Below are positions 1 to 64,000 of a stretch of DNA of 64,000 nt, one piece after another. The notes under the pieces were generated by a model. That model saw nothing but the letters and a program-made list of their open reading frames with translations, searched no databases and had not been told where the DNA came from. Source of the DNA: Nibricoccus sp. (GTDB lineage Bacteria > Verrucomicrobiota > Verrucomicrobiia > Opitutales > Opitutaceae). The DNA lies in the NCBI GenBank assembly GCA_047602425.1, contig JASGHG010000001.1, forward strand, positions 3,808,001-3,872,000. Reading direction: 5' to 3'. How positions within the stretch are numbered: position 1 is the stretch's first letter; every line of letters begins with the position of its first letter. A program made the translations under genes and the position numbers.

Positions 1-1551
1 TGGCATGAAATTATCGATGCCCGAGTTTTTTCCGCCCATGCCGAGAATACTGCCGTCTTTCCGCAGGACAAACGTTGTGTGGCGACCAAACGTCCGGCCG
101 AGCGTGTCGTGCCAGGTCGTGCCATCGTCGGTGGCCCAAAGCATCGATTGCGAGCCGAGCGGATCGCCCTCAGCTGCATCGACCGCGAGATACGTGCGAC
201 CGTTGTTATCGCGAATCACGGAGTTGATGGGCTGGGGCCGTTCAAGCGCGGAGCCGAGCGGGCCAGTGATGCGAGGAAAGTTCACGCTGCTCCACGTGGC
301 GCCCAGATCGTTGGAGGTAAGAAATTGAAACGGGAAATGGCCTTCCTCATGGGGATTGCCCCAGAACAACCAGAGCTTACCGCCATCCGCCCAGAGTAAC
401 GGCGCGTGATCGTTGGCGCCCGGCGTGTCGATGAACGGGCAGGGCATGTCCCATTGTTCGGCGCCGAAACGCAGTCGGGCTGCGATCAAACTCACTTCGG
501 GTTCGTATTCCCAACTCGACGAATAAATCACCAACAAGGCGTCGCCATTGGGCAGCACGGCGAAACCAGGACTGTGGTTGTGATGGCGAAATGACGGATG
601 CAGACCGGCGCGGTGTTCCTTCACAAAATCGATCGTGCCCTCCAACGGCATGGGCAGCATCCGCCGACGTCGCAGGTACGGCTTGGCCGGATCGGGACCG
701 CGAAGCACATCGTCGGAAGTCGCAGTAGAGAGCTTGACGCCTTGGGTCATAAACGACGGTTCGGCTGCGAGGGGCGCGGTCTGAACCGCTGGAGCGAGCA
801 CGACACGAAACCCGATACGGTGGAGGCCGTATTTTTGCGGATTGGGATCCGTTGACGAGGCGGGGGCGAAATTCGGCGGGGCGCCGGCGCGGTTTGACGG
901 GCGGAGGTAATTGTCGGGTTTGAATTTCTCCGGCGTGTCGAGATAACCGCCACGCACGACCTTCATGAAACCGCTGGCGCGACCCGCAGGATCGCGTTGA
1001 GTGGCGAAAGAATATTCGCCGTACCAATCCGCGCACCACTCCACCGGACCGTTGTACAATTGGCGCAAGCCCCAGGGATGAATCGCCTTTCCGGTGGTTT
1101 CCCACGTGGCGCCATCTTTTCGTCCGGCGCGAGCGGCGAACTCCCATTCCGCCTCGGTGGGCAGGCGGTAGTTCCGTCCCTCTTTGTGGCTCAGCCACGC
1201 GCAAAACGCGACGGCGTCATGCCAGCTCATACCTGCTGCGTAAGGCTTGTAGGCATCGTTGAGCGGCGCGTCGGGTTTGAACTGGCGAAATTGCTCTGCG
1301 GTGACCTCGGTCTCCCCGATGAAGAACGGGGCCGAGATCGCGACTTGATGCGTGGGCGACTCGTCCCAATTGGCCGGCTTCAACGCCGAGCCCATCGTAA
1401 ATTCTCCGGCGGCGACCGGCACGAGTTTCATCCCGAGGGAGTTGGTGATTGGTTCGGCTGCGCGGGCTCTCAACGCGAGGGCGAGCGAGAGCGACACGCC
1501 CGCGAGCAAAAGTACCTTGGTCGATGAAGCAGGTGCAGGAGGGATTTTCAT
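1..1551 (-). CDS. Secreted FGE-sulfatase (SUMF1) domain protein with C-terminal BNR/Asp-box sialidase-like domain; partial, runs off the left edge
   Basis: Not in the ORF track. Manual translation from ATG 1551 gives a signal-like N-terminus, then TNSLGMKLVPVAAGEFTMGS...FFIGETEVT...SWHDAVAFCAWLS...YRLPTEAEWEFAARAG (FGE motifs). The same frame later reads TSNDLGATWS (Asp-box). Confidence 0.8.
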   Translation of the reverse strand, partial: MKIPPAPASSTKVLLLAGVSLSLALALRARAAEPITNSLGMKLVPVAAGEFTMGSALKPANWDESPTHQVAISAPFFIGETEVTAEQFRQFKPDAPLNDAYKPYAAGMSWHDAVAFCAWLSHKEGRNYRLPTEAEWEFAARAGRKDGATWETTGKAIHPWGLRQLYNGPVEWCADWYGEYSFATQRDPAGRASGFMKVVRGGYLDTPEKFKPDNYLRPSNRAGAPPNFAPASSTDPNPQKYGLHRIGFRVVLAPAVQTAPLAAEPSFMTQGVKLSTATSDDVLRGPDPAKPYLRRRRMLPMPLEGTIDFVKEHRAGLHPSFRHHNHSPGFAVLPNGDALLVIYSSSWEYEPEVSLIAARLRFGAEQWDMPCPFIDTPGANDHAPLLWADGGKLWLFWGNPHEEGHFPFQFLTSNDLGATWSSVNFPRITGPLGSALERPQPINSVIRDNNGRTYLAVDAAEGDPLGSQSMLWATDDGTTWHDTLGRTFGRHTTFVLRKDGSILGMGGKNSGIDNFMP

Positions 1552-1583
1552 GGGGATGGGACGAGCATGCGGACGTTTTTCGC

Positions 1584-2327
1584 TCAGAGATTTTTCAGGC
1601 GGATGTTGCGATATTCGATTTTCATGGGAGGCCCGACGTGCACCTGCACGCCCAATAGTCCTTCCGATCTTCGATGGGCAGCATCGTCGTCGATCACCAC
1701 GCTCATCACGTGGCCGTTGACGATGTGCGTGAGCACGTGGCCGCGCGCGATGAGGTGAACCTCGTTCCAGTCCTCTTTTTTGATGAAGGAGGCGAGCTGT
1801 GGGGCCTCGCCGAGTGAGGCGATCACCGCGGGTTTAGCGGACGAATTGATGGTCACGGCTTCACCTCGTTTGGCCAGAAACGTGCGGCCCTTTTCCTCGT
1901 AGTTCTGGCCGGTGTAGCGATCCGCACCGTCGATATCCGCCTGATAGCCGCGCATGGCCCACTTCTGGCCTTCGATTTCGGTGCTGCGATAGTTGATGCC
2001 GCTGTTGCCCTTGGCGGTGACGCGATATTCGAGCTTCAATTCGAAATCGCGGGTGGTCCCGGCTCGCCAGATGATAAACGAATTCTGTTTCAGCAGAGTC
2101 TCCGGCGTGACCTCGCCGACCAGTGCGCCGTTTTCCACGCGCCAATATTTGGGATCGCCTTCCCAGCCATTGAGGGACTGGCCGTCGAAGATCGTAATGA
2201 AACCATCGTCAGGCGAAGGCGCGATGGTTGCGGATTGCGATTGAGCGAGAGCAAAGGGCAGCGCGATGCCGAGCGAAATCGCGAGTGCAATGAGCCGCGC
2301 GAGGAAGGGGAATGAAATGTTACGCAT
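1584..2327 (-). CDS. DUF1080 (3-keto-disaccharide hydrolase-like) secreted protein
   Basis: IFDGQSLNGW, DFELKLEY, NSGINYR, GYQADI, DWNEVHLIARG, IEYRNIRLK motifs; signal peptide from MRNISF. Confidence 0.85.
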   Translation of the reverse strand: MRNISFPFLARLIALAISLGIALPFALAQSQSATIAPSPDDGFITIFDGQSLNGWEGDPKYWRVENGALVGEVTPETLLKQNSFIIWRAGTTRDFELKLEYRVTAKGNSGINYRSTEIEGQKWAMRGYQADIDGADRYTGQNYEEKGRTFLAKRGEAVTINSSAKPAVIASLGEAPQLASFIKKEDWNEVHLIARGHVLTHIVNGHVMSVVIDDDAAHRRSEGLLGVQVHVGPPMKIEYRNIRLKNL

Positions 2328-2427
2328 GGGGCGGGGTTGAACGAAGTCGTCTCGGCAGTGACGTTTCGCAACCCGAGGCGTTACGCGGTTTTCGAGACGT
2401 TGAACGGCCCCGCCCGCCGAACCTGAA

Positions 2428-3351
2428 TCACATCGCTGCCTTGGCGGCGGTGGCCATGGCGGCGACGGGGACTTCGCGGCCGGTCCAAATCGAGAGCGCC
2501 TTGGCTCCTTGATGGATGAGCATCGAGAGGCCATTGGCGTTGGGGATTTTTAACTGTTCGGCTTGGGCGAGGAGCTTGGTCTGCGGTGGGTTGTAGATCA
2601 TGTCGTACACACCGGAGGGGCACGGAAGTTTCGCCAGGTCGGCTGGCGGAGCGTCGGTATCCTTGAGGCCGGCGGAAGTGGCATTGATCACAATGGCGCC
2701 GGTGGGCAGTTCGGCGGGCGGTGTTGCCGGATCGAAGCCATGCAGCGGGATGCCTTTGGCGATGGAAGACAGTTGTTGCAGCAGCGAGTCGCGGTTGGCG
2801 GCGGTGCGATTGGCGAGCCACAGGGAACGGCAGTGGCGTTGCAAGCATTCGACGGCGGCGCCACGGGCGGCTCCGCCGGCCCCGAGGAGAATGATGTGCG
2901 AACGGGAGACATCGAGGCCGAGGTCTTCGCGAATGGCGGTGGCGAGGCCGTGGCCATCGGTGTTGAAACCTTGCCAGCCTTTTTCGGTCGCGAGGAGCGT
3001 ATTGACGGCGCCGATGGGCTGGGCGGCGGAATCGATCGCGCCGGCGAGACGACCGGAGGAAATTAAGTCGTTGGCGATGACTTTGTGCGGGATGGTGAGG
3101 TTGAGACCGCGGAAGTTTTTGGCGCGAAAACGTTCGAGGGCGCGCGGGAGATCTTCAGGTGGAATGTCGAAGCGGAAGTAACGCCAGTTGGAGAACTGTT
3201 TGTCGGTGCGGGCGAGTTCGGCCAGCGCGGCATTATGCATGGCCGGGCTAATGGAGTGTTTAATCGGATGGCCGAGCACGGCGAGGGCGACGCCGGGAAA
3301 GTTCCAGCTATCGAGATCGGAAAGAGTGTGGACGGGTTCAGGGGTGGCCAT
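2428..3351 (-). CDS. aroE: Shikimate dehydrogenase
   Basis: LGHPIKHSISPAMHN, GLNLTIPHK, GAVNT, GFNTDGHG, LGAGGAARG, DMIYNP, GLSMLIHQG. Confidence 0.95.
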   Translation of the reverse strand: MATPEPVHTLSDLDSWNFPGVALAVLGHPIKHSISPAMHNAALAELARTDKQFSNWRYFRFDIPPEDLPRALERFRAKNFRGLNLTIPHKVIANDLISSGRLAGAIDSAAQPIGAVNTLLATEKGWQGFNTDGHGLATAIREDLGLDVSRSHIILLGAGGAARGAAVECLQRHCRSLWLANRTAANRDSLLQQLSSIAKGIPLHGFDPATPPAELPTGAIVINATSAGLKDTDAPPADLAKLPCPSGVYDMIYNPPQTKLLAQAEQLKIPNANGLSMLIHQGAKALSIWTGREVPVAAMATAAKAAM

Positions 3352-3375
3352 GTTAACGCGGAGTTTTTAGAAGGG

Positions 3376-3600
3376 CCACAGAGGGCACGGAGCGATGACA
3401 CAGAGTTCACGGAGGAAATGCCATGGAAAATTTTAGGTGGAAGGTGGCAGTTTTTAACCACGGCGGCGCAGGAGTTCAGAGTGTGGATTTTTTTCAGGAG
3501 AAAACGGAGAGAACAGAGATGGAGACGGTGAACCAAGCACGCATGGTCTTTCCATCACTACAACTCTGTGCCTCTGTGTCTTCGCTCTGTGTTCTCTGCG
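3376..3600. repeat. Intergenic imperfect inverted repeat built from CACAGAG-like units
   Basis: ccacagagggcacggagcgatgacacagagttcacggag (3376-3414) vs reverse complement of 3564-3600 (cgcagagaacacagagcgaagacacagaggcacagag). Confidence 0.65.
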
Positions 3601-3637
3601 ACCCAACTGCCTATTTTAAACCTACCTTGGTTCCTAT

Positions 3638-4507
3638 TTACGGCTGAGCGTGGTGGTTGTAGGTGGTTTCGAATTCCTCGACGAAGCTGGCAAAGAGGCG
3701 GGCATGGACGGTGTCATTGGCGGCTTCGTAATGATGCACGAGATTGCGGCAGCAACGGCAGAGGACCTCCCGCACGGGCGTGGGCGCGAGGTCGCTGATT
3801 TGGGGCGAGATATTGCGGGCCCGGAGCCAGTCGAAAAGGCTATCGGGCGTGCGAAAGGCGCCGTTTTCGAACGGGTCGATAAAGAAAGGTTCACCCTCGG
3901 TGTAGCAACCCACGACGAAATGGCCGGGCAGGCCGACGGGTTCAATTTCCAAGCCGACGCGATGGGCGACGAGCAGGTAGACGATGCTGAGGGAAATGGG
4001 CAGGCCTTTGCGGCGAGTGAGGACCTGGTCAAGGTAGCTGTTGAGCGGGTCCATGTAATGCTCGGCGTTGCCGTGAAAACCGTTTTCGTGAAAAAGCACG
4101 CGGTTGAGAATACGGCATTTTTCGCGGGCGGTCATCGGCTCGGCGAAGAGTTCGCGGCAGCGGGCGGCGAGGGCGTCGAGTTGTTCGCAGCAATGGGCGA
4201 TATCGATACGCGGGTGAACGGTGCGGCTGAGGAGCAGGGCTCCGGTTTCGAGTTCGTAATTGAGCGAGCGGATGAAGCCGCGGAATTCGGCGACAGGGTC
4301 GGAGAACTTTAATTCTTCAAGAAACCAGCGGGCGTGGAACGCGAGGGGACGATTGTTGCCGTTGGCGATCGATTTCAGAAAGTGGAGCGCCGCGGTTTGG
4401 TGTTCAAGAAAGTGAGTGAGAAGCGCCTGGCGAACGGACGGCTGGGGGTCGTCGAGCAATTCCAGAAACGCGGTCTGGAGTTCGGAGCTGAGGCGTTCGT
4501 TTTCCAC
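3638..4507 (-). CDS. SirB1/transglutaminase-like (Transglut_core2) protein
   Basis: GFHGNAEHYMDPLNSYLDQVLTRRKGLPISLSIVY...GLPGHF...FIDPF motif. Confidence 0.85.
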   Translation of the reverse strand: MENERLSSELQTAFLELLDDPQPSVRQALLTHFLEHQTAALHFLKSIANGNNRPLAFHARWFLEELKFSDPVAEFRGFIRSLNYELETGALLLSRTVHPRIDIAHCCEQLDALAARCRELFAEPMTAREKCRILNRVLFHENGFHGNAEHYMDPLNSYLDQVLTRRKGLPISLSIVYLLVAHRVGLEIEPVGLPGHFVVGCYTEGEPFFIDPFENGAFRTPDSLFDWLRARNISPQISDLAPTPVREVLCRCCRNLVHHYEAANDTVHARLFASFVEEFETTYNHHAQP

Positions 4508-4754
4508 GCGGGAAATGACACCGGAAATAAAGCGGCTCGCAACCAGTATTGGCAGGGCGAAAACTATCAGTTGTTGGAATGGAACACCCGAGGCCCGACC
4601 TCGGCGCGGGGCACTGGCCGGCGCTTAATTTTTAAAAATTTTGTGAGGCTGGAGGACGGGACGTGGGGGGCGGATTGTGCCTCGACAAAGGTGGCGGGGC
4701 TGGCTTCGTTGTGCCTAGCCCGTTCACGGGCAATTCCAAGCATCACGCCAGCTC

Positions 4755-7700
4755 ATGAAGTTATATCAGTTTTCGCGCAATCAGTTGACTGCGATCGGAG
4801 CGATCGCGGGGGTGACTGCGTTGGTGGGCTGGGCGATCAACGGCGTGATCCCCAAGTATTTTCCCGCCGGCGATATTGTCTTTTTGACTTTGGCGGCGGT
4901 GGCCGCTGCCGGCGCGATGACCATGTTAACCAGCCAGCGTTTGTGGCGGGAATTGGATCAGCGGAACCGCGAGTTGCAGATCTCGGAGGAGCGCCATCGT
5001 TTGTTGTTGGAGCAGGCAAGTGACGCGATTCTCGTATATGAAGCGCAGACCGGTCTGATCGTGGAGGCCAACCGCGTCGCTTGCGAAGTGCTCGGTTGGA
5101 AGGAAAAAGAGGTAATCGGCCAACGTCATACCGTGCTGCATTCGCCGTCGGAGCGTGATACGATCCGCCGTTCCTTCGAGGCGCACGTGAAACATGGTGG
5201 TATCGTTGAAAACGAGATCCTCATGAAGCACCGCAACGGGGAAGTTATCCCGATGCATGCCCGCTCATCATTAGTGACGACAGGGGCAAAGCGTTATGTG
5301 CAGTCGATCTTACGCGATCTGCGACCCCGCTTGAAGGCCGAGGAAGCCTTGCGAGTTTCCGAATCGAGACTGCGCGAGATTTTCGAACGCACGCCTGTGG
5401 CAATCGTCGAAGGAGATTTCACGGCGGTCGGACGTTGGTTGCAGGAGCTACGCACCGCGGGCGTAACGGAACTGGATCTTTATCTGAAGGCGAATCCCGG
5501 AATGCTCGCCGAGCAATACGTCAACGTGAGAGTGACCGGAGCGAATCCGGCGGCTTTGCGCCTGTCACGCGTCCCCGACTTGGTCACTTACGCTCAGCGT
5601 CGACAGACCTCAATCACGCCCGAAGTATTGAAGACGTTCCAAGCCGAATTGGAGGCCATCTGGCACGGGCGTTCCGAGTTGGTCTGCGATCTGCCGCATG
5701 GACCGGGCGGAGGCAGCACGGGACCGAGCGTAATGCATTGGAGCGTGGCGAAGATCGATGACTGCCTCGACCTGCGCCGCGTGGTTGTCGTTTATTCCGA
5801 TCTGAGCGACCTGCGCGCAACCGAGGCGCGTTTGCGCGAGGTGGAGGACCGATGGGAACTCGCCGTCAAGGCGCTCAACGTCGGCATTTACGAGAAGAAT
5901 TTTGTCACTGGCGATGGTTATGTTTCGGACCGTTGGAAACAAATCCTCGGTTTTACCCCTGACGAATTGGTCGGCGGAGCCGGCGAATGGCAGGCCCGCA
6001 TCCATCCGGACGATCATGACCGCGTGATCGCGCAATTGCAGGCCCACCTGCGGGGCGAGTCCGAGTACTACCGGGCTGAATACAGACTGCTTTGCAAGGA
6101 CGGCCAATACAAGTGGGTCGAGGCCCGCGGCCGGGCTTTGTTCGACGAAAAGGGCCAGCCCCAACGCCTGATCGGCGCGCATGCCGACATCAGCGAAAAC
6201 AAAAAGGCCGACGCCGCGCTGCGTTCGTCCGAGCTGCGCTTCCGCGAACTTTTCGAACGCACTCCCGTCTCGATTCTCGAAGAGGATTTTGCCGAGGTGG
6301 GTTATTGGTTGAAACAGCAAGCCCTGAACACACGTGCAGAGCTTGAAGCGGCATTGAACGAACAGCCGGAGCTCTTGTGCGAAGGATACCGGTTGATCCG
6401 CCTGCGCGCGGCCAATCGCCATGCCATGGCTTATCTGTCGGAAGCTTCTCTCGGTGGAAGTACCCCGCGCGAAAAACTGGCGCCGCCGGCCAGTGTGTTG
6501 AGCGCGTTTCGCGAGGAGCTGATCGCCATCCTTGAAGGACGCGACGAAGTGAATGCCGAAGTGAGCTTCGTGGACGCCCGCGGTCAGGCTCATTACCAGA
6601 CTGTGCGCTGGTCGGTTGCGAGGTTGGAAGACGGTATGCTCGATCTGGGCCGGGTGCTCGTGGTCCTTGTCGATATCACTGAGATCAAGAACGCCGAGGA
6701 GAATGTCCGACAAGCCGAGGAACGCTGGGAACTCGCCGTTCGCGGCACCCAGGACGGCATCTGGGAGTTTAATCTCAGGACGCAAAAATGTTTCTATTCC
6801 GACCGCTGGAAACAGATGCTCGGATACGAACCAGATGAAATCGGCACAGGCCGCGACGAGTTGTTGACGCGCATTCATCCCGACGATCTGGGCCGCGTCA
6901 ACGACGCCTTCGAGACGCATTGCCGCGGTGCCACGGAATTTTTTCACTGCGAATTCCGGGTGCTTTGCAAAGACGGTTCGTACCGCTGGATTTTGTCGCG
7001 CGGCCAGGCCACCTTCGACGCCTCGGGCACCGCGCAACGCGTGCTCGGCTCTCACACCGACATCACCGAACGCAAGCTCGCGGAGGACGCCTTGCGCGAA
7101 AGCGAGACGCGCTTCCGCGTGCTCTTCGAGCATTCGCCGGTCGCGATTGTCGAGCAGGACTACCGCGCGATCGCGACATGGATCAAGGAGCTCCGGGAAA
7201 AAGGCGTGACCGATCTGCACGCCTACATGGATGCCAATCCCGACGAGGTCGCCCGCGTCATGGGCCTTGTGGCGGTGGTGAATTTGAATCAGGAAACGGT
7301 CCGCATGGCGCGGGCCAGCTCGAAGAAGGAACTTCTCGAAAACCTATTGCAGGTGTTCACCGCGGATTCCTTGCGGGCGCGTCGCGACGCTTTTGTCGCC
7401 GTTTGGGATGGGCGCAACGAGATCGAAGGCGAAATCACTTTGCATGCGTTGGACGGCGCCGACCGCCGCGTTTATTTCCGCTGGTGGTTGCCCAACCTCG
7501 GCGGGCGTCAGGGCTTCGAATCGACGCAGTTGGTGCTTGTCGACTTGACCGATATCCGCAGCGCCGAGGCGGCCCTGGCCGCCGAACGCGAACGCTTGCG
7601 CGTGACCTTGCGCGCCATGGCCGAATGCCTGCTCACGACCGACACGGATGGAATCGTGCAATTCATGAACGAGGTCGCCGAACGCGCCACCGGCTGGCCC

Positions 7701-9095
7701 GCCGGCACAGCCATCGGACGCGGTGTGGAACAGGTTTGTGTGCTCCGCCACGACAAGACCAGGGCCAATATCACCATGCCGATTGCGCGTTCGATCTCCG
7801 AGCACCGCGTAGTCGATTTCCCACTACATTCGACCTTGATCAACCGACAGGGCGCGCAATGCATGGTCGACGGTCGCTGCGCGCCGATGCACGACCTTGC
7901 GGGCCGGGCGATCGGTGCGGTGGTCGTTTTCCGCGATATCACCGAACGCGTTCGTCTCGAAGCCGAACTACTCCGCTCCTCCAAGTTGGAATCGGTCGGC
8001 ATCCTTGCCGGTGGCATCGCGCACGATTTTAATAACATTCTCACCGTCGTCATGGGCAACGTCACCCTCGCCATGCTCGACTCGGGCGTGATGGCTGCCG
8101 CTGGCAAATGGTTGGGCGAAGCCGAGCGCGGCGTGTTGCGTGCCCGCGAATTGACTCAGCAGCTGCTCACATTCGCCAAGGGCGGCGAACCGGTCCGCAA
8201 GACCGTGCAACTTCAGCAGATCGTCCGCGAGGTCACGGAGTTCGCCCTGCACGGCTCGAAGGTCCTTTCCGAGTTTAAATTCGACGCGGATCTCTGGGCG
8301 GCCGATGTCGATAAGAGTCAGATCGGTCAGGTCGTGCAGAATCTCGTCATCAATGCCGTGCAGGCCATGCCCGAGGGTGGCCAGGTGGTGCTTTCGATTC
8401 ACAACGAAGAGGTCACGCCCGAATCCGCCCGTCCATTGCAGGTCGGCAAATACCTGCGCTTGGAAATCGCCGACACGGGCATGGGCATCCGGGCCGAGCA
8501 TTTGCAGCGTATCTTCGATCCGTATTTCACCACCAAGCAGTCGGGCAGCGGTCTGGGGTTGGCCACGGTTTACTCGATCGTACGCCGTCACCAGGGGCAT
8601 ATCGACGTCGATTCCGAATTGGGCAAGGGCACGACGTTCTACATCTGGCTTCCCGCCGTGCCCACAGCGGCCATTCCAGAACCGGAAACTCCCGACAAAC
8701 TCATCAACATGTCCGGGCGCGTCCTTTTCATGGATGATGAAGACACGATCCGCACGGTCGCGGTCACGTTGCTCGAACGTCTCGGCTTCAAACCCGATGC
8801 TGTGGCTGACGGCGCCGCGGCGGTCGAGGCCTACAAAAAGGCCCTCAACACCGACAATCCCTACCGTCTCGTGATCATGGATCTCACCGTCCCGGGCGGC
8901 ATGGGTGGCCGCGAAGCGATGGAGGAATTGATCAAGATCGATCCGCGTGTCCGTGCGATCGTTTCCAGCGGCTACTCCAGCGATCCCGTGCTTTCGAGCT
9001 ATCGCGCCCACGGTTTCCGCGGCATGGTGCCGAAACCTTACAAGCTCACCGATCTCGCCCGCACCATACGCAGTGTGTTGGAAGAATCTGCCTGA
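4755..9095 (+). CDS. Membrane-anchored multi-PAS hybrid sensor histidine kinase / response regulator
   Basis: Two N-terminal TM segments; multiple PAS/PAC units; H-box LAGGIAHDFNN; NLVINAVQAM, DTGMGI, FDPYFTTK, GSGLGL; C-terminal receiver (LFMDDE, IMDLTVPGGMGG, KPY). Confidence 0.95.
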   Translation: MKLYQFSRNQLTAIGAIAGVTALVGWAINGVIPKYFPAGDIVFLTLAAVAAAGAMTMLTSQRLWRELDQRNRELQISEERHRLLLEQASDAILVYEAQTGLIVEANRVACEVLGWKEKEVIGQRHTVLHSPSERDTIRRSFEAHVKHGGIVENEILMKHRNGEVIPMHARSSLVTTGAKRYVQSILRDLRPRLKAEEALRVSESRLREIFERTPVAIVEGDFTAVGRWLQELRTAGVTELDLYLKANPGMLAEQYVNVRVTGANPAALRLSRVPDLVTYAQRRQTSITPEVLKTFQAELEAIWHGRSELVCDLPHGPGGGSTGPSVMHWSVAKIDDCLDLRRVVVVYSDLSDLRATEARLREVEDRWELAVKALNVGIYEKNFVTGDGYVSDRWKQILGFTPDELVGGAGEWQARIHPDDHDRVIAQLQAHLRGESEYYRAEYRLLCKDGQYKWVEARGRALFDEKGQPQRLIGAHADISENKKADAALRSSELRFRELFERTPVSILEEDFAEVGYWLKQQALNTRAELEAALNEQPELLCEGYRLIRLRAANRHAMAYLSEASLGGSTPREKLAPPASVLSAFREELIAILEGRDEVNAEVSFVDARGQAHYQTVRWSVARLEDGMLDLGRVLVVLVDITEIKNAEENVRQAEERWELAVRGTQDGIWEFNLRTQKCFYSDRWKQMLGYEPDEIGTGRDELLTRIHPDDLGRVNDAFETHCRGATEFFHCEFRVLCKDGSYRWILSRGQATFDASGTAQRVLGSHTDITERKLAEDALRESETRFRVLFEHSPVAIVEQDYRAIATWIKELREKGVTDLHAYMDANPDEVARVMGLVAVVNLNQETVRMARASSKKELLENLLQVFTADSLRARRDAFVAVWDGRNEIEGEITLHALDGADRRVYFRWWLPNLGGRQGFESTQLVLVDLTDIRSAEAALAAERERLRVTLRAMAECLLTTDTDGIVQFMNEVAERATGWPAGTAIGRGVEQVCVLRHDKTRANITMPIARSISEHRVVDFPLHSTLINRQGAQCMVDGRCAPMHDLAGRAIGAVVVFRDITERVRLEAELLRSSKLESVGILAGGIAHDFNNILTVVMGNVTLAMLDSGVMAAAGKWLGEAERGVLRARELTQQLLTFAKGGEPVRKTVQLQQIVREVTEFALHGSKVLSEFKFDADLWAADVDKSQIGQVVQNLVINAVQAMPEGGQVVLSIHNEEVTPESARPLQVGKYLRLEIADTGMGIRAEHLQRIFDPYFTTKQSGSGLGLATVYSIVRRHQGHIDVDSELGKGTTFYIWLPAVPTAAIPEPETPDKLINMSGRVLFMDDEDTIRTVAVTLLERLGFKPDAVADGAAAVEAYKKALNTDNPYRLVIMDLTVPGGMGGREAMEELIKIDPRVRAIVSSGYSSDPVLSSYRAHGFRGMVPKPYKLTDLARTIRSVLEESA

Positions 9096-9098
9096 TTT

Positions 9099-10064
9099 AT
9101 GAAAAAACCGGTCACCTTTCTTTCGCTCGTTTTGTTTCTGCTTGCAGGTTCGGTCAGCATGTTTGCCGGCTTGCAGGCCGATCCGGCTGCGGTGGATCTC
9201 GGGCGCCGTCAGCAGGAACAAACCATCGCTTTCGAGGTGAAATTGGTGAACAACGGCAAGGCTCCGTTGGAAATTCTTTCCGTTAGGGCCGATTGCAGTT
9301 GCACGGCCGCGGCTCCGGGCAAACGCACGCTGGCCCCGGGCGAGAGTACGCCGCTTCAAGGTAGCGTGGAAACACGCGGTTACATCGGCCGCTTGCGGCG
9401 CAATGTCCTTGTTCAAACTTCCGCCGGCGAACTGACGATTCCCATCGATCTGAATATCTCGCTCTTCAAAAACTGGAGTCTGGAACCGTCGACAATCATC
9501 GTTCCTCCAAGTCCTAAGGGCCAGGTTGCGGAGGTGAAGGCGACGTTACAACATTTTGGAAACGGTCGCGTCCAGCTCGGCAAAATCACCTGCGCGCCCG
9601 ACTGGCTGCAGGCGGTTTCGAAAAGCGACGACGGCAAAAACTTTCAGCTGCAGTTTATCAAACCGGCCGACGCTCCGGCAGGAAACTACACGGTCAAGGT
9701 CGCCGTGGCGACGAACGATTCGGCAGAGCCAAATATTTCGTTTAATGTATTTGTTCCCATCACTTCGACGCTGCGCGTGTCGCCCAATCCCGTGGTGTTC
9801 CCAACCGTCAAGGCGGGACAAAAAACCGTGCGTGAAATCACCATCGTGGGTTGGACGGGAGGCGGCACGCCGCAGTTGGTTCTTCAGCTTGGTGAGGCTC
9901 GCTTGATCGATCACGAAAACGGCAAGTTTCGTTATGAATTGACCGTGACGCCCGCGAATCCGGGACCCTTCACGCAGTTGATGCGAGTCTACGACGGCGA
10001 CAAACTTGAGGCTGAGCTTCCTCTCATCGCCCGAGCCGAACCCGTCGAAGCGCCTAAACCGTAG
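9099..10064 (+). CDS. DUF1573-type Ig-like domain secreted protein
   Basis: Signal peptide; NNGKAPLEILSVRADCSCT...LAPGES motif; starts 3 bp after the kinase stop. Confidence 0.75.
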   Translation: MKKPVTFLSLVLFLLAGSVSMFAGLQADPAAVDLGRRQQEQTIAFEVKLVNNGKAPLEILSVRADCSCTAAAPGKRTLAPGESTPLQGSVETRGYIGRLRRNVLVQTSAGELTIPIDLNISLFKNWSLEPSTIIVPPSPKGQVAEVKATLQHFGNGRVQLGKITCAPDWLQAVSKSDDGKNFQLQFIKPADAPAGNYTVKVAVATNDSAEPNISFNVFVPITSTLRVSPNPVVFPTVKAGQKTVREITIVGWTGGGTPQLVLQLGEARLIDHENGKFRYELTVTPANPGPFTQLMRVYDGDKLEAELPLIARAEPVEAPKP

Positions 10065-10091
10065 GTCGCGCTTTTGGTTTTTTCGCGGAAA

Positions 10092-11072
10092 TCACGGGAA
10101 TAGATCCCCGGTGTTAAAGACTGCTTGCGCGAGGCCGGCTCGCGTGACGAGCAACGGCGTAGTATCGCCTGTATTGATTGAGCTGAGCGTTTTGGCCTGA
10201 GCGGCGAGAATTGTTTCTGCATCCTCCTTCTTTTCCAAGGCCGCCGGAAAAAATGCGGCAAGGCGTGCCGCAGCGGCATCGGGGCTCGCCAGCACATTTT
10301 CCTTTTCCATCAGGAGCACGCTCATTGTGGAGATAAACGCGTCGCGTCGGGTCAGTTCCCGTTGCGACAGCACTGAGGCCACAACAGCCAGGGTGAGCGC
10401 GCGGTTCCTGTCGTTGACTTTGAAATAGAGCGCCGGGCCAAGGTCGCGGTTTTTGAAATTTTCCTTCGTGAGTTTTTCGAGGAGGTCGATGCACGATGGA
10501 CAATCGAAGCTAAGAATAACGGCCGGACTGCGCGGATGGATTTTGCCGAGCCAGGGCAGGGCGCTTGCCTTGTCCGCGAGCGTGGCAAGTTGCGCGGGTT
10601 GCGCCGTACCGGATTGCGCTTGGTGATTGGCGTGGGTTCGGGCCAGCTGAAATCCGCCACCTGCCAGCGCCAGGGCAAGGACGGCCATCCAAACACGCGG
10701 CCGTTCATGGTGCAGAAATAGGGCGCCCCACGCGGCGACGGCGTGCAGCGTGCAGTACAGGCAAAAACCCCGCAGAACAAAAAATTGGATCACCATGAAA
10801 AACGCGGCTCCGCCCGCCAGCATCAGCAGGAATACATCGCGTTTGTCCTTGTTCGGAATAAAAATGACACCGAACCAGAGTAGCGCGGCATAAACGCCGA
10901 CAGGCACGTGGAGAATCGAGCCGAACTTGCTGTAGAGAATTGTCTGGCAATTTCCCGGGCCGACGCAGGGCAGGGCGAAAAATTTCAACAACGCGAGATA
11001 AACCGCCAGCGCGAGACCTAGGGTATAACAGATGGTTGCGAAGGTATGCTTGAGCGGGTGGGGCAGGGTCAT
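10092..11072 (-). CDS. Vitamin K epoxide reductase (VKOR) family protein with C-terminal thioredoxin-like CxxC
   Basis: PCVGPGNCQTILYSKF, FCLYC active site in TM region, second CPSC in soluble C-terminal part. Confidence 0.8.
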   Translation of the reverse strand: MTLPHPLKHTFATICYTLGLALAVYLALLKFFALPCVGPGNCQTILYSKFGSILHVPVGVYAALLWFGVIFIPNKDKRDVFLLMLAGGAAFFMVIQFFVLRGFCLYCTLHAVAAWGALFLHHERPRVWMAVLALALAGGGFQLARTHANHQAQSGTAQPAQLATLADKASALPWLGKIHPRSPAVILSFDCPSCIDLLEKLTKENFKNRDLGPALYFKVNDRNRALTLAVVASVLSQRELTRRDAFISTMSVLLMEKENVLASPDAAAARLAAFFPAALEKKEDAETILAAQAKTLSSINTGDTTPLLVTRAGLAQAVFNTGDLFP

Positions 11073-11193
11073 TGGCGTACGTGGGCAGTGTGCAGGGTTG
11101 CGCGTGGTGTTCAATCCCGGGGTTGCCGGAATGTGGCGATGCCCCCCGGTGGTTTAGATTGACGTGTTCGTTCGGCTCACTTCCACCTTTTGC

Positions 11194-11874
11194 ATGCTAC
11201 CGCTCTGGGACGATGCTCCGCGCCGCCGACCGGCTACTTTCACTGTGCTTCTCATCGCCGCCAATCTCGGTGTTTTTACGTACGAGGTCGTATTGGCCGC
11301 GCAGGGAGGCAACGCGCTGGCGACCTTTATGGGGGAAAACGCGCTCGTGCCAAAACGCTTGCTCGCCAGCCTCGACGACCTTGGGCAATGGCGCACGGTC
11401 TTGAGTTCGATGTTTCTTCACGGTGGCGTGGCGCACGTGTTGGGGAACTGCTGGTTCCTTTGGATCTTCGGGAAGAACGTGGAAGACCGACTCGGACCGG
11501 CGCGCTATCTATTATTCTACTTGTTGTCGGGCTTCGGAGCCGCGGCATTGCAGGTGGCGATGAGTGCACAGTCAACCGTCCCCATGGTTGGGGCGAGCGG
11601 GGCGATTTCCGGCGTGCTGGGCGGATATTTGGCGCTGTTTCCGACGGCATGGATTTTCACGCTGGTACCTTGGGTGGTGCCGATCGTGCCGCTGCCGGCA
11701 TTTGTGTTATTGCTCGTTTGGTTCGGTTTGCAGGCGCTCAATGGCGTGGGTTCTCTGGTTGATGAAACTTCGGTTCGTGGCGGCGTGGCCTGGTGGGCCC
11801 ACGCGGGCGGTTTTTTAACCGGGCTGGGGCTTATGCTCTGGTTGAAAAGCCAGCGTTGGCTCCGCAAGCGTTGA
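11194..11874 (+). CDS. Rhomboid family intramembrane serine protease
   Basis: SMFLHGGVAHVLGN, VGASGAISG, VAWWAHAGGF. Confidence 0.93.
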   Translation: MLPLWDDAPRRRPATFTVLLIAANLGVFTYEVVLAAQGGNALATFMGENALVPKRLLASLDDLGQWRTVLSSMFLHGGVAHVLGNCWFLWIFGKNVEDRLGPARYLLFYLLSGFGAAALQVAMSAQSTVPMVGASGAISGVLGGYLALFPTAWIFTLVPWVVPIVPLPAFVLLLVWFGLQALNGVGSLVDETSVRGGVAWWAHAGGFLTGLGLMLWLKSQRWLRKR

Positions 11875-11974
11875 GATTTTAGGTCTAATAGCTGTTTCTT
11901 GCCTTGATGGGGTGCAGTGGTTTGCGCAAAAAATGAAACCAACCGCCAAAACCGTGGTCCATCTGCCTCCTCAA

Positions 11975-12370
11975 ATGAAAATCTCCAAGCTCATCTCCTG
12001 CCGCACTCTGCTCGCGTCTTTTCTCGCCCTCGCGGGCCTTCAATCCGGTTGCTCGACCGTCGTCGACACCACCACGCCCGGCGCCGTCATTTATGTGCGC
12101 GGCGAGTTGCAGGCCAATTTTGACCGCCGCTTCGACGTGGTCTCCCGGACGGCCAATAAGGCCCTCACCGAGCTCCAATTTTCCAAGATCGAGGAGAAGA
12201 AAGACGCACTCGTCGCGATCCTTGAGGTCCGCACCGCCGAGGACGTTCGTATTTACGTCAAAGTCGAAAAACAATCCGAGTCGCTCACCAGCGTCCGCAT
12301 TCGCGCCGGCACCCTCGGCAACGAAAAACTTTCGTACGCCATCTTCAACAAGATCAAAGAGCTCCTGTGA
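11975..12370 (+). CDS. DUF3568-like lipoprotein
   Basis: Signal peptide with lipobox-like SGC; YVRGEL...TSVRIRAGTLGNEKLS. Confidence 0.6.
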   Translation: MKISKLISCRTLLASFLALAGLQSGCSTVVDTTTPGAVIYVRGELQANFDRRFDVVSRTANKALTELQFSKIEEKKDALVAILEVRTAEDVRIYVKVEKQSESLTSVRIRAGTLGNEKLSYAIFNKIKELL

Positions 12371-12405
12371 GCCGAACGATGCCTTTGAGGTAGAGCGCAT
12401 TGACC

Positions 12406-12736
12406 TGGCAGTCCGCCATAATTCGCTGACAAGTTCCGCCAGAGTTTCGCTCACACTTTCCGAAGTCCGAGTCCTTCCCATGGGAAGCGGGGAGGCAGGG
12501 AGGGGCGCAGCCCCTCCCTCTCCGAACCTAGTGCGATGACAAGTGCTGGGAGGCAATGCTCACCAAAACGAGTCGGTGGAAGTAAACGTGGTAACCGCCG
12601 GCCGTACGTTTGCATCCTACTGACGTTTGCCGGCTAAGTGAATATCACCATTGAGCCGAACCGTTCGCACCAGCCAACCGTTTGGATAGACCGGCACCAG
12701 CAGCGGCGGCAATGGGCTGGGTTGTGGCCGGTAGCG
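12406..12736 (-). pseudogene. 3' remnant of an IS481-family element (transposase C-terminus and end region)
   Basis: Minus strand reads RYRPQPSPLPPLLVPVYPNGWLVRTVRLNGDIHLAG*, then in another frame VGCKRTAGGYHVYFHRLVL. This resembles the C-terminus of the intact IS481 transposase in this window. Tandem tgtgagcga/tgtcagcga subterminal boxes follow. Confidence 0.55.
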
Positions 12737-13610
12737 TGAGCTTGCCCCGAAAAAGTGGACAGGAGGTTGGGCGATATGGTTGAGGGGTTAATTGATTTGG
12801 TTTTCGAAGTCGACAGGAGAGATGAAGCCGAGGGCAGAATGGCGGCGTTCTCGGTTATAAAAATGGATACAATCGAAGATCGCTACGCGGGCTTGCTGGT
12901 GGGTGGCGAAGCGTTGGCGATAGACGCATTCGGTTTTGAGCGTGCCCCAGCCTGATTCCATCATGGCGTTGTCGTAGCAGTTGCCGCGGCGGCTCATGCT
13001 TTGAAGTACACCAGCCTGGGTTAAAGCGCTTCGATACGTTTGGCTGGCGTACGCCGCGGTCGGAGTGCAACAGCAAGCCGGGTTTGGGGTGGCGTTGGGC
13101 ATAAGCGTGGCGCCAGGCATCGAGCACAAGTTGAGTGTCGATTTTCTCGCTCATGGCCCAGCCAACCAGGCGGCGGCTGCAATAATCTTTGATCGCGGCC
13201 AGGTACAGCCAGCCTTCGTCGGTTGGGATGTAGGTGATGTCGCTGACCCAGGTTTGAGTGGCCGGTTTGGCTTCTTTGAGGCGGTTGGGGGCGATCGGCT
13301 CGTCGTGATCGCTTTGGGTGGTTTTCACACGGCGGCGTCTGGGTCCGCAGCCGCGAAGGCCGGCTTTACGCATGAGCCTGGCGATGCGTTTGCGGCTGGT
13401 GTTTTCTTTTCGCTGGCGCAGGGCCTGGTGCAGGCGGGGTACCCAGTAGGTGCCGCGGCTTTGGCGAAACTCGGCTTGGATTAGGCCGAGTAGTTCGGCA
13501 TCGCGGCGGGCGCGCGGGCTGGACTGCTCTCGCCGGATTTGCCAGCGGTAATAGCCGCTGCGGGACACCTCAAAGCTCTCGCAGAGTACTTTGGCGGCAG
13601 GGCTGCGTGT
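12737..13610 (-). mobile_element. Truncated, frameshifted IS3-family element (orfB only)
   Basis: End TGAGCTTGCCCCGAAAAAGTGGACA at 12737 resembles an IS3 terminal IR. OrfB motifs VSRSGYY, WVSDITYIPT, LLHSDRG, MSRRGNCYDNA, FYNRERRHSALG are split over ORFs 12855-13568 and 12788-13129. orfA and the other end were not found; the 13610 boundary is approximate. Confidence 0.85.
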
Positions 13611-13710
13611 ATCGCGATATCACCTCACGCGAGCGGACGAGCTGGGACGTGGGATCCTCTTGTCTTCCCGCTTGCGCCGCCCGGCCTAAATCGCGTCTGC
13701 TCACGACCTG

Positions 13711-14307
13711 TTGAAAAACGGTTCACCAACTCCCGCCCTGATTCTTGCCTCCGCGTCGCCGCGTCGGAAACAGCTGCTTTCCGAACTTGGCCTCAAGTTC
13801 GACATCGTGGTTGCGCAAATCACGGAGCACGAGGATCCCGACACCGACCCGCGTCACATGGTCACGCATAACGCTGCGCTCAAGGCCGACTGGGTGGCCG
13901 TGCGTCACCCCGACGCGTGGGTATTGGGGGCCGACACGACGGTTTTCATCGATAATCAAGTACTCAACAAGCCCGCCGATCTCGTCGAGGCGCGAGCCAT
14001 GTTGAAACGACTTTCCGGCCGCACGCACACGGTTTTTACCGGCGTCGCGGTGCGCCATAAACATCGCGGCGTCGCCATCGATCACGGCGTCACGAGCGAG
14101 GTAACGTTTAAGGCTTTCGACGACGCCGTGGTGGACGCCTATTTTCGCGTGGTCAACCCGCTCGACAAGGCCGGCGCCTACGGGATTCAGGAAGGCCGGG
14201 AGCTGATCATCGCCGGCTGGGAAGGCTCGTTTACGAATATTATGGGCCTCCCGATGGAAGCGACGAAACAAATTTTGTCTGATTGCGGTCTCCTAGGCTC
14301 ACCCTAA
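13711..14307 (+). CDS. maf: Maf family nucleotide pyrophosphatase
   Basis: LILASASPRR, LGADTTV, KP, LSGRTH, DKAGAYGIQ, NIMGLP. Confidence 0.93.
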   Translation: MKNGSPTPALILASASPRRKQLLSELGLKFDIVVAQITEHEDPDTDPRHMVTHNAALKADWVAVRHPDAWVLGADTTVFIDNQVLNKPADLVEARAMLKRLSGRTHTVFTGVAVRHKHRGVAIDHGVTSEVTFKAFDDAVVDAYFRVVNPLDKAGAYGIQEGRELIIAGWEGSFTNIMGLPMEATKQILSDCGLLGSP

Positions 14308-14324
14308 AGTCCAGCACGCCATTC

Positions 14325-15479
14325 ATGAGCCAGATTTCCGGCCCGACACCGCTTAAAAAAACGCCACGCACTCGCAATGTGAAGTGGTCACCCGGACGCG
14401 ACGAATTTGATCCGCGCTCTGTGATCTTTGGCGTGCTGCTCGCGGCCCTAATCTGGCCGACACTCCTGCTTCTGCTTTGGCTGGCCACGCGTCATCTTGG
14501 CAACGAAACCATCGATCCCTCACTGAAAGTCGCCCGCGCTAAGCCCAAGTTCGAGGTCAGCGTGGTTGATGATTTTATAATGCCGAGCAAGCCGCAGAAA
14601 CCGCCGCTGCAATTTGTCGAAACCAATCCTGAGGCTCCGGAAAATATTCCTGACAAAACCAATAACTTCGGCGCGCGAAATACGCAGGCTTCCCAGGAAA
14701 AGCCAAATCCCGACGCCAACGGGGATCGTGCTGCGACCGAGGGAAAGAAAGATTTTCAGAGCAACCAAGTGGTGAATGGCGAACTGCAACCTCCGCGTGA
14801 GGCTCCGCCCCCCGAACCACCGCCTACACCCGAAATCGCCGCTGCCCTCGAGAAGGCTAGCGCGGCCAACAAAGCCGAAAATCCGCTACCCGGTGTGGAA
14901 AAAATGGAAGGGCTGAATCCAAACGGCTTTGGCATGAACAAGGCCGAAAATTCCGATAACGTCACCAAGTCAGACCAAAAAGTAGAAGGCGTGAAGGATG
15001 CTCCATTAACCGTTGGCCAGATGTCGCCCTCGCAGCCGCGTATTGATCCTCGCAAACCGCAACCACGATTGCGCCTCGACAAGCCAAACACCCGCCCCGC
15101 CATTTTTCAGGAGAATAAACTGGGAAGCAGAAACAACGGCCCCGCCTCATTTGACAGCCGTTGGAGTGACTACGGCGCCTATCTCTCGCGCATGAGCGAA
15201 GCTGTCCAGATGCAATGGGAGCACATGCTTTTTCAAAGTGGTATCAAGCCACCAAATGGTTCGGTGGTGGTGGTCAAGTTCCGGATGGATAAGACAGGCG
15301 CAATTGCGGAAATAATCGAAACCCCCGCGACCAACACGGGGGGAACGCAGTATCAAAGCATCTGCGTGACCGCGATGACTTCGCGCGCGCCTTACGGCGT
15401 TTGGACGGATGATATGGTTGCGATACTTGGCGATTCGCAAGTTATGACGTGGACGTTCTATTATGGGGATCCCCCGTGA
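14325..15479 (+). CDS. Membrane-anchored Pro-rich protein with TonB/TolA-like C-terminal domain
   Basis: Single N-terminal TM, Pro/Lys/Glu-rich spacer, C-terminal YLSRMSEAVQMQW...VVVKFRMDKTG...APY. Confidence 0.55.
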   Translation: MSQISGPTPLKKTPRTRNVKWSPGRDEFDPRSVIFGVLLAALIWPTLLLLLWLATRHLGNETIDPSLKVARAKPKFEVSVVDDFIMPSKPQKPPLQFVETNPEAPENIPDKTNNFGARNTQASQEKPNPDANGDRAATEGKKDFQSNQVVNGELQPPREAPPPEPPPTPEIAAALEKASAANKAENPLPGVEKMEGLNPNGFGMNKAENSDNVTKSDQKVEGVKDAPLTVGQMSPSQPRIDPRKPQPRLRLDKPNTRPAIFQENKLGSRNNGPASFDSRWSDYGAYLSRMSEAVQMQWEHMLFQSGIKPPNGSVVVVKFRMDKTGAIAEIIETPATNTGGTQYQSICVTAMTSRAPYGVWTDDMVAILGDSQVMTWTFYYGDPP

Positions 15480-16237
15480 CCGCTTCCGCGGACAACTTCT
15501 GGTCAACGCTTCCGCTTGGCCGTGACGTCGCCCTCGTGAAGCATGACGTCAACGGACTCGCCGCCTTCAACAAACCCGCGGGCAAACTCTCGCAACCCAA
15601 CAGCGCACGCGACGAAGAGCGCGCATTGCTGACGGCGCATTACGACGCCAACGGCGAATTTTATTTCTGGCCCGCCAGCGCCGAACGATCTGCCGGTAGA
15701 CTCTGGTTGTTGAACCGGCTCGACTCCGCCACGTCGGGATTGATCCTCGTCGCCAGCACCGAAAAACTCGCGAACGAAATCCGCGCCCTTTTCCAGAAAC
15801 GCGCCGTGAAAAAGGTCTACAACGCCCTCGTCTTCGGCCAGCCGCACATCGCGCGCGAAATCTGGCGCGATCGACTCGCGGTGGAAAAACGTGCCGGACA
15901 AATCCGCACCACGACGGGTGGCAACATTCCCTCGGAGGCGCACATGCGCGTGCTCCGTCAGCGCAAAGTCGGAACGCCGCTCGCCCTGATCGAATTGGAA
16001 CCCAAAACCGGTCGCTCCCACCAATTGCGCGTGCAATGCGCGCATCGCCACCTGCCGATCGTCGGCGACGCAACTTACGGCGATTTTCGCGCCAACCGCG
16101 AATTCGCCAAGGCCACGGGTGAAAAACGCCTTTTTCTCCATTCGCTCACGACAACGTTCGAATACACCTTTGGCGGGAAAACGAATTCGTTTTCCGCGAC
16201 CGCGCCATTGCCGGACGAGTTCACGGCGCTGATGTGA
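15476..16237 (+). CDS. RluA-family RNA pseudouridine synthase
   Basis: NKPAG, NRLDSATSGL, KVYNALV, TGRSHQLRV, PIVGDATYG, RLFLHS; GTG start overlaps the upstream stop. Confidence 0.92.
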   Translation: MTASADNFWSTLPLGRDVALVKHDVNGLAAFNKPAGKLSQPNSARDEERALLTAHYDANGEFYFWPASAERSAGRLWLLNRLDSATSGLILVASTEKLANEIRALFQKRAVKKVYNALVFGQPHIAREIWRDRLAVEKRAGQIRTTTGGNIPSEAHMRVLRQRKVGTPLALIELEPKTGRSHQLRVQCAHRHLPIVGDATYGDFRANREFAKATGEKRLFLHSLTTTFEYTFGGKTNSFSATAPLPDEFTALM

Positions 16238-16697
16238 CCGAGGCTTTCTCCATCGCGAGCATTTCGTCGAGGTAACCTTCGTCGGCCGCGAGCAGTAGAA
16301 AAATACTATCCAGCCGGCTGTCGTCGGGACCTTTATAGACGTTTTTCTTGGCGAAAGCTAAAATTCGTTCGCCGGGAAATCCGGGCCGGCCGATTTGCGG
16401 CGCAACCTGATTCCACGAGGCGATTTTTTCGGAAACGTCTGCACTGCGGCCTAGAAACCACGACGCGACTTTCTCGTCGTCGCCATTCGAACTTTGCACC
16501 GCCTGAATAATTTCATCTTTGGTCAGTTCGAAGTGCTTGAAAAAAACACCGTCTGTCGCGAGGGGATGGCAGAACGGCATGTGAAAACTGGCGTCAAGTT
16601 CCCCGGCGAGATGAAGACGGATTTTTTTGGTTAACCGCGCAAGCCACATGCAGCCCGCGAGCTTATTGGTCGGGCGGCGCTTGGGGATTTGGGCCAT
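16221..16697 (-). CDS. DUF5069-like protein
   Basis: LAGCMWLARLTKKIRLHLAGEL...DGVFFKHF...ADEG resembles DUF5069. Confidence 0.6.
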   Translation of the reverse strand: MAQIPKRRPTNKLAGCMWLARLTKKIRLHLAGELDASFHMPFCHPLATDGVFFKHFELTKDEIIQAVQSSNGDDEKVASWFLGRSADVSEKIASWNQVAPQIGRPGFPGERILAFAKKNVYKGPDDSRLDSIFLLLAADEGYLDEMLAMEKASVTSAP

Positions 16698-16718
16698 GTG
16701 CGTTGCGTAAGCGGTCAG

Positions 16719-17006
16719 TCAGGCGCGAGCATTGCGAACGCGTTCCTTTTCGTCCTCGCGTTCTTCCTCCAGGCGCGCGCGCTCGCTGGCGAGCTGTTTC
16801 GAAATTTTGTCCGACTCCTCGTATTTCCCGTCGGCGAGCGCTTCGTTGAGCTGCTTTTTCAGGAAGATTTCGCGCTCGGCGATCTTGCCTTTGTAGAGAA
16901 GGTCAATTTCGGCGAGACGGGCTTTCTGCTCCGCCGAAAGCGGTTTGCCGGAATCCGGGTCGGATTTGGCGAGACGTTCCATCGCGAGTTCGTAGGCACT
17001 TTTCAT
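16719..17006 (-). CDS. Conserved small coiled-coil hypothetical protein
   Basis: MKSAYELAMERL N-terminus; charged helical sequence. Confidence 0.75.
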   Translation of the reverse strand: MKSAYELAMERLAKSDPDSGKPLSAEQKARLAEIDLLYKGKIAEREIFLKKQLNEALADGKYEESDKISKQLASERARLEEEREDEKERVRNARA

Positions 17007-17094
17007 GTACCGCCAACCCTGCGCAATCGCTTTCAAAATACAAGCCCGCCCCTAAACCGCAGACCGGTCCTTGATCCCTTTTTTATATTGTAAA

Positions 17095-17186
17095 AAAGTG
17101 TCACGTAATACGTGACACTTTGGCTATTTTACTTAGGTAATACAATGGTTTTTTTCCTACGGAAGAGTGTCACGTAATACGTGACA
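17095..17186. repeat. Two copies of palindrome TGTCACGTAATACGTGACA (REP-like)
   Basis: 17095-17121 aaagtgtcacgtaatacgtgacacttt and 17168-17186 tgtcacgtaatacgtgaca. Confidence 0.85.
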
Positions 17187-17200
17187 GTGCGCTGGGCTAC

Positions 17201-18904
17201 TCAGCTGTATTTTATCGCGAAAATCAGGGCGAGAGCGGTAACGACGAAGGGAGGCCAGATGCCGCCACGTTTATTTTCCCAGCGCGTGCCGTAGCCCCAA
17301 AGGAGTGTTGCAAGCAAAACGCCAAAGATGACGAAGCCCGACCAACCCCTGGAAAACTGCGCGGTTCGGAACATCCCGGGAACCTTCAAGAAATAGTCGA
17401 TGCCACGTTCGCAACCGAGCAAAACAAGCGCCGAGGCATGGTTGAAGAGCGAACAAAGCGTGGTGAGTCCGGCGAGTCCGCAGAGCATCGAGATAAAGCC
17501 ACTGAGTATCACCAAAGAACCAACGGGAATAAGCACGAGGTTCGCCAGCAGCGAACCCGGTGTGAAGAGACCGAAATAGATCACGCCGCTGATCGTGCTG
17601 ACGAGCGCGGTTGAAATGCCGATGGCCAACACATTGAGCGACCAGCGCTGGACAACATCGAGCATGCGTTGCCACCACGACCAAGTGGCCTTGGGCAGGA
17701 AGCGGAAGAGTTGCCAGCGGTCACACCAAAATTCGCCGAGCGGTAAACCGAGCAGCAGCAGCGCGGCAACGATGCCGTAGGACATTTGAAAGCTCGCGGT
17801 GAACAGTTGCATTGGATCGACCACCAGGGCGCCCAAGGCCGCGAAACTGAGCGCCGCGATCGGATTAATTGGCAAGCGAAGGACAAACGATGCCTGCAAC
17901 AGCACGACCATCAGGTAGGCGCGCACGGCCGAGGGCGCAGTGCCGGTGATATCGACATAAAACCAAAGCAGAACCGCCGAGAGGACGAAACGGGCAACGC
18001 GCGGCAGGCGAAAAAGCCCGAGAAGTCCATCGAGCGCGAGGGCAATCACGGCGATGTGCAGGCCGCTGATGGAAAATAAATGCATCGTTCCGCTGCGCAT
18101 GAACCATTGGTTTTGTTCTTCGGTTAATTCCTGCTGGAGGCCGAGCAACATCGCGCGGGAAATGGCCGCGAGATCCGGATGTTTTCCCAAGCCGATGCTC
18201 AGGAACGATGAGAGGCGTTCGCGAGCGTTGTCACAGAATTTCCGATACGCCGTGGGTGGCGCGGTTTGGGCGAGCACGCGGCCGCGGTTGAGACGGAAAT
18301 TGAGCCCTTGATTGACGAGATAACCTTCAAAAGACCCAGCCGAAGCCTGACGCGGCAACGTTTGCAAAATGCCGACGACAGAAATTTCCGAGGAACGAAT
18401 TGGAACGATTTCACCCGCACGGCGCGCGAGGGAAAAATACAGGCGCTGACCCACAAGATCATTGAGGTGCGCGTCGGCTTGGATGATTTGGGCTAGACCG
18501 GAAACGCGTTTGCCATCGGCCGAGGGCGTGAAGGTGCGTTCGACGCGCAGCGTGAGTTTTGCCTCGCGCATCGGCAGTGCGTCCCAAGCAGAAAGGCGAT
18601 GGCGTCGGACCTCGTAATAGCCGGCTCCGGCGAGTAACAACCCGAGGATCAATCCCACGCCCCACACGAGCGGCCGCCTCGAAAAAATCAGCGTGACGCC
18701 GAGCAGCAACGCAGCGGTGGCTAACAACCAAATCGGCGCGGGCACGCCGACAGCAACGTGTCCGATCACGAGTCCACCGATGAAGGGTAGCAGCAGCCAC
18801 AGCACGGGCGCGCGATGACGCAAGCAGCGCGGCAACTGAGTCGAAAGCTGGCGCCCTCGGACTGCGGATTCGGGCGTCAGATCGGTATTGAATGAGCTTT
18901 CCAT
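17201..18904 (-). CDS. comEC: ComEC/Rec2 family competence membrane protein (no C-terminal metallo-beta-lactamase domain)
   Basis: SGTMHLFSISGLHIA, PSAVRA, DPMQLFTASFQMSY; many TM segments. Confidence 0.9.
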   Translation of the reverse strand: MESSFNTDLTPESAVRGRQLSTQLPRCLRHRAPVLWLLLPFIGGLVIGHVAVGVPAPIWLLATAALLLGVTLIFSRRPLVWGVGLILGLLLAGAGYYEVRRHRLSAWDALPMREAKLTLRVERTFTPSADGKRVSGLAQIIQADAHLNDLVGQRLYFSLARRAGEIVPIRSSEISVVGILQTLPRQASAGSFEGYLVNQGLNFRLNRGRVLAQTAPPTAYRKFCDNARERLSSFLSIGLGKHPDLAAISRAMLLGLQQELTEEQNQWFMRSGTMHLFSISGLHIAVIALALDGLLGLFRLPRVARFVLSAVLLWFYVDITGTAPSAVRAYLMVVLLQASFVLRLPINPIAALSFAALGALVVDPMQLFTASFQMSYGIVAALLLLGLPLGEFWCDRWQLFRFLPKATWSWWQRMLDVVQRWSLNVLAIGISTALVSTISGVIYFGLFTPGSLLANLVLIPVGSLVILSGFISMLCGLAGLTTLCSLFNHASALVLLGCERGIDYFLKVPGMFRTAQFSRGWSGFVIFGVLLATLLWGYGTRWENKRGGIWPPFVVTALALIFAIKYS

Positions 18905-18937
18905 TGCGGACGTTTGGCGAAAATGTGCGGGGTCCAA

Positions 18938-20335
18938 ATGCCTCCCTCCGAACAACCAGATCTCTTTGGGGAATCAGACACCGAACCAACGTTGATGAAC
19001 GAAACGTCGGTCGGCAAGCCTGCGTCGGCGTCGGACTCGGTTCGCCGCGAACGCCAGCCCCTGGCTGCGCGCATGCGTCCGATGGCATTGAACGAAATTG
19101 TGGGCCAGGAGCATCTGACGGCGCCGGGCTCCCTGTTGCCCCGACTTATCACGAGCAATCGGTTCGGCAGCTTGATTTTCTACGGACCGCCCGGCTGCGG
19201 AAAAACCAGTTTCGCCGAGGTCATCGCGCGCGAAACCAAAAGCCGTTTTGTGCGAATCAATGCTGTGATGTCGAATGTGGCCGAGTTGCGCGAAATCCTC
19301 GCGACCGCGCGGCGTAGAACGGACGCGCCGACCCTGTTGTTCATCGACGAGCTTCATCGTTTCAATAAATCGCAACAGGACCTGTTGCTGCCCGATGTCG
19401 AGGAAGGCAACGTGCGCCTCATCGGCGCCACCACGCACAATCCGGGCTTCTACGTGAATCCGCCGTTGCTCAGCCGCAGTCACCTTTTTCGCTTGGAGCC
19501 GCTCTCCACCGCCGCGGTGGCCGGTGTGCTCAAACGCGCACTAGCGGACGTCGAGCGAGGCTTGGGCGGACGAGGTTGTTCGGCGAGCGACGCGGTGTTG
19601 AACGATCTTGCCGTGCTTTGCGATGGCGACCTGCGCCGTGCGCTTAATGCACTCGAAGTGCTGGTCCTCAGCCTCCCGGAAAAAGCAGAGATCACTTCGA
19701 CGGAATTGGAGGCATTCGCGCGGGAACGGCGAATCCGTTACGATGCCGACGAGGACGAACACTACGATACGATTTCGGCCTTCATCAAAAGCTGTCGCGG
19801 CAGCGATCCGGATGCCGCTATGTACTGGTTGGCCAAGATGCTTGCGGGGGGAGAGGATCCGCGTTTCATCGCGCGGCGGCTCGTCATTCTTGCATCGGAG
19901 GATGTGGGTTTGGCTGACATGTTGGCGTTGCCAACGGCGATCGCGGCTCATCAAGCGTGCGATTTTGTCGGTTTGCCGGAATGCGAATATGCGCTGGCGC
20001 ATGCCACGCTTTACATTGCCCTCGCGCCGAAAAGCAACTCGGCGAATCTGGCATTGCACGCGGCGAAGGACGCAATCGCTAACCAACCCGTACAGGCAGT
20101 GCCGCTGGCGTTGCGCGACAAAGGCGGGCAGGCGAGCAAACGCGCCGGCCACGGTAAGGGTTATCGTTATTCGCACGATTATCCCGAGAATATTTCCGGC
20201 CAGAACTACCTCGAAAAACCGCTCACGCTCTACACGCCCAAAGCAATCGGCTCAGAAGCGAAAATCGCAGAACGTCTGGCCCGCTGGCAGGAATTGAAAA
20301 CGCAAATTCAGCGAGACCAGCGGAAGGGGAAGTAA
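18938..20335 (+). CDS. rarA: Replication-associated recombination protein A (MgsA/RarA AAA+ ATPase)
   Basis: PLAARMRP, GPPGCGKT, LFIDELHRFNKSQQD, GATTHNP, HYDTISAFIKS, RGSDPDAA, ASEDVG. Confidence 0.95.
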   Translation: MPPSEQPDLFGESDTEPTLMNETSVGKPASASDSVRRERQPLAARMRPMALNEIVGQEHLTAPGSLLPRLITSNRFGSLIFYGPPGCGKTSFAEVIARETKSRFVRINAVMSNVAELREILATARRRTDAPTLLFIDELHRFNKSQQDLLLPDVEEGNVRLIGATTHNPGFYVNPPLLSRSHLFRLEPLSTAAVAGVLKRALADVERGLGGRGCSASDAVLNDLAVLCDGDLRRALNALEVLVLSLPEKAEITSTELEAFARERRIRYDADEDEHYDTISAFIKSCRGSDPDAAMYWLAKMLAGGEDPRFIARRLVILASEDVGLADMLALPTAIAAHQACDFVGLPECEYALAHATLYIALAPKSNSANLALHAAKDAIANQPVQAVPLALRDKGGQASKRAGHGKGYRYSHDYPENISGQNYLEKPLTLYTPKAIGSEAKIAERLARWQELKTQIQRDQRKGK

Positions 20336-20410
20336 CCCTTCGGGATGCTTTCTAGAGTAGTACTAGGCCAATAAAAAGGAACAATTAGGCATATCGTCCC
20401 TCGCATAAAA

Positions 20411-20443
20411 GGCAGAGAGTAACCTAATAGGTTACTCTCTGCC
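20411..20443. repeat. Perfect palindrome with 16-bp arms between convergent genes (REP-like or bidirectional terminator)
   Basis: ggcagagagtaaccta-a-taggttactctctgcc; related copy at 63049-63077. Confidence 0.8.
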
Positions 20444-20472
20444 GGGAAGCTCAGTGGGAAATGAGCCGGTTA

Positions 20473-22398
20473 TTATTTATCCGTGCGGAACGGGGCGGCG
20501 GGTAGCGCGGCGGAGTTTTCCAGGTTGGTCTCGGGGTTGTCGGCCCAGGCGTAGCGGACGAATTTTGGGGCGGGCACTTCGGCGCTGGTGACGACCGCGA
20601 CGGTTTCATCGATTTTGGCGGTGGCAGAATGGTAGATACCGTCCGTGCCGGCGAGAGCGAAACCTTTTACCGCTCCGGAGCCATCACGCGTGCGCAAGCC
20701 CGTAGCGTGCTGCCAGTGAATGCGCGCGGTGGCACCGTCGATCTCGACGCGCTCGAAGGTTGGGCCGGAGCATTCGAGGTTTTTCTCGCCGTAGGTTTTG
20801 GCGCGGGCGAGTAGCGCGAGACGACGACCGACGTCGAGCTTGTTGCGCGGATGGATGTCGCTGGGATTTCCGATATCGAGGATGACGGCCATGCCGGTAT
20901 TGGGCTCCGCGAGAGTTTGTGTTTGCGCCTCGCGGAGGAGCGGCCAACCGGGCCCGGCGGTGAAGTTGGCGAGTTGCACAAAATAAAAAGGGAACGGGCC
21001 CTGGCCCCAGCGCGTGCGCCAGTCACGGATCATCGCGGTGAAACGGTCGCGGTAGGTGGCGGCGACTTCAGTGTTGGACTCGCCTTGATACCAGATGGCG
21101 CCGCGGATCCCATAGCCGACAAACGGCGCGATCATGGCATTGAAAAGATACGCCGGGTTGTTTTGCGGAGCGAGGATGGCGGGGGCGGCGGGCGAGGAGG
21201 CGAATACGCTGCCAGGAACGAGCGGGACCTCGCGTTCGACGGCGTAACGCCAGTCGACGGCCAGCGAAATGGGCTTTTGGTTGCTGGCGGTTGTTTCGGC
21301 TAGCATCAGTGGCGCCGGGCCGGCGAAACCGCCATCGCCAAAATGATCGAAGACGCGCACGGCGATCACATTTTTACCGGGCTTCACAAGGGAAGCAGGC
21401 ACGGTGTAGCGGCGTTTTACCTGATAGGCATTGAGAATGTCGCGAAGCGTGGCGCCGACGCGTTCGCCATTGAAATAAGTGGTGTCGAAATCGTCGACCA
21501 TACCGAGGCTAAGCGTCAGCTCATGGCCGGCCCAGGCGGAGGGCAGGTCGAGCGTGAGACGGAACCAGACGCAGCCATTGAAACGCATTCCGGCGCTTTG
21601 CCAGAACATCGGCAACGTCATGGTCGGCCACGCCGTTTCGTTGAAATCCAGTTTGGCCCAACCGCGTGGTTCTCCTTCATTAACGCGGTCGATGGGAAAA
21701 TTTTGCAACTCCCAAGCGTCGACTTTAGCCGCGTGCTCGGCGCGGATGCGCGGAAGATCCTTTTCGGCCGCCGCGAGCTCGGCGATTTCCTTTTCGACAT
21801 CCATCACGGAACGGAGAGCCTCACGGCTGGCCCAGGCTTCGACGCGGGTGCCGCCCCACGACGTATTGATGATGCCGACGGGTACGCCGAGTTTTTGGCG
21901 GAGTTCCTTGGCGAAGTAGTAACCGATGGCGGAAAAGTCAGCGGCGGCCTTGGGCGATGCGGAACGCCAGGAGCCATTGGCGGTGGTGAGCGGTTCCTTC
22001 GAGGCGGCTTGGACAACCGTGAACATGCGCAATTGCGGATCGTTGGCCGCAGCGACTTCGGCGGGACCGCCGTCGGACATGGGGAGTTTCCATTCCATGT
22101 TGGACTGGCCGGACGCGAGCCAGACCTCGCCGACAAGAACGTCGTCGATCACCGTTTCGGTGCTGCCTTTGACGTGAAGACGATAGGGACCGCCGGCGGG
22201 CAATTCGGGGCAGGCCAGGCGCCAGCTGCCATCGGAGCCGACAGTGACGCTGATCGGAGCAGGCGCGGTTTTTGCGCCCTCGACGGTGAGAGTGATGACT
22301 TGTTGCGGTTGGTCGCGTCCCCAGACGGGATTGGTTTGGCCGCGTTGCAGAACCATGTGATCGGAGAAAAGCGGGGCGAGGAGCAGGGTGGCGAGCAT
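20473..22398 (-). CDS. Sialate O-acetylesterase (SASA) family protein with inserted jelly-roll domain
   Basis: FSDHMVLQR, GEVWLASGQSNM, WGGTRVEAW, IWYQGESN, PFYFVQLA, IHPRNK, VRYAW, LPAAPFRTD. Confidence 0.92.
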   Translation of the reverse strand: MLATLLLAPLFSDHMVLQRGQTNPVWGRDQPQQVITLTVEGAKTAPAPISVTVGSDGSWRLACPELPAGGPYRLHVKGSTETVIDDVLVGEVWLASGQSNMEWKLPMSDGGPAEVAAANDPQLRMFTVVQAASKEPLTTANGSWRSASPKAAADFSAIGYYFAKELRQKLGVPVGIINTSWGGTRVEAWASREALRSVMDVEKEIAELAAAEKDLPRIRAEHAAKVDAWELQNFPIDRVNEGEPRGWAKLDFNETAWPTMTLPMFWQSAGMRFNGCVWFRLTLDLPSAWAGHELTLSLGMVDDFDTTYFNGERVGATLRDILNAYQVKRRYTVPASLVKPGKNVIAVRVFDHFGDGGFAGPAPLMLAETTASNQKPISLAVDWRYAVEREVPLVPGSVFASSPAAPAILAPQNNPAYLFNAMIAPFVGYGIRGAIWYQGESNTEVAATYRDRFTAMIRDWRTRWGQGPFPFYFVQLANFTAGPGWPLLREAQTQTLAEPNTGMAVILDIGNPSDIHPRNKLDVGRRLALLARAKTYGEKNLECSGPTFERVEIDGATARIHWQHATGLRTRDGSGAVKGFALAGTDGIYHSATAKIDETVAVVTSAEVPAPKFVRYAWADNPETNLENSAALPAAPFRTDK

Positions 22399-22443
22399 AA
22401 GGGGAATGATTTCAATTTGAACGTGCGCCGAAGCGAAACACAA

Positions 22444-22484
22444 CCGCCGGCGTCATAGTGCGATGTTCACTATAACGCCGGCGG
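22444..22484. other. Strong hairpin upstream of the acetylesterase
   Basis: ccgccggcgtcatagtg-cgatgtt-cactataacgccggcgg. Confidence 0.5.
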
Positions 22485-22799
22485 ATTTCCACACACACCT
22501 AACAAAAAAATTGGAGCGGGTTTGGAGACGAAGCTGAGCGATTTGCTGAGGCGGGGAGATTGGTAGCGGAGCCAGGAAGGCTTTTCTGCCATTTCGCCGA
22601 TGGGTTAGGGGGCTGGGAACGGGGGTGAAACTAACGATTTAACCTTAAATGCAGAATTTTCGCGGAGTTTCAAGACGCTTTTGGCGGTCGCCTGCGAAAA
22701 TTCGCGAACGGCAAAAATCGAGCAAGTGCAACTGGTCTGCGCGTGGAGAAACCGTGGCGAGACGACCAACAACTTTTTTGGGATTCTATAAAAAAAGGA

Positions 22800-22845
22800 T
22801 TGATAAAACGGATTTATCCCTAAATTAAATTTAACGCTAAACTAA
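22800..22845 (+). promoter_or_regulatory. AT-rich promoter region with LacI-like operator candidates upstream of yicI
   Basis: Imperfect CG-centred palindromes gataaaacggatttatc (22802-22818) and tttaacgctaaa (22830-22841); a LacI-family gene lies in the same cluster. Confidence 0.35.
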
Positions 22846-22874
22846 AACTACCCCGCGTTCACCCCAAGACATCG

Positions 22875-25205
22875 ATGAAGTTTACCGACGGCAACTGGCT
22901 CCTTCAGCCGGGCGTGCAAGCCCATTATCCGGCTGAGGCTCATGATTGTACCGCCGAGCCTGGCTCGCTGGTCGTGCATGCGCCGACGCGCCCGATCCGT
23001 CATCGTGGTGACACCTTGCAGGGACCGCTCCTGACAATTCGGTTGAGTTCGCCCATGCCGGACATCATCAAGGTGCGCATTGAGCATTACAGCGGCGGGA
23101 TTGACCGTGGACCGCACGTGCCGCTGGTGCCTCAGCCGGCCGCAGTGGTGCAAATTTCCCAGAATGCCGACGAAGCGGTTTTTGCCTCTGGCGATTTGTC
23201 CGCCCACGTGAAACGCCGCGACGGCTGGGAGTTGTCCTTCAAGTCAGGCAACCGCGTTCTGACCAAGAGCGGTTTTCGCGGCATGGGCTATATACAATAT
23301 GCCGGTCACGGACCTTTTGTGCACGAACAGCTTTCGCTCGGAGTAGGCGAATGTGTATATGGTTTGGGCGAGCGATTCACCGCCTTCGTGAAGAATGGCC
23401 AGGTGGTGGAAAATTGGAACAAGGACGGTGGCACGGGCAGCGACCAAGCATATAAGGCGATTCCGTTCTATATGACGAATCGTGGTTATGGTGTGCTTGT
23501 GAATGAGACTGGCCCTGTATCGTTCGAAGTCGCCTCGGAAAAAGTTTCCCGCGTGCAGTTCAGTCTGCCCGGCGAAAGTCTCGAATATTTTATTATAAAC
23601 GGTCCGACGCCGAAGGATATATTGCGCAAGCTCACGGCGCTGACCGGACGTCCGGCGCTGCCGCCCGCGTGGTCGTTTGGCCTGTGGCTGACCACTTCAT
23701 TTACGACGAGTTACGACGAAGCCACGGTGACGAGTTTTATCGAAGGCATGAAATCGCGCGACCTGCCGTTGCATGTTTTTCACTTCGACTGTTTCTGGAT
23801 GCGCGAATTCGACTGGTGCAATTTCCAGTGGGACCCGCGCGTGTTTCCGGATCCGGTGGGATTGCTGCGCCGTTTGCACGAGCGCGGCTTAAAAATTTGT
23901 GTGTGGATAAATCCGTATATCGGGCAGCGCTCGGCGTTGTTCGAAGAAGCACGGCGCCAAGGGTACCTGCTGAAAAAAGCAGATGGCGGCGTGTGGCAGA
24001 CGGATTTGTGGCAGCCAGGCATGGGCATTGTGGATTTCACCAATCCGGGTGCCCGTGAATGGTTCGCCGCGCACCTACGCCGTCTGGTGGAGATGGGCGT
24101 AGACAGCTTTAAAACGGACTTTGGCGAGCGTATTCCAACGGATGTTGTATATTTCGACGGATCCGATCCGGTGAAAATGCACAATCACTATACCGTGCTT
24201 TATAATGAGGTTGTTTTTAACCTCCTGGAGCAGGCGCGCGGCAAGGGTGACGCCGTTGTCTTCGCCCGTTCGGCTCACACCTCCGGACAACGTTTCTCGG
24301 TGCACTGGGGCGGGGATTGTCATTCCACTTTCGAATCGATGGCGGAGAGTCTGCGAGGCGGACTCTCGTTGGGGCTTTGCGGCTTCGGTTATTGGAGTCA
24401 CGACATCGGTGGCTTCGAAGGATTGCCTCCGGCGGATGTATATAAACGCTGGTTAGCTTTTGGCCTGCTTTCATCGCACAGCCGGTTGCACGGCAGCTCA
24501 TCCTATCGCGTGCCGTGGAATTATAATGGCGAGGCTTGCGATGTACTTCGCTTTTTCACCCGGCTCAAATGTCGCCTCATGCCTTATCTTTACGGCGCGG
24601 CCGTCGAAGCGCACCGCGAAGGCGTGCCGATGATGCGGCCGATGATCGTGGAGTTCCCGGACGATCCAGCCGTCGTGACGCTTGAGCGTCAGTATATGCT
24701 CGGTTCTTCGCTTTTGGTGGCACCGGTGCTTTCTGAAGACGGCGTGGCCGATTATTACTTGCCCGCTGGCCGTTGGACGCACCTCCTTACCGGCGAGGTG
24801 CAGACGGGCGGGCGCTGGCATCGTTCGCAACATGACTTCATGAGCATGCCCTTGTGGGTCAAGGCTGGTTCGGTTATGGCCTTGGGCCAGCAGGACAGCC
24901 GCCCGGACTACGAATTTACCGAAGGCACGCTCTACCGTGTTTACGAACTCGCTGATGGCGCCACCGCCACCTGTCAGGTGCCGACGCTGAAGGGCGAGCA
25001 GGGCTCGTCTCTGAAGGTCACGCGCAGGGGCCAGCAAATCGAAGCCGTGCTGGAAGGCACCGCTTCCGGCCGCTGGCAGCTGCAGTTAGTTGGAGTGAAA
25101 TCTGTTGGATCCATCGAAGGCGCTGCTGCGCAGGCTGACTCGTTGGGTACAATTCTTGTCTGCGACAACCCTGCGATTCGACGCATCAATGTTAAACTTT
25201 CCTAG
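22875..25205 (+). CDS. yicI: Alpha-xylosidase (GH31)
   Basis: MKFTDGNW, YGLGERFTAFVKNGQ, WSFGLWLTTSFTT, HVFHFDCFWM, FKTDFGERIPTD, WSHDIGGFE, SHSRLHGS. Confidence 0.95.
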   Translation: MKFTDGNWLLQPGVQAHYPAEAHDCTAEPGSLVVHAPTRPIRHRGDTLQGPLLTIRLSSPMPDIIKVRIEHYSGGIDRGPHVPLVPQPAAVVQISQNADEAVFASGDLSAHVKRRDGWELSFKSGNRVLTKSGFRGMGYIQYAGHGPFVHEQLSLGVGECVYGLGERFTAFVKNGQVVENWNKDGGTGSDQAYKAIPFYMTNRGYGVLVNETGPVSFEVASEKVSRVQFSLPGESLEYFIINGPTPKDILRKLTALTGRPALPPAWSFGLWLTTSFTTSYDEATVTSFIEGMKSRDLPLHVFHFDCFWMREFDWCNFQWDPRVFPDPVGLLRRLHERGLKICVWINPYIGQRSALFEEARRQGYLLKKADGGVWQTDLWQPGMGIVDFTNPGAREWFAAHLRRLVEMGVDSFKTDFGERIPTDVVYFDGSDPVKMHNHYTVLYNEVVFNLLEQARGKGDAVVFARSAHTSGQRFSVHWGGDCHSTFESMAESLRGGLSLGLCGFGYWSHDIGGFEGLPPADVYKRWLAFGLLSSHSRLHGSSSYRVPWNYNGEACDVLRFFTRLKCRLMPYLYGAAVEAHREGVPMMRPMIVEFPDDPAVVTLERQYMLGSSLLVAPVLSEDGVADYYLPAGRWTHLLTGEVQTGGRWHRSQHDFMSMPLWVKAGSVMALGQQDSRPDYEFTEGTLYRVYELADGATATCQVPTLKGEQGSSLKVTRRGQQIEAVLEGTASGRWQLQLVGVKSVGSIEGAAAQADSLGTILVCDNPAIRRINVKLS

Positions 25206-25305
25206 CCGAGAATTGTTTTTGTTTTCCCCTTTTTTTGACCCTTTACAGCAACTCCGACAACCAGCCGGAGCGATGTAATCCAAAACCGAACAACCCCCCC
25301 ATACT

Positions 25306-28300
25306 ATGAAAAAGCATACCATGCACCGGCCGGTGCTGGTGCTTTTGGCAATGTGTCTTGCGCCAGGCTTTGCCTTGGCGCAAGGCGCTGCGCCGAGCAC
25401 TACAGCCACCGAGCCCGTTCAGAACAAATCGAACGATGCAACGACTTCCAGCAGTGACCTATCCGATGAGCAGGTACTGGTGTTGGATCCGTTTTCAGTC
25501 ACGACCGAGCACGAAGGCTATCAGGCGACCGACACCTTGGGCGGCGCCCGCGTCCGCACGAAATTGGCAGACACGCCTTCGTCAATTTCAGTGATCACGC
25601 CCAAATTTATGCAAGATCTGGGCGTCACCAATGCCGAGGATTTGTTGAGGTATACTACAAACACTGAAATCGCCGGTCTTAACGGTAATTTCTCTGGCGT
25701 CACCAGTCGTGGTTTCGGCGCGGTGGGCGCAGCGGAAGGCTCGCGCCATGCGAATCCATCGGGGACGAATCGTGCACGTGGTCTTACCGCCATGGATAGC
25801 ACAAGGAACTATTTTAAAACCTATATCCCGGGCGATAGTTTCAATGTAAGCCGTTGGGAAATTGCGCGTGGTCCGAACTCGTTCCTGTTCGGTGTCGGAA
25901 GTCCCTCCGGTATTAACAATGTGATGACGAACGAAGCCGTATATAAAAATATGGGCTCCCTCGAAGGTAAAGTGGGAAGCTTCGGCACGCATCGTGAGAG
26001 CGTTGATTACAACTATGTACTCGTTCCAGGACAGCTCGCTCTTCGAGTGGATGCATTGAATGACGATACACAGTACCAGCAGAAACCTGCTTTCAGCCGT
26101 TCGAAGCGAATTTATGGAACGGTGCGTATCGATCCCAAGGTGCTAGATACCGGTTGGGCTCACACGAAGATTCAAGCCAACTTCGAACACGGAAAAGTCG
26201 ATTCAAACCTTCCCCGCGAGTTGCCGCCGCTGGACTATATTAGCGGCTATTTCCAAGGGACCAATAAAAATGGTTATGACCCGTTTACCTATAATAGTAA
26301 CGGCCCGAACAATTATGACGTTAACGCTTCTCCGTGGGTGACCAACGCCAACAACATGCACTATGCATGGGGAAATAGCGCGACCTACTGGTACGATGCT
26401 CTCTCCGGCAATCTGCTCCGAGCTGCCCAAAGTGGTATGGGTGGCACGGGAGCTCCCGCTGGTCTTACCAACGTGCGTCAGGATGGTAACACCTTCCATA
26501 TATATACAGCCGGCTTTGCGCACTTTGCCCGGTCCCAAGATTATACTTATCCGAATTCGTTCCCGGGCGCCTATGCGCGCACTGTGAACTATCTCGATAA
26601 GAGCCTCTCAAATACCTCCATCTTCGATTTCTACAACAAACTGATCGATGGCCCCAACAAACGTGAGTGGCAGAACTGGGACTCTTTCAACGTCAACGTG
26701 GTTCAAAGTCTGTTTGATAACCGACTGGTCATTCAAGCCGTGGCAGACCATCAGAAATATACACGTGGAAAAGAAGGTCTGCTGACGTCCTATATAACGC
26801 CATTTATCTCGGTCGACTTGGACTCTTATATGCTCACCTATCCGTCGTGGTTGCCTCAGGCCCAGACGAATCCCAATGTCGGCAGGCCATTTATTGCCGG
26901 CGACATGAGCGGTGGCGGCAACAACTCAGCCGACTACACGACGCGCAACTATCAGTTGACGGCCTCCTATTCGCTGAAATTTGAAGACCTGATTGGAAAA
27001 GGACCGTTGGCGAAGGTTCTCGGACACCACGAAATAACCGGGCTGGCTGGCAGATATACCACCCTGGCGGACCTCAAGGCTTGGGATCTATACGCGATGG
27101 ACACGATCTACGCCCAAAATGCCCGCAGAACGGATATGACGTTGTCGAATCGGACCGTGAGCTGGGTCGCCTATCTTGGGCCGACGCTGAAAAACTGGAA
27201 TTCCCCTGCGGGATCAAACCTCAGCAGCCTAACCAATCCTTTGATTCCGACATCGGGACCGGTTAAAGTTTGGAATAACACCTACACTGGTGATCTAACG
27301 GCTGTTAATAATCCTTGGAATAATCCTATACCGGGAGTCGTCGGTGGTGTGACAACAACCCAAATTAATAATCCGGCAAACTACGCTGGTTATACCTCAC
27401 TGGCGTCAACGGTTCTTAATTCGCAATACAATCGAGACCAGCTGTACACTTCGGGCAGCAAGTCCGATGAAACGATCACCTCGAAAGCCCTCATGTACCA
27501 AGGCTATTTCTGGGATGATACGGTCATCCCGATGATTGGTTTGCGTACCGACAAGGTGCGTCAACGTGGTAACCAAGCTGTGGTCTATGCGGAAACTGGC
27601 GTGGCAAACATGAACTACAGCCTGATCGATTCAGGCGTTACCGTGGAAACGAAATCGAGCAGTTATGGCGTCACGGTCCACTTGCCGAAATCGATTAAAA
27701 AGAAGCTGCCAGGAGAAACGGATATTTCACTGTTTTACTTCCATGGTGAAAACGAAACGCCTCGCGTGCGCTACGGCATCGACGGATCGATGCTTCCAAG
27801 CGAGTCGGGACGTACCAACGACTATGGCGTTCAACTCGATACCTTGAACGGTCGTGCGTCGCTGCGTTTCACGGTTTTCAAAACCGAAAATAAAAATGCC
27901 CAAGCCTCCTATGGACAGCCACTCGGTGCCGCGGGCTGGCTGATCGACTCGCTTCCTTCGTGGACCCTCACGATGGCTGCGAGTGGTATCATGACCTCGC
28001 AGGGTAATCCTCCTGACACCGGTAATTCCTGGCTGTGGGGTTGGGGACAATCGAACCCAGCTCTGGCTGCCCAGATTGCCACGGCGATTCGCAATGAATT
28101 CCCAAAGCTGTTCCCGCAGTCTTACTGGGATCAATACGGCATGCCGGTCAGCGTGGCGGCCATTCAGCGGGGAGATTGGGCCAACGTCGTCTCCAACGGA
28201 GCAGGACCCTATCCTTGGAGCATCAACAACACGCACTTGATTCACGGTGTGCAGCCGATCATCGACCAGAACATTGTTTCGAAGGGCTATGAAATCGAAG

Positions 28301-28929
28301 CTAACCTTAAGCCTCTGAAGGGCTGGGATGTTTCTTTCAATGCCTCGAAGGTAAAAGCCTACCAAACTTCCCTAGGTGAAGGCGCCGATCGTTACTTGAA
28401 CGGCATGGCTCGCTTGTGGCTGGGTACTGTCATCGGTGATACACCTGAATGGGGTGGTGGACCGATTCGCAACGAGTTCATGAGCGGCATTTGGGCTCCT
28501 TACCTCACGCAGGTCGCCTTGACCGGCACCGAGCAGCCTGAACTGCGGAAATGGAACTTTAAGGTCATCTCGAACTACACGTTCTCTCGCGGTCCTTTGA
28601 ATGGCTTCAACTTCGGCGGAGCCTATCGTTGGGCTTCGAAGCCGATTCTTGGTTATGGTATCAAACGGACCACGCTGTTCGGGAACTCCGCGTGGATCGC
28701 GGACGTAAACCAACCGCATTACGGCACGATCGATTCTCATTTCGATCTGTGGGTTGGTTATCAACGTCAGCTTTCCAAGAAGCTCGACTGGAGAATTCAA
28801 CTCAACCTGCGCAACGTCGGCGAGCGCGCTCATTTGACTCCGATCTCCGTCGAGCCGGATGGCACGTGGGCCCAGCAGCGCATCGTGAACGGTCAGACCT
28901 TCGAGGTGAGCAACAAGTTCATGTTCTAA
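25306..28929 (+). CDS. TonB-dependent receptor (Opitutaceae type)
   Basis: Signal peptide; VLVLDPFSV (TonB-box region); plug motifs GYQATDTLGG...TPSSISV and EIARGPNSFLFG; DWRIQLNLRN; C-terminal aromatic NKFMF. Confidence 0.9.
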   Translation: MKKHTMHRPVLVLLAMCLAPGFALAQGAAPSTTATEPVQNKSNDATTSSSDLSDEQVLVLDPFSVTTEHEGYQATDTLGGARVRTKLADTPSSISVITPKFMQDLGVTNAEDLLRYTTNTEIAGLNGNFSGVTSRGFGAVGAAEGSRHANPSGTNRARGLTAMDSTRNYFKTYIPGDSFNVSRWEIARGPNSFLFGVGSPSGINNVMTNEAVYKNMGSLEGKVGSFGTHRESVDYNYVLVPGQLALRVDALNDDTQYQQKPAFSRSKRIYGTVRIDPKVLDTGWAHTKIQANFEHGKVDSNLPRELPPLDYISGYFQGTNKNGYDPFTYNSNGPNNYDVNASPWVTNANNMHYAWGNSATYWYDALSGNLLRAAQSGMGGTGAPAGLTNVRQDGNTFHIYTAGFAHFARSQDYTYPNSFPGAYARTVNYLDKSLSNTSIFDFYNKLIDGPNKREWQNWDSFNVNVVQSLFDNRLVIQAVADHQKYTRGKEGLLTSYITPFISVDLDSYMLTYPSWLPQAQTNPNVGRPFIAGDMSGGGNNSADYTTRNYQLTASYSLKFEDLIGKGPLAKVLGHHEITGLAGRYTTLADLKAWDLYAMDTIYAQNARRTDMTLSNRTVSWVAYLGPTLKNWNSPAGSNLSSLTNPLIPTSGPVKVWNNTYTGDLTAVNNPWNNPIPGVVGGVTTTQINNPANYAGYTSLASTVLNSQYNRDQLYTSGSKSDETITSKALMYQGYFWDDTVIPMIGLRTDKVRQRGNQAVVYAETGVANMNYSLIDSGVTVETKSSSYGVTVHLPKSIKKKLPGETDISLFYFHGENETPRVRYGIDGSMLPSESGRTNDYGVQLDTLNGRASLRFTVFKTENKNAQASYGQPLGAAGWLIDSLPSWTLTMAASGIMTSQGNPPDTGNSWLWGWGQSNPALAAQIATAIRNEFPKLFPQSYWDQYGMPVSVAAIQRGDWANVVSNGAGPYPWSINNTHLIHGVQPIIDQNIVSKGYEIEANLKPLKGWDVSFNASKVKAYQTSLGEGADRYLNGMARLWLGTVIGDTPEWGGGPIRNEFMSGIWAPYLTQVALTGTEQPELRKWNFKVISNYTFSRGPLNGFNFGGAYRWASKPILGYGIKRTTLFGNSAWIADVNQPHYGTIDSHFDLWVGYQRQLSKKLDWRIQLNLRNVGERAHLTPISVEPDGTWAQQRIVNGQTFEVSNKFMF

Positions 28930-28992
28930 TCTCTATCAGCAGACGCCTACTCTCGGGAATTTGCTAACCCACAGCCTGAGAGTACAAATTGC

Positions 28993-29026
28993 AGCCCGCA
29001 TGGCCCCTGGTCATGCGGGCTTTTTC
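28993..29026 (+). terminator. Rho-independent terminator
   Basis: agcccgcatg...catgcgggct followed by a T run. Confidence 0.75.
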
Positions 29027-29132
29027 ATTTCACAGCGGGCTTGCGATGTCCGCCCGGGGCTGGTCTGCTGCGAGCTTCCTGTTTATCGCCCGATCGGCCA
29101 TCCTGTATCAGAAACCTTTTAACATCGGTAAT

Positions 29133-29660
29133 ATGAAGTCCCGTTTGCTCGTTCTCGCTGTCCTTGCCCTTACGGCCTGCATGGCCCCCGGACCTCAGGC
29201 CCGGATCAAAATTTCGACGGGCGAACGGGTGGTGGTCGGCCTTCGCGACGGCAGGGTTGAAGGTTTTCAGAGTGACGTTGTAAAGGTCCTGGCCGCCCGG
29301 TTGATGTTAAACGCCCAAAACAAAAACGGCGTCTACGATCTGGGGCTTCTGTTTGTCGACGGCGCCCAGCCTGCAAGTATTTTGGTGGAAGATGTGAGCG
29401 ACGAAAAACCCGTCCTTGTATTGCGTGATGACAAACCAGTCCTCAATCAACGCATCTGGCACAAGACCAGCGAACCCGTTGATTTGATGTCAGATTCCAT
29501 GAAGTGGATGCACGATATCGACGATAGTTTTCGCGTTTACGATTTCCATATCACGTTGCAAGACGGACGAAAAATCAGGGTGCTCCAAGCCTCGATCTAT
29601 CTTGGTTTCTTTAAGTCCGCCATGATGCAGACAATCAACCCCGACAAAAATAAACCCTGA
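29133..29660 (+). CDS. Hypothetical lipoprotein
   Basis: MKSRLLVLAVLALTAC lipobox. Confidence 0.7.
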   Translation: MKSRLLVLAVLALTACMAPGPQARIKISTGERVVVGLRDGRVEGFQSDVVKVLAARLMLNAQNKNGVYDLGLLFVDGAQPASILVEDVSDEKPVLVLRDDKPVLNQRIWHKTSEPVDLMSDSMKWMHDIDDSFRVYDFHITLQDGRKIRVLQASIYLGFFKSAMMQTINPDKNKP

Positions 29661-29711
29661 GCGCTGGATTCCGCCGAGGAAATCGAGTTTATCTCTTTCA
29701 CCCCTTTTCCC

Positions 29712-30822
29712 ATGACGTCCTCGAAAAAACCGAAATCCCTGCGCGCCGCGACGCTTTCCGATGTCGGGCCGCGAGGCGGGCGTTTCGGCGATGGCGGCTT
29801 CGGCCGTGCTGAACGGCGCCCGTACCTCCTCCCGCATCGCTCCCGAAACGCGCGATCGCATCCTGCAGGCCGCCGCCAAGCTCCAATACCGCCCCAATGC
29901 CGCCGCGCGAGCTCTGGCCAACCGCCGCATGCACACCCTCGGCCTGGCCGCAGTCATCGAAGGCGGCGAGCTCAATCCGTACTTTCTCGAAGTTTTCAAC
30001 GGCATTCTGGAGGCCTGCTCCCGCCGCGAACAAAACACCACGGTTTTCACTCTGCATGACTGGCGCCGCGACGCCGCGCGTCTCTCCGGCTGGTGCGATG
30101 GCCGTATCGACGGCATGATTTTGGTGGCCCCGACGATGACGGCTGAAACGGCGAAACACCTTCCGACGCACACACCTTTCGTCGCGCTTCATGCGAACAT
30201 CGCTGTCGCCAACGTCGTCAACATCGAGACCGATGAGGAGCGTGGTTCCTATGAAATGGTTCGTCATTTGATCGCTCAGGGGCACCGCCGGATCCTGCAT
30301 GTGAGTGGAGACGAAGGTTTGGTCGGCGCCGAGCGTCGCTTGCGCGGTTACAAAAGGGCTTTGGTGGCCGCCCATATTCGCGTGGATAGCTCGCTGATTA
30401 TTCAGGCCAGCTTTAGCACCGAGAGCGGCCGCAATGCCATGCGTGGTTGGTTAAAACGCCATGCGGGCGAACCGCTGCCACACGCGGTTTTTTGCGTGAG
30501 CGATGGCGTGGCGATTGGCTGCATGGAGGCGTTGGCCGAAGTCGGCCTGCGAGTCCCCGACGATATTTCAGTGGCCGGTTTCGACGATACGCTGGCGGTC
30601 CGCACCACGGTTCCGCAGCTCACCACGGTTCGCCAACCTCTGCGTGCAATGGGCAATCGCGCGGTCGAAGTTTTGCTCAGCTGTATCCAGCGTCAAAACG
30701 ATCAAGCGCTGCCTGCACCGCAAAATCCCGTAGTCTTTCCGGTTGATCTGGTTCCGCGCGCCTCCGTCGGTGCGCCGCCTGCCGTCCGCCGTATCGTACC
30801 TTCGTATCGCGGAGTCGTCTGA
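29712..30822 (+). pseudogene. LacI-family transcriptional regulator with a +1 frameshift in the HTH (pseudogene or sequencing error)
   Basis: ATG 29712 gives ...ATLSDVG; the HTH continues REAGVSAMAASAVLNG in the 29761 frame; extra G in GGG at 29766-29768; sugar-binding domain intact (VPDDISVAGFDD, LTTVRQP). Confidence 0.85.
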
Positions 30823-30933
30823 TATTGAGGGGTTAACGGGGGATTTTCCCCGCCATGGGGCTGAGGGATTTTTTATCAGTTTTTTGGATACGCACATTTA
30901 ATCCAAGTGCGAAAAGAGCCGATTTATAAGGGC

Positions 30934-31197
30934 ATGGAACACTCACCTAGCTCAGAATCAGCCCTCTATCCGTACCCGCTCGACGAAATCAAGAGCATGG
31001 CGGACGAGTGCGGCTTCTCGGTCGAGCAAATGGCGAAGGCGTTGCACCTGAAGGAAACAGCCAAGGCTCAGCAGCTCTCAGACTCGGAGTTGGCCGAGGC
31101 GCTCATCTGGAGCGTCTGGGTGGACATCAATCCGAAGAAATGTCCGCTGTCCTTCGCCTTGCTGGAAGAAGCCATTACCCGTCTGCAGAAGCGATGA
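30934..31197 (+). CDS. Small hypothetical protein
   Basis: Isolated ORF with plausible codon usage in an otherwise empty interval. Confidence 0.5.
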   Translation: MEHSPSSESALYPYPLDEIKSMADECGFSVEQMAKALHLKETAKAQQLSDSELAEALIWSVWVDINPKKCPLSFALLEEAITRLQKR

Positions 31198-31311
31198 CGC
31201 TCGTGCCGGTTTACCGGCGCGCCTCCCGCCCCGCGGTTTGAGGCGAGGCGGAGCACCCGTCGCTCAACTTAAAAAAAGCGCAGAGGGATTTTCTCTCCCA
31301 GTCGGACTTTT

Positions 31312-31356
31312 AAAAAATTAAACGTGGAGGGGCTTCGCAGCACCTCCACGGTTTTT
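31312..31356. terminator. Probable bidirectional terminator
   Basis: A-run, cgtggagg...cctccacg hairpin, T-run; lies between convergent genes. Confidence 0.55.
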
Positions 31357-31380
31357 ACCCGAACAATTGATGAAGGGGGT

Positions 31381-32130
31381 TTAGAACACCCACGTTACGC
31401 CGCCCCGTGCGAGGTGGGTTTCCAAACGATCCAGATTGCAGGTGAGGTTGGGCATGCGGAAATCGGCGCCCTCGATGCTTTGATAGGCATAGCTGAAATC
31501 AAGCCGCAGCCGATCGATGATCTTAACCGAGATGCCCGCCGTGGCGCTCCAGGTGAAGCTGGTGGCGGTGTCGGATTGCGTTCTCGCGTAGGTGCTGCGT
31601 TTGAATTCCTTCCAAAGTTCGGACTCCATGCGCAACCTGGCATAACCAGCACCCGCACCTAAAAAGAAACGGACGCGTGCGTCGGTCTGGCCGAGGTACA
31701 AACGATAGTTGGCCATGATAGGGACGATGGCGAGCGCCGGCCGGTAGTCGGCGGCGATGTTTGTACCATTGCTGAGCTTCAGGAAGTCGCCATCGACGGT
31801 GAAATGTTCGGTGCTGGTCGGAAGGTCGAAATAATCGCCGTCGATGCGCAGGGTGGTGGTGCCGCGGGCGTCGTCCGGCCGATGGCCGCGAACCTCGGGT
31901 TCGGCCCAGGCGAGCACGCCAAGCGAGAGCGAGAGTTCATGCTGCGAAGCGGCATCCAAAGTCGAACCAACCGATATGCTGCCCGCTGCGCCGGCCTGAT
32001 CGTAGGGACTTTTTCCGGCGGCGACGATGCCGGCGTCTCCGCGGACAAACAGACGCTGGGCCGAGGCGGTGCCAGCCGTGGCCGCGAGGGAAAGGATTAA
32101 CAACGCAATTTTATTCAGGTGTGTTTTCAT
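31381..32130 (-). CDS. Outer-membrane beta-barrel protein (OmpW/OmpA-like)
   Basis: Signal peptide; VPIMANYRLY, FFLGAGAGYA, LDFSYAY; C-terminal GVTWVF. Confidence 0.8.
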   Translation of the reverse strand: MKTHLNKIALLILSLAATAGTASAQRLFVRGDAGIVAAGKSPYDQAGAAGSISVGSTLDAASQHELSLSLGVLAWAEPEVRGHRPDDARGTTTLRIDGDYFDLPTSTEHFTVDGDFLKLSNGTNIAADYRPALAIVPIMANYRLYLGQTDARVRFFLGAGAGYARLRMESELWKEFKRSTYARTQSDTATSFTWSATAGISVKIIDRLRLDFSYAYQSIEGADFRMPNLTCNLDRLETHLARGGVTWVF

Positions 32131-32274
32131 GTGAACACGCTGAACATAGCGATTCGCACGCGGGCTGTCTTGCCGCCGTCCATTGGTGGGCATTTTGGCG
32201 GATGGCTGGGTTAAACCGCGGGATGGATGGCGGCGCCATGCACCCCGAAGCCGCACGTGGGACTGTGTTGCCTC

Positions 32275-33255
32275 TTACTTTTGCGTGACGCCGGCTTCTT
32301 CGTAGACGCCGAGATGGCGGTAGCGTTCGTAGCGGGTATCGAGCAATTGCTCGGCCGAGAGCGCACGCAGGTCGTTCAAATGCTTGATCAGCGAATACCT
32401 GAGAGCCTCGGCGGATTGCTTGGGATCGTTATGGGCGCCGCCAAATGGTTCGGCAATGACCTCGTCGACCACGCCAAGTTTTTCGAGGTGATCGGCATTG
32501 AGCTTGAGAGCATCGGCCGCTTGCGGCGCGTTGGCACGGTCCTTCCAAAGAATGGCGGCGCAGCCCTCGGGCGAAATGACGGAGTAGTAACTGTTTTCGA
32601 AAATGAGCACGCGGTCGGTCACGCCGATGCCGAGCGCACCGCCGGACCCGCCTTCGCCGACGACGACACCGATGGACGGCACGCGCAGCATGGCCATTTC
32701 GCGAAGATTGATGGCGATGGCTTCAGAGACGTGGCGCTCTTCGGATTCGATGCCGGGGAAAGCTCCGGGCGTGTCGATGAAAGTGATGACGGGCAGGCCG
32801 AACTTTTCCGCGAGACGCATGAGACGCAGGGCTTTTCTATAACCTTCCGGTTGAGGCATACCGAAGTTGCGCAAGATGTTTTCCTTGGTGTCGCGGCCTT
32901 TTTGTTGCGCGACAATCATCACAGGCTGCCCTTCAAAAAACGCAGTGCCGCCGATCAAAGCGCGGTCATCGTTATACTGGCGGTCACCATGGAGCTCCTG
33001 GAAATTTTCGCAGAGCAACTCGACATAATCGAGCGCGTAGGGACGCTTCGGATGACGGGCGATTTGTACCTTTTGCCAGGGTGAGAGACTGGAATAAATT
33101 TCGCGCTGCGTGGCGGCGATCTTGCGCTCAATGGCGGCGATTTCGTCGGAAAGATCGAGTTTGTTTTCCTCGGAACGCTGCCGCAGTTGATCGAGCTGGG
33201 CACTGAGTTCGCGCAGCGGTTTTTCGAATTCTAGCGTGTAGATCGGTTTTTCCAT
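32275..33255 (-). CDS. accA: Acetyl-CoA carboxylase carboxyltransferase subunit alpha
   Basis: LEFEKP, WQKVQIARHPKRP, ELHGDR, NFGMPQPEGYRKALR, GEGGSGGALGI, SVISPEGCA. Confidence 0.97.
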   Translation of the reverse strand: MEKPIYTLEFEKPLRELSAQLDQLRQRSEENKLDLSDEIAAIERKIAATQREIYSSLSPWQKVQIARHPKRPYALDYVELLCENFQELHGDRQYNDDRALIGGTAFFEGQPVMIVAQQKGRDTKENILRNFGMPQPEGYRKALRLMRLAEKFGLPVITFIDTPGAFPGIESEERHVSEAIAINLREMAMLRVPSIGVVVGEGGSGGALGIGVTDRVLIFENSYYSVISPEGCAAILWKDRANAPQAADALKLNADHLEKLGVVDEVIAEPFGGAHNDPKQSAEALRYSLIKHLNDLRALSAEQLLDTRYERYRHLGVYEEAGVTQK

Positions 33256-33382
33256 TCGCGCGCAGGTTAATGGGCAGGGCCCGGGTGTCAAACAGCCGCG
33301 CGGCATGGGAATTCAGTTGGAGATTGTAATATCCAAACTGCCTGTCTCTAAATATGCTAAATACCCAAAACAACTATTTCCC

Positions 33383-33961
33383 ATGATCGACCAACTATCC
33401 AGCTGGTGGGGCGGTTTAACGGATGCGCAGCAGGTTTTTTACGGCATCGGGCTCCTGGCCGGCCTTGTTTCGGTCATTCTGGCTGCGCTCGCTTTCCTTG
33501 GCATGGAACATCACGACGCGGTGGACGCGGTCGGCGCCGACTTCGATCATGGCGGCGGCGGCATCTTTTCGGTAAAACCGCTGACCGGTTTCTTCCTAGG
33601 CTTTGGTTGGGCGGGCGGGTTGGCATTAAAGGCTGGTTTGATTTTGCCGATGGCGGTTGTCGTGGCAATGGCTTCCGGCGGTACAATCATGGGACTGATC
33701 ATCCTGATGTTTCGCGCGATCTACTCGATGCGCAGCGACGGCACGATGCGTCCGGAGGAAACCGTGGGCGCGATTGGCACCGTTTATGTGACTCTGCCTC
33801 CGGCCCGCGCCGCAGGCGGGCAGGTGATTGTGAATTTTTCCGGCCGACAGGAGACGTTTTCGGCGCTCAACACCAGCGATCGTCTGCTTCCCAGTGGCGA
33901 AAAGATCAAGGTCGTGCAGGTCATCGATTCACGCACGCTCCTCGTCGAACCATTGGCCTGA
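33383..33961 (+). CDS. NfeD-like membrane protein (flotillin partner)
   Basis: TM segments, FFLGFGWAG, C-terminal OB-like GTVYVTLPP...GQV...LLVEP. Confidence 0.8.
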   Translation: MIDQLSSWWGGLTDAQQVFYGIGLLAGLVSVILAALAFLGMEHHDAVDAVGADFDHGGGGIFSVKPLTGFFLGFGWAGGLALKAGLILPMAVVVAMASGGTIMGLIILMFRAIYSMRSDGTMRPEETVGAIGTVYVTLPPARAAGGQVIVNFSGRQETFSALNTSDRLLPSGEKIKVVQVIDSRTLLVEPLA

Positions 33962-34003
33962 TACAGATCGGGCGGAGTTTTTTTATCCAGCTTATTGAAT
34001 CCC

Positions 34004-35509
34004 ATGAATATTGTACCAATCGCACTCATTGCATTCGGAGTTATATTTATTTTTATCATAGCGACGACCTTGATCGCGCGCTATCGCATGTGTCCACCGG
34101 ACCGGATATTGGTGGTGTACGGCAAACTCTCCAACGGCCTTTCGTCGCGTTGCTACCACGGCGGTTCGACCTTCGTTATACCGTTCTTCCAGAGCTACGG
34201 TTACCTCGACCTGACGCCAATGAATCTGGAGATCGAACTCAAGGGTGCGCTCTCCAGCCAGAACATCCGTATCGATGCGCCAGCCGCATTTACAATCGGT
34301 ATATCGACCGATCCGGAGGTGATGCAAAACGCGGCTACGCGTTTGCTCGGTCGCAACCTCGACGAAGTGCAGCAACTCGCTTCCGAAATCATCATGGGCC
34401 AGATGCGCGTGGTCTTCGCCTCGATGACGATCGAGGAAATCAACAACGACCGCGAAAAACTGATCGCTGCCATCACCAAGGGCGTGGAGGTCGAACTCCA
34501 TAAAATCGGCCTACGGATGATCAACGGCAACATTCGCGACATCAAAGATCTTTCTGGCTATATCGATGCGTTGGGCAAGGAAGCCGCGGCCAAGGCAATC
34601 AACGATGCGCAGATCAAGGTCGCGCAGGAAAATCAGCGCGGCGCGATCGGTCGAGCCGAAGCCGAGCGCGAGCAGGCCATTCGCGTGGCCACGGCCCAGG
34701 CCGAGGCGCGCAAGGGCCAGAATACCGCACAGGTCGTTATCGCCAAATCCGATGCCGATCTTGCCTCCGAGCAGGCTGAAGCCAAGCGCCGTGTCGAGGC
34801 CGCGCAAAAAGTCGCCGAGGCCCGCGCTTTGCAGGAAGGTTACAAGGCACAGCAGGAAGCCGAACTCGCCCGCGCTTCGCGCGAAAAAGCGCAGCAGCAG
34901 GCCGATCAAATTGTGAAGGCGGAAATCGAAAAGGAACGCATCCGCATCGATGCCGAAGCGAAGGCCGCACAGGCGAAGATCATGCAGGAAGGCCAGTCGG
35001 CCGCGTACGTTATCCAAAAGGAAGCTGAAGGCGAAGGCGCGAAACGCCTCGCGGAAGGCGAGGCAGCGGGTATCCGGGCCAAACTTACAGCGGAGGCTTC
35101 CGGTATTCAGGCGAAACTCACCGCCGAAGCCGAAGGCACGCGCGCGCTGCTCGATGCGAAGTCACAAGGTTTCGAAAAACTGCTGCGAGTCGCACAGGAC
35201 ACCAGCGGCGCCACGCAGCTGCTCATTGCGGAAAACATCGTGCGCATCGCCGAAATTCAGGCCGGTGCGATCAAGGGACTGCAGTTTGAGAAGGTGGTCG
35301 TGATGGGTGGCAGTGGCGCTCAGGCGGCGGGTCCCGGACAATTTGTGCAGGACCTTTATAAGGGTGTTTTGCCGATCAACGAACTGGCAAAGAGCGTGGG
35401 ACTTAACCTACCAGCTTTTTTGGGTAACACCAACTCAGCGAGCCCGGCCGCCGGATCAACGGAGTCCCATGCACCGTCGAGCCAGGAGGGAACCAAAAGC
35501 AAAGCCTAA
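34004..35509 (+). CDS. SPFH/flotillin family protein
   Basis: N-terminal TM, ILVVYGK, GQMRVVFASMTIEEINNDR, GYIDALGK, long AEA-rich coiled coil. Confidence 0.93.
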   Translation: MNIVPIALIAFGVIFIFIIATTLIARYRMCPPDRILVVYGKLSNGLSSRCYHGGSTFVIPFFQSYGYLDLTPMNLEIELKGALSSQNIRIDAPAAFTIGISTDPEVMQNAATRLLGRNLDEVQQLASEIIMGQMRVVFASMTIEEINNDREKLIAAITKGVEVELHKIGLRMINGNIRDIKDLSGYIDALGKEAAAKAINDAQIKVAQENQRGAIGRAEAEREQAIRVATAQAEARKGQNTAQVVIAKSDADLASEQAEAKRRVEAAQKVAEARALQEGYKAQQEAELARASREKAQQQADQIVKAEIEKERIRIDAEAKAAQAKIMQEGQSAAYVIQKEAEGEGAKRLAEGEAAGIRAKLTAEASGIQAKLTAEAEGTRALLDAKSQGFEKLLRVAQDTSGATQLLIAENIVRIAEIQAGAIKGLQFEKVVVMGGSGAQAAGPGQFVQDLYKGVLPINELAKSVGLNLPAFLGNTNSASPAAGSTESHAPSSQEGTKSKA

Positions 35510-35533
35510 TTGGCCTTAAACTTTTAAAGAGCG

Positions 35534-35563
35534 AAGCCCGTTGCGTTTGCAGCGGGCTTTTTT
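35534..35563 (+). terminator. Rho-independent terminator
   Basis: aagcccgttgc-gttt-gcagcgggctt followed by T run. Confidence 0.8.
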
Positions 35564-35650
35564 ATTCAGCACGCGCGGAAAGTTGCGCTTTGGCTGGGTG
35601 TCAGGCGTTGGAGGCTTGAGTCAGGGCTGGCGGTTTGTGAGGATCGCGAC

Positions 35651-37537
35651 GTGATTTCCCCCAATGATTGGCTTTTGAGCCCAAGGCGCGACTTTCTCGG
35701 ACAAGCGTTGTTTGTTTTGCTGGCGGTATTGATTGGGTGCGTTTTGCCGGCACATCTATCGGCCGCGCCGCAGTGGCGTGTGCTGGAAACACCGAGATTC
35801 ACCGTGGTTTCCCAACTTTCCGAAAGAGAAACGCGGGCGTGGGCGGAGGAGTTCAACCAGTTCATAGATGCATTGAGCCAGGTCATCACGGTCAACGAAA
35901 AGCTCCTGCCTCGACTCACGGTGGTGATGTTTGCGAAGGAAAAAGATTTTCGCGGTTATCTCCCCAAGAATCTGGAAAAGAAGCATGAGAAGATCTCGGG
36001 ATTTTTCACGCGATTCGAGACTTGGGGCGTTATTGGCATGAAAGATTTGAGTGAGGATGCCGACACCCGCGAAACAATTTATCACGAAGGCGTTCACTGG
36101 ATGCTAAGCGCTTTTTCGAAGAAAATTCCCCTTTGTATCAACGAGGGTTTGGCTGAGGTGTTTTCATCGTTTCAAGCGGTCAAGGGCGAAGCGCAGTGGG
36201 GGCAGCCGATTCCCAGCCGTTTGGCGCGGTTGCACGGTTCGGGAAGCCAGCTCATTTCAACCAAGGAGCTCCTGCATGCCACGCCGGATGGGCAAAATTA
36301 CAACGAGGAAGACCGGGTCAGCGTCTTTTACGCGAAGTCGTGGCTTTTGGTGCATTACATGATGTTTGGCAAACGCGAGGGCGCGCGGTCCGCCTTGAAC
36401 GATTTTCTCAATGCGAATTCAGGCGACCTGTCGCTGGACGAAGCTTTTGAAAAGGGGTTTGGAATGAAGTACGAGAAGATGGACCTCGAACTTGGGAAGT
36501 ATCTCCGCGACGGGAAATATAGTCTGGGCATGCAGAAGTTCGACTCCCACGGGAAACTCCAGGGGGCGTTTTTACCCGCGTCGCAGGCTGAAGTGGAAAT
36601 AGCACTGGCAAAGCTGGCGAGCGCAGCGGGACGCCAGGAAGCGGGCTTGGCTCATGCCGAGGCGGCTATTCGCCTCGCTCCGGGCAAACCAGAGTGTTGG
36701 GACACGCTGGCTGGTTTGCAAAGCATCAGCAGCGAGGAAGGCGGTTATGAAGCCGCCAAAAAGGCGGTGGTGCTTGGTTCGAAAGACGCGATGAGCTACA
36801 TCATTGTCACGCAACAACGGACGCAGCTCGCGGCTGCCGCCGGAGATATACCGGACAACGAGACGCGGGAGATTGCCGATCACTTGGAGAAGGGCATCGC
36901 GGTGAACCCGTATTACCAGAGGTTCTATCGTTCGCTTGCGAGAACCATGGCGAACCTCAAACGGTACACGGACGCCGACGTGCAAGCACTGCAACAAGGG
37001 CTCACTTTTTTTCCGAATGAACCCATCCTCTATGTGGGTTTGGCGTATATTGCGGATGGCTCTGGCGACAGCGCGACGGCGTGGAAACTCCTTTCACGAG
37101 CGCTGGCCAATCGCGAGAAACTGGATGCGCGCGATTGGGGCATAGCCCAGGACCTGAAAAAACGTTGGATCTTGAACGATGTTAAAGTCCGGATCGCCCC
37201 CATGGCGGAACGTGGCAAAGCCAGGGAGGCGCTGGAGATGGTGGATAGTTATATGAAGGACCCCGACGCGGGCAGTTCGCTCCGGGAAGAACTGCAAACC
37301 CTGCGCGAACCTATGGCCCTGCGTGCCAAATATGCTCGGGCCCAGGAAGCGATCAAAGGGGGACGCCGGGACGAGGCGCGCGAGCTCTTGGAGGAAGTGG
37401 CGCAAGCCGCTAAATCGACGTACCAACTCAAGCTGGACGCATGCGATCAGATTATGTTGTTGGATAAAATTGAGGCGAACGAGCGAAAGCAGAAGCGGGA
37501 GGCGGCTGAACGTGAACCTCGGGCGGGAGGAGGATAA
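35651..37537 (+). CDS. Secreted gluzincin-like (DUF1570/peptidase MA-like) protein with TPR-like C-terminus
   Basis: TIYHEGVHW...PLCINEGLAE, FYAKSWLLVHY; helical repeats downstream. Confidence 0.7.
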   Translation: MISPNDWLLSPRRDFLGQALFVLLAVLIGCVLPAHLSAAPQWRVLETPRFTVVSQLSERETRAWAEEFNQFIDALSQVITVNEKLLPRLTVVMFAKEKDFRGYLPKNLEKKHEKISGFFTRFETWGVIGMKDLSEDADTRETIYHEGVHWMLSAFSKKIPLCINEGLAEVFSSFQAVKGEAQWGQPIPSRLARLHGSGSQLISTKELLHATPDGQNYNEEDRVSVFYAKSWLLVHYMMFGKREGARSALNDFLNANSGDLSLDEAFEKGFGMKYEKMDLELGKYLRDGKYSLGMQKFDSHGKLQGAFLPASQAEVEIALAKLASAAGRQEAGLAHAEAAIRLAPGKPECWDTLAGLQSISSEEGGYEAAKKAVVLGSKDAMSYIIVTQQRTQLAAAAGDIPDNETREIADHLEKGIAVNPYYQRFYRSLARTMANLKRYTDADVQALQQGLTFFPNEPILYVGLAYIADGSGDSATAWKLLSRALANREKLDARDWGIAQDLKKRWILNDVKVRIAPMAERGKAREALEMVDSYMKDPDAGSSLREELQTLREPMALRAKYARAQEAIKGGRRDEARELLEEVAQAAKSTYQLKLDACDQIMLLDKIEANERKQKREAAEREPRAGGG

Positions 37538-37557
37538 ACATCTTGTCCATTGGAAAT

Positions 37558-37587
37558 AAAAAAGGCGCCGCATGCATGCGGCGCCTT
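37558..37587 (-). terminator. Rho-independent terminator of the cyclophilin gene
   Basis: A-run then aaggcgccgcatgcatgcggcgcctt palindrome. Confidence 0.7.
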
Positions 37588-37619
37588 GGGTGAAAGGGGT
37601 GGTTAGGGTTTTGCTGGCC

Positions 37620-38132
37620 TCAGGCGGCGGGGACGATGCGGATGCTTTCGATGGCCACCCGTTCGATCGGCGTGCTGCGTTCCGGGCCGGAGCAGGGGAC
37701 GGTGGCGAGACGTTCGAGGACGTCGTCACCGGCGGTGAGCTGACCGAAAGCGGTATACTGCTTGTCGAGGAAACGTGCGTCGCCGTGGCAGATGAAGAAC
37801 TGGCTGCCAGCGGAATCCGGGTGAGCTGAACGGGCCATCGAGACAACGCCGCGCACGTGGGGCTTGGCGTTGAATTCGGCTTTGATCTGGTAGCCGGGAC
37901 CACCGGTGCCGGGCATGCCTTTGCCGCCGACCTTGGTGTTGGGGCAGCCGCCTTGGATCATGAAGCCTTTGATGATGCGGTGAAACGCCGTGCCGTCATA
38001 AAAACCTTCACGGGCGAGTTTCTTGAAGTTTTCAACTGTCTTGGGAGCGACGTCGGGCCAGAAGGCGAGGGTGATTTCGCCATAGGCGGTTTTGATAATC
38101 GCAGTTTCGTTGGCAGTGGCGGGTGTACTCAT
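37620..38132 (-). CDS. Cyclophilin-type peptidyl-prolyl cis-trans isomerase
   Basis: APKTVENF, FYDGTAFHRIIKGFMIQGG, SMAR...SAGSQFFI, LDKQYTAFG. Confidence 0.95.
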   Translation of the reverse strand: MSTPATANETAIIKTAYGEITLAFWPDVAPKTVENFKKLAREGFYDGTAFHRIIKGFMIQGGCPNTKVGGKGMPGTGGPGYQIKAEFNAKPHVRGVVSMARSAHPDSAGSQFFICHGDARFLDKQYTAFGQLTAGDDVLERLATVPCSGPERSTPIERVAIESIRIVPAA

Positions 38133-38235
38133 AAAGGTGCGAACAAGGCCCGGGAAACGTTTTCGCGCAAGCAGATTTCCGCCATTGCCCCGCGCGGGTC
38201 GACCTGCCACAGATGTCCGCGCTTATCGTTTTCCC

Positions 38236-39675
38236 ATGGTCTACTTCCTGATCGGCGCAGTCATCGGTGCCTTCGCCATCTTTCTCTTTTATTTCCGCGC
38301 CCAGCGACAACTGGAGCGATTGCACGCGGAGAAACAGGTCGTGGCCCAGCAGACGCAAATCGTGGTGGAATTTATTCATCACATGGCCGAGGCGCTCGGT
38401 GAGAATCCCCGCAGAGAAGAGCTTTACCAGCGCATTGTGCACGCGTCGATTTTGTGCACCGGGGCGCTCAGCGCATGCATTTTTGAGCGAAGATCAGATA
38501 ACACGATGCGGGGCGCGGCGTTGGAGGGGCTTTTCCCGCCGCACCGTCCGCTGCCGACTTCGGTGAAAGATAAGCTGACTTCGCGCGCGAAGTTCATTGA
38601 GCAGGTTTTGAAGTCCGAAACGTTTCCCGTGGGCGAAGGCGTGGTGGGCCGCGTCGCGGAAACCGGCAAGGCCGAACTCATCGTCGACGCAGCCAGCGAT
38701 CCGCGCGTGGTGAAACACGACGATCCGGCTTTGCAGGTGAAGTCGGTGATCGCGGTGCCGCTGACCTTTCGCGACCGCTTTTTCGGCGTGCTGGCGGTGA
38801 CGAATCCGGCCGACGGCATTCCTTTCAACTCCGTCGATTTTTCCCTCGTGCAATCGCTCGCCGAGCAAGCCGCGCTCGCCCTGCACAACGCCGACCACCT
38901 GAGCTACCAGATCGAAAAGAAGCAGCTCGACATGGATCTCTCTCTGGCGAGTGGTATTCAGCAAATGCTGCTGCCGCGCGAGGCACCGCGAATCAAAGGC
39001 TTCCAAGTCGATGCGCGCTACGTCCCTGAGCAACAAGTGGGCGGCGACTTCTACGATTTATTTGCGCTTTCCGACACACGTCTTGGCGTGGCGGTGGCTG
39101 ACGTATCAGGAAAAGGAATACCGGCGTCACTACTCATGGCGATTTGCCGCACGAATCTCCGACAGATCGCGCCGCGTTTCGAGTCTCCCGCGCGAGTATT
39201 GTCGGAGCTCAATCACGTGTTGAGCGGCGAACTGCGCAAGGATCTCTATATTACGATCACGTATGCGGTGATCGATGCGGCGGAAAACGAAGTGATTTTT
39301 GCCCGTGCGGGCCATGAGTTGCCGCTCTTCATCCGGCATCTGGCCGCGGGCGCGGGCTTGTCGTCTGACTTCGTGGGCGCCGAAGGCATGCCGCTTGGCT
39401 TGGTCGAACCGGAACTTTTCGACGCAGTGATTACGGACCGGCGGGAACCGCTCGGGCCGGGCGACGTGTTTATTCTCTATACCGATGGCATCACGGAAGC
39501 GCCCAACAACGAGGGTCGCGAGTTTTCCGGCGTTCGCCTCTCAGAACGTGTGCGCAGCATTTACACACGCACGGCCAGCCAGATCAACGACGGCATCTTC
39601 GACGCCGTTCGCCGCTTCTCCGGCGGAGCCACGCAACGCGACGATATGACCGTGGTGACCGTCAAACGCGTTTAG
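38236..39675 (+). CDS. GAF-domain SpoIIE/PP2C (RsbU-like) protein phosphatase
   Basis: N-terminal TM; GAF (GEGVVGRVA, SVIAVPL); VGGDFYD, ADVSGKG, RAGH, YTDGITEA, DDMT. Confidence 0.92.
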   Translation: MVYFLIGAVIGAFAIFLFYFRAQRQLERLHAEKQVVAQQTQIVVEFIHHMAEALGENPRREELYQRIVHASILCTGALSACIFERRSDNTMRGAALEGLFPPHRPLPTSVKDKLTSRAKFIEQVLKSETFPVGEGVVGRVAETGKAELIVDAASDPRVVKHDDPALQVKSVIAVPLTFRDRFFGVLAVTNPADGIPFNSVDFSLVQSLAEQAALALHNADHLSYQIEKKQLDMDLSLASGIQQMLLPREAPRIKGFQVDARYVPEQQVGGDFYDLFALSDTRLGVAVADVSGKGIPASLLMAICRTNLRQIAPRFESPARVLSELNHVLSGELRKDLYITITYAVIDAAENEVIFARAGHELPLFIRHLAAGAGLSSDFVGAEGMPLGLVEPELFDAVITDRREPLGPGDVFILYTDGITEAPNNEGREFSGVRLSERVRSIYTRTASQINDGIFDAVRRFSGGATQRDDMTVVTVKRV

Positions 39676-39789
39676 GGTTAGGTTGACCGTTGCTCTTTTA
39701 GCTGTGCCCGTCGCTCGCTACGCCCACTGACAGGAAGCCTGCAAAAGCGGTTTGCCTCTGCGCTCAGTGGGCCTTCAGTGTTTCCGCTC

Positions 39790-41013
39790 ATGTCAAAAGC
39801 TCCTGTTTCCAAGATCGATCGTTTCTCACTCCCTGACGCGACTGGCCATTTTGGCGTGTACGGCGGCATCTACGTGCCCGAGACGCTCATGACCGCTTTG
39901 CAGGAGCTCGATCAAGCCTATGAAGCGGCCAAGATTGATCCCCAATTTCAGGCCGAACTGAGCCATCACCTCAAAGAATTCGCCGGACGGCCCACCGAGC
40001 TTTATTTTGCCGAACGTCTGACGAACCACATTGGTGGGGCAAAAATCTATTTCAAACGCGAAGACCTGCTTCACACCGGCGCGCATAAAATCAACAACGC
40101 CCTTGCGCAGGTTTTGCTCGCCCGCCGTATGGGCAAGAAACGCATCATCGCCGAAACGGGTGCCGGCCAGCATGGCGTCGCCACGGCGGCGGCGTGCGCG
40201 AAGTTTGGACTCGAATGCGTCGTCTACATGGGCGCGGTCGACATGGAACGGCAGGCGTTGAATGTTTTTCGCATGCGGCTGATGGGCGCCGAAGTTCGCG
40301 CAGTCGAGGCCGGCCAGAAAACTCTGAAGGAAGCGGTCAACGAGGCCCTGCGCGACTGGGTCACCAACGTCCGCAACACGCACTACGTGCTAGGCACGGC
40401 GTACGGCCCGCATCCATACCCGAAAATGGTGCGCGATTTTCACCGCGTTATCAGTCTGGAGGCGAAGGAACAAATCCTCGCGCGTGAAGGCCGTCTGCCC
40501 GACGAACTCATTGCTTGCGTCGGCGGTGGCAGCAATGCCATTGGCCTCTTCTTCGAATTTCTCGAAGACACGCAGATTCGCATGACCGGCGTCGAAGCGG
40601 GCGGTCGCGGCATCAAGCGCGGCGAGCATGCCGCGCGTTTTGCCGGTGGGCGTTTGGGTGTGTTGCAAGGCTGCAAAACCTATTTGTTGCAGGACGCCGA
40701 TGGTCAAATCGAACCGACCCACTCGGTATCGGCAGGCCTCGATTACGCGGCCGTTGGACCCGAGCACGCGTTTTATCACGAACGTGGCCGGATCGATTTC
40801 GCTTATGCCACCGACGACGAAGTGCTCGCGGCTTTCCAACTCTGCTCGCGCCTCGAAGGCATTATTCCTGCGCTCGAGTCGACCCACGGACTCGCCTACG
40901 CGTTGAAGCGCGCGAAAGAATTACCCAAAGACAAAATCATCATCGCGAGCCTGAGCGGACGCGGGGACAAAGACGTTCAGCAAGTCCAAGTGATGCTCAG
41001 TCGGAAAAGCTGA
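39790..41013 (+). CDS. trpB: Tryptophan synthase beta subunit
   Basis: [63 protein letters not shown]. Confidence 0.97.
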
Positions 41014-41015
41014 GC

Positions 41016-41482
41016 AAAAATCCCAAAGGCCAAAGGTCCAAACTCCAAAAAATAGTCAATGAGTGAAAAACCAAAGGACTTGGAGGCGAGGACTGAGGAG
41101 TTTGCGGTGGCAGTCAGAACGTTTGTGCGGCGGTTGCCTCGGACCATTTCGAATCTCGAGGACGTCAAACAATTGATCCGTGCGTCTGGTTCGGTTGCGG
41201 CCAACTGCATCGAGGCCAACGAAGCGCTTGGTGATAAAGATCGGGTGATGAAATTTCGCATTTGCCGAAAAGAGGCAAAGGAAAGTCAGCTTTGGCTCCG
41301 ACTTGTCGATTGCAGCGCCGATGCAGCGTTGGACAAGACACGGGCGGAACTTCGCCAAGAGGCACATGAATTGAAGCTCATTTTTTCAGCCATTGTGAAG
41401 AAACTGGAGTGACAATTGGCCTTTTAACGTCGGCGTTTTCCGGTCTTTTTTGGCGTTTGGAATTTTGGAGTTTGTGATTTTT
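41016..41482. repeat. 37-bp inverted repeats of CCAAA-based ~7-mer units flanking the four-helix-bundle gene
   Basis: 41016-41052 aaaaatcccaaaggccaaaggtccaaactccaaaaaa vs reverse complement of 41446-41482 aaaaatcacaaactccaaaattccaaacgccaaaaaa (31/37). Confidence 0.85.
41059..41412 (+). CDS. Four helix bundle protein (23S rRNA IVP-like family)
   Basis: DLEART..FA, KQLIRASGSVAANCIEA, ICRKEAKESQLWLRL, EAHELKLIFSAI. Confidence 0.9.
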   Translation: MSEKPKDLEARTEEFAVAVRTFVRRLPRTISNLEDVKQLIRASGSVAANCIEANEALGDKDRVMKFRICRKEAKESQLWLRLVDCSADAALDKTRAELRQEAHELKLIFSAIVKKLE

Positions 41483-41506
41483 CATGAATGAAATGGAGTT
41501 TCATTC

Positions 41507-42379
41507 ATGAAAAGCATGACCGGTTTTGGCCGGGCGACTGGGTCGCTCGGAGCACAGACGCTAACGGCGCAAGTGAGTTCGGTGAATCGCAAGACGCTCG
41601 ATCTCACGGTGAAACTTCCCGAGGAATGGGAGTCGCTCGAACCGGCCATCAACGATCTCGTCCGCAAATACGCCGCACGGGGCAAAGTCCACGTCGACCT
41701 GGAACTGACCGGTGCGAAAGGTTCCCAAACAGTGGAATGGGACGAAGCGGTCATGGGAGAAGCGCTCGCAAAGTTGAAGGATTTTGCGACGAAACAGGGC
41801 GTGTCTTTTCTGCCCTCGCCGGAATTGCTGTGGCAGATTGCCAACTCGCAGCGCAAGGCTTCGGAATTACCGACCGCCGAAGTCGCCCAACCGGTCGTGC
41901 TCGCGACGCTGGAAGCAGCGCTCAAAAGCTTCGCTGACATGCGTGCGAAGGAAGGTTCGGCCTTGCTGGCGGATTTTCTCGCGCGCCTGACGATCCTGCA
42001 AAATCACGCGGCGGCTATCGCCGAGCGCGCGCCCCAAGTGCCGAAAAATTATCGCGACCAGCTGATGCAACGCCTGCGTCAGGCCGGGCTGGAACTCGAT
42101 TTGAATGATGAGCGTGTACTCAAGGAAATCGCGCTGTTTGCCGACCGCTGCGACATCGCCGAGGAGCTCACGCGCATGCGCAGTCACTTCGAGCAATTTT
42201 TAGCGCTACTAAAAAGTTCGGGCGAGATCGGCCGCAAATCGGAGTTTATTCTGCAGGAAATGGGCCGTGAGGTGCACACGATGGGCAGCAAGGCCAACGA
42301 TCTGACGATTTCCCGCAACGTGATCGAACTGAAGAACGAACTCGAACGCATCCGCGAACAGATCGCGAATGTGGAGTGA
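41507..42379 (+). CDS. yicC: YicC/YloC family endoribonuclease
   Basis: MKSMTGFG, SVNRK, DIAEELTR, GRKSEFILQEMGREVHTMGSK, ELERIREQIANVE. Confidence 0.93.
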   Translation: MKSMTGFGRATGSLGAQTLTAQVSSVNRKTLDLTVKLPEEWESLEPAINDLVRKYAARGKVHVDLELTGAKGSQTVEWDEAVMGEALAKLKDFATKQGVSFLPSPELLWQIANSQRKASELPTAEVAQPVVLATLEAALKSFADMRAKEGSALLADFLARLTILQNHAAAIAERAPQVPKNYRDQLMQRLRQAGLELDLNDERVLKEIALFADRCDIAEELTRMRSHFEQFLALLKSSGEIGRKSEFILQEMGREVHTMGSKANDLTISRNVIELKNELERIREQIANVE

Positions 42380-42423
42380 ATCGATTATTAAGTGCTAGGT
42401 AGGAATATCTCGCGATAAATCAG

Positions 42424-43035
42424 CTACTTTCTTTTCTTGGGATAAAAGAAGGCTGGTTGATTCGATAGTTCGAGATATCGCGTACAACGACCAGATTCTA
42501 TTTGCTCGATCTGAATCGCGTGATGCGTAGCTCCGTCTTCGAACTCGGGATCTACATCTCCGATGCACTGAGCACTACCGTCATATCGCGAAAACTGTAG
42601 TACCTCGATCGAGTACCAGCCTGGCGAAACGTTCCAGACGTAGTCTTCCCAAAATGGCAATTCGTCTTTGTCGATAAGCTGCGCGATTGCCGCTAGACCG
42701 GAAAAGCCTGTTAGGCACAACCGGCCTTGGGATATCTCAATTGCTCCTTGGAACCGTTGCAGCGCAGTGGCTCGCAACTGCTGGAAATTCGCTGGGTTGA
42801 TGTTGATTTGATTGTCCGCATCGGCAGAACCCCAGAAAAAAGCAAGGCCATTGTTCATGTGCTGGAGTGCTCGTTCCAGAACCTCCGCCGGTGTCCAAGC
42901 CCTGCCTAATTGGCTAGTTTTTCCTCCCAGGTTTGCATCATAACGATCCAGATCGATAAACCCCATAAAACCCCAGGCGCTTGAATAAGATAACTGCGCA
43001 CTCGAAAGACTTTGGTATCGGTGTTTAGGAGTCAC
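42424..43035 (-). CDS. Hypothetical protein, AT-richer than neighbours
   Basis: 203-aa ORF filling the gap between yicC and ybeY; no recognisable motif. Confidence 0.55.
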   Translation of the reverse strand: MTPKHRYQSLSSAQLSYSSAWGFMGFIDLDRYDANLGGKTSQLGRAWTPAEVLERALQHMNNGLAFFWGSADADNQININPANFQQLRATALQRFQGAIEISQGRLCLTGFSGLAAIAQLIDKDELPFWEDYVWNVSPGWYSIEVLQFSRYDGSAQCIGDVDPEFEDGATHHAIQIEQIESGRCTRYLELSNQPAFFYPKKRK

Positions 43036-43098
43036 ATCTAAACACTTTCTCTATAGTGCTCTAGAGTCGAGCTTTTATCTATAGCAACTAGTACGGCA

Positions 43099-43573
43099 CT
43101 ACCTGCTCTTAAACGCGAACGCAGGTTGCACGCGGGCGGTGGAGAGGAATTTCATCGCGCGTTTTTCGGCGGCGCGCATGAGGCGTTTTTTGGTGGGTTT
43201 CAAATCGTCATAACCGGCGAGGTGGAGCCAGCCGTGGACCACGTAGAGAGTGAGTTCTTCGGAAAAGTTGTGGCCGTGTTGTGAGGCATACGCGGCGGCG
43301 GTGTCGGACCGAAACGCAGATTTCGCCGCCGCTGCCGAGTTGGGCATTGCCCTCGAAAGTGATCACGTCGGTCGTCGTCGGATCGTCGAGAAAATCGGCG
43401 TGGATGCGGGCAAGGGCTTTGTCGGTGAGGAAGGCGATGGAGATTTCGCCAGGGGGGCAGCCGCCGCGGAATTTCTCGGCGTGTTGGTCGAGCGTTTGCA
43501 CAACTTTCACGACAGAGTTCTTGTCGAGCTTAAGGCGGGGGTGGGCGACGTGGATGTGGACCTCGCGGGACAT
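43099..43573 (-). pseudogene. ybeY: rRNA maturation endoribonuclease YbeY with a +1 frameshift (probably a sequencing error)
   Basis: TTDVITF...GEICVSV in one frame, DTAAAYA...EELTLYVVHGWLHLAGYDD in the other; extra G at 43306-43307. Confidence 0.85.
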
Positions 43574-43914
43574 GAGGAAAACAAGCGCGGAGGCTGTAAC
43601 TTTGTTTAACGCGAGTCGAGGCAGGAAACGTAAGAGAACAATGAAGCTAAAAAATCGCAGTTGGACCACTTATTTTCACTGAGATTCACTGATAGAAAGC
43701 CACTTAGGCGGGGAGCAGGGTATATCCGACGAGGGAACGCCGTGGCGCGATATATTGTCCGGCAGGCGTACTCCTTAGTGTCAATAAGTGATAATAAATG
43801 GTTCCCCTTCCAGGGAAATTGGAATGAAGTGCCGTGAAGGCTTGTACGATTTGGAAGGCGGGCCGCCGTGCCCATCGTTCCGAACCGGCGTCGACAACGC
43901 GTCGCCCGAAAAAC

Positions 43915-45891
43915 TTACGGCGTGGCGGTGGCGACAGGCGTGAATTTTGTGACGAACGTCGCCTCCTTCCCCTGCGTCTCAAGGTAGAAGGCTTCGCGAC
44001 GTGCGGGCGGAATATCGGGGGCCGATCCGTGCCAGATGGTGAATTCGCCGGGAAGGGAAAAGGTGACGCGCATGTGCAGTCCGCGATAGGCCACGTCGAA
44101 GCTCACTTGGTCCTTGCAGGTGGTTTTTGTCACGTTCTTCCAATACCCGAAAGCGGCGGGCCGGTTTGTAGCGAAGGTGTCGTCTGATTTGAACGAGGCG
44201 GGCAATTGAACCTTTCCCTGAAGGTGCAGTGCGAGGCCGAGTGCATGGGTTTTGCCCGCGGTGCTCCGAACGTTGGCGGTGTCGATCAGTTGGTTGCCCT
44301 CGATCGCCAAGGTGCGCGAGGTAGTGATGCCGGGGCGGGAGAGCGGCTGCGCGGCGGAGATGCGCGCTTGTTCCGCGGAGTAGCCGAGGAGTTCGCCGGG
44401 CTGCGGGGGAACGCTGCCTTCGCCGTCGACGAGCGGTACGTTGTGATTGAGGCCTTTGGTGTAGTACTCCTTGTGATACGGAGAACCGTAGCCGACGGTG
44501 CCGGGGTCGTGCGTGATATCGATTTCTCCATAGAAGGCCGAAAAATTGAGCGCTTCGGATTGCGCGTGGGATTTATTGAGTTGTCCGTAGTGAAGGAAAA
44601 CCTGCCACGGGCCGCGCTTGATCAGAGCCATGCGCGAGCGTTCGAGATTTTCGCTTTGGACCTCTGGGAGCGCATCGGATTTTTGCGAAGTGGGTGGGGG
44701 ATCGAGCAGCGTGTTCCAGTTTCGCAGCTCGGCGGCTTCGCTCAGGCCCAGTGTGGTTGGAAAGACGCGGTAGGTGCTGGCGAGGAAGCTGCGATGAGGC
44801 ACCTTTTCAATGCCGGTGCCATCGGCGGGGTTGGGCAGCGTGCCGTCGGGAAAGCGCAGATAGATTGGCGATAACATGAGGTTTTCTCCCACCGTCATTT
44901 CGCGCGCGAGCTCCGAAGCTCGGCCCGCGAGTCCGGCTTGGGTGAAGAGGGTGATCAGTGCTTGGACGACAAATTCGTTGTAATGAAACGATTGCTCGAA
45001 CCACAGGTAGTCGGCCGTGATGCCCTGCGCGATCTGGTTGCGCAGGCCGAATTTTCCATCAATCGCCTCGTGCCAGAGCGCTTCGTTTTTATAGACCAGA
45101 GCGAATTGGGCGACGGCGCAGCGATGCCAATTGGCGATGTTGTGAATGTTCGGGTAGCCCTTGTTCAGGACGTCCGCCTCGGGCTTGAAAAATTTGTCCC
45201 ACCAAAGCTGTTTGCGGGCCGGATCGACGTAGTCGCCGAGCAGGCGAACGGTATTGATGTATTTGATACCGCTGGTGGCTTCATCGAGCGTTTGCCAGAA
45301 GAGACGCGCTTCCTGGCCTTTGCGCTGCGGCTGCCATTCGAGGTAGTGCTGCGCATAAAAATCCAACTGAGCCGCAGCCCAACTGGCGTATTTCTCCTCG
45401 CTGGTCAGGCGATAGAGAAAGGCTGCGCGCTCCATCATCTCGGCGTGGCGGGCGCGAAAAGCAAAAACCCAGCCGCCCATGATTTTGGGAGTGATCTCAA
45501 CGTGCGGGTCGGACGGGCTGGTGAGAAATTTTACGTCCTCGCCCGGAACGTCGGGCGTCCACGTGAGATGCGAGGCGTCCTTGGGACTGACGAAATCGTG
45601 ATACCAACCGCACGCCCATTCGACGCGGTCACGGCGTCGCGCGATCCAGCCGTCGACCGCGGCCCGTTCTTGTCGCAGCCATTTGGTCCAAGCGGGATTG
45701 TTGGCGACTCGTTCGCGTGCCCCCGGCCAATCTTCAACGGGAACACGCCAGGGCTTGCCGTCCGTGGAATAAACTTTGAGTTCTGCGAAAGCCTGTTCGG
45801 GTGACCCTGTGTCGACGGCGTTGGCATCGAGACGTGCGAGCAGTGCGAGCGAACCCAGAACGACGAGCCGAGAAAAACGAAGAAAGCGCAT
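43915..45891 (-). CDS. Heparinase II/III / oligo-alginate lyase-like polysaccharide lyase
   Basis: Signal peptide; IHNIANWH, GITADYLWFEQSFHY, LPNPAD, SHAQ, DPGTVGYGS, HNVPLVDG. Confidence 0.8.
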   Translation of the reverse strand: MRFLRFSRLVVLGSLALLARLDANAVDTGSPEQAFAELKVYSTDGKPWRVPVEDWPGARERVANNPAWTKWLRQERAAVDGWIARRRDRVEWACGWYHDFVSPKDASHLTWTPDVPGEDVKFLTSPSDPHVEITPKIMGGWVFAFRARHAEMMERAAFLYRLTSEEKYASWAAAQLDFYAQHYLEWQPQRKGQEARLFWQTLDEATSGIKYINTVRLLGDYVDPARKQLWWDKFFKPEADVLNKGYPNIHNIANWHRCAVAQFALVYKNEALWHEAIDGKFGLRNQIAQGITADYLWFEQSFHYNEFVVQALITLFTQAGLAGRASELAREMTVGENLMLSPIYLRFPDGTLPNPADGTGIEKVPHRSFLASTYRVFPTTLGLSEAAELRNWNTLLDPPPTSQKSDALPEVQSENLERSRMALIKRGPWQVFLHYGQLNKSHAQSEALNFSAFYGEIDITHDPGTVGYGSPYHKEYYTKGLNHNVPLVDGEGSVPPQPGELLGYSAEQARISAAQPLSRPGITTSRTLAIEGNQLIDTANVRSTAGKTHALGLALHLQGKVQLPASFKSDDTFATNRPAAFGYWKNVTKTTCKDQVSFDVAYRGLHMRVTFSLPGEFTIWHGSAPDIPPARREAFYLETQGKEATFVTKFTPVATATP

Positions 45892-46014
45892 GCGATACGA
45901 AGAAGACGGGAGACGTCAGAAGGAGTTTCGCGATTCTTCAAGGAATTGGCGAGGGATGAATTGCGTTCAGACGATTGACGTGGCCTTGGCCCTGCGACCT
46001 CTTTTGATGCCGAT

Positions 46015-47070
46015 ATGAACCCGCGTTATTCTGCCGAAGAGCTCACGACGTTTGCGCAAGAGCTATTGACCAACGCCGGTCTGGAAATTTCCAAAGCTGC
46101 GGTGGTGGCCGAGATTTTGGTGGAAGGCGATTTGTTGGGGCATTCGACGCACGGCCTGCATCAATTGGGCTCTTATCTGGCCGACGTTCGCACCGGCGTA
46201 ATGGCGACGTCGGGCGAGCCGCGCGTGGTGGCGGATTTTCCCGCGGCGGTGACCTGGGACGGCATGCGCTTGCCGGGGCCATGGCTGACAGTGAAGGCCT
46301 TTGACCTCGCGATGGAACGGGCGCGCAAAAATGGCACCTGCTCCGTGGCGATCTCGCGCAGTCATCACATCGCCTGTTTGGCGGCGTATTTGAAGCGCGT
46401 CGCGGATGCAGGGCTTATGGCGCTGTTGACTTGTTCGGATCCGCAGGACCGTGCGGTCGCAGCGCATGGAGGGCGCCAGGGAATTCTATCGCCAAATCCC
46501 ATCTCGGCGGCCTGGCCCACTGATGGTGAACCAGTGATTATCGACATTTCGACATCGATCGCGTCCAACGGGCAAACGCGTCGCGCCCATAGCGAAGGGC
46601 GAACGTTTCCGTCGGAATGGTTGGTCGATTCGGCGGGGAAGCCCACGAAAGTGCCGGGGGCGTTGTTCACGCAGCCGCCCGGTGCCCTGTTGCCGATTGG
46701 CGGTGTGGATCATGGGCACAAAGGCTATGCACTCGGTTTGCTGGTCGAGGCGTTGACGTCAGGTTTGGCCGGACACGGTCGGGCGGATCCGAAGGAAGGC
46801 TGGGCGGCTTGCGTGTTTCTTCAGGTTTTCGAACCAGCGGCATTTGGCGGGGCGGCGGCGTTTATCCGCCAAACGCAACAGATGGCCGAAGCGTGTCGGG
46901 CCTCGGCGCCGCGGGAAGGTTTTGATCGCGTGCGTTTGCCCGGGGAAAGCGGACTGCGCCGCCGCGAAACCCAACTGCGCGACGGCGTGGAACTTTATCC
47001 GACGATCCTGCCGGCGCTTAAGCCGTGGGCGGAAAAACTGCGTGTGATGTTGCCGCAGCAGCTGACTTGA
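46015..47070 (+). CDS. Ldh_2 family (malate/L-lactate-type) oxidoreductase
   Basis: DLLGHSTHGL, SHHIACL, NPI, DISTS, LLPIGG..HGHKGYALGLLVE, VRLPGE. Confidence 0.9.
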   Translation: MNPRYSAEELTTFAQELLTNAGLEISKAAVVAEILVEGDLLGHSTHGLHQLGSYLADVRTGVMATSGEPRVVADFPAAVTWDGMRLPGPWLTVKAFDLAMERARKNGTCSVAISRSHHIACLAAYLKRVADAGLMALLTCSDPQDRAVAAHGGRQGILSPNPISAAWPTDGEPVIIDISTSIASNGQTRRAHSEGRTFPSEWLVDSAGKPTKVPGALFTQPPGALLPIGGVDHGHKGYALGLLVEALTSGLAGHGRADPKEGWAACVFLQVFEPAAFGGAAAFIRQTQQMAEACRASAPREGFDRVRLPGESGLRRRETQLRDGVELYPTILPALKPWAEKLRVMLPQQLT

Positions 47071-47389
47071 ACGAGCGCGAAGGCGCGACGTCGGTTCCGG
47101 TTCCCCGGGGAAATCACCCAGATGGCGGGCGATACAGTCTGGCGGCGGGAAAATCGGAAACTGTTACACGAATTTTTCAATCATCGGCGTGCTTTTTGGG
47201 AACCATCTGTTATAGATAAGAGTCTTAACAGCGTTAGTGGGCAGAATGGATCGCTGGCCCGGATTTTTTGGGGTTGCTGAAAAATTGCCAAAGGAGCAAC
47301 CGCCCTCGAAAAAAAGACGAGTTGGCGCACGTTTTGCTGTTATATTTTGGCCGCGCAAACCGTTATTAGAGTTAGAGAGACCGACTACG

Positions 47390-47752
47390 ATGAAACTTGA
47401 GAAAACACCTTTTCTTGCCACGCATCTGAGCGATGACGTCGCTTGGATCGACGTTCTCTTTGTGCCGAAGGAACAGCGCAAACAGGGCTACGGTCGCCGC
47501 ATGGTCCTCGAATGGCTTTCTAAACTTCCCGCCACGATCAAAAAAATCGAAGTGCTGGCGGTCGATCTCGACGGCGGCTCACCGGTTGGTTTCTGGAAAA
47601 AAATGGGTTTCGACGTGGAGGATAAATATTATCCCGAAATCATGACTGGCTGCTATATGAGCCATCCCTTGCACGACGACGGTCAGGCGCGAAAAAAGTC
47701 CGAGGCACCCCAGAAAAACCAGGACGACGACATCTGGTGTGCGCAGGCCTGA
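47390..47752 (+). CDS. GNAT family N-acetyltransferase
   Basis: LFVPKEQRKQGYGRRMV and FWKKMGF. Confidence 0.8.
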   Translation: MKLEKTPFLATHLSDDVAWIDVLFVPKEQRKQGYGRRMVLEWLSKLPATIKKIEVLAVDLDGGSPVGFWKKMGFDVEDKYYPEIMTGCYMSHPLHDDGQARKKSEAPQKNQDDDIWCAQA

Positions 47753-47881
47753 ACCAGCCAACCCCTCTTTCCCTTTTTGCCCAGCCGCGCTATCTCGCGC
47801 GGCTTTTTTGCGCCCGAATACTGACTCGGTTTGCGCAAAATGTTTTGCCGGAAGCGCCGATGTGGTAAAGATAGCCGCCCC

Positions 47882-48724
47882 ATGGATCCCGCCGCCCTGC
47901 TGAAGGACCACATCCTTCGTCTTTCACAGAAACTCCCGACCGCACCCCACATCTTCAGTCGGCTCAGCATTCTCCTGAATGACGTCAACGCGGACCTCGA
48001 CAAGATCGCCAACCTGATCGGTATCGACACGGGTCTGACCTCGCGCGTTTTGCGCGTCAGCAACAGCATTCTTTTCCGCGGCGGCAACGCCGTCACTTCA
48101 CTCGACGAAGCCGTCAACCGCGTCGGTTTCCGCGAGATTCATCGCATGGTCGGCATGGCGATGACCGAACAACTTTTTCAGAACGGCCTTCCCGCTTATC
48201 GCATGAACGCGAAACAAGTTTGGGAAAACTCCGTCGCCACCGCCTTGGCCATGGAAGCGATCGCCAACGCGGCAGGGCAGGAGACAGAAGGGGCGTTCAC
48301 CCTCGGGATCCTGCGGCAGGTGGGAAAACTGGTTCTCGGTCGCATCCTCGAAAAAGAACATCCCGGCGCAATCTGTCCGGACGATATCGATGTGCTTTCT
48401 TGGGAAAGCGCCCGCCTCAATATCACCAACCACGAAGCCGCATCTTATATATTAGAGTCGTGGAAGTTGCCGCAAAACCTCTGCTTGGGTTTGCGTTACC
48501 AACACGAACCCGAGGTGCATCCCGACGAGGGTCCTGAGGGCGCGCAGATGCATCTCGCCGGCTGGGTGGTTGGCCAATTGGGACTCAGCACGGCCTCGGA
48601 ATCCGTTCTCTGGGAGCTCACCCAAGACCGCCTCGACCTCGCCCAAGTCTCCGAAGAGTCCATGCAATCCTGCGTCGATAGCGTGCAGACGGAGCTCACC
48701 GCTCTGAAAAAACAGCTGACTTAA
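47882..48724 (+). CDS. HDOD domain protein
   Basis: LPTAP, DTGLTSRVLRVSNS, VTSLDEAVNRVG, WENSVATA, GILRQVGKL, WKLP. Confidence 0.9.
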   Translation: MDPAALLKDHILRLSQKLPTAPHIFSRLSILLNDVNADLDKIANLIGIDTGLTSRVLRVSNSILFRGGNAVTSLDEAVNRVGFREIHRMVGMAMTEQLFQNGLPAYRMNAKQVWENSVATALAMEAIANAAGQETEGAFTLGILRQVGKLVLGRILEKEHPGAICPDDIDVLSWESARLNITNHEAASYILESWKLPQNLCLGLRYQHEPEVHPDEGPEGAQMHLAGWVVGQLGLSTASESVLWELTQDRLDLAQVSEESMQSCVDSVQTELTALKKQLT

Positions 48725-48846
48725 GTCGTTCCAACGCGCAGCTGTGCCGGTTATTGCGCCCGACAGGTGTGCGAAGGCATGTGAGACTAAGAGAACCTTT
48801 TCCTTGCTCCCGTCGGCAGGGGGCTTTTCCCTCAAGCCTTTCACCC

Positions 48847-50436
48847 ATGAAAGTACTCGTCGCCGACAAAATCTCGCCCAAGGGAGTTGAATACCTGCGC
48901 AAACAGCCGGGTTTTGAAGTCATCGAAGCCTACGGGTCCACGCCCGCCAAGGTCCTTGAGCTCGTGAAAGACGTGCAGGCTATCGCCGTCCGCTCGGAAA
49001 CCAAGATCACCCGCGAAGTTTTTGCCGCTGCGCCATTGCTCAAGGTCGTCGGTCGGGCGGGCGTCGGCGTGGACAACGTCGATGTCGAAGCTGCCACCGA
49101 ACGCGGTGTTGTCGTCATGAACACGCCGTCGGGCAACACCATCGCCACGGCCGAACTCACTTTCACCCACATCCTCTGTGGCGCGCGCCCCGTGCCCCAG
49201 GCCGCCGCTTCGATGAAGGCCGGCCAGTGGGATCGCAAGAACTTTAGCGGTGTCGAACTGTTCCGCAAAACCCTCGGCATCGTCGGCCTCGGCCGCATCG
49301 GTGGCGAAGTCGCCAAGCGCGCCCAAGCCTTCGGCATGCGTGTGCTCGCCTACGATCCTTATCTCGCGCCCAGCCGTGCGAAGGCCATGCAGGTGGAAAT
49401 CGCCACTCTCGACGAAGTTCTCACGCACGCCGACTACATCACGGTCCACATGCCGCTGACCGACGACACCAAGTACATGATCGATGAGAAGGCCTTCGAG
49501 AAATGCAAAAAAGGCCTCCGCATCTTCAACTGCGCCCGCGGCGGAATCATCAAGGAAACCGCCCTGATCGCCGCGCTGAAATCCGGCAAGGTCGCCGCTG
49601 CCGGTCTCGACGTGTTCGAAGACGAACCGCTCGCCAAGGACAGCGAACTCCGTTCGCTCCCGAATGTTGTCCTCACGCCTCACCTCGGCGCCTCGACCGC
49701 CGAAGCGCAGGAATCGGTTGGCATCGAAATCGCCGAACAAATTGCCGACGTCCTCGCCGGTGGCGTGATTCGCAACGCCGTCAACATGCCCTCGATCGAC
49801 GCCGCCGCCCTCAAGATCCTCGGGCCGTATCTCGATCTCGGCACCAAGCTCGGCACGCTCGTCCAGCAAATCGCGCCGCAGCAGATCACTTCGCTGCGCA
49901 TCAATTATTTTGGCAAGGTTGCCGATGTCGACGTGAACTCCGTCACCCGCTCGATCGAACGCGGTTTCCTCCGTCGCATCAGCGGCGAGGAGGTCAACTA
50001 CGTCAACGCGCCCTTCATGTTCCAGCGTCTCGGCATCCAGGTCGAGGTCGTCAAATCGAACGCCGACAGCGACTACACCGAATTGATCAGCGTCGAAGCG
50101 CTTGGCGCTGACGGTTGCAGTTATTCCGCGCAGGGCACACTCATCGGCAAAGCCGCGCAACCCCGCATCGTCGGTATCAACGGTCGTGAGGTCGAAGTGG
50201 AAGCCAGCGGCAAATTGCTCGTCTTGGAAAACGTCGACCAGCCCGGCATGGTCGGTCTCATTGGCACGCTCCTCGGCAAGGACGGCGTCAACATCGCCGA
50301 TATGTCGCTCTCGCGTCTCACACCCGGCGGCACCGCCTACATGGTCGTGCGCGTCGATAACGAACCAAGCGAATCCGCCAGGAAAGAGATCAAGGGCAAT
50401 TCCGCGATCAAGATGGCGAAGTTCGTACAATTGTAA
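48847..50436 (+). CDS. serA: D-3-phosphoglycerate dehydrogenase
   Basis: GRAGVGVDNVD, GLGRIG, NCARGG, LDVFE, TPHLGAST; C-terminal ACT domain (DQPGMVG). Confidence 0.96.
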   Translation: MKVLVADKISPKGVEYLRKQPGFEVIEAYGSTPAKVLELVKDVQAIAVRSETKITREVFAAAPLLKVVGRAGVGVDNVDVEAATERGVVVMNTPSGNTIATAELTFTHILCGARPVPQAAASMKAGQWDRKNFSGVELFRKTLGIVGLGRIGGEVAKRAQAFGMRVLAYDPYLAPSRAKAMQVEIATLDEVLTHADYITVHMPLTDDTKYMIDEKAFEKCKKGLRIFNCARGGIIKETALIAALKSGKVAAAGLDVFEDEPLAKDSELRSLPNVVLTPHLGASTAEAQESVGIEIAEQIADVLAGGVIRNAVNMPSIDAAALKILGPYLDLGTKLGTLVQQIAPQQITSLRINYFGKVADVDVNSVTRSIERGFLRRISGEEVNYVNAPFMFQRLGIQVEVVKSNADSDYTELISVEALGADGCSYSAQGTLIGKAAQPRIVGINGREVEVEASGKLLVLENVDQPGMVGLIGTLLGKDGVNIADMSLSRLTPGGTAYMVVRVDNEPSESARKEIKGNSAIKMAKFVQL

Positions 50437-50439
50437 TCA

Positions 50440-50517
50440 GGTGGAGCCCGCACTCTGTGCGGGCTTTGCCTTTTCTAGACGTTTAAAAACAAACCCGCAC
50501 GGAGTGCAGGTTCCACC
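50440..50517. repeat. Inverted REP doublet (GTGG-type)
   Basis: ggtggagcccgcactctgtgcgggct ... aacccgcacggagtgcaggttccacc; each unit is a hairpin and the two are mutually inverted. Confidence 0.75.
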
Positions 50518-50525
50518 ATTTTCCC

Positions 50526-51215
50526 ATGTTCCTCCCGCTTCTCATTGCCGCGGTTGTCGGCTACATCTTGGGCGCCTTACCCTTCGGCTACGTCGTCGCT
50601 CGCGCCAAAGGCATCAATATCTTCGAGCACGGCTCGAAAAACCCCGGCGCGACCAACGTCAAACGTGTCCTTGGCGAAAAGTTCGGCCCCGCCGGCAAAC
50701 GTCTCGGTAATCTCGTATTCTTTCTCGATGCGCTGAAAGGCGCCGTGGCGACGGGGTGGCCGTTGGTTTGGCTGTGGTATGTTCGCACGGTCATCCATGA
50801 GAGCGGAAATGCCGTGGTTGCTGTCAGCGAATCGCGTTATTTCATTTTAGCTGTCACCGACCTCGTTGCCGCTCTCCTCGGCCACAGCTTCTCCTGCTTC
50901 ACCAAATTCAAAGGCGGCAAAGGCGTCGCGACGGCCGCAGGTGGTTTCATGGTGCTGATGCCTTTTGCGATGCTTATCAGTTTCGGCGTATGGATCGCGA
51001 CATTCTATGCCTCGCGCTACGTTTCTCTCGCGTCGATTCTCGCGGCCGTTGCGTTGCCCATCGCGGCATTTTTCCTGCATCAGCCGCCGCTCCTCTTGGG
51101 TCTGGCGGTTGTCATCGCGGCGTTTGTGGTTATACGTCACAAGGCCAATATCCAACGCCTGATGAACGGTACCGAAAATCGCTTCGTGAAGAAACCGACG
51201 GAACCCAAAACCTAA
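50526..51215 (+). CDS. plsY: Glycerol-3-phosphate acyltransferase
   Basis: GSKNPGATNV.R, DALKG, GH...FKGGKGVAT, YVSLASI, RHKANIQRL..GTE. Confidence 0.95.
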   Translation: MFLPLLIAAVVGYILGALPFGYVVARAKGINIFEHGSKNPGATNVKRVLGEKFGPAGKRLGNLVFFLDALKGAVATGWPLVWLWYVRTVIHESGNAVVAVSESRYFILAVTDLVAALLGHSFSCFTKFKGGKGVATAAGGFMVLMPFAMLISFGVWIATFYASRYVSLASILAAVALPIAAFFLHQPPLLLGLAVVIAAFVVIRHKANIQRLMNGTENRFVKKPTEPKT

Positions 51216-51258
51216 CCTTTCGCGTTCATTTGCCTCCATTCGCGGTTAAAAATTTTTC

Positions 51259-52590
51259 ATGAACAAACCAGCCGTCATTAACATCGGAATCTGCGGTCTC
51301 GGCACAGTTGGGCAGGGCGTTTGGAAGCACATCGAGCGCTCGTTGCCTGAGCTGAAAGCGCGTTTTGGCGTGAAGCTCGAACTCTACCGCGCCGCCGTCA
51401 AAGATCCGAAAAAGCCGCGCTCGGTCGAGATTCCCGCCTCGAAAATCACCGCCGACGCGCTTTCTGTCGCGACTGACCCGAACGTTCACATCGTCTGCGA
51501 ACTGATCGGCGGCACTACGCTGGCCCGCGAGGTTACGCTCGCCGCGCTCAAGGCCGGCAAGATCGTCGTTTCCGCCAACAAGGCCCTGATCTGCGAACAC
51601 GGGGTCGAGATCTTTGCCACCGCCAAAAAGAACGGCGGCCATTTCTTCTTCGAAGCTTCTGTCGCCGGCGGCATTCCGATCATCAAGGCTCTCCGCGAAG
51701 GTCTGATCGCGAATCGCTTCAAGCTCATTTATGGCATCCTGAATGGCACCTGCAATTACATCCTCACCCGCATGGTGCAGGAGGGCGCGCCTTACGCCAC
51801 CATTCTTGCCGATGCCAAACGTCTCGGTTATGCCGAGGCCGACGAAGCGCTCGACGTGCAGGGTTGGGACGCTGCGCACAAGGCCTCGATTCTCGCCTAC
51901 CTTGCGCACGGCGTTTGGGTGAAATCGGACCAGATGATCGTCGATGGCATCGCGCGTCTCACACAGACCGATTTGAAAATGGCCGCGCAACTCGGCTATG
52001 CGATCAAGCTCCTCGCGGTCATCACCCGCGATTTCGAAACCAACGAAATTTCCGTCCGTGTTCACCCGACATTGCTCCCTAAGAGCGCAGTTCTGGCCAA
52101 TGTGAACAGCGTCTTCAATGCGATCTCCGTTACAGGCGACGTGGTAGGAACGACCACCTACATCGGTCGCGGTGCCGGACAAGACGCCACCGCCAGTGCG
52201 GTCATCAGCGACATTGCCGATGCGGTTACCTTGCTCACGGCTGGCAAAGCCGTCATGGCCTGTGCGCCTTCCGAACTTCATGCCAGAGGCAACACCGAGG
52301 CGCCCAAGCTTGCGCCGCTCGGCCACATTCGTGGCTGCTACTATCTGCGACTGACGGTCAAAGACGAAGCCGGTGTGCTCGCACAAATCGCGACCATCAC
52401 CGCCCAGAGCAACGTCAGTATTGCCACCGTCATCCAAATGGCAGCCGAGCGCCCCGATGCCGCCTCGCTGATTCTGACGACCCATTTTAGCGACGAACGC
52501 GCGATCCGTCACACCCTCGGCGACATCGCCAAACTCGATTGCGTCCTCGAACCACCCTTGCTCCTGCGCATCGGCGATTTTCAGGAATAA
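51259..52590 (+). CDS. hom: Homoserine dehydrogenase
   Basis: GLGTVGQG, VSANKA, FEASVAGGIPII, GILNGTCNYIL, GYAEAD, GRGAG..ATASAV; C-terminal ACT domain. Confidence 0.95.
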   Translation: MNKPAVINIGICGLGTVGQGVWKHIERSLPELKARFGVKLELYRAAVKDPKKPRSVEIPASKITADALSVATDPNVHIVCELIGGTTLAREVTLAALKAGKIVVSANKALICEHGVEIFATAKKNGGHFFFEASVAGGIPIIKALREGLIANRFKLIYGILNGTCNYILTRMVQEGAPYATILADAKRLGYAEADEALDVQGWDAAHKASILAYLAHGVWVKSDQMIVDGIARLTQTDLKMAAQLGYAIKLLAVITRDFETNEISVRVHPTLLPKSAVLANVNSVFNAISVTGDVVGTTTYIGRGAGQDATASAVISDIADAVTLLTAGKAVMACAPSELHARGNTEAPKLAPLGHIRGCYYLRLTVKDEAGVLAQIATITAQSNVSIATVIQMAAERPDAASLILTTHFSDERAIRHTLGDIAKLDCVLEPPLLLRIGDFQE

Positions 52591-52617
52591 GCTTTTAAGG
52601 GTAGGGACGCCTCTCCG

Positions 52618-53931
52618 TGTTTTGTACCGGGTTGTGGGTAACACATGTACCGCTAGTGAGGTAACACTTTTCAACTCATGGAAGAAGGGCCATGGCCCTT
52701 CTTCCATGAGTTGGGACAACAAAAATACAATCGCGCGACGGCACGAGTTTGTGACGTTCGCGCTTGCGGGCTCGATCAGTATGGTGGCCTTGTGTGAGCG
52801 TTTTGGCGTCAGTCGCAAAACCGGTTACAAGTGGTTGAGGCGTTTCCATGCACAAGGGCCCGCTGGCCTGGAAGACCGGCAGCGTGCACGCGTACGTCGC
52901 AGCAACCAGACCTCATGTTCGGTGGAGACGCGTGTGGTGAAGCTGCGCACGAAGCATCCTACCTGGGGAGCGCGCAAACTACATCGCAGGCTCTGCGATC
53001 TGGGCCACACTTGCATGCCGGCGGTGAGTACCTTCGCACGCATTCTTCGCCGGCGTGGGTGCATTCACCCGCGCCACAGTGCCGCACACCAGCCGATGCA
53101 GTGTTTTGCCAGAGCCGAGCCCAATCAACTCTGGCAAATGGACTTCAAGGGCCACTTTGCCATGCAGCGCGGTGGCCGCTGCCATCCGCTCACGGTGCTC
53201 GACGACCACTCCCGCTTTTCCGTTGGGCTTGAAGCGTGTGCCAACGAGCAGACGGTGTGCGTGCGTGAGCGCTTGGAGCGCATCTTCACCTGCTACGGCC
53301 TGCCCGAACAGATCCTTTGCGACAACGGCCCTCCTTGGGGCGGAACAGGGCCGGAGTTCACCCAGCTCAGCGTCTGGTTGCTGCGCCTGGGCGTGGAGGT
53401 CATCCACGGCAGGCCGTTTCATCCTCAGACCCAGGGCAAAGACGAACGTTTCCACCGCACCCTCAAGGCCGATCTTCTGGACCGCCTCGACTGGCGCGAC
53501 CTCGCCCAGGCACAGCGACGCTTCGATGCGTACCGCCATCTCTACAATTATGACCGTCCACATGAAGCGCTTGATCTGGCCGTGCCAGCCTCCCGCTATC
53601 GCCCCAGTTCCCGCCGAATGCCAGCCAGGCTTCCCATCGCGCAGTATGAAGCCTCGGAGCTGGTCCACCTGGTGAAATCCAAGGGCGAGATCACCTTCCA
53701 AAACCGTTTCTTCTTCATCGGCCAGGCTTTCATCGGACTGCCTGTGGCGCTGCGACCCTGCGCAGCCCACGGCGTTTATCGGGTCTGCTACGCCGCATTT
53801 ACTCTCGGCCTTATCGATCTATCAAAACCAACCAATCTTCCCAAAGGCTGCTACCATCCCCTGCTTCGGCCTACTCATACACTGTAACCCCATTAGCGGT
53901 TCATCTGTTACCCTTGACCCGAATCTATACA
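52618..53931 (+). mobile_element. Complete IS481-family insertion sequence
   Basis: TGT...ACA ends with ~50-bp imperfect IR (tgttttgtaccgggttgtgggtaaca vs tgtatagattcgggtcaagggtaaca); 5-bp direct repeat CTCCG at 52613-52617 and 53932-53936. Confidence 0.92.
52706..53887 (+). CDS. IS481-family DDE transposase
   Basis: LCERFGVSRKTGYKW, WGARKL, LWQMDFKG, DDHSRF, DNGPPW, PQTQGKDERFHRTLK, YNYDRPHEAL. Confidence 0.95.
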   Translation: MSWDNKNTIARRHEFVTFALAGSISMVALCERFGVSRKTGYKWLRRFHAQGPAGLEDRQRARVRRSNQTSCSVETRVVKLRTKHPTWGARKLHRRLCDLGHTCMPAVSTFARILRRRGCIHPRHSAAHQPMQCFARAEPNQLWQMDFKGHFAMQRGGRCHPLTVLDDHSRFSVGLEACANEQTVCVRERLERIFTCYGLPEQILCDNGPPWGGTGPEFTQLSVWLLRLGVEVIHGRPFHPQTQGKDERFHRTLKADLLDRLDWRDLAQAQRRFDAYRHLYNYDRPHEALDLAVPASRYRPSSRRMPARLPIAQYEASELVHLVKSKGEITFQNRFFFIGQAFIGLPVALRPCAAHGVYRVCYAAFTLGLIDLSKPTNLPKGCYHPLLRPTHTL

Positions 53932-54050
53932 CTCCGTGGCGTCCGTGTAGCTACGTCAAGCGCAGGCGACGCGGCGGACGGCTCGGAGAGCCGTCCCTAC
54001 CACCGCAATCCGCGTTTCCGCGAATAAATCCGGATAATCGTCGATAATTT

Positions 54051-54073
54051 TGTGCGGCTTTGGTGGTGAGCGG
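54051..54073 (+). promoter_or_regulatory. Putative ECF-dependent promoter TGTGCGG-N12-GCGG (copy 1)
   Basis: Same motif and spacing upstream of all three ECF genes; 28 nt before ATG 54102. Confidence 0.6.
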
Positions 54074-54101
54074 CTGCTAAAGGTCAAGCGACACAACAGC
54101 T

Positions 54102-55448
54102 ATGACCCACGACGCTGCTCTTCTTCGTCAGTATTTGGATGGTTCGGAAACCGCTTTTGCCGAACTGGTGCGGCTGCACATTGGAGCCGTTCACGGCACC
54201 GCGCTGCGCATGGTGGGTGGCGATGCGCATTTGGCGAACGATGTGACACAGAAAGTTTTCACCGGTCTCGCGCGCAAGGCCGCGAAACTCGTCGACCGTC
54301 CTGTGCTGCTCAGTTGGCTTTATCTCAGCACGCACTACGAAGCCGCGGCCACGGTGAGAGCCGAGCGGCGGAGGCGAACTCGTGAACAGAAGGCGCACGC
54401 CATGCAAGAAATCGAAACTCAAGGGAGCCCGGAACCCGATTGGACCGCACTTCGGCCGGTGATCGATGCGGCTCTGCTGGACTTGAAGGAGAGCGATCGT
54501 GACGCGCTGTTGTTGCGCTTTTTTCATTCACAAACTTTCGCGCAAGTGGGCGAGACGCTCGGACTGAGCGAGAATGCCGCTCGGATGCGCGTTGACCGGG
54601 CCGTCGACAAATTGCGCGATGTGCTGACGCACCGTGGCATTAAATCGACCGCCGCTGCGCTCGGCACCGTGATTGCGACGCAATTGGCCACCGCCGCACC
54701 CGGAGCGCTTGCGGCGACGGTCACGACTGCGGCATTGGCGGGCGCTGCGTCAACTGGTGCCGCCGCTGTGATTTTTATGGGCATGACAAAACTACAATGG
54801 GGCATCGCTGCGGCATTGGCGGTGACGGGAGGATCGGTTATGTGGTCCGAACACCAAACCGCTCAACAATTGCAGGCGGAAAATACCGCCTTGATTCAGC
54901 AGACGGCGGAAGTTTCGCGCTTAAAGACAGAAAATTCCAAATTGGAAGCGAACGCGCGCGCGGCGGAATTGTTGCGCCAACAGGCCAGCGCGTCCGAGGC
55001 GTTGCGAGCCGAGGAGGCGCGCCTGCGCAAAGAAATTCAGCGAATCATGACGGCGCGCAATGCCCAGTTGCTGGCGGGACGTCCGGCTCTGGCGGCTACA
55101 CCAGCACGTGCGCCAACTGCCGCCACGACGGTTGATGGCCTGCGGATTTACCGTTTGAGCGAACTGGACGTGAGACCTACGCCATCCGAGCAACGTGATC
55201 CCGAATTCCCGGGAGGACTCAAGATGGAGGGTTCGGCGGTGATCAGCTGCATTATTCGGCCCGACGGTTCGACCAGCGAATTGAAGGTGGAGCAGGCCAG
55301 CAGCGAGGCTTTTGCCGAGGCGACCAGAAAGGCGCTCGAAAAATGGAAATTCAAACCGGCAATGAAATCGGGTGAGGCGGTTTCTTCGCGCGTGACGGTG
55401 CCCTTTCAAATCGGCCTCAACCAACGAACGGTCCAGGAGTGGCTCTGA
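54102..55448 (+). CDS. ECF sigma factor fused to TM helix, coiled coil and TonB C-terminal domain
   Basis: Sigma2 (AFAELVRLH...DVTQKVF..L...WLY); sigma4 (DRDALLLRFF...VGETLGLSENAARMRVDRA); hydrophobic segment; TonB_C (IRPDGS...ALEKWKFKPAMKSGEAV). Confidence 0.9.
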   Translation: MTHDAALLRQYLDGSETAFAELVRLHIGAVHGTALRMVGGDAHLANDVTQKVFTGLARKAAKLVDRPVLLSWLYLSTHYEAAATVRAERRRRTREQKAHAMQEIETQGSPEPDWTALRPVIDAALLDLKESDRDALLLRFFHSQTFAQVGETLGLSENAARMRVDRAVDKLRDVLTHRGIKSTAAALGTVIATQLATAAPGALAATVTTAALAGAASTGAAAVIFMGMTKLQWGIAAALAVTGGSVMWSEHQTAQQLQAENTALIQQTAEVSRLKTENSKLEANARAAELLRQQASASEALRAEEARLRKEIQRIMTARNAQLLAGRPALAATPARAPTAATTVDGLRIYRLSELDVRPTPSEQRDPEFPGGLKMEGSAVISCIIRPDGSTSELKVEQASSEAFAEATRKALEKWKFKPAMKSGEAVSSRVTVPFQIGLNQRTVQEWL

Positions 55449-56197
55449 TGATGAAAAACACGAGAGGCATTTTCATTCTTTTGGTTCTGGCGGGTGTCTT
55501 AGGGGCATTCGTCTGGTTGAAAGTCGACACAGTCGCACGTCTGCGCGGGGAGCGAGCGCAACTCCGCGCAGACGTTGCCGACTTTACACGCCTGGCCGAG
55601 TTGAACGCTCGCTACAAAACCGCTCCGGCGATCGATTCAGCAAAACTGCAACGCGACGCGAATTCGGTGCCGGTGTTAAATGTGCGGATTGAGCAAATGA
55701 AGGAAACGCTGGCCCGCCTTTCCGCGCTGCCACCGCCGATACCGGAAACGGCTCCGGACTACACCGCGCTTTGGAAAAACGCTGGCCTCTCGACGCCGAC
55801 GAACACGTTGCACTCGATCATCTGGGCTTCGCTCAATGGCGATGTGGATGCGTTAGGCTCGATGCTGTTTTTCGATCAGGAAAGCCGCGAGGCTGTGGAG
55901 ACATTGTGGGCTGGTTTGTCCGAGGCGCAGCGGGCGCAGTACCCTACAGGACAAAAGCTCATGGCGACGCTGATTGCCGGACGTTTGACGCCCGCGCTTT
56001 ATCAGGCCGAATGGAGAGAGGAGACGCGAGAGCAGCCTGATGTGATAAAGGCGCGCTTCTTCCTGCACCGGGCCAATCCCAAGGGGATCGACCTCAAAGC
56101 GGTCTTGTTGAGTTTTCAACGACAAGGAGCGGACTGGCGGCTCATGGTGCCCAAATCCGTCGTCGCGGAGTTTCAGCAGACGTTACAATCGAAGTGA
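55448..56197 (+). CDS. Membrane-anchored hypothetical protein, partner of ECF-TonB 1
   Basis: TGATG overlap with the upstream stop; N-terminal TM, coiled coil, WKNAGLSTPTNTLHSIIWA...FQRQGADWR; paralog of 57739-58479. Confidence 0.8.
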   Translation: MMKNTRGIFILLVLAGVLGAFVWLKVDTVARLRGERAQLRADVADFTRLAELNARYKTAPAIDSAKLQRDANSVPVLNVRIEQMKETLARLSALPPPIPETAPDYTALWKNAGLSTPTNTLHSIIWASLNGDVDALGSMLFFDQESREAVETLWAGLSEAQRAQYPTGQKLMATLIAGRLTPALYQAEWREETREQPDVIKARFFLHRANPKGIDLKAVLLSFQRQGADWRLMVPKSVVAEFQQTLQSK

Positions 56198-56381
56198 ACG
56201 ATTGATTCCGGTTTTTGGCGGGGGGCATGAGCGATTTTCACGAGATTGGTCGTTGGGACGCCTAGATACGTCACACGCAAGCTGCACTGACGGACAACTC
56301 GGAAAGCCGTCCTTACAAACGGGCGTCCTTACCACGGGCAACCTGTGTTCCAGCGATCAAGTTCGGATGATCTGAAAATTC

Positions 56382-56404
56382 TGTGCGGCTTTGTTGGTTG
56401 GCGG
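56382..56404 (+). promoter_or_regulatory. Putative ECF-dependent promoter TGTGCGG-N12-GCGG (copy 2)
   Basis: tgtgcgg-ctttgttggttg-gcgg, 18 nt before ATG 56423. Confidence 0.6.
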
Positions 56405-56422
56405 GTGCTTATATCCAAAGCC

Positions 56423-57736
56423 ATGACAGACGATGCCGCACTTCTTCGCCGTTATCTCGATGGATCGGAGGCCGCGTTTGCGGAACTCGTGCAATGTCAC
56501 ATCGGCGCTGTTTATGGCACGGCTTTGCGCTTGGTCGCGGGCGACGCGCATCTGGCGGATGACGTGACGCAAAAGGTGTTCACCGGGCTGGCCCGCAAGG
56601 CTTCCTCCTTGGCCGACCGGCCCGTCCTGATCGGCTGGTTGTATTTAAGCACTCAATACGAAGCGGCGAAAGCGATCCGCTCCGAGCAGCGCTGGCGCAA
56701 CCGCGAACAAAAGGCTCATGTCATGAATGAAATCGAAAACCAGGGAGCCGTCGAGCCGGATTGGTCCTCCCTGCGTCCGGTCCTCGATTCGGCCATGCGC
56801 GATCTCAAGGAAGGCGACCGCGACGCGCTCCTCCTTCGTTTTTTTCAATCGCGCACACTCGCGGAAGTCGGCGAAGCCCTCGGCCTGAGCGAAAACGCTG
56901 CGCGCATGCGCGTGGATCGCGCACTCGAAAAACTGCACAGCCTGCTCGTGCGGCGTGGCATCAAATCCACCGCCACCGCTCTCGGCACGGTTTTGGCCGG
57001 TCAAGTGGTCACCGCCGCACCTGCTTCGCTTGCCGCAACGGTCACAACGACCGCACTGGCCGGAGCGGCGACGGCCACCGGCGCCACCATTGTATTTATG
57101 GGTATGACAAAATTCCAAGCTGGCGTCGCCGCCGCGATAGTGGTGGCAGGTGGATCGGCTCTTTGGTCCCAACGCGAAACCGGATCGCAGTTGCAGGCGG
57201 AAAATTCCGCCTTGGTTCAGCGAGCGACTGACATTTCACAGGCGAAAACCGAAAGCGCGCGGCTTGACGCTGAGACGCAGAGGATCGCCTTGCTTCGGCA
57301 GGAGGCGGCGAGACTCGACGCGCTGCGCGCCGAGGAAGCGGAGCTGCTCCAGGCATTGCGAGAGCGTGCGAAGCCCGCGGCGGATGCCAGCGTGCCCCTC
57401 CGGCAGACACCCGATGGTAAGCCGCTTTATACCATCAAGCAGCTCGATCAAATGCCCGTGCCCCGACTGCGCGTGCAGCCGGTTTATCCCCTCGAACTTA
57501 AAAAAATAGGCGTGGGCGGTGACGTGCTGGTTGAGTTCACCATCGCGCCGGATGGAGACGTCAAAGACGTCAACGTCGCGAAAGCCACGCACGAGGCGCT
57601 CGCCGCGGCGGCGCAGGAAGCCATTGTGAAATGGAAGTTTAAGCCCGGGCAAAAGGGTGGTCTACCGGTCAACGCGCGCCTGCAGCAGCCTTTTGTCTTT
57701 TCAATCGAGTACGACGATAACGCCGAGTGGTTTTGA
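56423..57736 (+). CDS. ECF sigma factor fused to TM helix, coiled coil and TonB C-terminal domain (paralog 2)
   Basis: Sigma part nearly collinear with 54102; TonB_C QPVYP...GDVLVEFTIAPDG...AIVKWKFKPGQKGGLPV. Confidence 0.9.
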   Translation: MTDDAALLRRYLDGSEAAFAELVQCHIGAVYGTALRLVAGDAHLADDVTQKVFTGLARKASSLADRPVLIGWLYLSTQYEAAKAIRSEQRWRNREQKAHVMNEIENQGAVEPDWSSLRPVLDSAMRDLKEGDRDALLLRFFQSRTLAEVGEALGLSENAARMRVDRALEKLHSLLVRRGIKSTATALGTVLAGQVVTAAPASLAATVTTTALAGAATATGATIVFMGMTKFQAGVAAAIVVAGGSALWSQRETGSQLQAENSALVQRATDISQAKTESARLDAETQRIALLRQEAARLDALRAEEAELLQALRERAKPAADASVPLRQTPDGKPLYTIKQLDQMPVPRLRVQPVYPLELKKIGVGGDVLVEFTIAPDGDVKDVNVAKATHEALAAAAQEAIVKWKFKPGQKGGLPVNARLQQPFVFSIEYDDNAEWF

Positions 57737-57738
57737 AC

Positions 57739-58479
57739 ATGAAAAATCCCAAGGGAAACATCGTGTTGTTGGTTCTGGCGATGGTTGTCGGTTTTGGCCT
57801 TTGGTGGCAGGCAAAAACAAACCTGCGCCTCCGTGAAGAGCAGTCGCGCCTTAAGGAGCAGTCGGCCGAATCGAACCGGATAAAAGCGCTAAAAATGGAA
57901 TCTAAACCGACGACTGTATCCGCTGAGGAACTTCAAAAACTGAACGAGGCTGCGACCGAAGCGGCGGTGGTGCGTGAGCGAATCGCGGAGCTCAAGAAAA
58001 CGAATTCACAAATGTCGGCGACGGCGGCTGTTCCCCGACCTGTTCAGGAGCGTTGGAAAAATCTCGGACAGGCCTCGCCGCGCGATACGCTTCATTCGGT
58101 GATCTGGGCAGCGACGGGCGGAGAGGTGGATGCTCTGGTTTCGTTGCTCGCTTTTGACGCTGAAAGTCGTGCCGCTGCGGACAACATGTTTGCCTCCATT
58201 CCTCCTGAATCCCAGGCGCTGTTTCCCTCGGCGGATAAATTGGTGGCGACGATCATTGCCGGTCGTTTGCCGACAAATTTAACCGCAGCGGAAATCGTCG
58301 AACAAACCGAAGCCAGTTCAGACGCGATTCTCGCGAAGATTCGTCTCCAACGTTCACACAAGTCCAACGATGCGGTTCGTGAAGTGAACTTTCGTTTTCA
58401 ACGAACGGGAACAGACTGGCGAGTGGTGGTCCCGGCGAGCGTGATTGCGGAATTTACGCGTTCGTTGAAAGGGAAATGA
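57739..58479 (+). CDS. Membrane-anchored hypothetical protein, partner of ECF-TonB 2
   Basis: Starts 2 nt after the upstream stop; TM, coiled coil, WKNLGQASPRDTLHSVIWA...FQRTGTDWR. Confidence 0.8.
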   Translation: MKNPKGNIVLLVLAMVVGFGLWWQAKTNLRLREEQSRLKEQSAESNRIKALKMESKPTTVSAEELQKLNEAATEAAVVRERIAELKKTNSQMSATAAVPRPVQERWKNLGQASPRDTLHSVIWAATGGEVDALVSLLAFDAESRAAADNMFASIPPESQALFPSADKLVATIIAGRLPTNLTAAEIVEQTEASSDAILAKIRLQRSHKSNDAVREVNFRFQRTGTDWRVVVPASVIAEFTRSLKGK

Positions 58480-58571
58480 GCTAAACGGCCTGTTTTTGCG
58501 GCGTGGAAAGAGTTTCTCGGTCACGCAGGAGGTTTTGGGTATAATATAACCTAAGTTGCTATGTTATTGTT

Positions 58572-59117
58572 AATTGCTTCGCTGTTTGAGCTCATTGCTT
58601 GGCTGTCAGCGGCGATTGTTTCGTTGTCAGTCTCAATTGCTAGACTGTTTGTCTCAATTGCTAGGCCGTTGATGGCCGTTGCGACGCCGTTCGTGGGCGT
58701 TGCTGAAGTGTCAGCGTCTGTTGCGCGAGTGTTCGTGCCCGTTGTTTGGCCGTCTGGATGCGTTGCTTGAGCGTCAGTGGCGATTGCGAACGTGTTCGTG
58801 TCAATTGTCAGACTGTCAGCGCGTGTTGTTTGGATGTCTGAGTGAGTTGCGATGCTGTCTGCACGGATTGTTTTCGTGTCTGAGTGAGTTGCTTCGGTGT
58901 TTGTGTGAGGTGCGACGATGTTCGTGTGAGGTGCGCGCGTGTCAGCGTGTGTTGTTAAGCTGTTCGGATCAGCTGCGACGGTGTCCGAGTGAGGTGCGAA
59001 GCGGTTTGAACGAGTTGCGACGCGGTTCGTGCGCGTTGCGCGGATGTCCGCGCACCTTGTCGAACGGTTCGGCTTTGTTGCGGAAGCGTCGGAGCGAGAT
59101 GCGCAGCTGCGCGATGA
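58572..59117. repeat. Array of 26 degenerate 21-bp units, consensus approx. nnTTGCnnnnnnGTynGnnnn
   Basis: Units parse at an exact 21-nt period with no indels, from aattgcttcgctgtttgagct to agatgcgcagctgcgcgatga. Confidence 0.8.
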
Positions 59118-59119
59118 TC

Positions 59120-60787
59120 TTACGGCGCCTTCAACAGCTCCGGATGTCCGGCGCGGGCGAGATGGGTTTGGATCTTGGCGCGGGTTTCGGCGGAATTGTC
59201 GACAGAAACAATTTTTTCGAGCAACTCCGAGGCGTGGGCAAAATCACCCGCGCCGACCAAGGCTTCAAGGTCCTTGGACGCGGAGCGTGCGGCATGCTGT
59301 TTTAATCTCTGTATCTCGGCGGTGGGCAGGCCACCGAGAAGATCTGTATTGGAGACGGCGTTGAATTGGCGGACGATGGATTCGTAGGGATATGCGGAGA
59401 CTAACTCGTTGTAACGTTTCGCCTCCAGCAGCTGATCCTTGACGTCATACCCGAGGGTTTTTCGGCGCTTATCGTCCGGTGCCAACGAATCGAAAAGCGC
59501 GAGCGTTTTTTCCTGAGCGCCGAGGGAACGATTGAGAGTCGCAAAATCCTTCAAAGCATCGCGGTCCTTGGCATTTGCCAGAAGGCGTTGCTCAGCCTTG
59601 TCGCGTCGCTCCTGCAGCGCAGCCAGAGCCGGGGGATAGTTCCTTCCTAGTTCGGCAATCGAACTGAGTAGGAAGCTGCTGCGAACACCCCTGTACTTGT
59701 CCATCTGCGGCATTCCAGTGTCGAAGCACCAAAGGTAGTCGGCCAGCGCTTCGTCATACCGCCCGGCCCGAGCGAGCTGTTTGGCATTGTTGAAGCGGGC
59801 TTGGACAGATTCGTCGGTAATAATTTCCTTGGACGTCATGGCGGTCTTTTTATCGATGATGATCGATGAAGTGACGGAGAGAAGTTTTTCGTTGTCGTTG
59901 TCGGCCTCGTCGGCGCGTTTCTTTTCGGCGGCCAGTTGGGACTTCAGGCTATCGAGCTGGGTTTGAAACGCGACTTGGCGTTCGCGCATCGAAGCGGCTT
60001 CGGCGCGGGAAGTATGTAATTGCTGGTTTTGGTAAAGGGCGGTGCCGATGGCGATAAGGGCGGCGATGGTCGTGGCGGTGGCGATGAGTTTGGCGGAGGA
60101 CATGATTTTTAGAAGACTGAAGGCAGTGACGGCGACGGCGGTGGAAGCGAGCGCGGTGGACGTGATTGTGGCGCCGAGTTGGGCGGGCGCGGCGAGGGCG
60201 GCAGGGACGGCCAGAGTGGTGGCAAGCGCAGCGGCGGTGGATTTTACGCCCCGTCGGGCGAGGGAAGTTTCAAGTTGTTCGAGGGCTCGGGTGACGCGCA
60301 TGCGCGCGGCGTTTTCGCCGAGACGCAGGGTGTCGCCGATTTCTGAATACGGGCGGTTTTCGAAATAACGCAGGAGTACGGCCTCGCGGTCGTCGGGCTC
60401 AAGATCGGCGAGGGCATCGTCGATGACCGGGCGAATTTGCGACCAAGCCCGATCGTTGGCCTCGGCGGCGGTGAGTTCGTTCATCGCGTGGCACGTTTGT
60501 TCGCGCTGTACGCGGCGTTGTTCGGCGCGCATGAGTTCGCGTGCCTGGTTGCAGGCGGCGGTGTGCAGCCAGCCGGCGAGGTTCGGGTGGTTGACAAGCG
60601 AACCGGCTTTTTGAGCCAAAAGAGTGAACGTAGCCTGTGCGGCTTCCTCGGCGTTGTGGGAATGACCGTTGGTTTTCCGAAGCGCGGCGAAATAGACGAG
60701 GTTAAGATGCCGTTGCACGAGTTCGGCGAAGGCGTCATCGGCGCGGGTTTCGGCAAATCGGCGGAGCAGGGAGGCATCATCGTTCAT
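59120..60787 (-). CDS. ECF sigma factor with TM helix, coiled coil and TPR-like C-terminal extension
   Basis: AFAELVQRH...AEEAAQATF...WLH; DREAVLLRYF...IGDTLRLGENAARMRVTRA; TM; AKQLARAGRYDEALADYLW. Confidence 0.88.
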   Translation of the reverse strand: MNDDASLLRRFAETRADDAFAELVQRHLNLVYFAALRKTNGHSHNAEEAAQATFTLLAQKAGSLVNHPNLAGWLHTAACNQARELMRAEQRRVQREQTCHAMNELTAAEANDRAWSQIRPVIDDALADLEPDDREAVLLRYFENRPYSEIGDTLRLGENAARMRVTRALEQLETSLARRGVKSTAAALATTLAVPAALAAPAQLGATITSTALASTAVAVTAFSLLKIMSSAKLIATATTIAALIAIGTALYQNQQLHTSRAEAASMRERQVAFQTQLDSLKSQLAAEKKRADEADNDNEKLLSVTSSIIIDKKTAMTSKEIITDESVQARFNNAKQLARAGRYDEALADYLWCFDTGMPQMDKYRGVRSSFLLSSIAELGRNYPPALAALQERRDKAEQRLLANAKDRDALKDFATLNRSLGAQEKTLALFDSLAPDDKRRKTLGYDVKDQLLEAKRYNELVSAYPYESIVRQFNAVSNTDLLGGLPTAEIQRLKQHAARSASKDLEALVGAGDFAHASELLEKIVSVDNSAETRAKIQTHLARAGHPELLKAP

Positions 60788-60807
60788 CGGTTACATGGGG
60801 GTTATGG

Positions 60808-60830
60808 CCGCCCGATGAACAAACCGCACA
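60808..60830 (-). promoter_or_regulatory. Putative ECF-dependent promoter TGTGCGG-N12-GCGG (copy 3)
   Basis: Minus strand tgtgcgg-tttgttcatcgg-gcgg, 20 nt before ATG 60787. Confidence 0.6.
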
Positions 60831-60896
60831 GAAAAGTCTAAAGGAAGACGGAATTATCCGCGGAGCACGGATGCGCCGAAAGTCGAATGCGAATTC

Positions 60897-61640
60897 CTAG
60901 CTTTTGTACCAAAGGAAAAAGGCTGCGAGCAACGCGATGGCAGCAATATGATAAGCGATGCGTCGCATGCGGCGGCGCCTGCGCTGGAGCTGCTTGTTGA
61001 GCAAGTACTGCCGGCCGATTTCTCCGTTCGCCTCGGCCGCTTTCGGGCGGCTGAAATCGTGAACGAGCGTGGGATTTGCGATACGTTTGAAAGCGGCGAG
61101 AAAAACTTCCCATTTGATACCGCTCAACAGAGGCGAAAGCTGTTGGTAGGCGTAGCGCGGCTCCTGCACGAAGCGAGGGAAGTTGAGAAAGGTGAAGGGA
61201 ATTTCGTGCGCGACGAGGGTTTGGACCAAATCGTGAAAAACCGTCGCCAGCGCCGCTTTTTGTTTTGCGGGATCGTCGGTGAGCCAGAGGTCGCCGGGGA
61301 CGGTGCCGTCGCGGCCTCCGATGCGAACGCGGCTGAGGGCTGCGGCGTCCAAATTGCGAATCGGAATAAACGCGTGATCAATTTCCACGAGACCTGAGGC
61401 GAGCAGCGGGGCGAGCTGATTGCAAAGCGCCGGATTCTTCACGATGTAAGGCGAATCGGGATCGGTGATGTCGTGTTCCAAGCCCGCCTGACAGTGCTCG
61501 TCGAATTCCTTTTGCCAGGAATTCCGGGTGAATCCCGTATCGAGTCCGAGTTCCGTCAACAATCGCACGAGGAACGTCGTTCCAGTCCGGCCTGTGCCGG
61601 TGATAATTATTTTTCGGCGGAGAATGGTGGTTGAAGGCAT
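60897..61640 (-). CDS. Sulfotransferase-like P-loop protein with C-terminal TM anchor
   Basis: IIITGTGRTGTTFL, IVKNP, IPIRN...SR; basic stretch then hydrophobic C-terminus. Confidence 0.6.
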   Translation of the reverse strand: MPSTTILRRKIIITGTGRTGTTFLVRLLTELGLDTGFTRNSWQKEFDEHCQAGLEHDITDPDSPYIVKNPALCNQLAPLLASGLVEIDHAFIPIRNLDAAALSRVRIGGRDGTVPGDLWLTDDPAKQKAALATVFHDLVQTLVAHEIPFTFLNFPRFVQEPRYAYQQLSPLLSGIKWEVFLAAFKRIANPTLVHDFSRPKAAEANGEIGRQYLLNKQLQRRRRRMRRIAYHIAAIALLAAFFLWYKS

Positions 61641-61931
61641 GCAGCAGCTCCAGCCAAGGACTTTGACAGACCTGGTTTTTTTAAGGCTTTCGCCCTCCTT
61701 GATCGTAGAACTGACAACAAAGACGCGAAATCTCGTGTGCTGTTACTTAAATTTTGAGCTGAATTTTCAAACCCCCTTTAACAGCGAGATTACTGCCAGC
61801 ATTGGTGCTTTCTTATGGACCACCGGAGCGCGCGCAAAAGTACCGGCAACGTTTCCCCGGCTCTGGCTTTTTTACCAGAGACTCGAAGCCTCAAGAACAA
61901 CTTTCCCTCCGGAGAAAGGCCCGGCCGCTCT

Positions 61932-62975
61932 TCACTTTGGCGGTTGCAGATCGATGAACGTCGGCTCGTCGCGGTTGCAGGTGAGTTTGCCTTCCTGCTC
62001 GTGGAGTTCGACGACGAGGATGGAACTGCGCCGGGTGTCGACGGAGTCTTTCTTTTCGTTGCCGGGCGTGCGACCGGGATGGGTGAAATAGAAAAGATAG
62101 GCGCGGTCATTGTTCACGACGACGTCGCAATGACCTCCTTTGACGCCGTCATCGGCGCCTTTGCCTGGTTCAGCCAAAAGGTTCCCCCCTGGCTGGCGCG
62201 TCCAGTTGAGCAGGTCGTCGGAACGATAAACGGCGAGGCCGCGCCAGACGTCGGTGATCATCCAGAAGGAGTTTTTCCAGCGGAAAACCTTGGGACCCTC
62301 GCCGGGCTGGTCGTGCACGGCTTTGCCTTTGTCGGTCCAGATTTTCAGGTCGGGGCTGTCGGCATAGTAGATGGATTTGCGGTCCTTTTCGTTGTTGTAC
62401 CACAGCCGCCAGTTGCCGTCGGGTAGTTGATAGGCGCAAGCATCGATCACTTTGTCGGTGGCGAGTGTAAGCGGAACGGCGTTGGACCATTTGCGTAGAT
62501 CGGTGCTGGTGAGATGCACAATGGTGCGCGGATGTTTCCAGTCCTCGAAGACGCCGGGGACGACGGTGAGAAACATGTGGTGCGTACCATCGGGCGCGGT
62601 GAAAACGTCGGGCGCCCAATGGGTGGGATAGTTGCTCGCAAGCTCGACGGGCAGATCGATGTCGGCGGTGCCGAGGTACGACCAGGTGGCGCCGTGGTCG
62701 GAGGATTCGGCAATGCCGATCTTCGTGCCGTGAACCCAGGCGACGCCGGAAAGACCTTCGGCTTTGGCGCGGCGGTTGGTGTAGAACATCCACCAGCGTT
62801 TGACGTGGGGATTCCAGATGACGACTGGATCGGCTGCGCCGTCAAAAACGGGATCGCGGAAGAGCGGTTGCGGCGCGGGCTTGCCGGCGGGTTTTGCCGG
62901 CTCGGCAAAAGCGCAGATGGTGGCGAGGCAGGCGAGGGCGAAGAAAAACGGTTTCAGAGAGAGGCGCAAAAGCAT
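61932..62975 (-). CDS. Five-bladed beta-propeller glycoside hydrolase (GH43/GH32-like)
   Basis: Signal peptide; GAADP, WAPDV, VIDA, GEGPKVF, HCDV. Confidence 0.8.
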   Translation of the reverse strand: MLLRLSLKPFFFALACLATICAFAEPAKPAGKPAPQPLFRDPVFDGAADPVVIWNPHVKRWWMFYTNRRAKAEGLSGVAWVHGTKIGIAESSDHGATWSYLGTADIDLPVELASNYPTHWAPDVFTAPDGTHHMFLTVVPGVFEDWKHPRTIVHLTSTDLRKWSNAVPLTLATDKVIDACAYQLPDGNWRLWYNNEKDRKSIYYADSPDLKIWTDKGKAVHDQPGEGPKVFRWKNSFWMITDVWRGLAVYRSDDLLNWTRQPGGNLLAEPGKGADDGVKGGHCDVVVNNDRAYLFYFTHPGRTPGNEKKDSVDTRRSSILVVELHEQEGKLTCNRDEPTFIDLQPPK

Positions 62976-63048
62976 GTTCCCATCTTTCGATTCCGCCGTC
63001 GCAGCGCAACCGCGCAGAAAAATGACCGTTGGATGAATGTATCCCGAA

Positions 63049-63332
63049 GGCAGAGTAACCCATTAGGTTACTTTGTCTTTGGAGACGTTATTCGCCACAG
63101 AAAGCGCAGAAGACGCAAAAGCGGTGGGAGGGAGGGCGGATTCTTTGCGTATCTTGGCGGACTTGGTGTGAAAACGGTTTGGATCCGGGCCGTTTTGAAC
63201 AGAAGGCCGCGAAGGGAACGAAGCGTTTTTTGGGACTGCTCAGTCGAGTGTCTTGGCTCGGTTGAAGAATCGAGCAACGAACCTTTGTGCGGGTAGGTGA
63301 CAGCCGCTTCGTTTCCGTCGTTGGCTTCTGTT
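63049..63332. repeat. Cluster of intergenic palindromes and inverted repeats
   Basis: agagtaacccattaggttacttt palindrome; cgcagaagacgcaaaa/tttgcgtatctt pair; aacagaaggccgcgaagggaacgaagcg (63198-63225) vs inverted 63305-63332. Confidence 0.65.
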
Positions 63333-64000
63333 AAATGGTTTTCCGTTTGCGCAGAGCGAAGACGAGGGCGAGGGCGCCGAGGAACCAAGTGCTCGGGGCG
63401 CCACCACCGCCACCACCGCTGGGTGGCGGGACTGAGCCGGAGGAGGAGCCGCCGCCTGACGAGGACGAACTGCTGGAAGACGAACTCGAGCTGCTCGACG
63501 ATGAACTGGAGGAGGACGACGAACTCGATGAAGAAGAACTGGAACTACTCGACGAACTGGACGATGAGGAACTGCTGCTGCTGGACGAGGAAACATTAAT
63601 AACGAAGGGCGAGCTGACAATCGTGGTTCCGCCACCGCTCGTCAGTACGGCCGTGTAGGTGCCGGAGTGGTTCGTTTGTGCATTGGCGACGGTGTACGAC
63701 AGTGAGTTTGCGCCGGGGATATCGAAGTTGTTGAGGCGCCATTGGAAGCCGGTGATGGCGGACACGCTCGTGACAGAGTTAAGGGTGAACGAGGAGCCAG
63801 GGACAACATTGGAAGTCGGGCCGGTAATACTGGCCGTAAAGACCGGCAGCGACGGCGACGCGGCGCCGAAGGTGTTGCCGGCGTAGCTTACGATGGTGGT
63901 GGCGACGTCGGCCGTCGGAATAAGCGCATAGGAGTAGTTCGGTGTGAACACGATGTCGTTGCCGGTGTCGGGCGCGATGCCGGTGCAGTTGGTATAGCTG
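63331..64000 (-). CDS. C-terminal part of a surface glycan-active protein (pectate-lyase-like end, Ig domain, 45-Ser linker, GlyGly-type sorting tail); partial
   Basis: VFTPNYSYALIPTADV...AG resembles a PL1 C-terminus; Ig motif FQWRLN..DIPGA....YTV.NAQ..HSGTYT; Ser45; GGGGGGAPSTWFLGALALVFALRKRK. Confidence 0.75.
   Translation of the reverse strand, partial: SYTNCTGIAPDTGNDIVFTPNYSYALIPTADVATTIVSYAGNTFGAASPSLPVFTASITGPTSNVVPGSSFTLNSVTSVSAITGFQWRLNNFDIPGANSLSYTVANAQTNHSGTYTAVLTSGGGTTIVSSPFVINVSSSSSSSSSSSSSSSSSSSSSSSSSSSSSSSSSSSSSSSSSSSSSGGGSSSGSVPPPSGGGGGGAPSTWFLGALALVFALRKRKTI

Follow-up and report, generated by a model that had tools for sequence, protein, structure and literature searches.

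Several described systems resemble parts of the locus analysed here. IutY of Pseudomonas putida, as described in the accounts cited, is an ECF243 sigma/anti-sigma hybrid released by Prc and RseP (PMC5411451, PMC8999054). In the Bacteroidetes group ECF255, an anti-sigma TonB_C beyond one membrane helix is proposed to sense Ton-box-containing transporters; this is a prediction only (PMC7826278). The entry for ECF57 in the same paper gives a group found 100% in Planctomycetes, with an invariant Cys pair in sigma2 and sigma4 and no conserved promoter. Starts within genes are described for ArcB-C and RpnE-C/ypaA, in which translation beginning in frame at a domain boundary yields a short isoform that can join or block the long one (bioRxiv 10.1101/520783), and RpnS/RpnL is a further case of genes within genes (bioRxiv 10.1101/2023.05.02.539157). 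The M56 peptidase-TonB_C fusions TonB1 and TonB10 of B. thetaiotaomicron are described as functionally uncharacterised (bioRxiv 10.1101/2023.07.07.548152). No published account of a sigma-TonB_C fusion was found in the literature searched, in agreement with an earlier note on this DNA that knew of no functional characterisation; ECF255 and IutY anticipate parts of the architecture. In the portion of the ECF 2.0 supplement covered, ten passages name Verrucomicrobia and none of them contains it.

The window, the whole 64,000-nucleotide stretch analysed, contains two tandem modules on the forward strand. Family promoter-like box 1 (TGTGCGG ... GCGGCTGCTA; 54046..54079; score 28.0, genome rank 2) precedes S1 (54102..55448, 448 aa), which comprises ECF sigma2-sigma4, an Ala/Thr linker, a likely membrane helix, a coiled coil, TonB_C and an EWL tail. 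Partner 1 (55448..56197, 249 aa), with an N-terminal membrane helix, a coiled coil and an NTF2-like domain, is joined to S1 by a TGATG overlap. The second module consists of box 2 (TGTGCGG ... GCGGGTGCT; 56377..56411; score 28.0, genome rank 3), S2 (56423..57736, 437 aa; S1-like architecture, EWF tail) and, after a 2-nt gap, partner 2 (57739..58479, 246 aa), a paralog of partner 1 at 40% identity. The start of S2 is most likely the ATG at 56423, which was preferred to a GTG at 56345. Identity between S1 and S2 is 74% in the sigma part, 67% in the linker, 64% in the hydrophobic segment, 41% in the coiled coil and 36% in TonB_C. This layout bears out the earlier note, which had described the domain order, the two C-termini, the similar sigma halves with diverged outer halves, and the tight paralogous followers of about 250 aa. 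A third member of the tethered-ECF family (59120..60787, reverse strand), which has an internal Met229, a box of its own and another kind of helical domain at its C-terminus, is convergent with the two modules and has no partner gene.

Both fusions exceed the Pfam cut-offs for Sigma70_r2, Sigma70_r4/r4_2 and TonB_C (E = 7e-13 in S1, 5e-18 in S2), a check that the earlier note had proposed, and score 59.8 and 61.7 bits against TIGR02937 (cut-off 42.9). With sigma2 and sigma4 only, and no sigma3, they are ECF (group 4) sigma factors. The outer domain matches PF03544/TIGR01352, has the TonB-CTD fold and carries the YP motif, as FP in S1 and YP in S2; among 118 fusions the first position is Y or F in 99% and the second is P in 98%. 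In the AlphaFold model of S2, TonB_C resembles FoxA-bound TonB (6i97_D; TM by target 0.92, rmsd 1.1 Å, 89 columns), and residues 231-319 form one unbroken helix, with pLDDT below 50 across residues 214-251. The membrane helix is marginal by hydropathy: the best 19-residue Kyte-Doolittle mean is 1.62 in S1 and 1.76 in S2, and the segment in relatives (n=53) has a median of 1.74, reaching at least 1.6 in 39/53. The anchor core averages 0.13 charged residues across 126 family genes. It is separated from sigma4 by a conserved linker of 45 residues and from TonB_C by a spacer with a median of 92 residues. The predicted topology, a cytosolic sigma tethered through this helix, is very probable, and the single-polypeptide sigma-anchor-TonB_C fusion put forward earlier is supported with a weakly hydrophobic anchor.

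The anchor of an energy-transducing TonB carries Ser-x3-His for coupling to ExbB/ExbD. This motif (SxxxH) occurs in 0/118 fusion anchors, and an ExbB-like gene lies near the module at 0/68 loci, so that the fusions have neither the anchor nor the exbBD linkage of an energy-transducing TonB. Because the anchor is without Ser-x3-His, TonB_C of the S1/S2 type likely listens rather than energises transport.

The partner is conserved and dedicated, as the synteny survey suggested by the earlier note indicates: it lies directly after 57/70 such fusions in related genomes, and 10 of the 67 fusions with room for it lack it. Residues 1-96 of the partner align to residues 226-321 of the fusion (HHalign probability 98.4, E 6e-15), with partner Met1 opposite a conserved internal Met226. 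By this homology the partner is paralogous to the outer half of the fusion and has no sigma part. Among non-TonB family members with room, a +1 membrane gene is present in 19/64; all 19 match the post-Met half of their own sigma (E 9e-57 to 0.005), many of them on through the C-terminal domain. Neither partner has a family match in Pfam or NCBIfam. The partner domain has an NTF2-like alpha+beta fold (3k7c_A: Z 9.7, rmsd 2.9 Å, 102 aligned; Foldseek E 1.9e-4; Atlas DUF4878 TM 0.60), and elsewhere this domain is itself fused to a sigma factor (L008; an Atlas cluster of 240). When Pfam NTF2-clan profiles were run on 150 members, no family matched more than five, with DUF4864 in two at E about 1e-3.

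Met226 lies in an A/T-rich, in-frame region at 54765..54797 of the forward strand in S1 (ATG 54777, second ATG 54783) and at 57086..57118 of the same strand in S2 (ATG 57098, second ATG 57104), and is conserved in at least 90% of the 118 fusions. Across codons -4 to +6 of 66 genes, 291/620 end in A or T, where the encoded amino acids would lead one to expect 134.6 (z 15.8); a second, non-overlapping set, with the Met present in 60/70 genes, gives 263/583 against 145.9 (z 11.7). By the same test the count at other internal Mets is 962, with 938 expected (z 0.9), and annotated starts reach z 5.0; because the family genes are kin, all these z-scores and the p-values below exaggerate independence. 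Silent sites away from the internal ATG are near saturation (0.43 vs 0.37 by chance), and the top four of 428 silent-site columns are -1, -2, +4 and +5 around it. A conserved Lys is encoded by AAA in 103/115 ATG-bearing genes and in 3/9 without a start codon (p 2.7e-4), the A/T shift weakens in genes that have lost the ATG, and folding around it is -4.0 vs -6.5 kcal/mol in synonymous controls. Selection acts on silent sites around the internal ATG. The locus combines two sequence marks of an in-frame internal start, a conserved start codon at a domain boundary and silent-site selection.

Translation from this ATG is probable on these grounds, and would likely give sigma-less isoforms of 223 aa (S1) and 212 aa (S2). 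When internal ATGs are ranked by a classifier of start sites that was trained on this genome (AUC 0.95), those of S1 and S2 reach no higher than the 83rd-93rd percentile; 7/10 paralogs bearing the Met exceed the 95th percentile, and in relatives 25/75 pass, compared with 14/75 annotated starts and 17/491 other Mets. The -1 base is mostly T at the internal ATG, whereas C is preferred at genome starts, and the 60-nt folds at the S1 and S2 sites are not weaker than dinucleotide shuffles (z 0.29, 0.72).

The modules belong to a larger tethered-ECF family, with 11 members in this genome, in which several C-terminal domains, TonB_C among them, are interchangeable. Such domains have been exchanged among sigma cores; cores bearing TonB_C are scattered across the tree, and TonB_C is highly mobile here, with 29 matches in this genome. 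Named relatives are Opitutaceae. Their annotation reads 'TonB family protein' or plain 'sigma factor', so that annotation pipelines hide the system. Stand-alone TonB_C proteins are numerous in the lineage. The genome encodes 36 receptor plugs, three FecR matches of the classical signalling type, two M50 and four S41 proteases. No fusion or partner has a FecR match, and the module has no linked protease gene. TonB-dependent receptors lie near the module at 5/68 loci (4.9 expected), which is no enrichment; in one genus a receptor stands head-to-head with it (at L100, where the receptor has an STN signalling domain, and at L103).

A TGT-core anchor is present in 85/91 family upstream regions, and the box, scored by a model whose training excluded this genome and its genus, is likely recognised by the family's own sigma. 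It also precedes a signal-peptide TonB_C gene in four genomes of two genera (scores 20.3, 18.6, 21.3, 13.3); the other 28 TonB_C ORFs among the matches listed score at most 6.3 or are not scorable. Before the receptor genes of this genome it is found at 0/36, with a best score of 11.1 (random-window 99th percentile 11.4). Autoregulation together with induction of the signal-peptide TonB_C gene seems somewhat more probable than its absence.

Taken together, these features suggest a sensor with several subunits, in which each module supplies an ECF sigma fused to TonB_C, with a likely membrane helix and a coiled coil between the two, and the internal start likely supplies a sigma-less copy of the outer half. 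Since the fusion likely yields a sigma-less product and the partner is built like it, the three would likely assemble into a mixed membrane sensor. Binding of a ligand to TonB_C, most likely an exposed TonB box, which domains of this type bind by beta-augmentation, would then trigger proteolysis and free the sigma. As a whole, this reading is plausible and held tentatively. Of its parts, two-step proteolytic release, by analogy with IutY, has a fairly good chance of being right; joining of the subunits via membrane helix and coiled coil, in which the short ones would shield the fusion or determine its threshold, is slightly favoured; and the TonB box as ligand is possible, if short of probable. 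A bolder version is somewhat unlikely: a heteromeric one-component receptor of Opitutaceae made from a gene within a gene, in which fusion, isoform and NTF2-like paralog would be held together by their homologous membrane helices and coiled coils and whose motor-uncoupled TonB_C would count TonB boxes across all receptors (or invading bacteriocins), bypass FecR and receptor signalling domains and induce a soluble TonB_C decoy, with the internal ATG as a joint for swapping sensor cassettes. The earlier note had foreseen the fusion, the partner and an intact TonB_C, and these stand; its direct sensing of receptor occupancy finds no support in the context, given the receptor counts near the module, the box at none of the receptor genes and the mobility of TonB_C. 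The likely internal start, the homology of partner and outer half, the promoter-like box and the wider family were absent from it.

The same receptor counts bear on two other accounts of what TonB_C reads. The tethered two-product design could serve envelope surveillance rather than nutrient sensing. TonB_C would then read another exposed beta-strand, offered for example by outer-membrane proteins that have mis-assembled or by the TonB boxes of bacteriocins entering the cell, and the output would be a soluble TonB_C that acts as decoy or chaperone. The lack of receptor linkage, the box before the signal-peptide TonB_C gene and not at receptor genes, and the abundance of stand-alone TonB_C proteins all agree with this, as do the statements in PMC11658791 that TonB-box function rests on secondary structure more than on side chains and that TonB-dependent colicins carry a TonB box. 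The TonB_C fold is nevertheless nearest to receptor-bound TonB, the genome has its 36 plugs and one genus its head-to-head receptor, and surveillance is judged unlikely. One-protein cell-surface signalling along the lines of the earlier note, in which the fusion reads ligand loading of a dedicated receptor and induces it with the partner as helper, would suit the intact TonB_C, the spacer, the divergent receptor at L100 and L103 and the ECF255 prediction. It is improbable: 63/68 loci have no cognate receptor, no receptor gene of this genome carries the box, and FecR matches are present for classical signalling.

Two further alternatives concern the internal ATG and the release step. The silent-site signal could mark something other than a start: an RNA cleavage or pausing site, a sigma-freeing +1 frameshift, in which YTT ATG A would be read as TTA TGA, or the relic of a gene captured at its start codon, leaving only the full-length fusion and an ordinary accessory subunit. 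A +1-frame stop does follow within five codons in 67/75 genes (226/492 genome starts), TTT or CTT stands at -1 in 43/66, and Ser+1 is AGY in 36/37, which mutational inertia might also preserve; in Planctomycetes, sigma cores that were duplicated are proposed to have captured the genes downstream (PMC7671368), and the scatter of TonB_C-bearing cores on the tree would fit such capture. Slippery codon and stop, however, do not go together (Fisher p 0.72 and 1.0), the A/T shift continues downstream (AAA, CTA) as at true starts, and AAA is kept in 3/4 genes in which a nearby GTG, TTG or CTG replaces the ATG but mostly lost without a start codon. A relic would have decayed at silent sites this close to saturation, and this explanation is quite doubtful. 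It is very improbable that the sigma is active while tethered, with oligomer change and not cleavage as the switch; the conserved sigma4-membrane linker and the absence of a module-linked protease gene would suit this, whereas IutY, the sole characterised hybrid, requires Prc and RseP, and the Gly/Ala-rich weak helix would fit intramembrane cleavage.

If the preferred reading of a tethered sigma in a mixed sensor is true, a common Opitutaceae regulator family follows an unrecognised design rule, in which a single gene gives both the tethered sigma and a subunit lacking sigma, and a duplicate of the short form acts as dedicated partner. It would also offer a directly testable case of TonB_C as a sensor and not a motor arm, so far only predicted (ECF255, M56-TonB_C). 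The conserved box could be used directly as a reporter, and the modular joint points to a natural sensor chassis of the plug-and-play kind.

Compared with the systems described above, S1 and S2 share with IutY a cytosolic ECF, a membrane helix and a periplasmic domain in a single chain, and the ties of IutY to TonB-dependent signalling count as a further likeness. The periplasmic part of IutY is, in those accounts, an anti-sigma domain with a dedicated receptor, whereas that of S1/S2 is a coiled coil with TonB_C; the modules have no FecR-type anti-sigma domain and no linked cognate receptor, and add a paralogous partner and a likely internal start. With ECF255 they share TonB_C as a proposed ECF sensor beyond a membrane helix. 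In that group the +1 gene encodes a separate anti-sigma that carries TonB_C together with a carboxypeptidase-regulatory-like domain, and the promoter is TATGGAT/GCATCT. In the modules the sigma itself bears TonB_C, the +1 product is NTF2-like and the box is a different one; these three differences set them apart from ECF255.

ECF57 and the duplicated planctomycete ECFs (PMC7671368) resemble the family in their many paralogs per genome, conserved sigma cores, unrelated membrane-anchored C-terminal extensions and proposed membrane release. S1 and S2 have such an extension, on one helix that is marginal by hydropathy. Residues 1-180 contain no Cys in S1 and one in S2, and the best Cys column is occupied in 14/118 and 13/141 sequences; this lack of an invariant pair, the Opitutaceae affiliation of the named relatives and the strongly conserved box set them apart from ECF57. 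The passages on these groups in PMC7826278 and PMC7671368 do not mention TonB_C, a partner or an internal start.

In the rpnE case the short isoform is duplicated by a separate gene, and the partner is the parallel to this in the modules. The described genes within genes are a sensor kinase and nuclease toxins, proven by experiment, whereas the case for S1/S2 comes from sequence evolution. Like the M56-TonB_C proteins, S1 and S2 join TonB_C to a signalling-type module; the output is a BlaR1-type protease in the former and a sigma factor in the latter.

The two tandem fusion genes, S1 (window positions 54102-55448; 448 aa) and S2 (read from the ATG at 56423-57736; 437 aa), both encode Sigma70_r2, Sigma70_r4 and TonB_C above the curated cut-offs of the Pfam and NCBIfam profiles. 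In the AlphaFold model of S2 (mean pLDDT 77; built with 118 alignment rows), the sigma helices are followed by a pair of short helices in the linker and a long helix at residues 231-319; its TonB_C domain can be superposed on FoxA-bound TonB at 1.1 Å over 89 columns. The sigma/TonB_C fusion described in the earlier note is thus upheld by both profiles and fold. Its observation that similar sigma halves carry diverged outer halves also holds: identity between S1 and S2 is 74% over the sigma region but falls to 41% over the coiled coil and 36% over TonB_C. The membrane segment that the note placed between sigma4 and TonB_C stands in part. A hydrophobic segment is present, but its Kyte-Doolittle values (1.62 in S1, 1.76 in S2) are marginal against the membrane-segment threshold of 1.6, and residues 214-251 of the S2 model are poorly modelled; membrane topology of the fusions is therefore only likely. 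Across the family of tethered ECFs, the segment has a median value of 1.74 and reaches at least 1.6 in 39 of 53 members.

No sigma-70 promoter was found on the plus strand of the module, and an IS481-family transposase (52622-53887, +) lies directly 5' of module 1. Between the module and the convergent third ECF gene (59120-60787, −), positions 58550-59100 are of low complexity, with open frames on both strands, Thr/Ala/Asp-rich on the minus strand. Positions 63331-64000 (−) take in the end of an open frame of 2646 codons, whose features are a long poly-Ser linker and a sorting-like tail at the C-terminus. A locus from a named Nibricoccus genome (L001) has a similar open frame; the tandem of two modules also occurs in that genome.

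Each fusion stop codon is abutted by a partner gene (products of 249 and 246 aa). Of 303 matches among Opitutaceae genomes, those within the first 150 that covered the model to its end were kept, giving 68 neighbourhoods with 70 fusions. A partner lies directly 3' of 57 of these fusions, with 3 at contig ends and 10 lacking one, which confirms in other genomes the dedicated partner claimed for this module. At E ≤0.001, 1925 representatives of the partner family were counted; the family occurs in 106 of 301 Opitutaceae genomes, and across the order it was found in 3 of 201, all three in Opitutaceae. Searching genome contigs for partner 1 by direct pattern returned two loci only.

In the partner model (pLDDT 92), the C-terminal domain is NTF2-like (3k7c, Z 9.7). 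In other family members this domain is fused to sigma (locus L008; an Atlas cluster of 240), and such fusions are sometimes followed by a partner that repeats it. Partner residues 1-96 align with fusion residues 226-321, placing Met1 on the conserved internal Met226 (profile comparison, probability 98.4). Among non-TonB members, the +1 gene is a membrane gene in 19 of 64 with room for one (6 rows near a locus end left out), and each matches the outer half of its own sigma. From these two observations, the partner is, as judged by sequence, a sigma-less paralog of the fusion's outer half. TonB_C may have replaced the NTF2-like domain in the fusion, with the partner retaining it, and the common membrane helix and coiled coil may mediate assembly of fusion and partner. 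A C-terminal Trp tail is present in 45 of 57 fusions with a partner versus 0 of 10 without. As 6 of these 10 belong to one clade, together with tail-less, partner-bearing genes, the tail as a possible ligand for the partner is a lead only.

Met226, a probable hidden translation start, is conserved at 90% or more, and the residues after it are those of a typical N-terminus: Ser/Thr, Lys, and a hydrophobic run. Among 66 non-redundant genes (Met anchorable in 75 of 80; 9 near-copies removed), A or T is the last base of codons −4 to +6 around this Met in 291 of 620 cases, where 134.6 would be expected from the amino acids encoded. Because the genes are related, this and the other statistics on the internal ATG overstate independence. 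The excess is absent at other internal Mets and smaller at annotated starts, and the shift is repeated in a second set of 60 genes with an anchorable Met (of 70 non-TonB genes). Away from this region, silent sites are close to saturation; of 428 columns, the four with the strongest signal lie to either side of the internal ATG. The conserved Lys is present in its column in 128 of 141 rows. AAA encodes it in 103 of 115 genes that have the ATG, in 3 of 4 where a near-cognate codon stands instead, and in 3 of 9 that have neither. The base at −1 of the internal ATG is mostly T, where the source genome usually has C. A start classifier places the internal ATGs of S1 and S2 at only the 83rd-93rd percentile; 7 of 10 paralogs exceed the 95th, and the internal ATGs of relatives score equal to their own annotated starts. 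One alternative is a programmed +1 frameshift, and a +1-frame stop does follow the internal ATG in 67 of 75 genes. The slippery codon and this stop do not co-occur, so frameshifting is not supported and would rank below initiation at the internal ATG. A 209-aa database protein (P0282), encoded on a contig of 1.9 kb, has precisely the internal Met as its first residue (MGMTKLQ) and WF as its last two; it is either a stand-alone gene or a truncated call and is left out of the counts.

Upstream of family genes lies a two-block motif, TTTGTGCGGTTT and GCGGGTGCTA separated by 5-7 bases and positioned ~26-51 bases 5' of the start, with its core in 85 of 91 upstream regions. When a model of this box, built from 71 sequences of other genera, is run genome-wide, family sigma genes take ranks 1-6 and 8; rank 7 goes to a gene that lies immediately 5' of a further family sigma. 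By its layout and distribution, the box may well serve the family as its own promoter. The real model yields 14 sites scoring at least 20 versus 2-4 with shuffled models, making single sites near that score uncertain. A signal-peptide TonB_C gene (G000:C1:3353145-3353696, −, in the source genome) reaches a score of 20.3, and the box also precedes the corresponding genes of three more genomes (L113, L119, L122), making four genomes in two genera; the gene is a candidate regulon member. At L096 and L122, it lies directly 5' of a fusion.

The source genome encodes 11 sigma factors with a common core and linker and unrelated C-terminal domains. Of 8000 scored candidates, 2317 are S2 relatives; 119 of the best 120 carry TonB_C, and the organism-named ones are Opitutaceae or Verrucomicrobia. 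The fusion is matched at E ≤1e-90 in 131 of 301 Opitutaceae genomes (five candidates scored per genome) and, phylum-wide, at 1e-45 in 21 of 301, five of them outside Opitutaceae; among the matches listed, full-length TonB_C fusions are confined to Opitutaceae. When 144 sigma cores were placed on a quick tree, those with TonB_C were interspersed with other C-terminal types, which suggests that C-terminal cassettes have been exchanged between cores. This quick tree does not show a single origin of TonB_C sigma cores: the partner-bearing ones require 23 changes, of which starred branches force at least 6. Two more tethered ECFs with +1 partners occur in the source genome (L107, G000:C1:1810973-1813466, +; L108, 3458494-3460960, −), each partner having a helical C-terminal domain that by eye resembles that of its own sigma (E 5e-10 for L107); the L108 sigma has no internal Met. 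At G000:C1:681832-683700 (L110), the family box and first family-sigma codons (MMDDAELLRR) are cut short by a stop after 17 codons, and the ORF that follows has, by eye, beta-lactamase-like motifs; this is probably a deleted family member. One locus (L044, G223:C102:36221-54708) holds at least six family sigma genes with differing C-terminal domains within 18 kb.

Ser-x3-His is the coupling motif of the TonB anchor; it occurs in 0 of 118 fusion anchors, and 0 of 68 loci have an ExbB-like gene near the fusion, which makes a role as energiser unlikely. The fusion TonB_C retains its fold and YP motif, with ~92 residues separating it from the anchor. TonB binds the TonB box by beta-augmentation (excerpt of PMC11658791). 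The earlier note had proposed direct sensing of receptor occupancy. Genomic context does not favor this: receptors occur at 5 of 68 loci versus 4.9 expected from source-genome density, and none of the 36 receptor genes in the source genome is preceded by a box above the 99th percentile of random windows, ruling out a receptor regulon there. A head-to-head receptor beside the module occurs in one genus only (L100, 6363-9101; L103, 6390-9056; two genomes), the L100 receptor having an STN domain. Beyond the partner, no neighbor is conserved in more than 10 of the 68 loci; an ABC-transporter/esterase cluster recurs most often (10), followed by a vWA-YfbK protein together with a small ECF (6). We tentatively regard the TonB box as the most likely ligand, read globally and not from one cognate receptor. 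The source genome has 29 TonB_C matches, versus 5 ExbB/MotA and 36 receptor plugs; many of its TonB_C proteins are small signal-peptide or multi-domain forms.

The explanation that best fits overall, held at somewhat below even confidence, is a tethered sigma with sigma-less subunits, proteolytic release, and self-transcription. At rest, the fusion would lie in the inner membrane bundled with sigma-less subunits, which could shield it or titrate ligand. Ligand binding would loosen the bundle, whereupon site-1 and site-2 proteases would free the sigma. The source genome has M50 and S41 protease families, and the sigma of IutY, the Pseudomonas putida sigma/anti-sigma hybrid, is freed by site-1/site-2 proteolysis (portions of PMC8999054, PMC5411451). 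Once freed, the sigma would transcribe the operon that encodes it, together with the gene for soluble TonB_C. A bolder reading, and a rather unlikely one, is a heteromeric receptor made from a gene within a gene, which would count TonB boxes and respond with a decoy.

The module is real and conserved and, in agreement with the earlier note, is uncharacterised within the literature searched. In that literature, no description was found of a sigma-TonB_C fusion, its partner, or an internal start in an ECF hybrid. As far as these searches reach, the tethered sigma and its partner are membrane-tethered ECF signalling of a variant form not described before. A plasmid search returned no relative of ECF57, the planctomycete membrane-anchored ECFs, for comparison. 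Other comparisons drew on parts of the accounts of planctomycete ECFs (PMC7671368), M56-TonB_C proteins (bioRxiv 10.1101/2023.07.07.548152), and genes-within-genes (bioRxiv 10.1101/520783). A vWA-YfbK (DUF3520) protein lies beside six fusions (L038, L041, L043, L050, L067, L077), with a small ECF nearby in five; this echoes the vWA/DUF3520 neighbor of ECF255, the Bacteroidetes group with TonB_C on a separate anti-sigma (excerpt of PMC7826278). By the defining tests in the portions consulted of PMC8999054, PMC5411451, and PMC7826278, the module is not IutY, ECF255, or ECF57; it is best likened to a cross between the hybrid form of IutY and the predicted TonB_C sensor of ECF255, built on an ECF57-like chassis.
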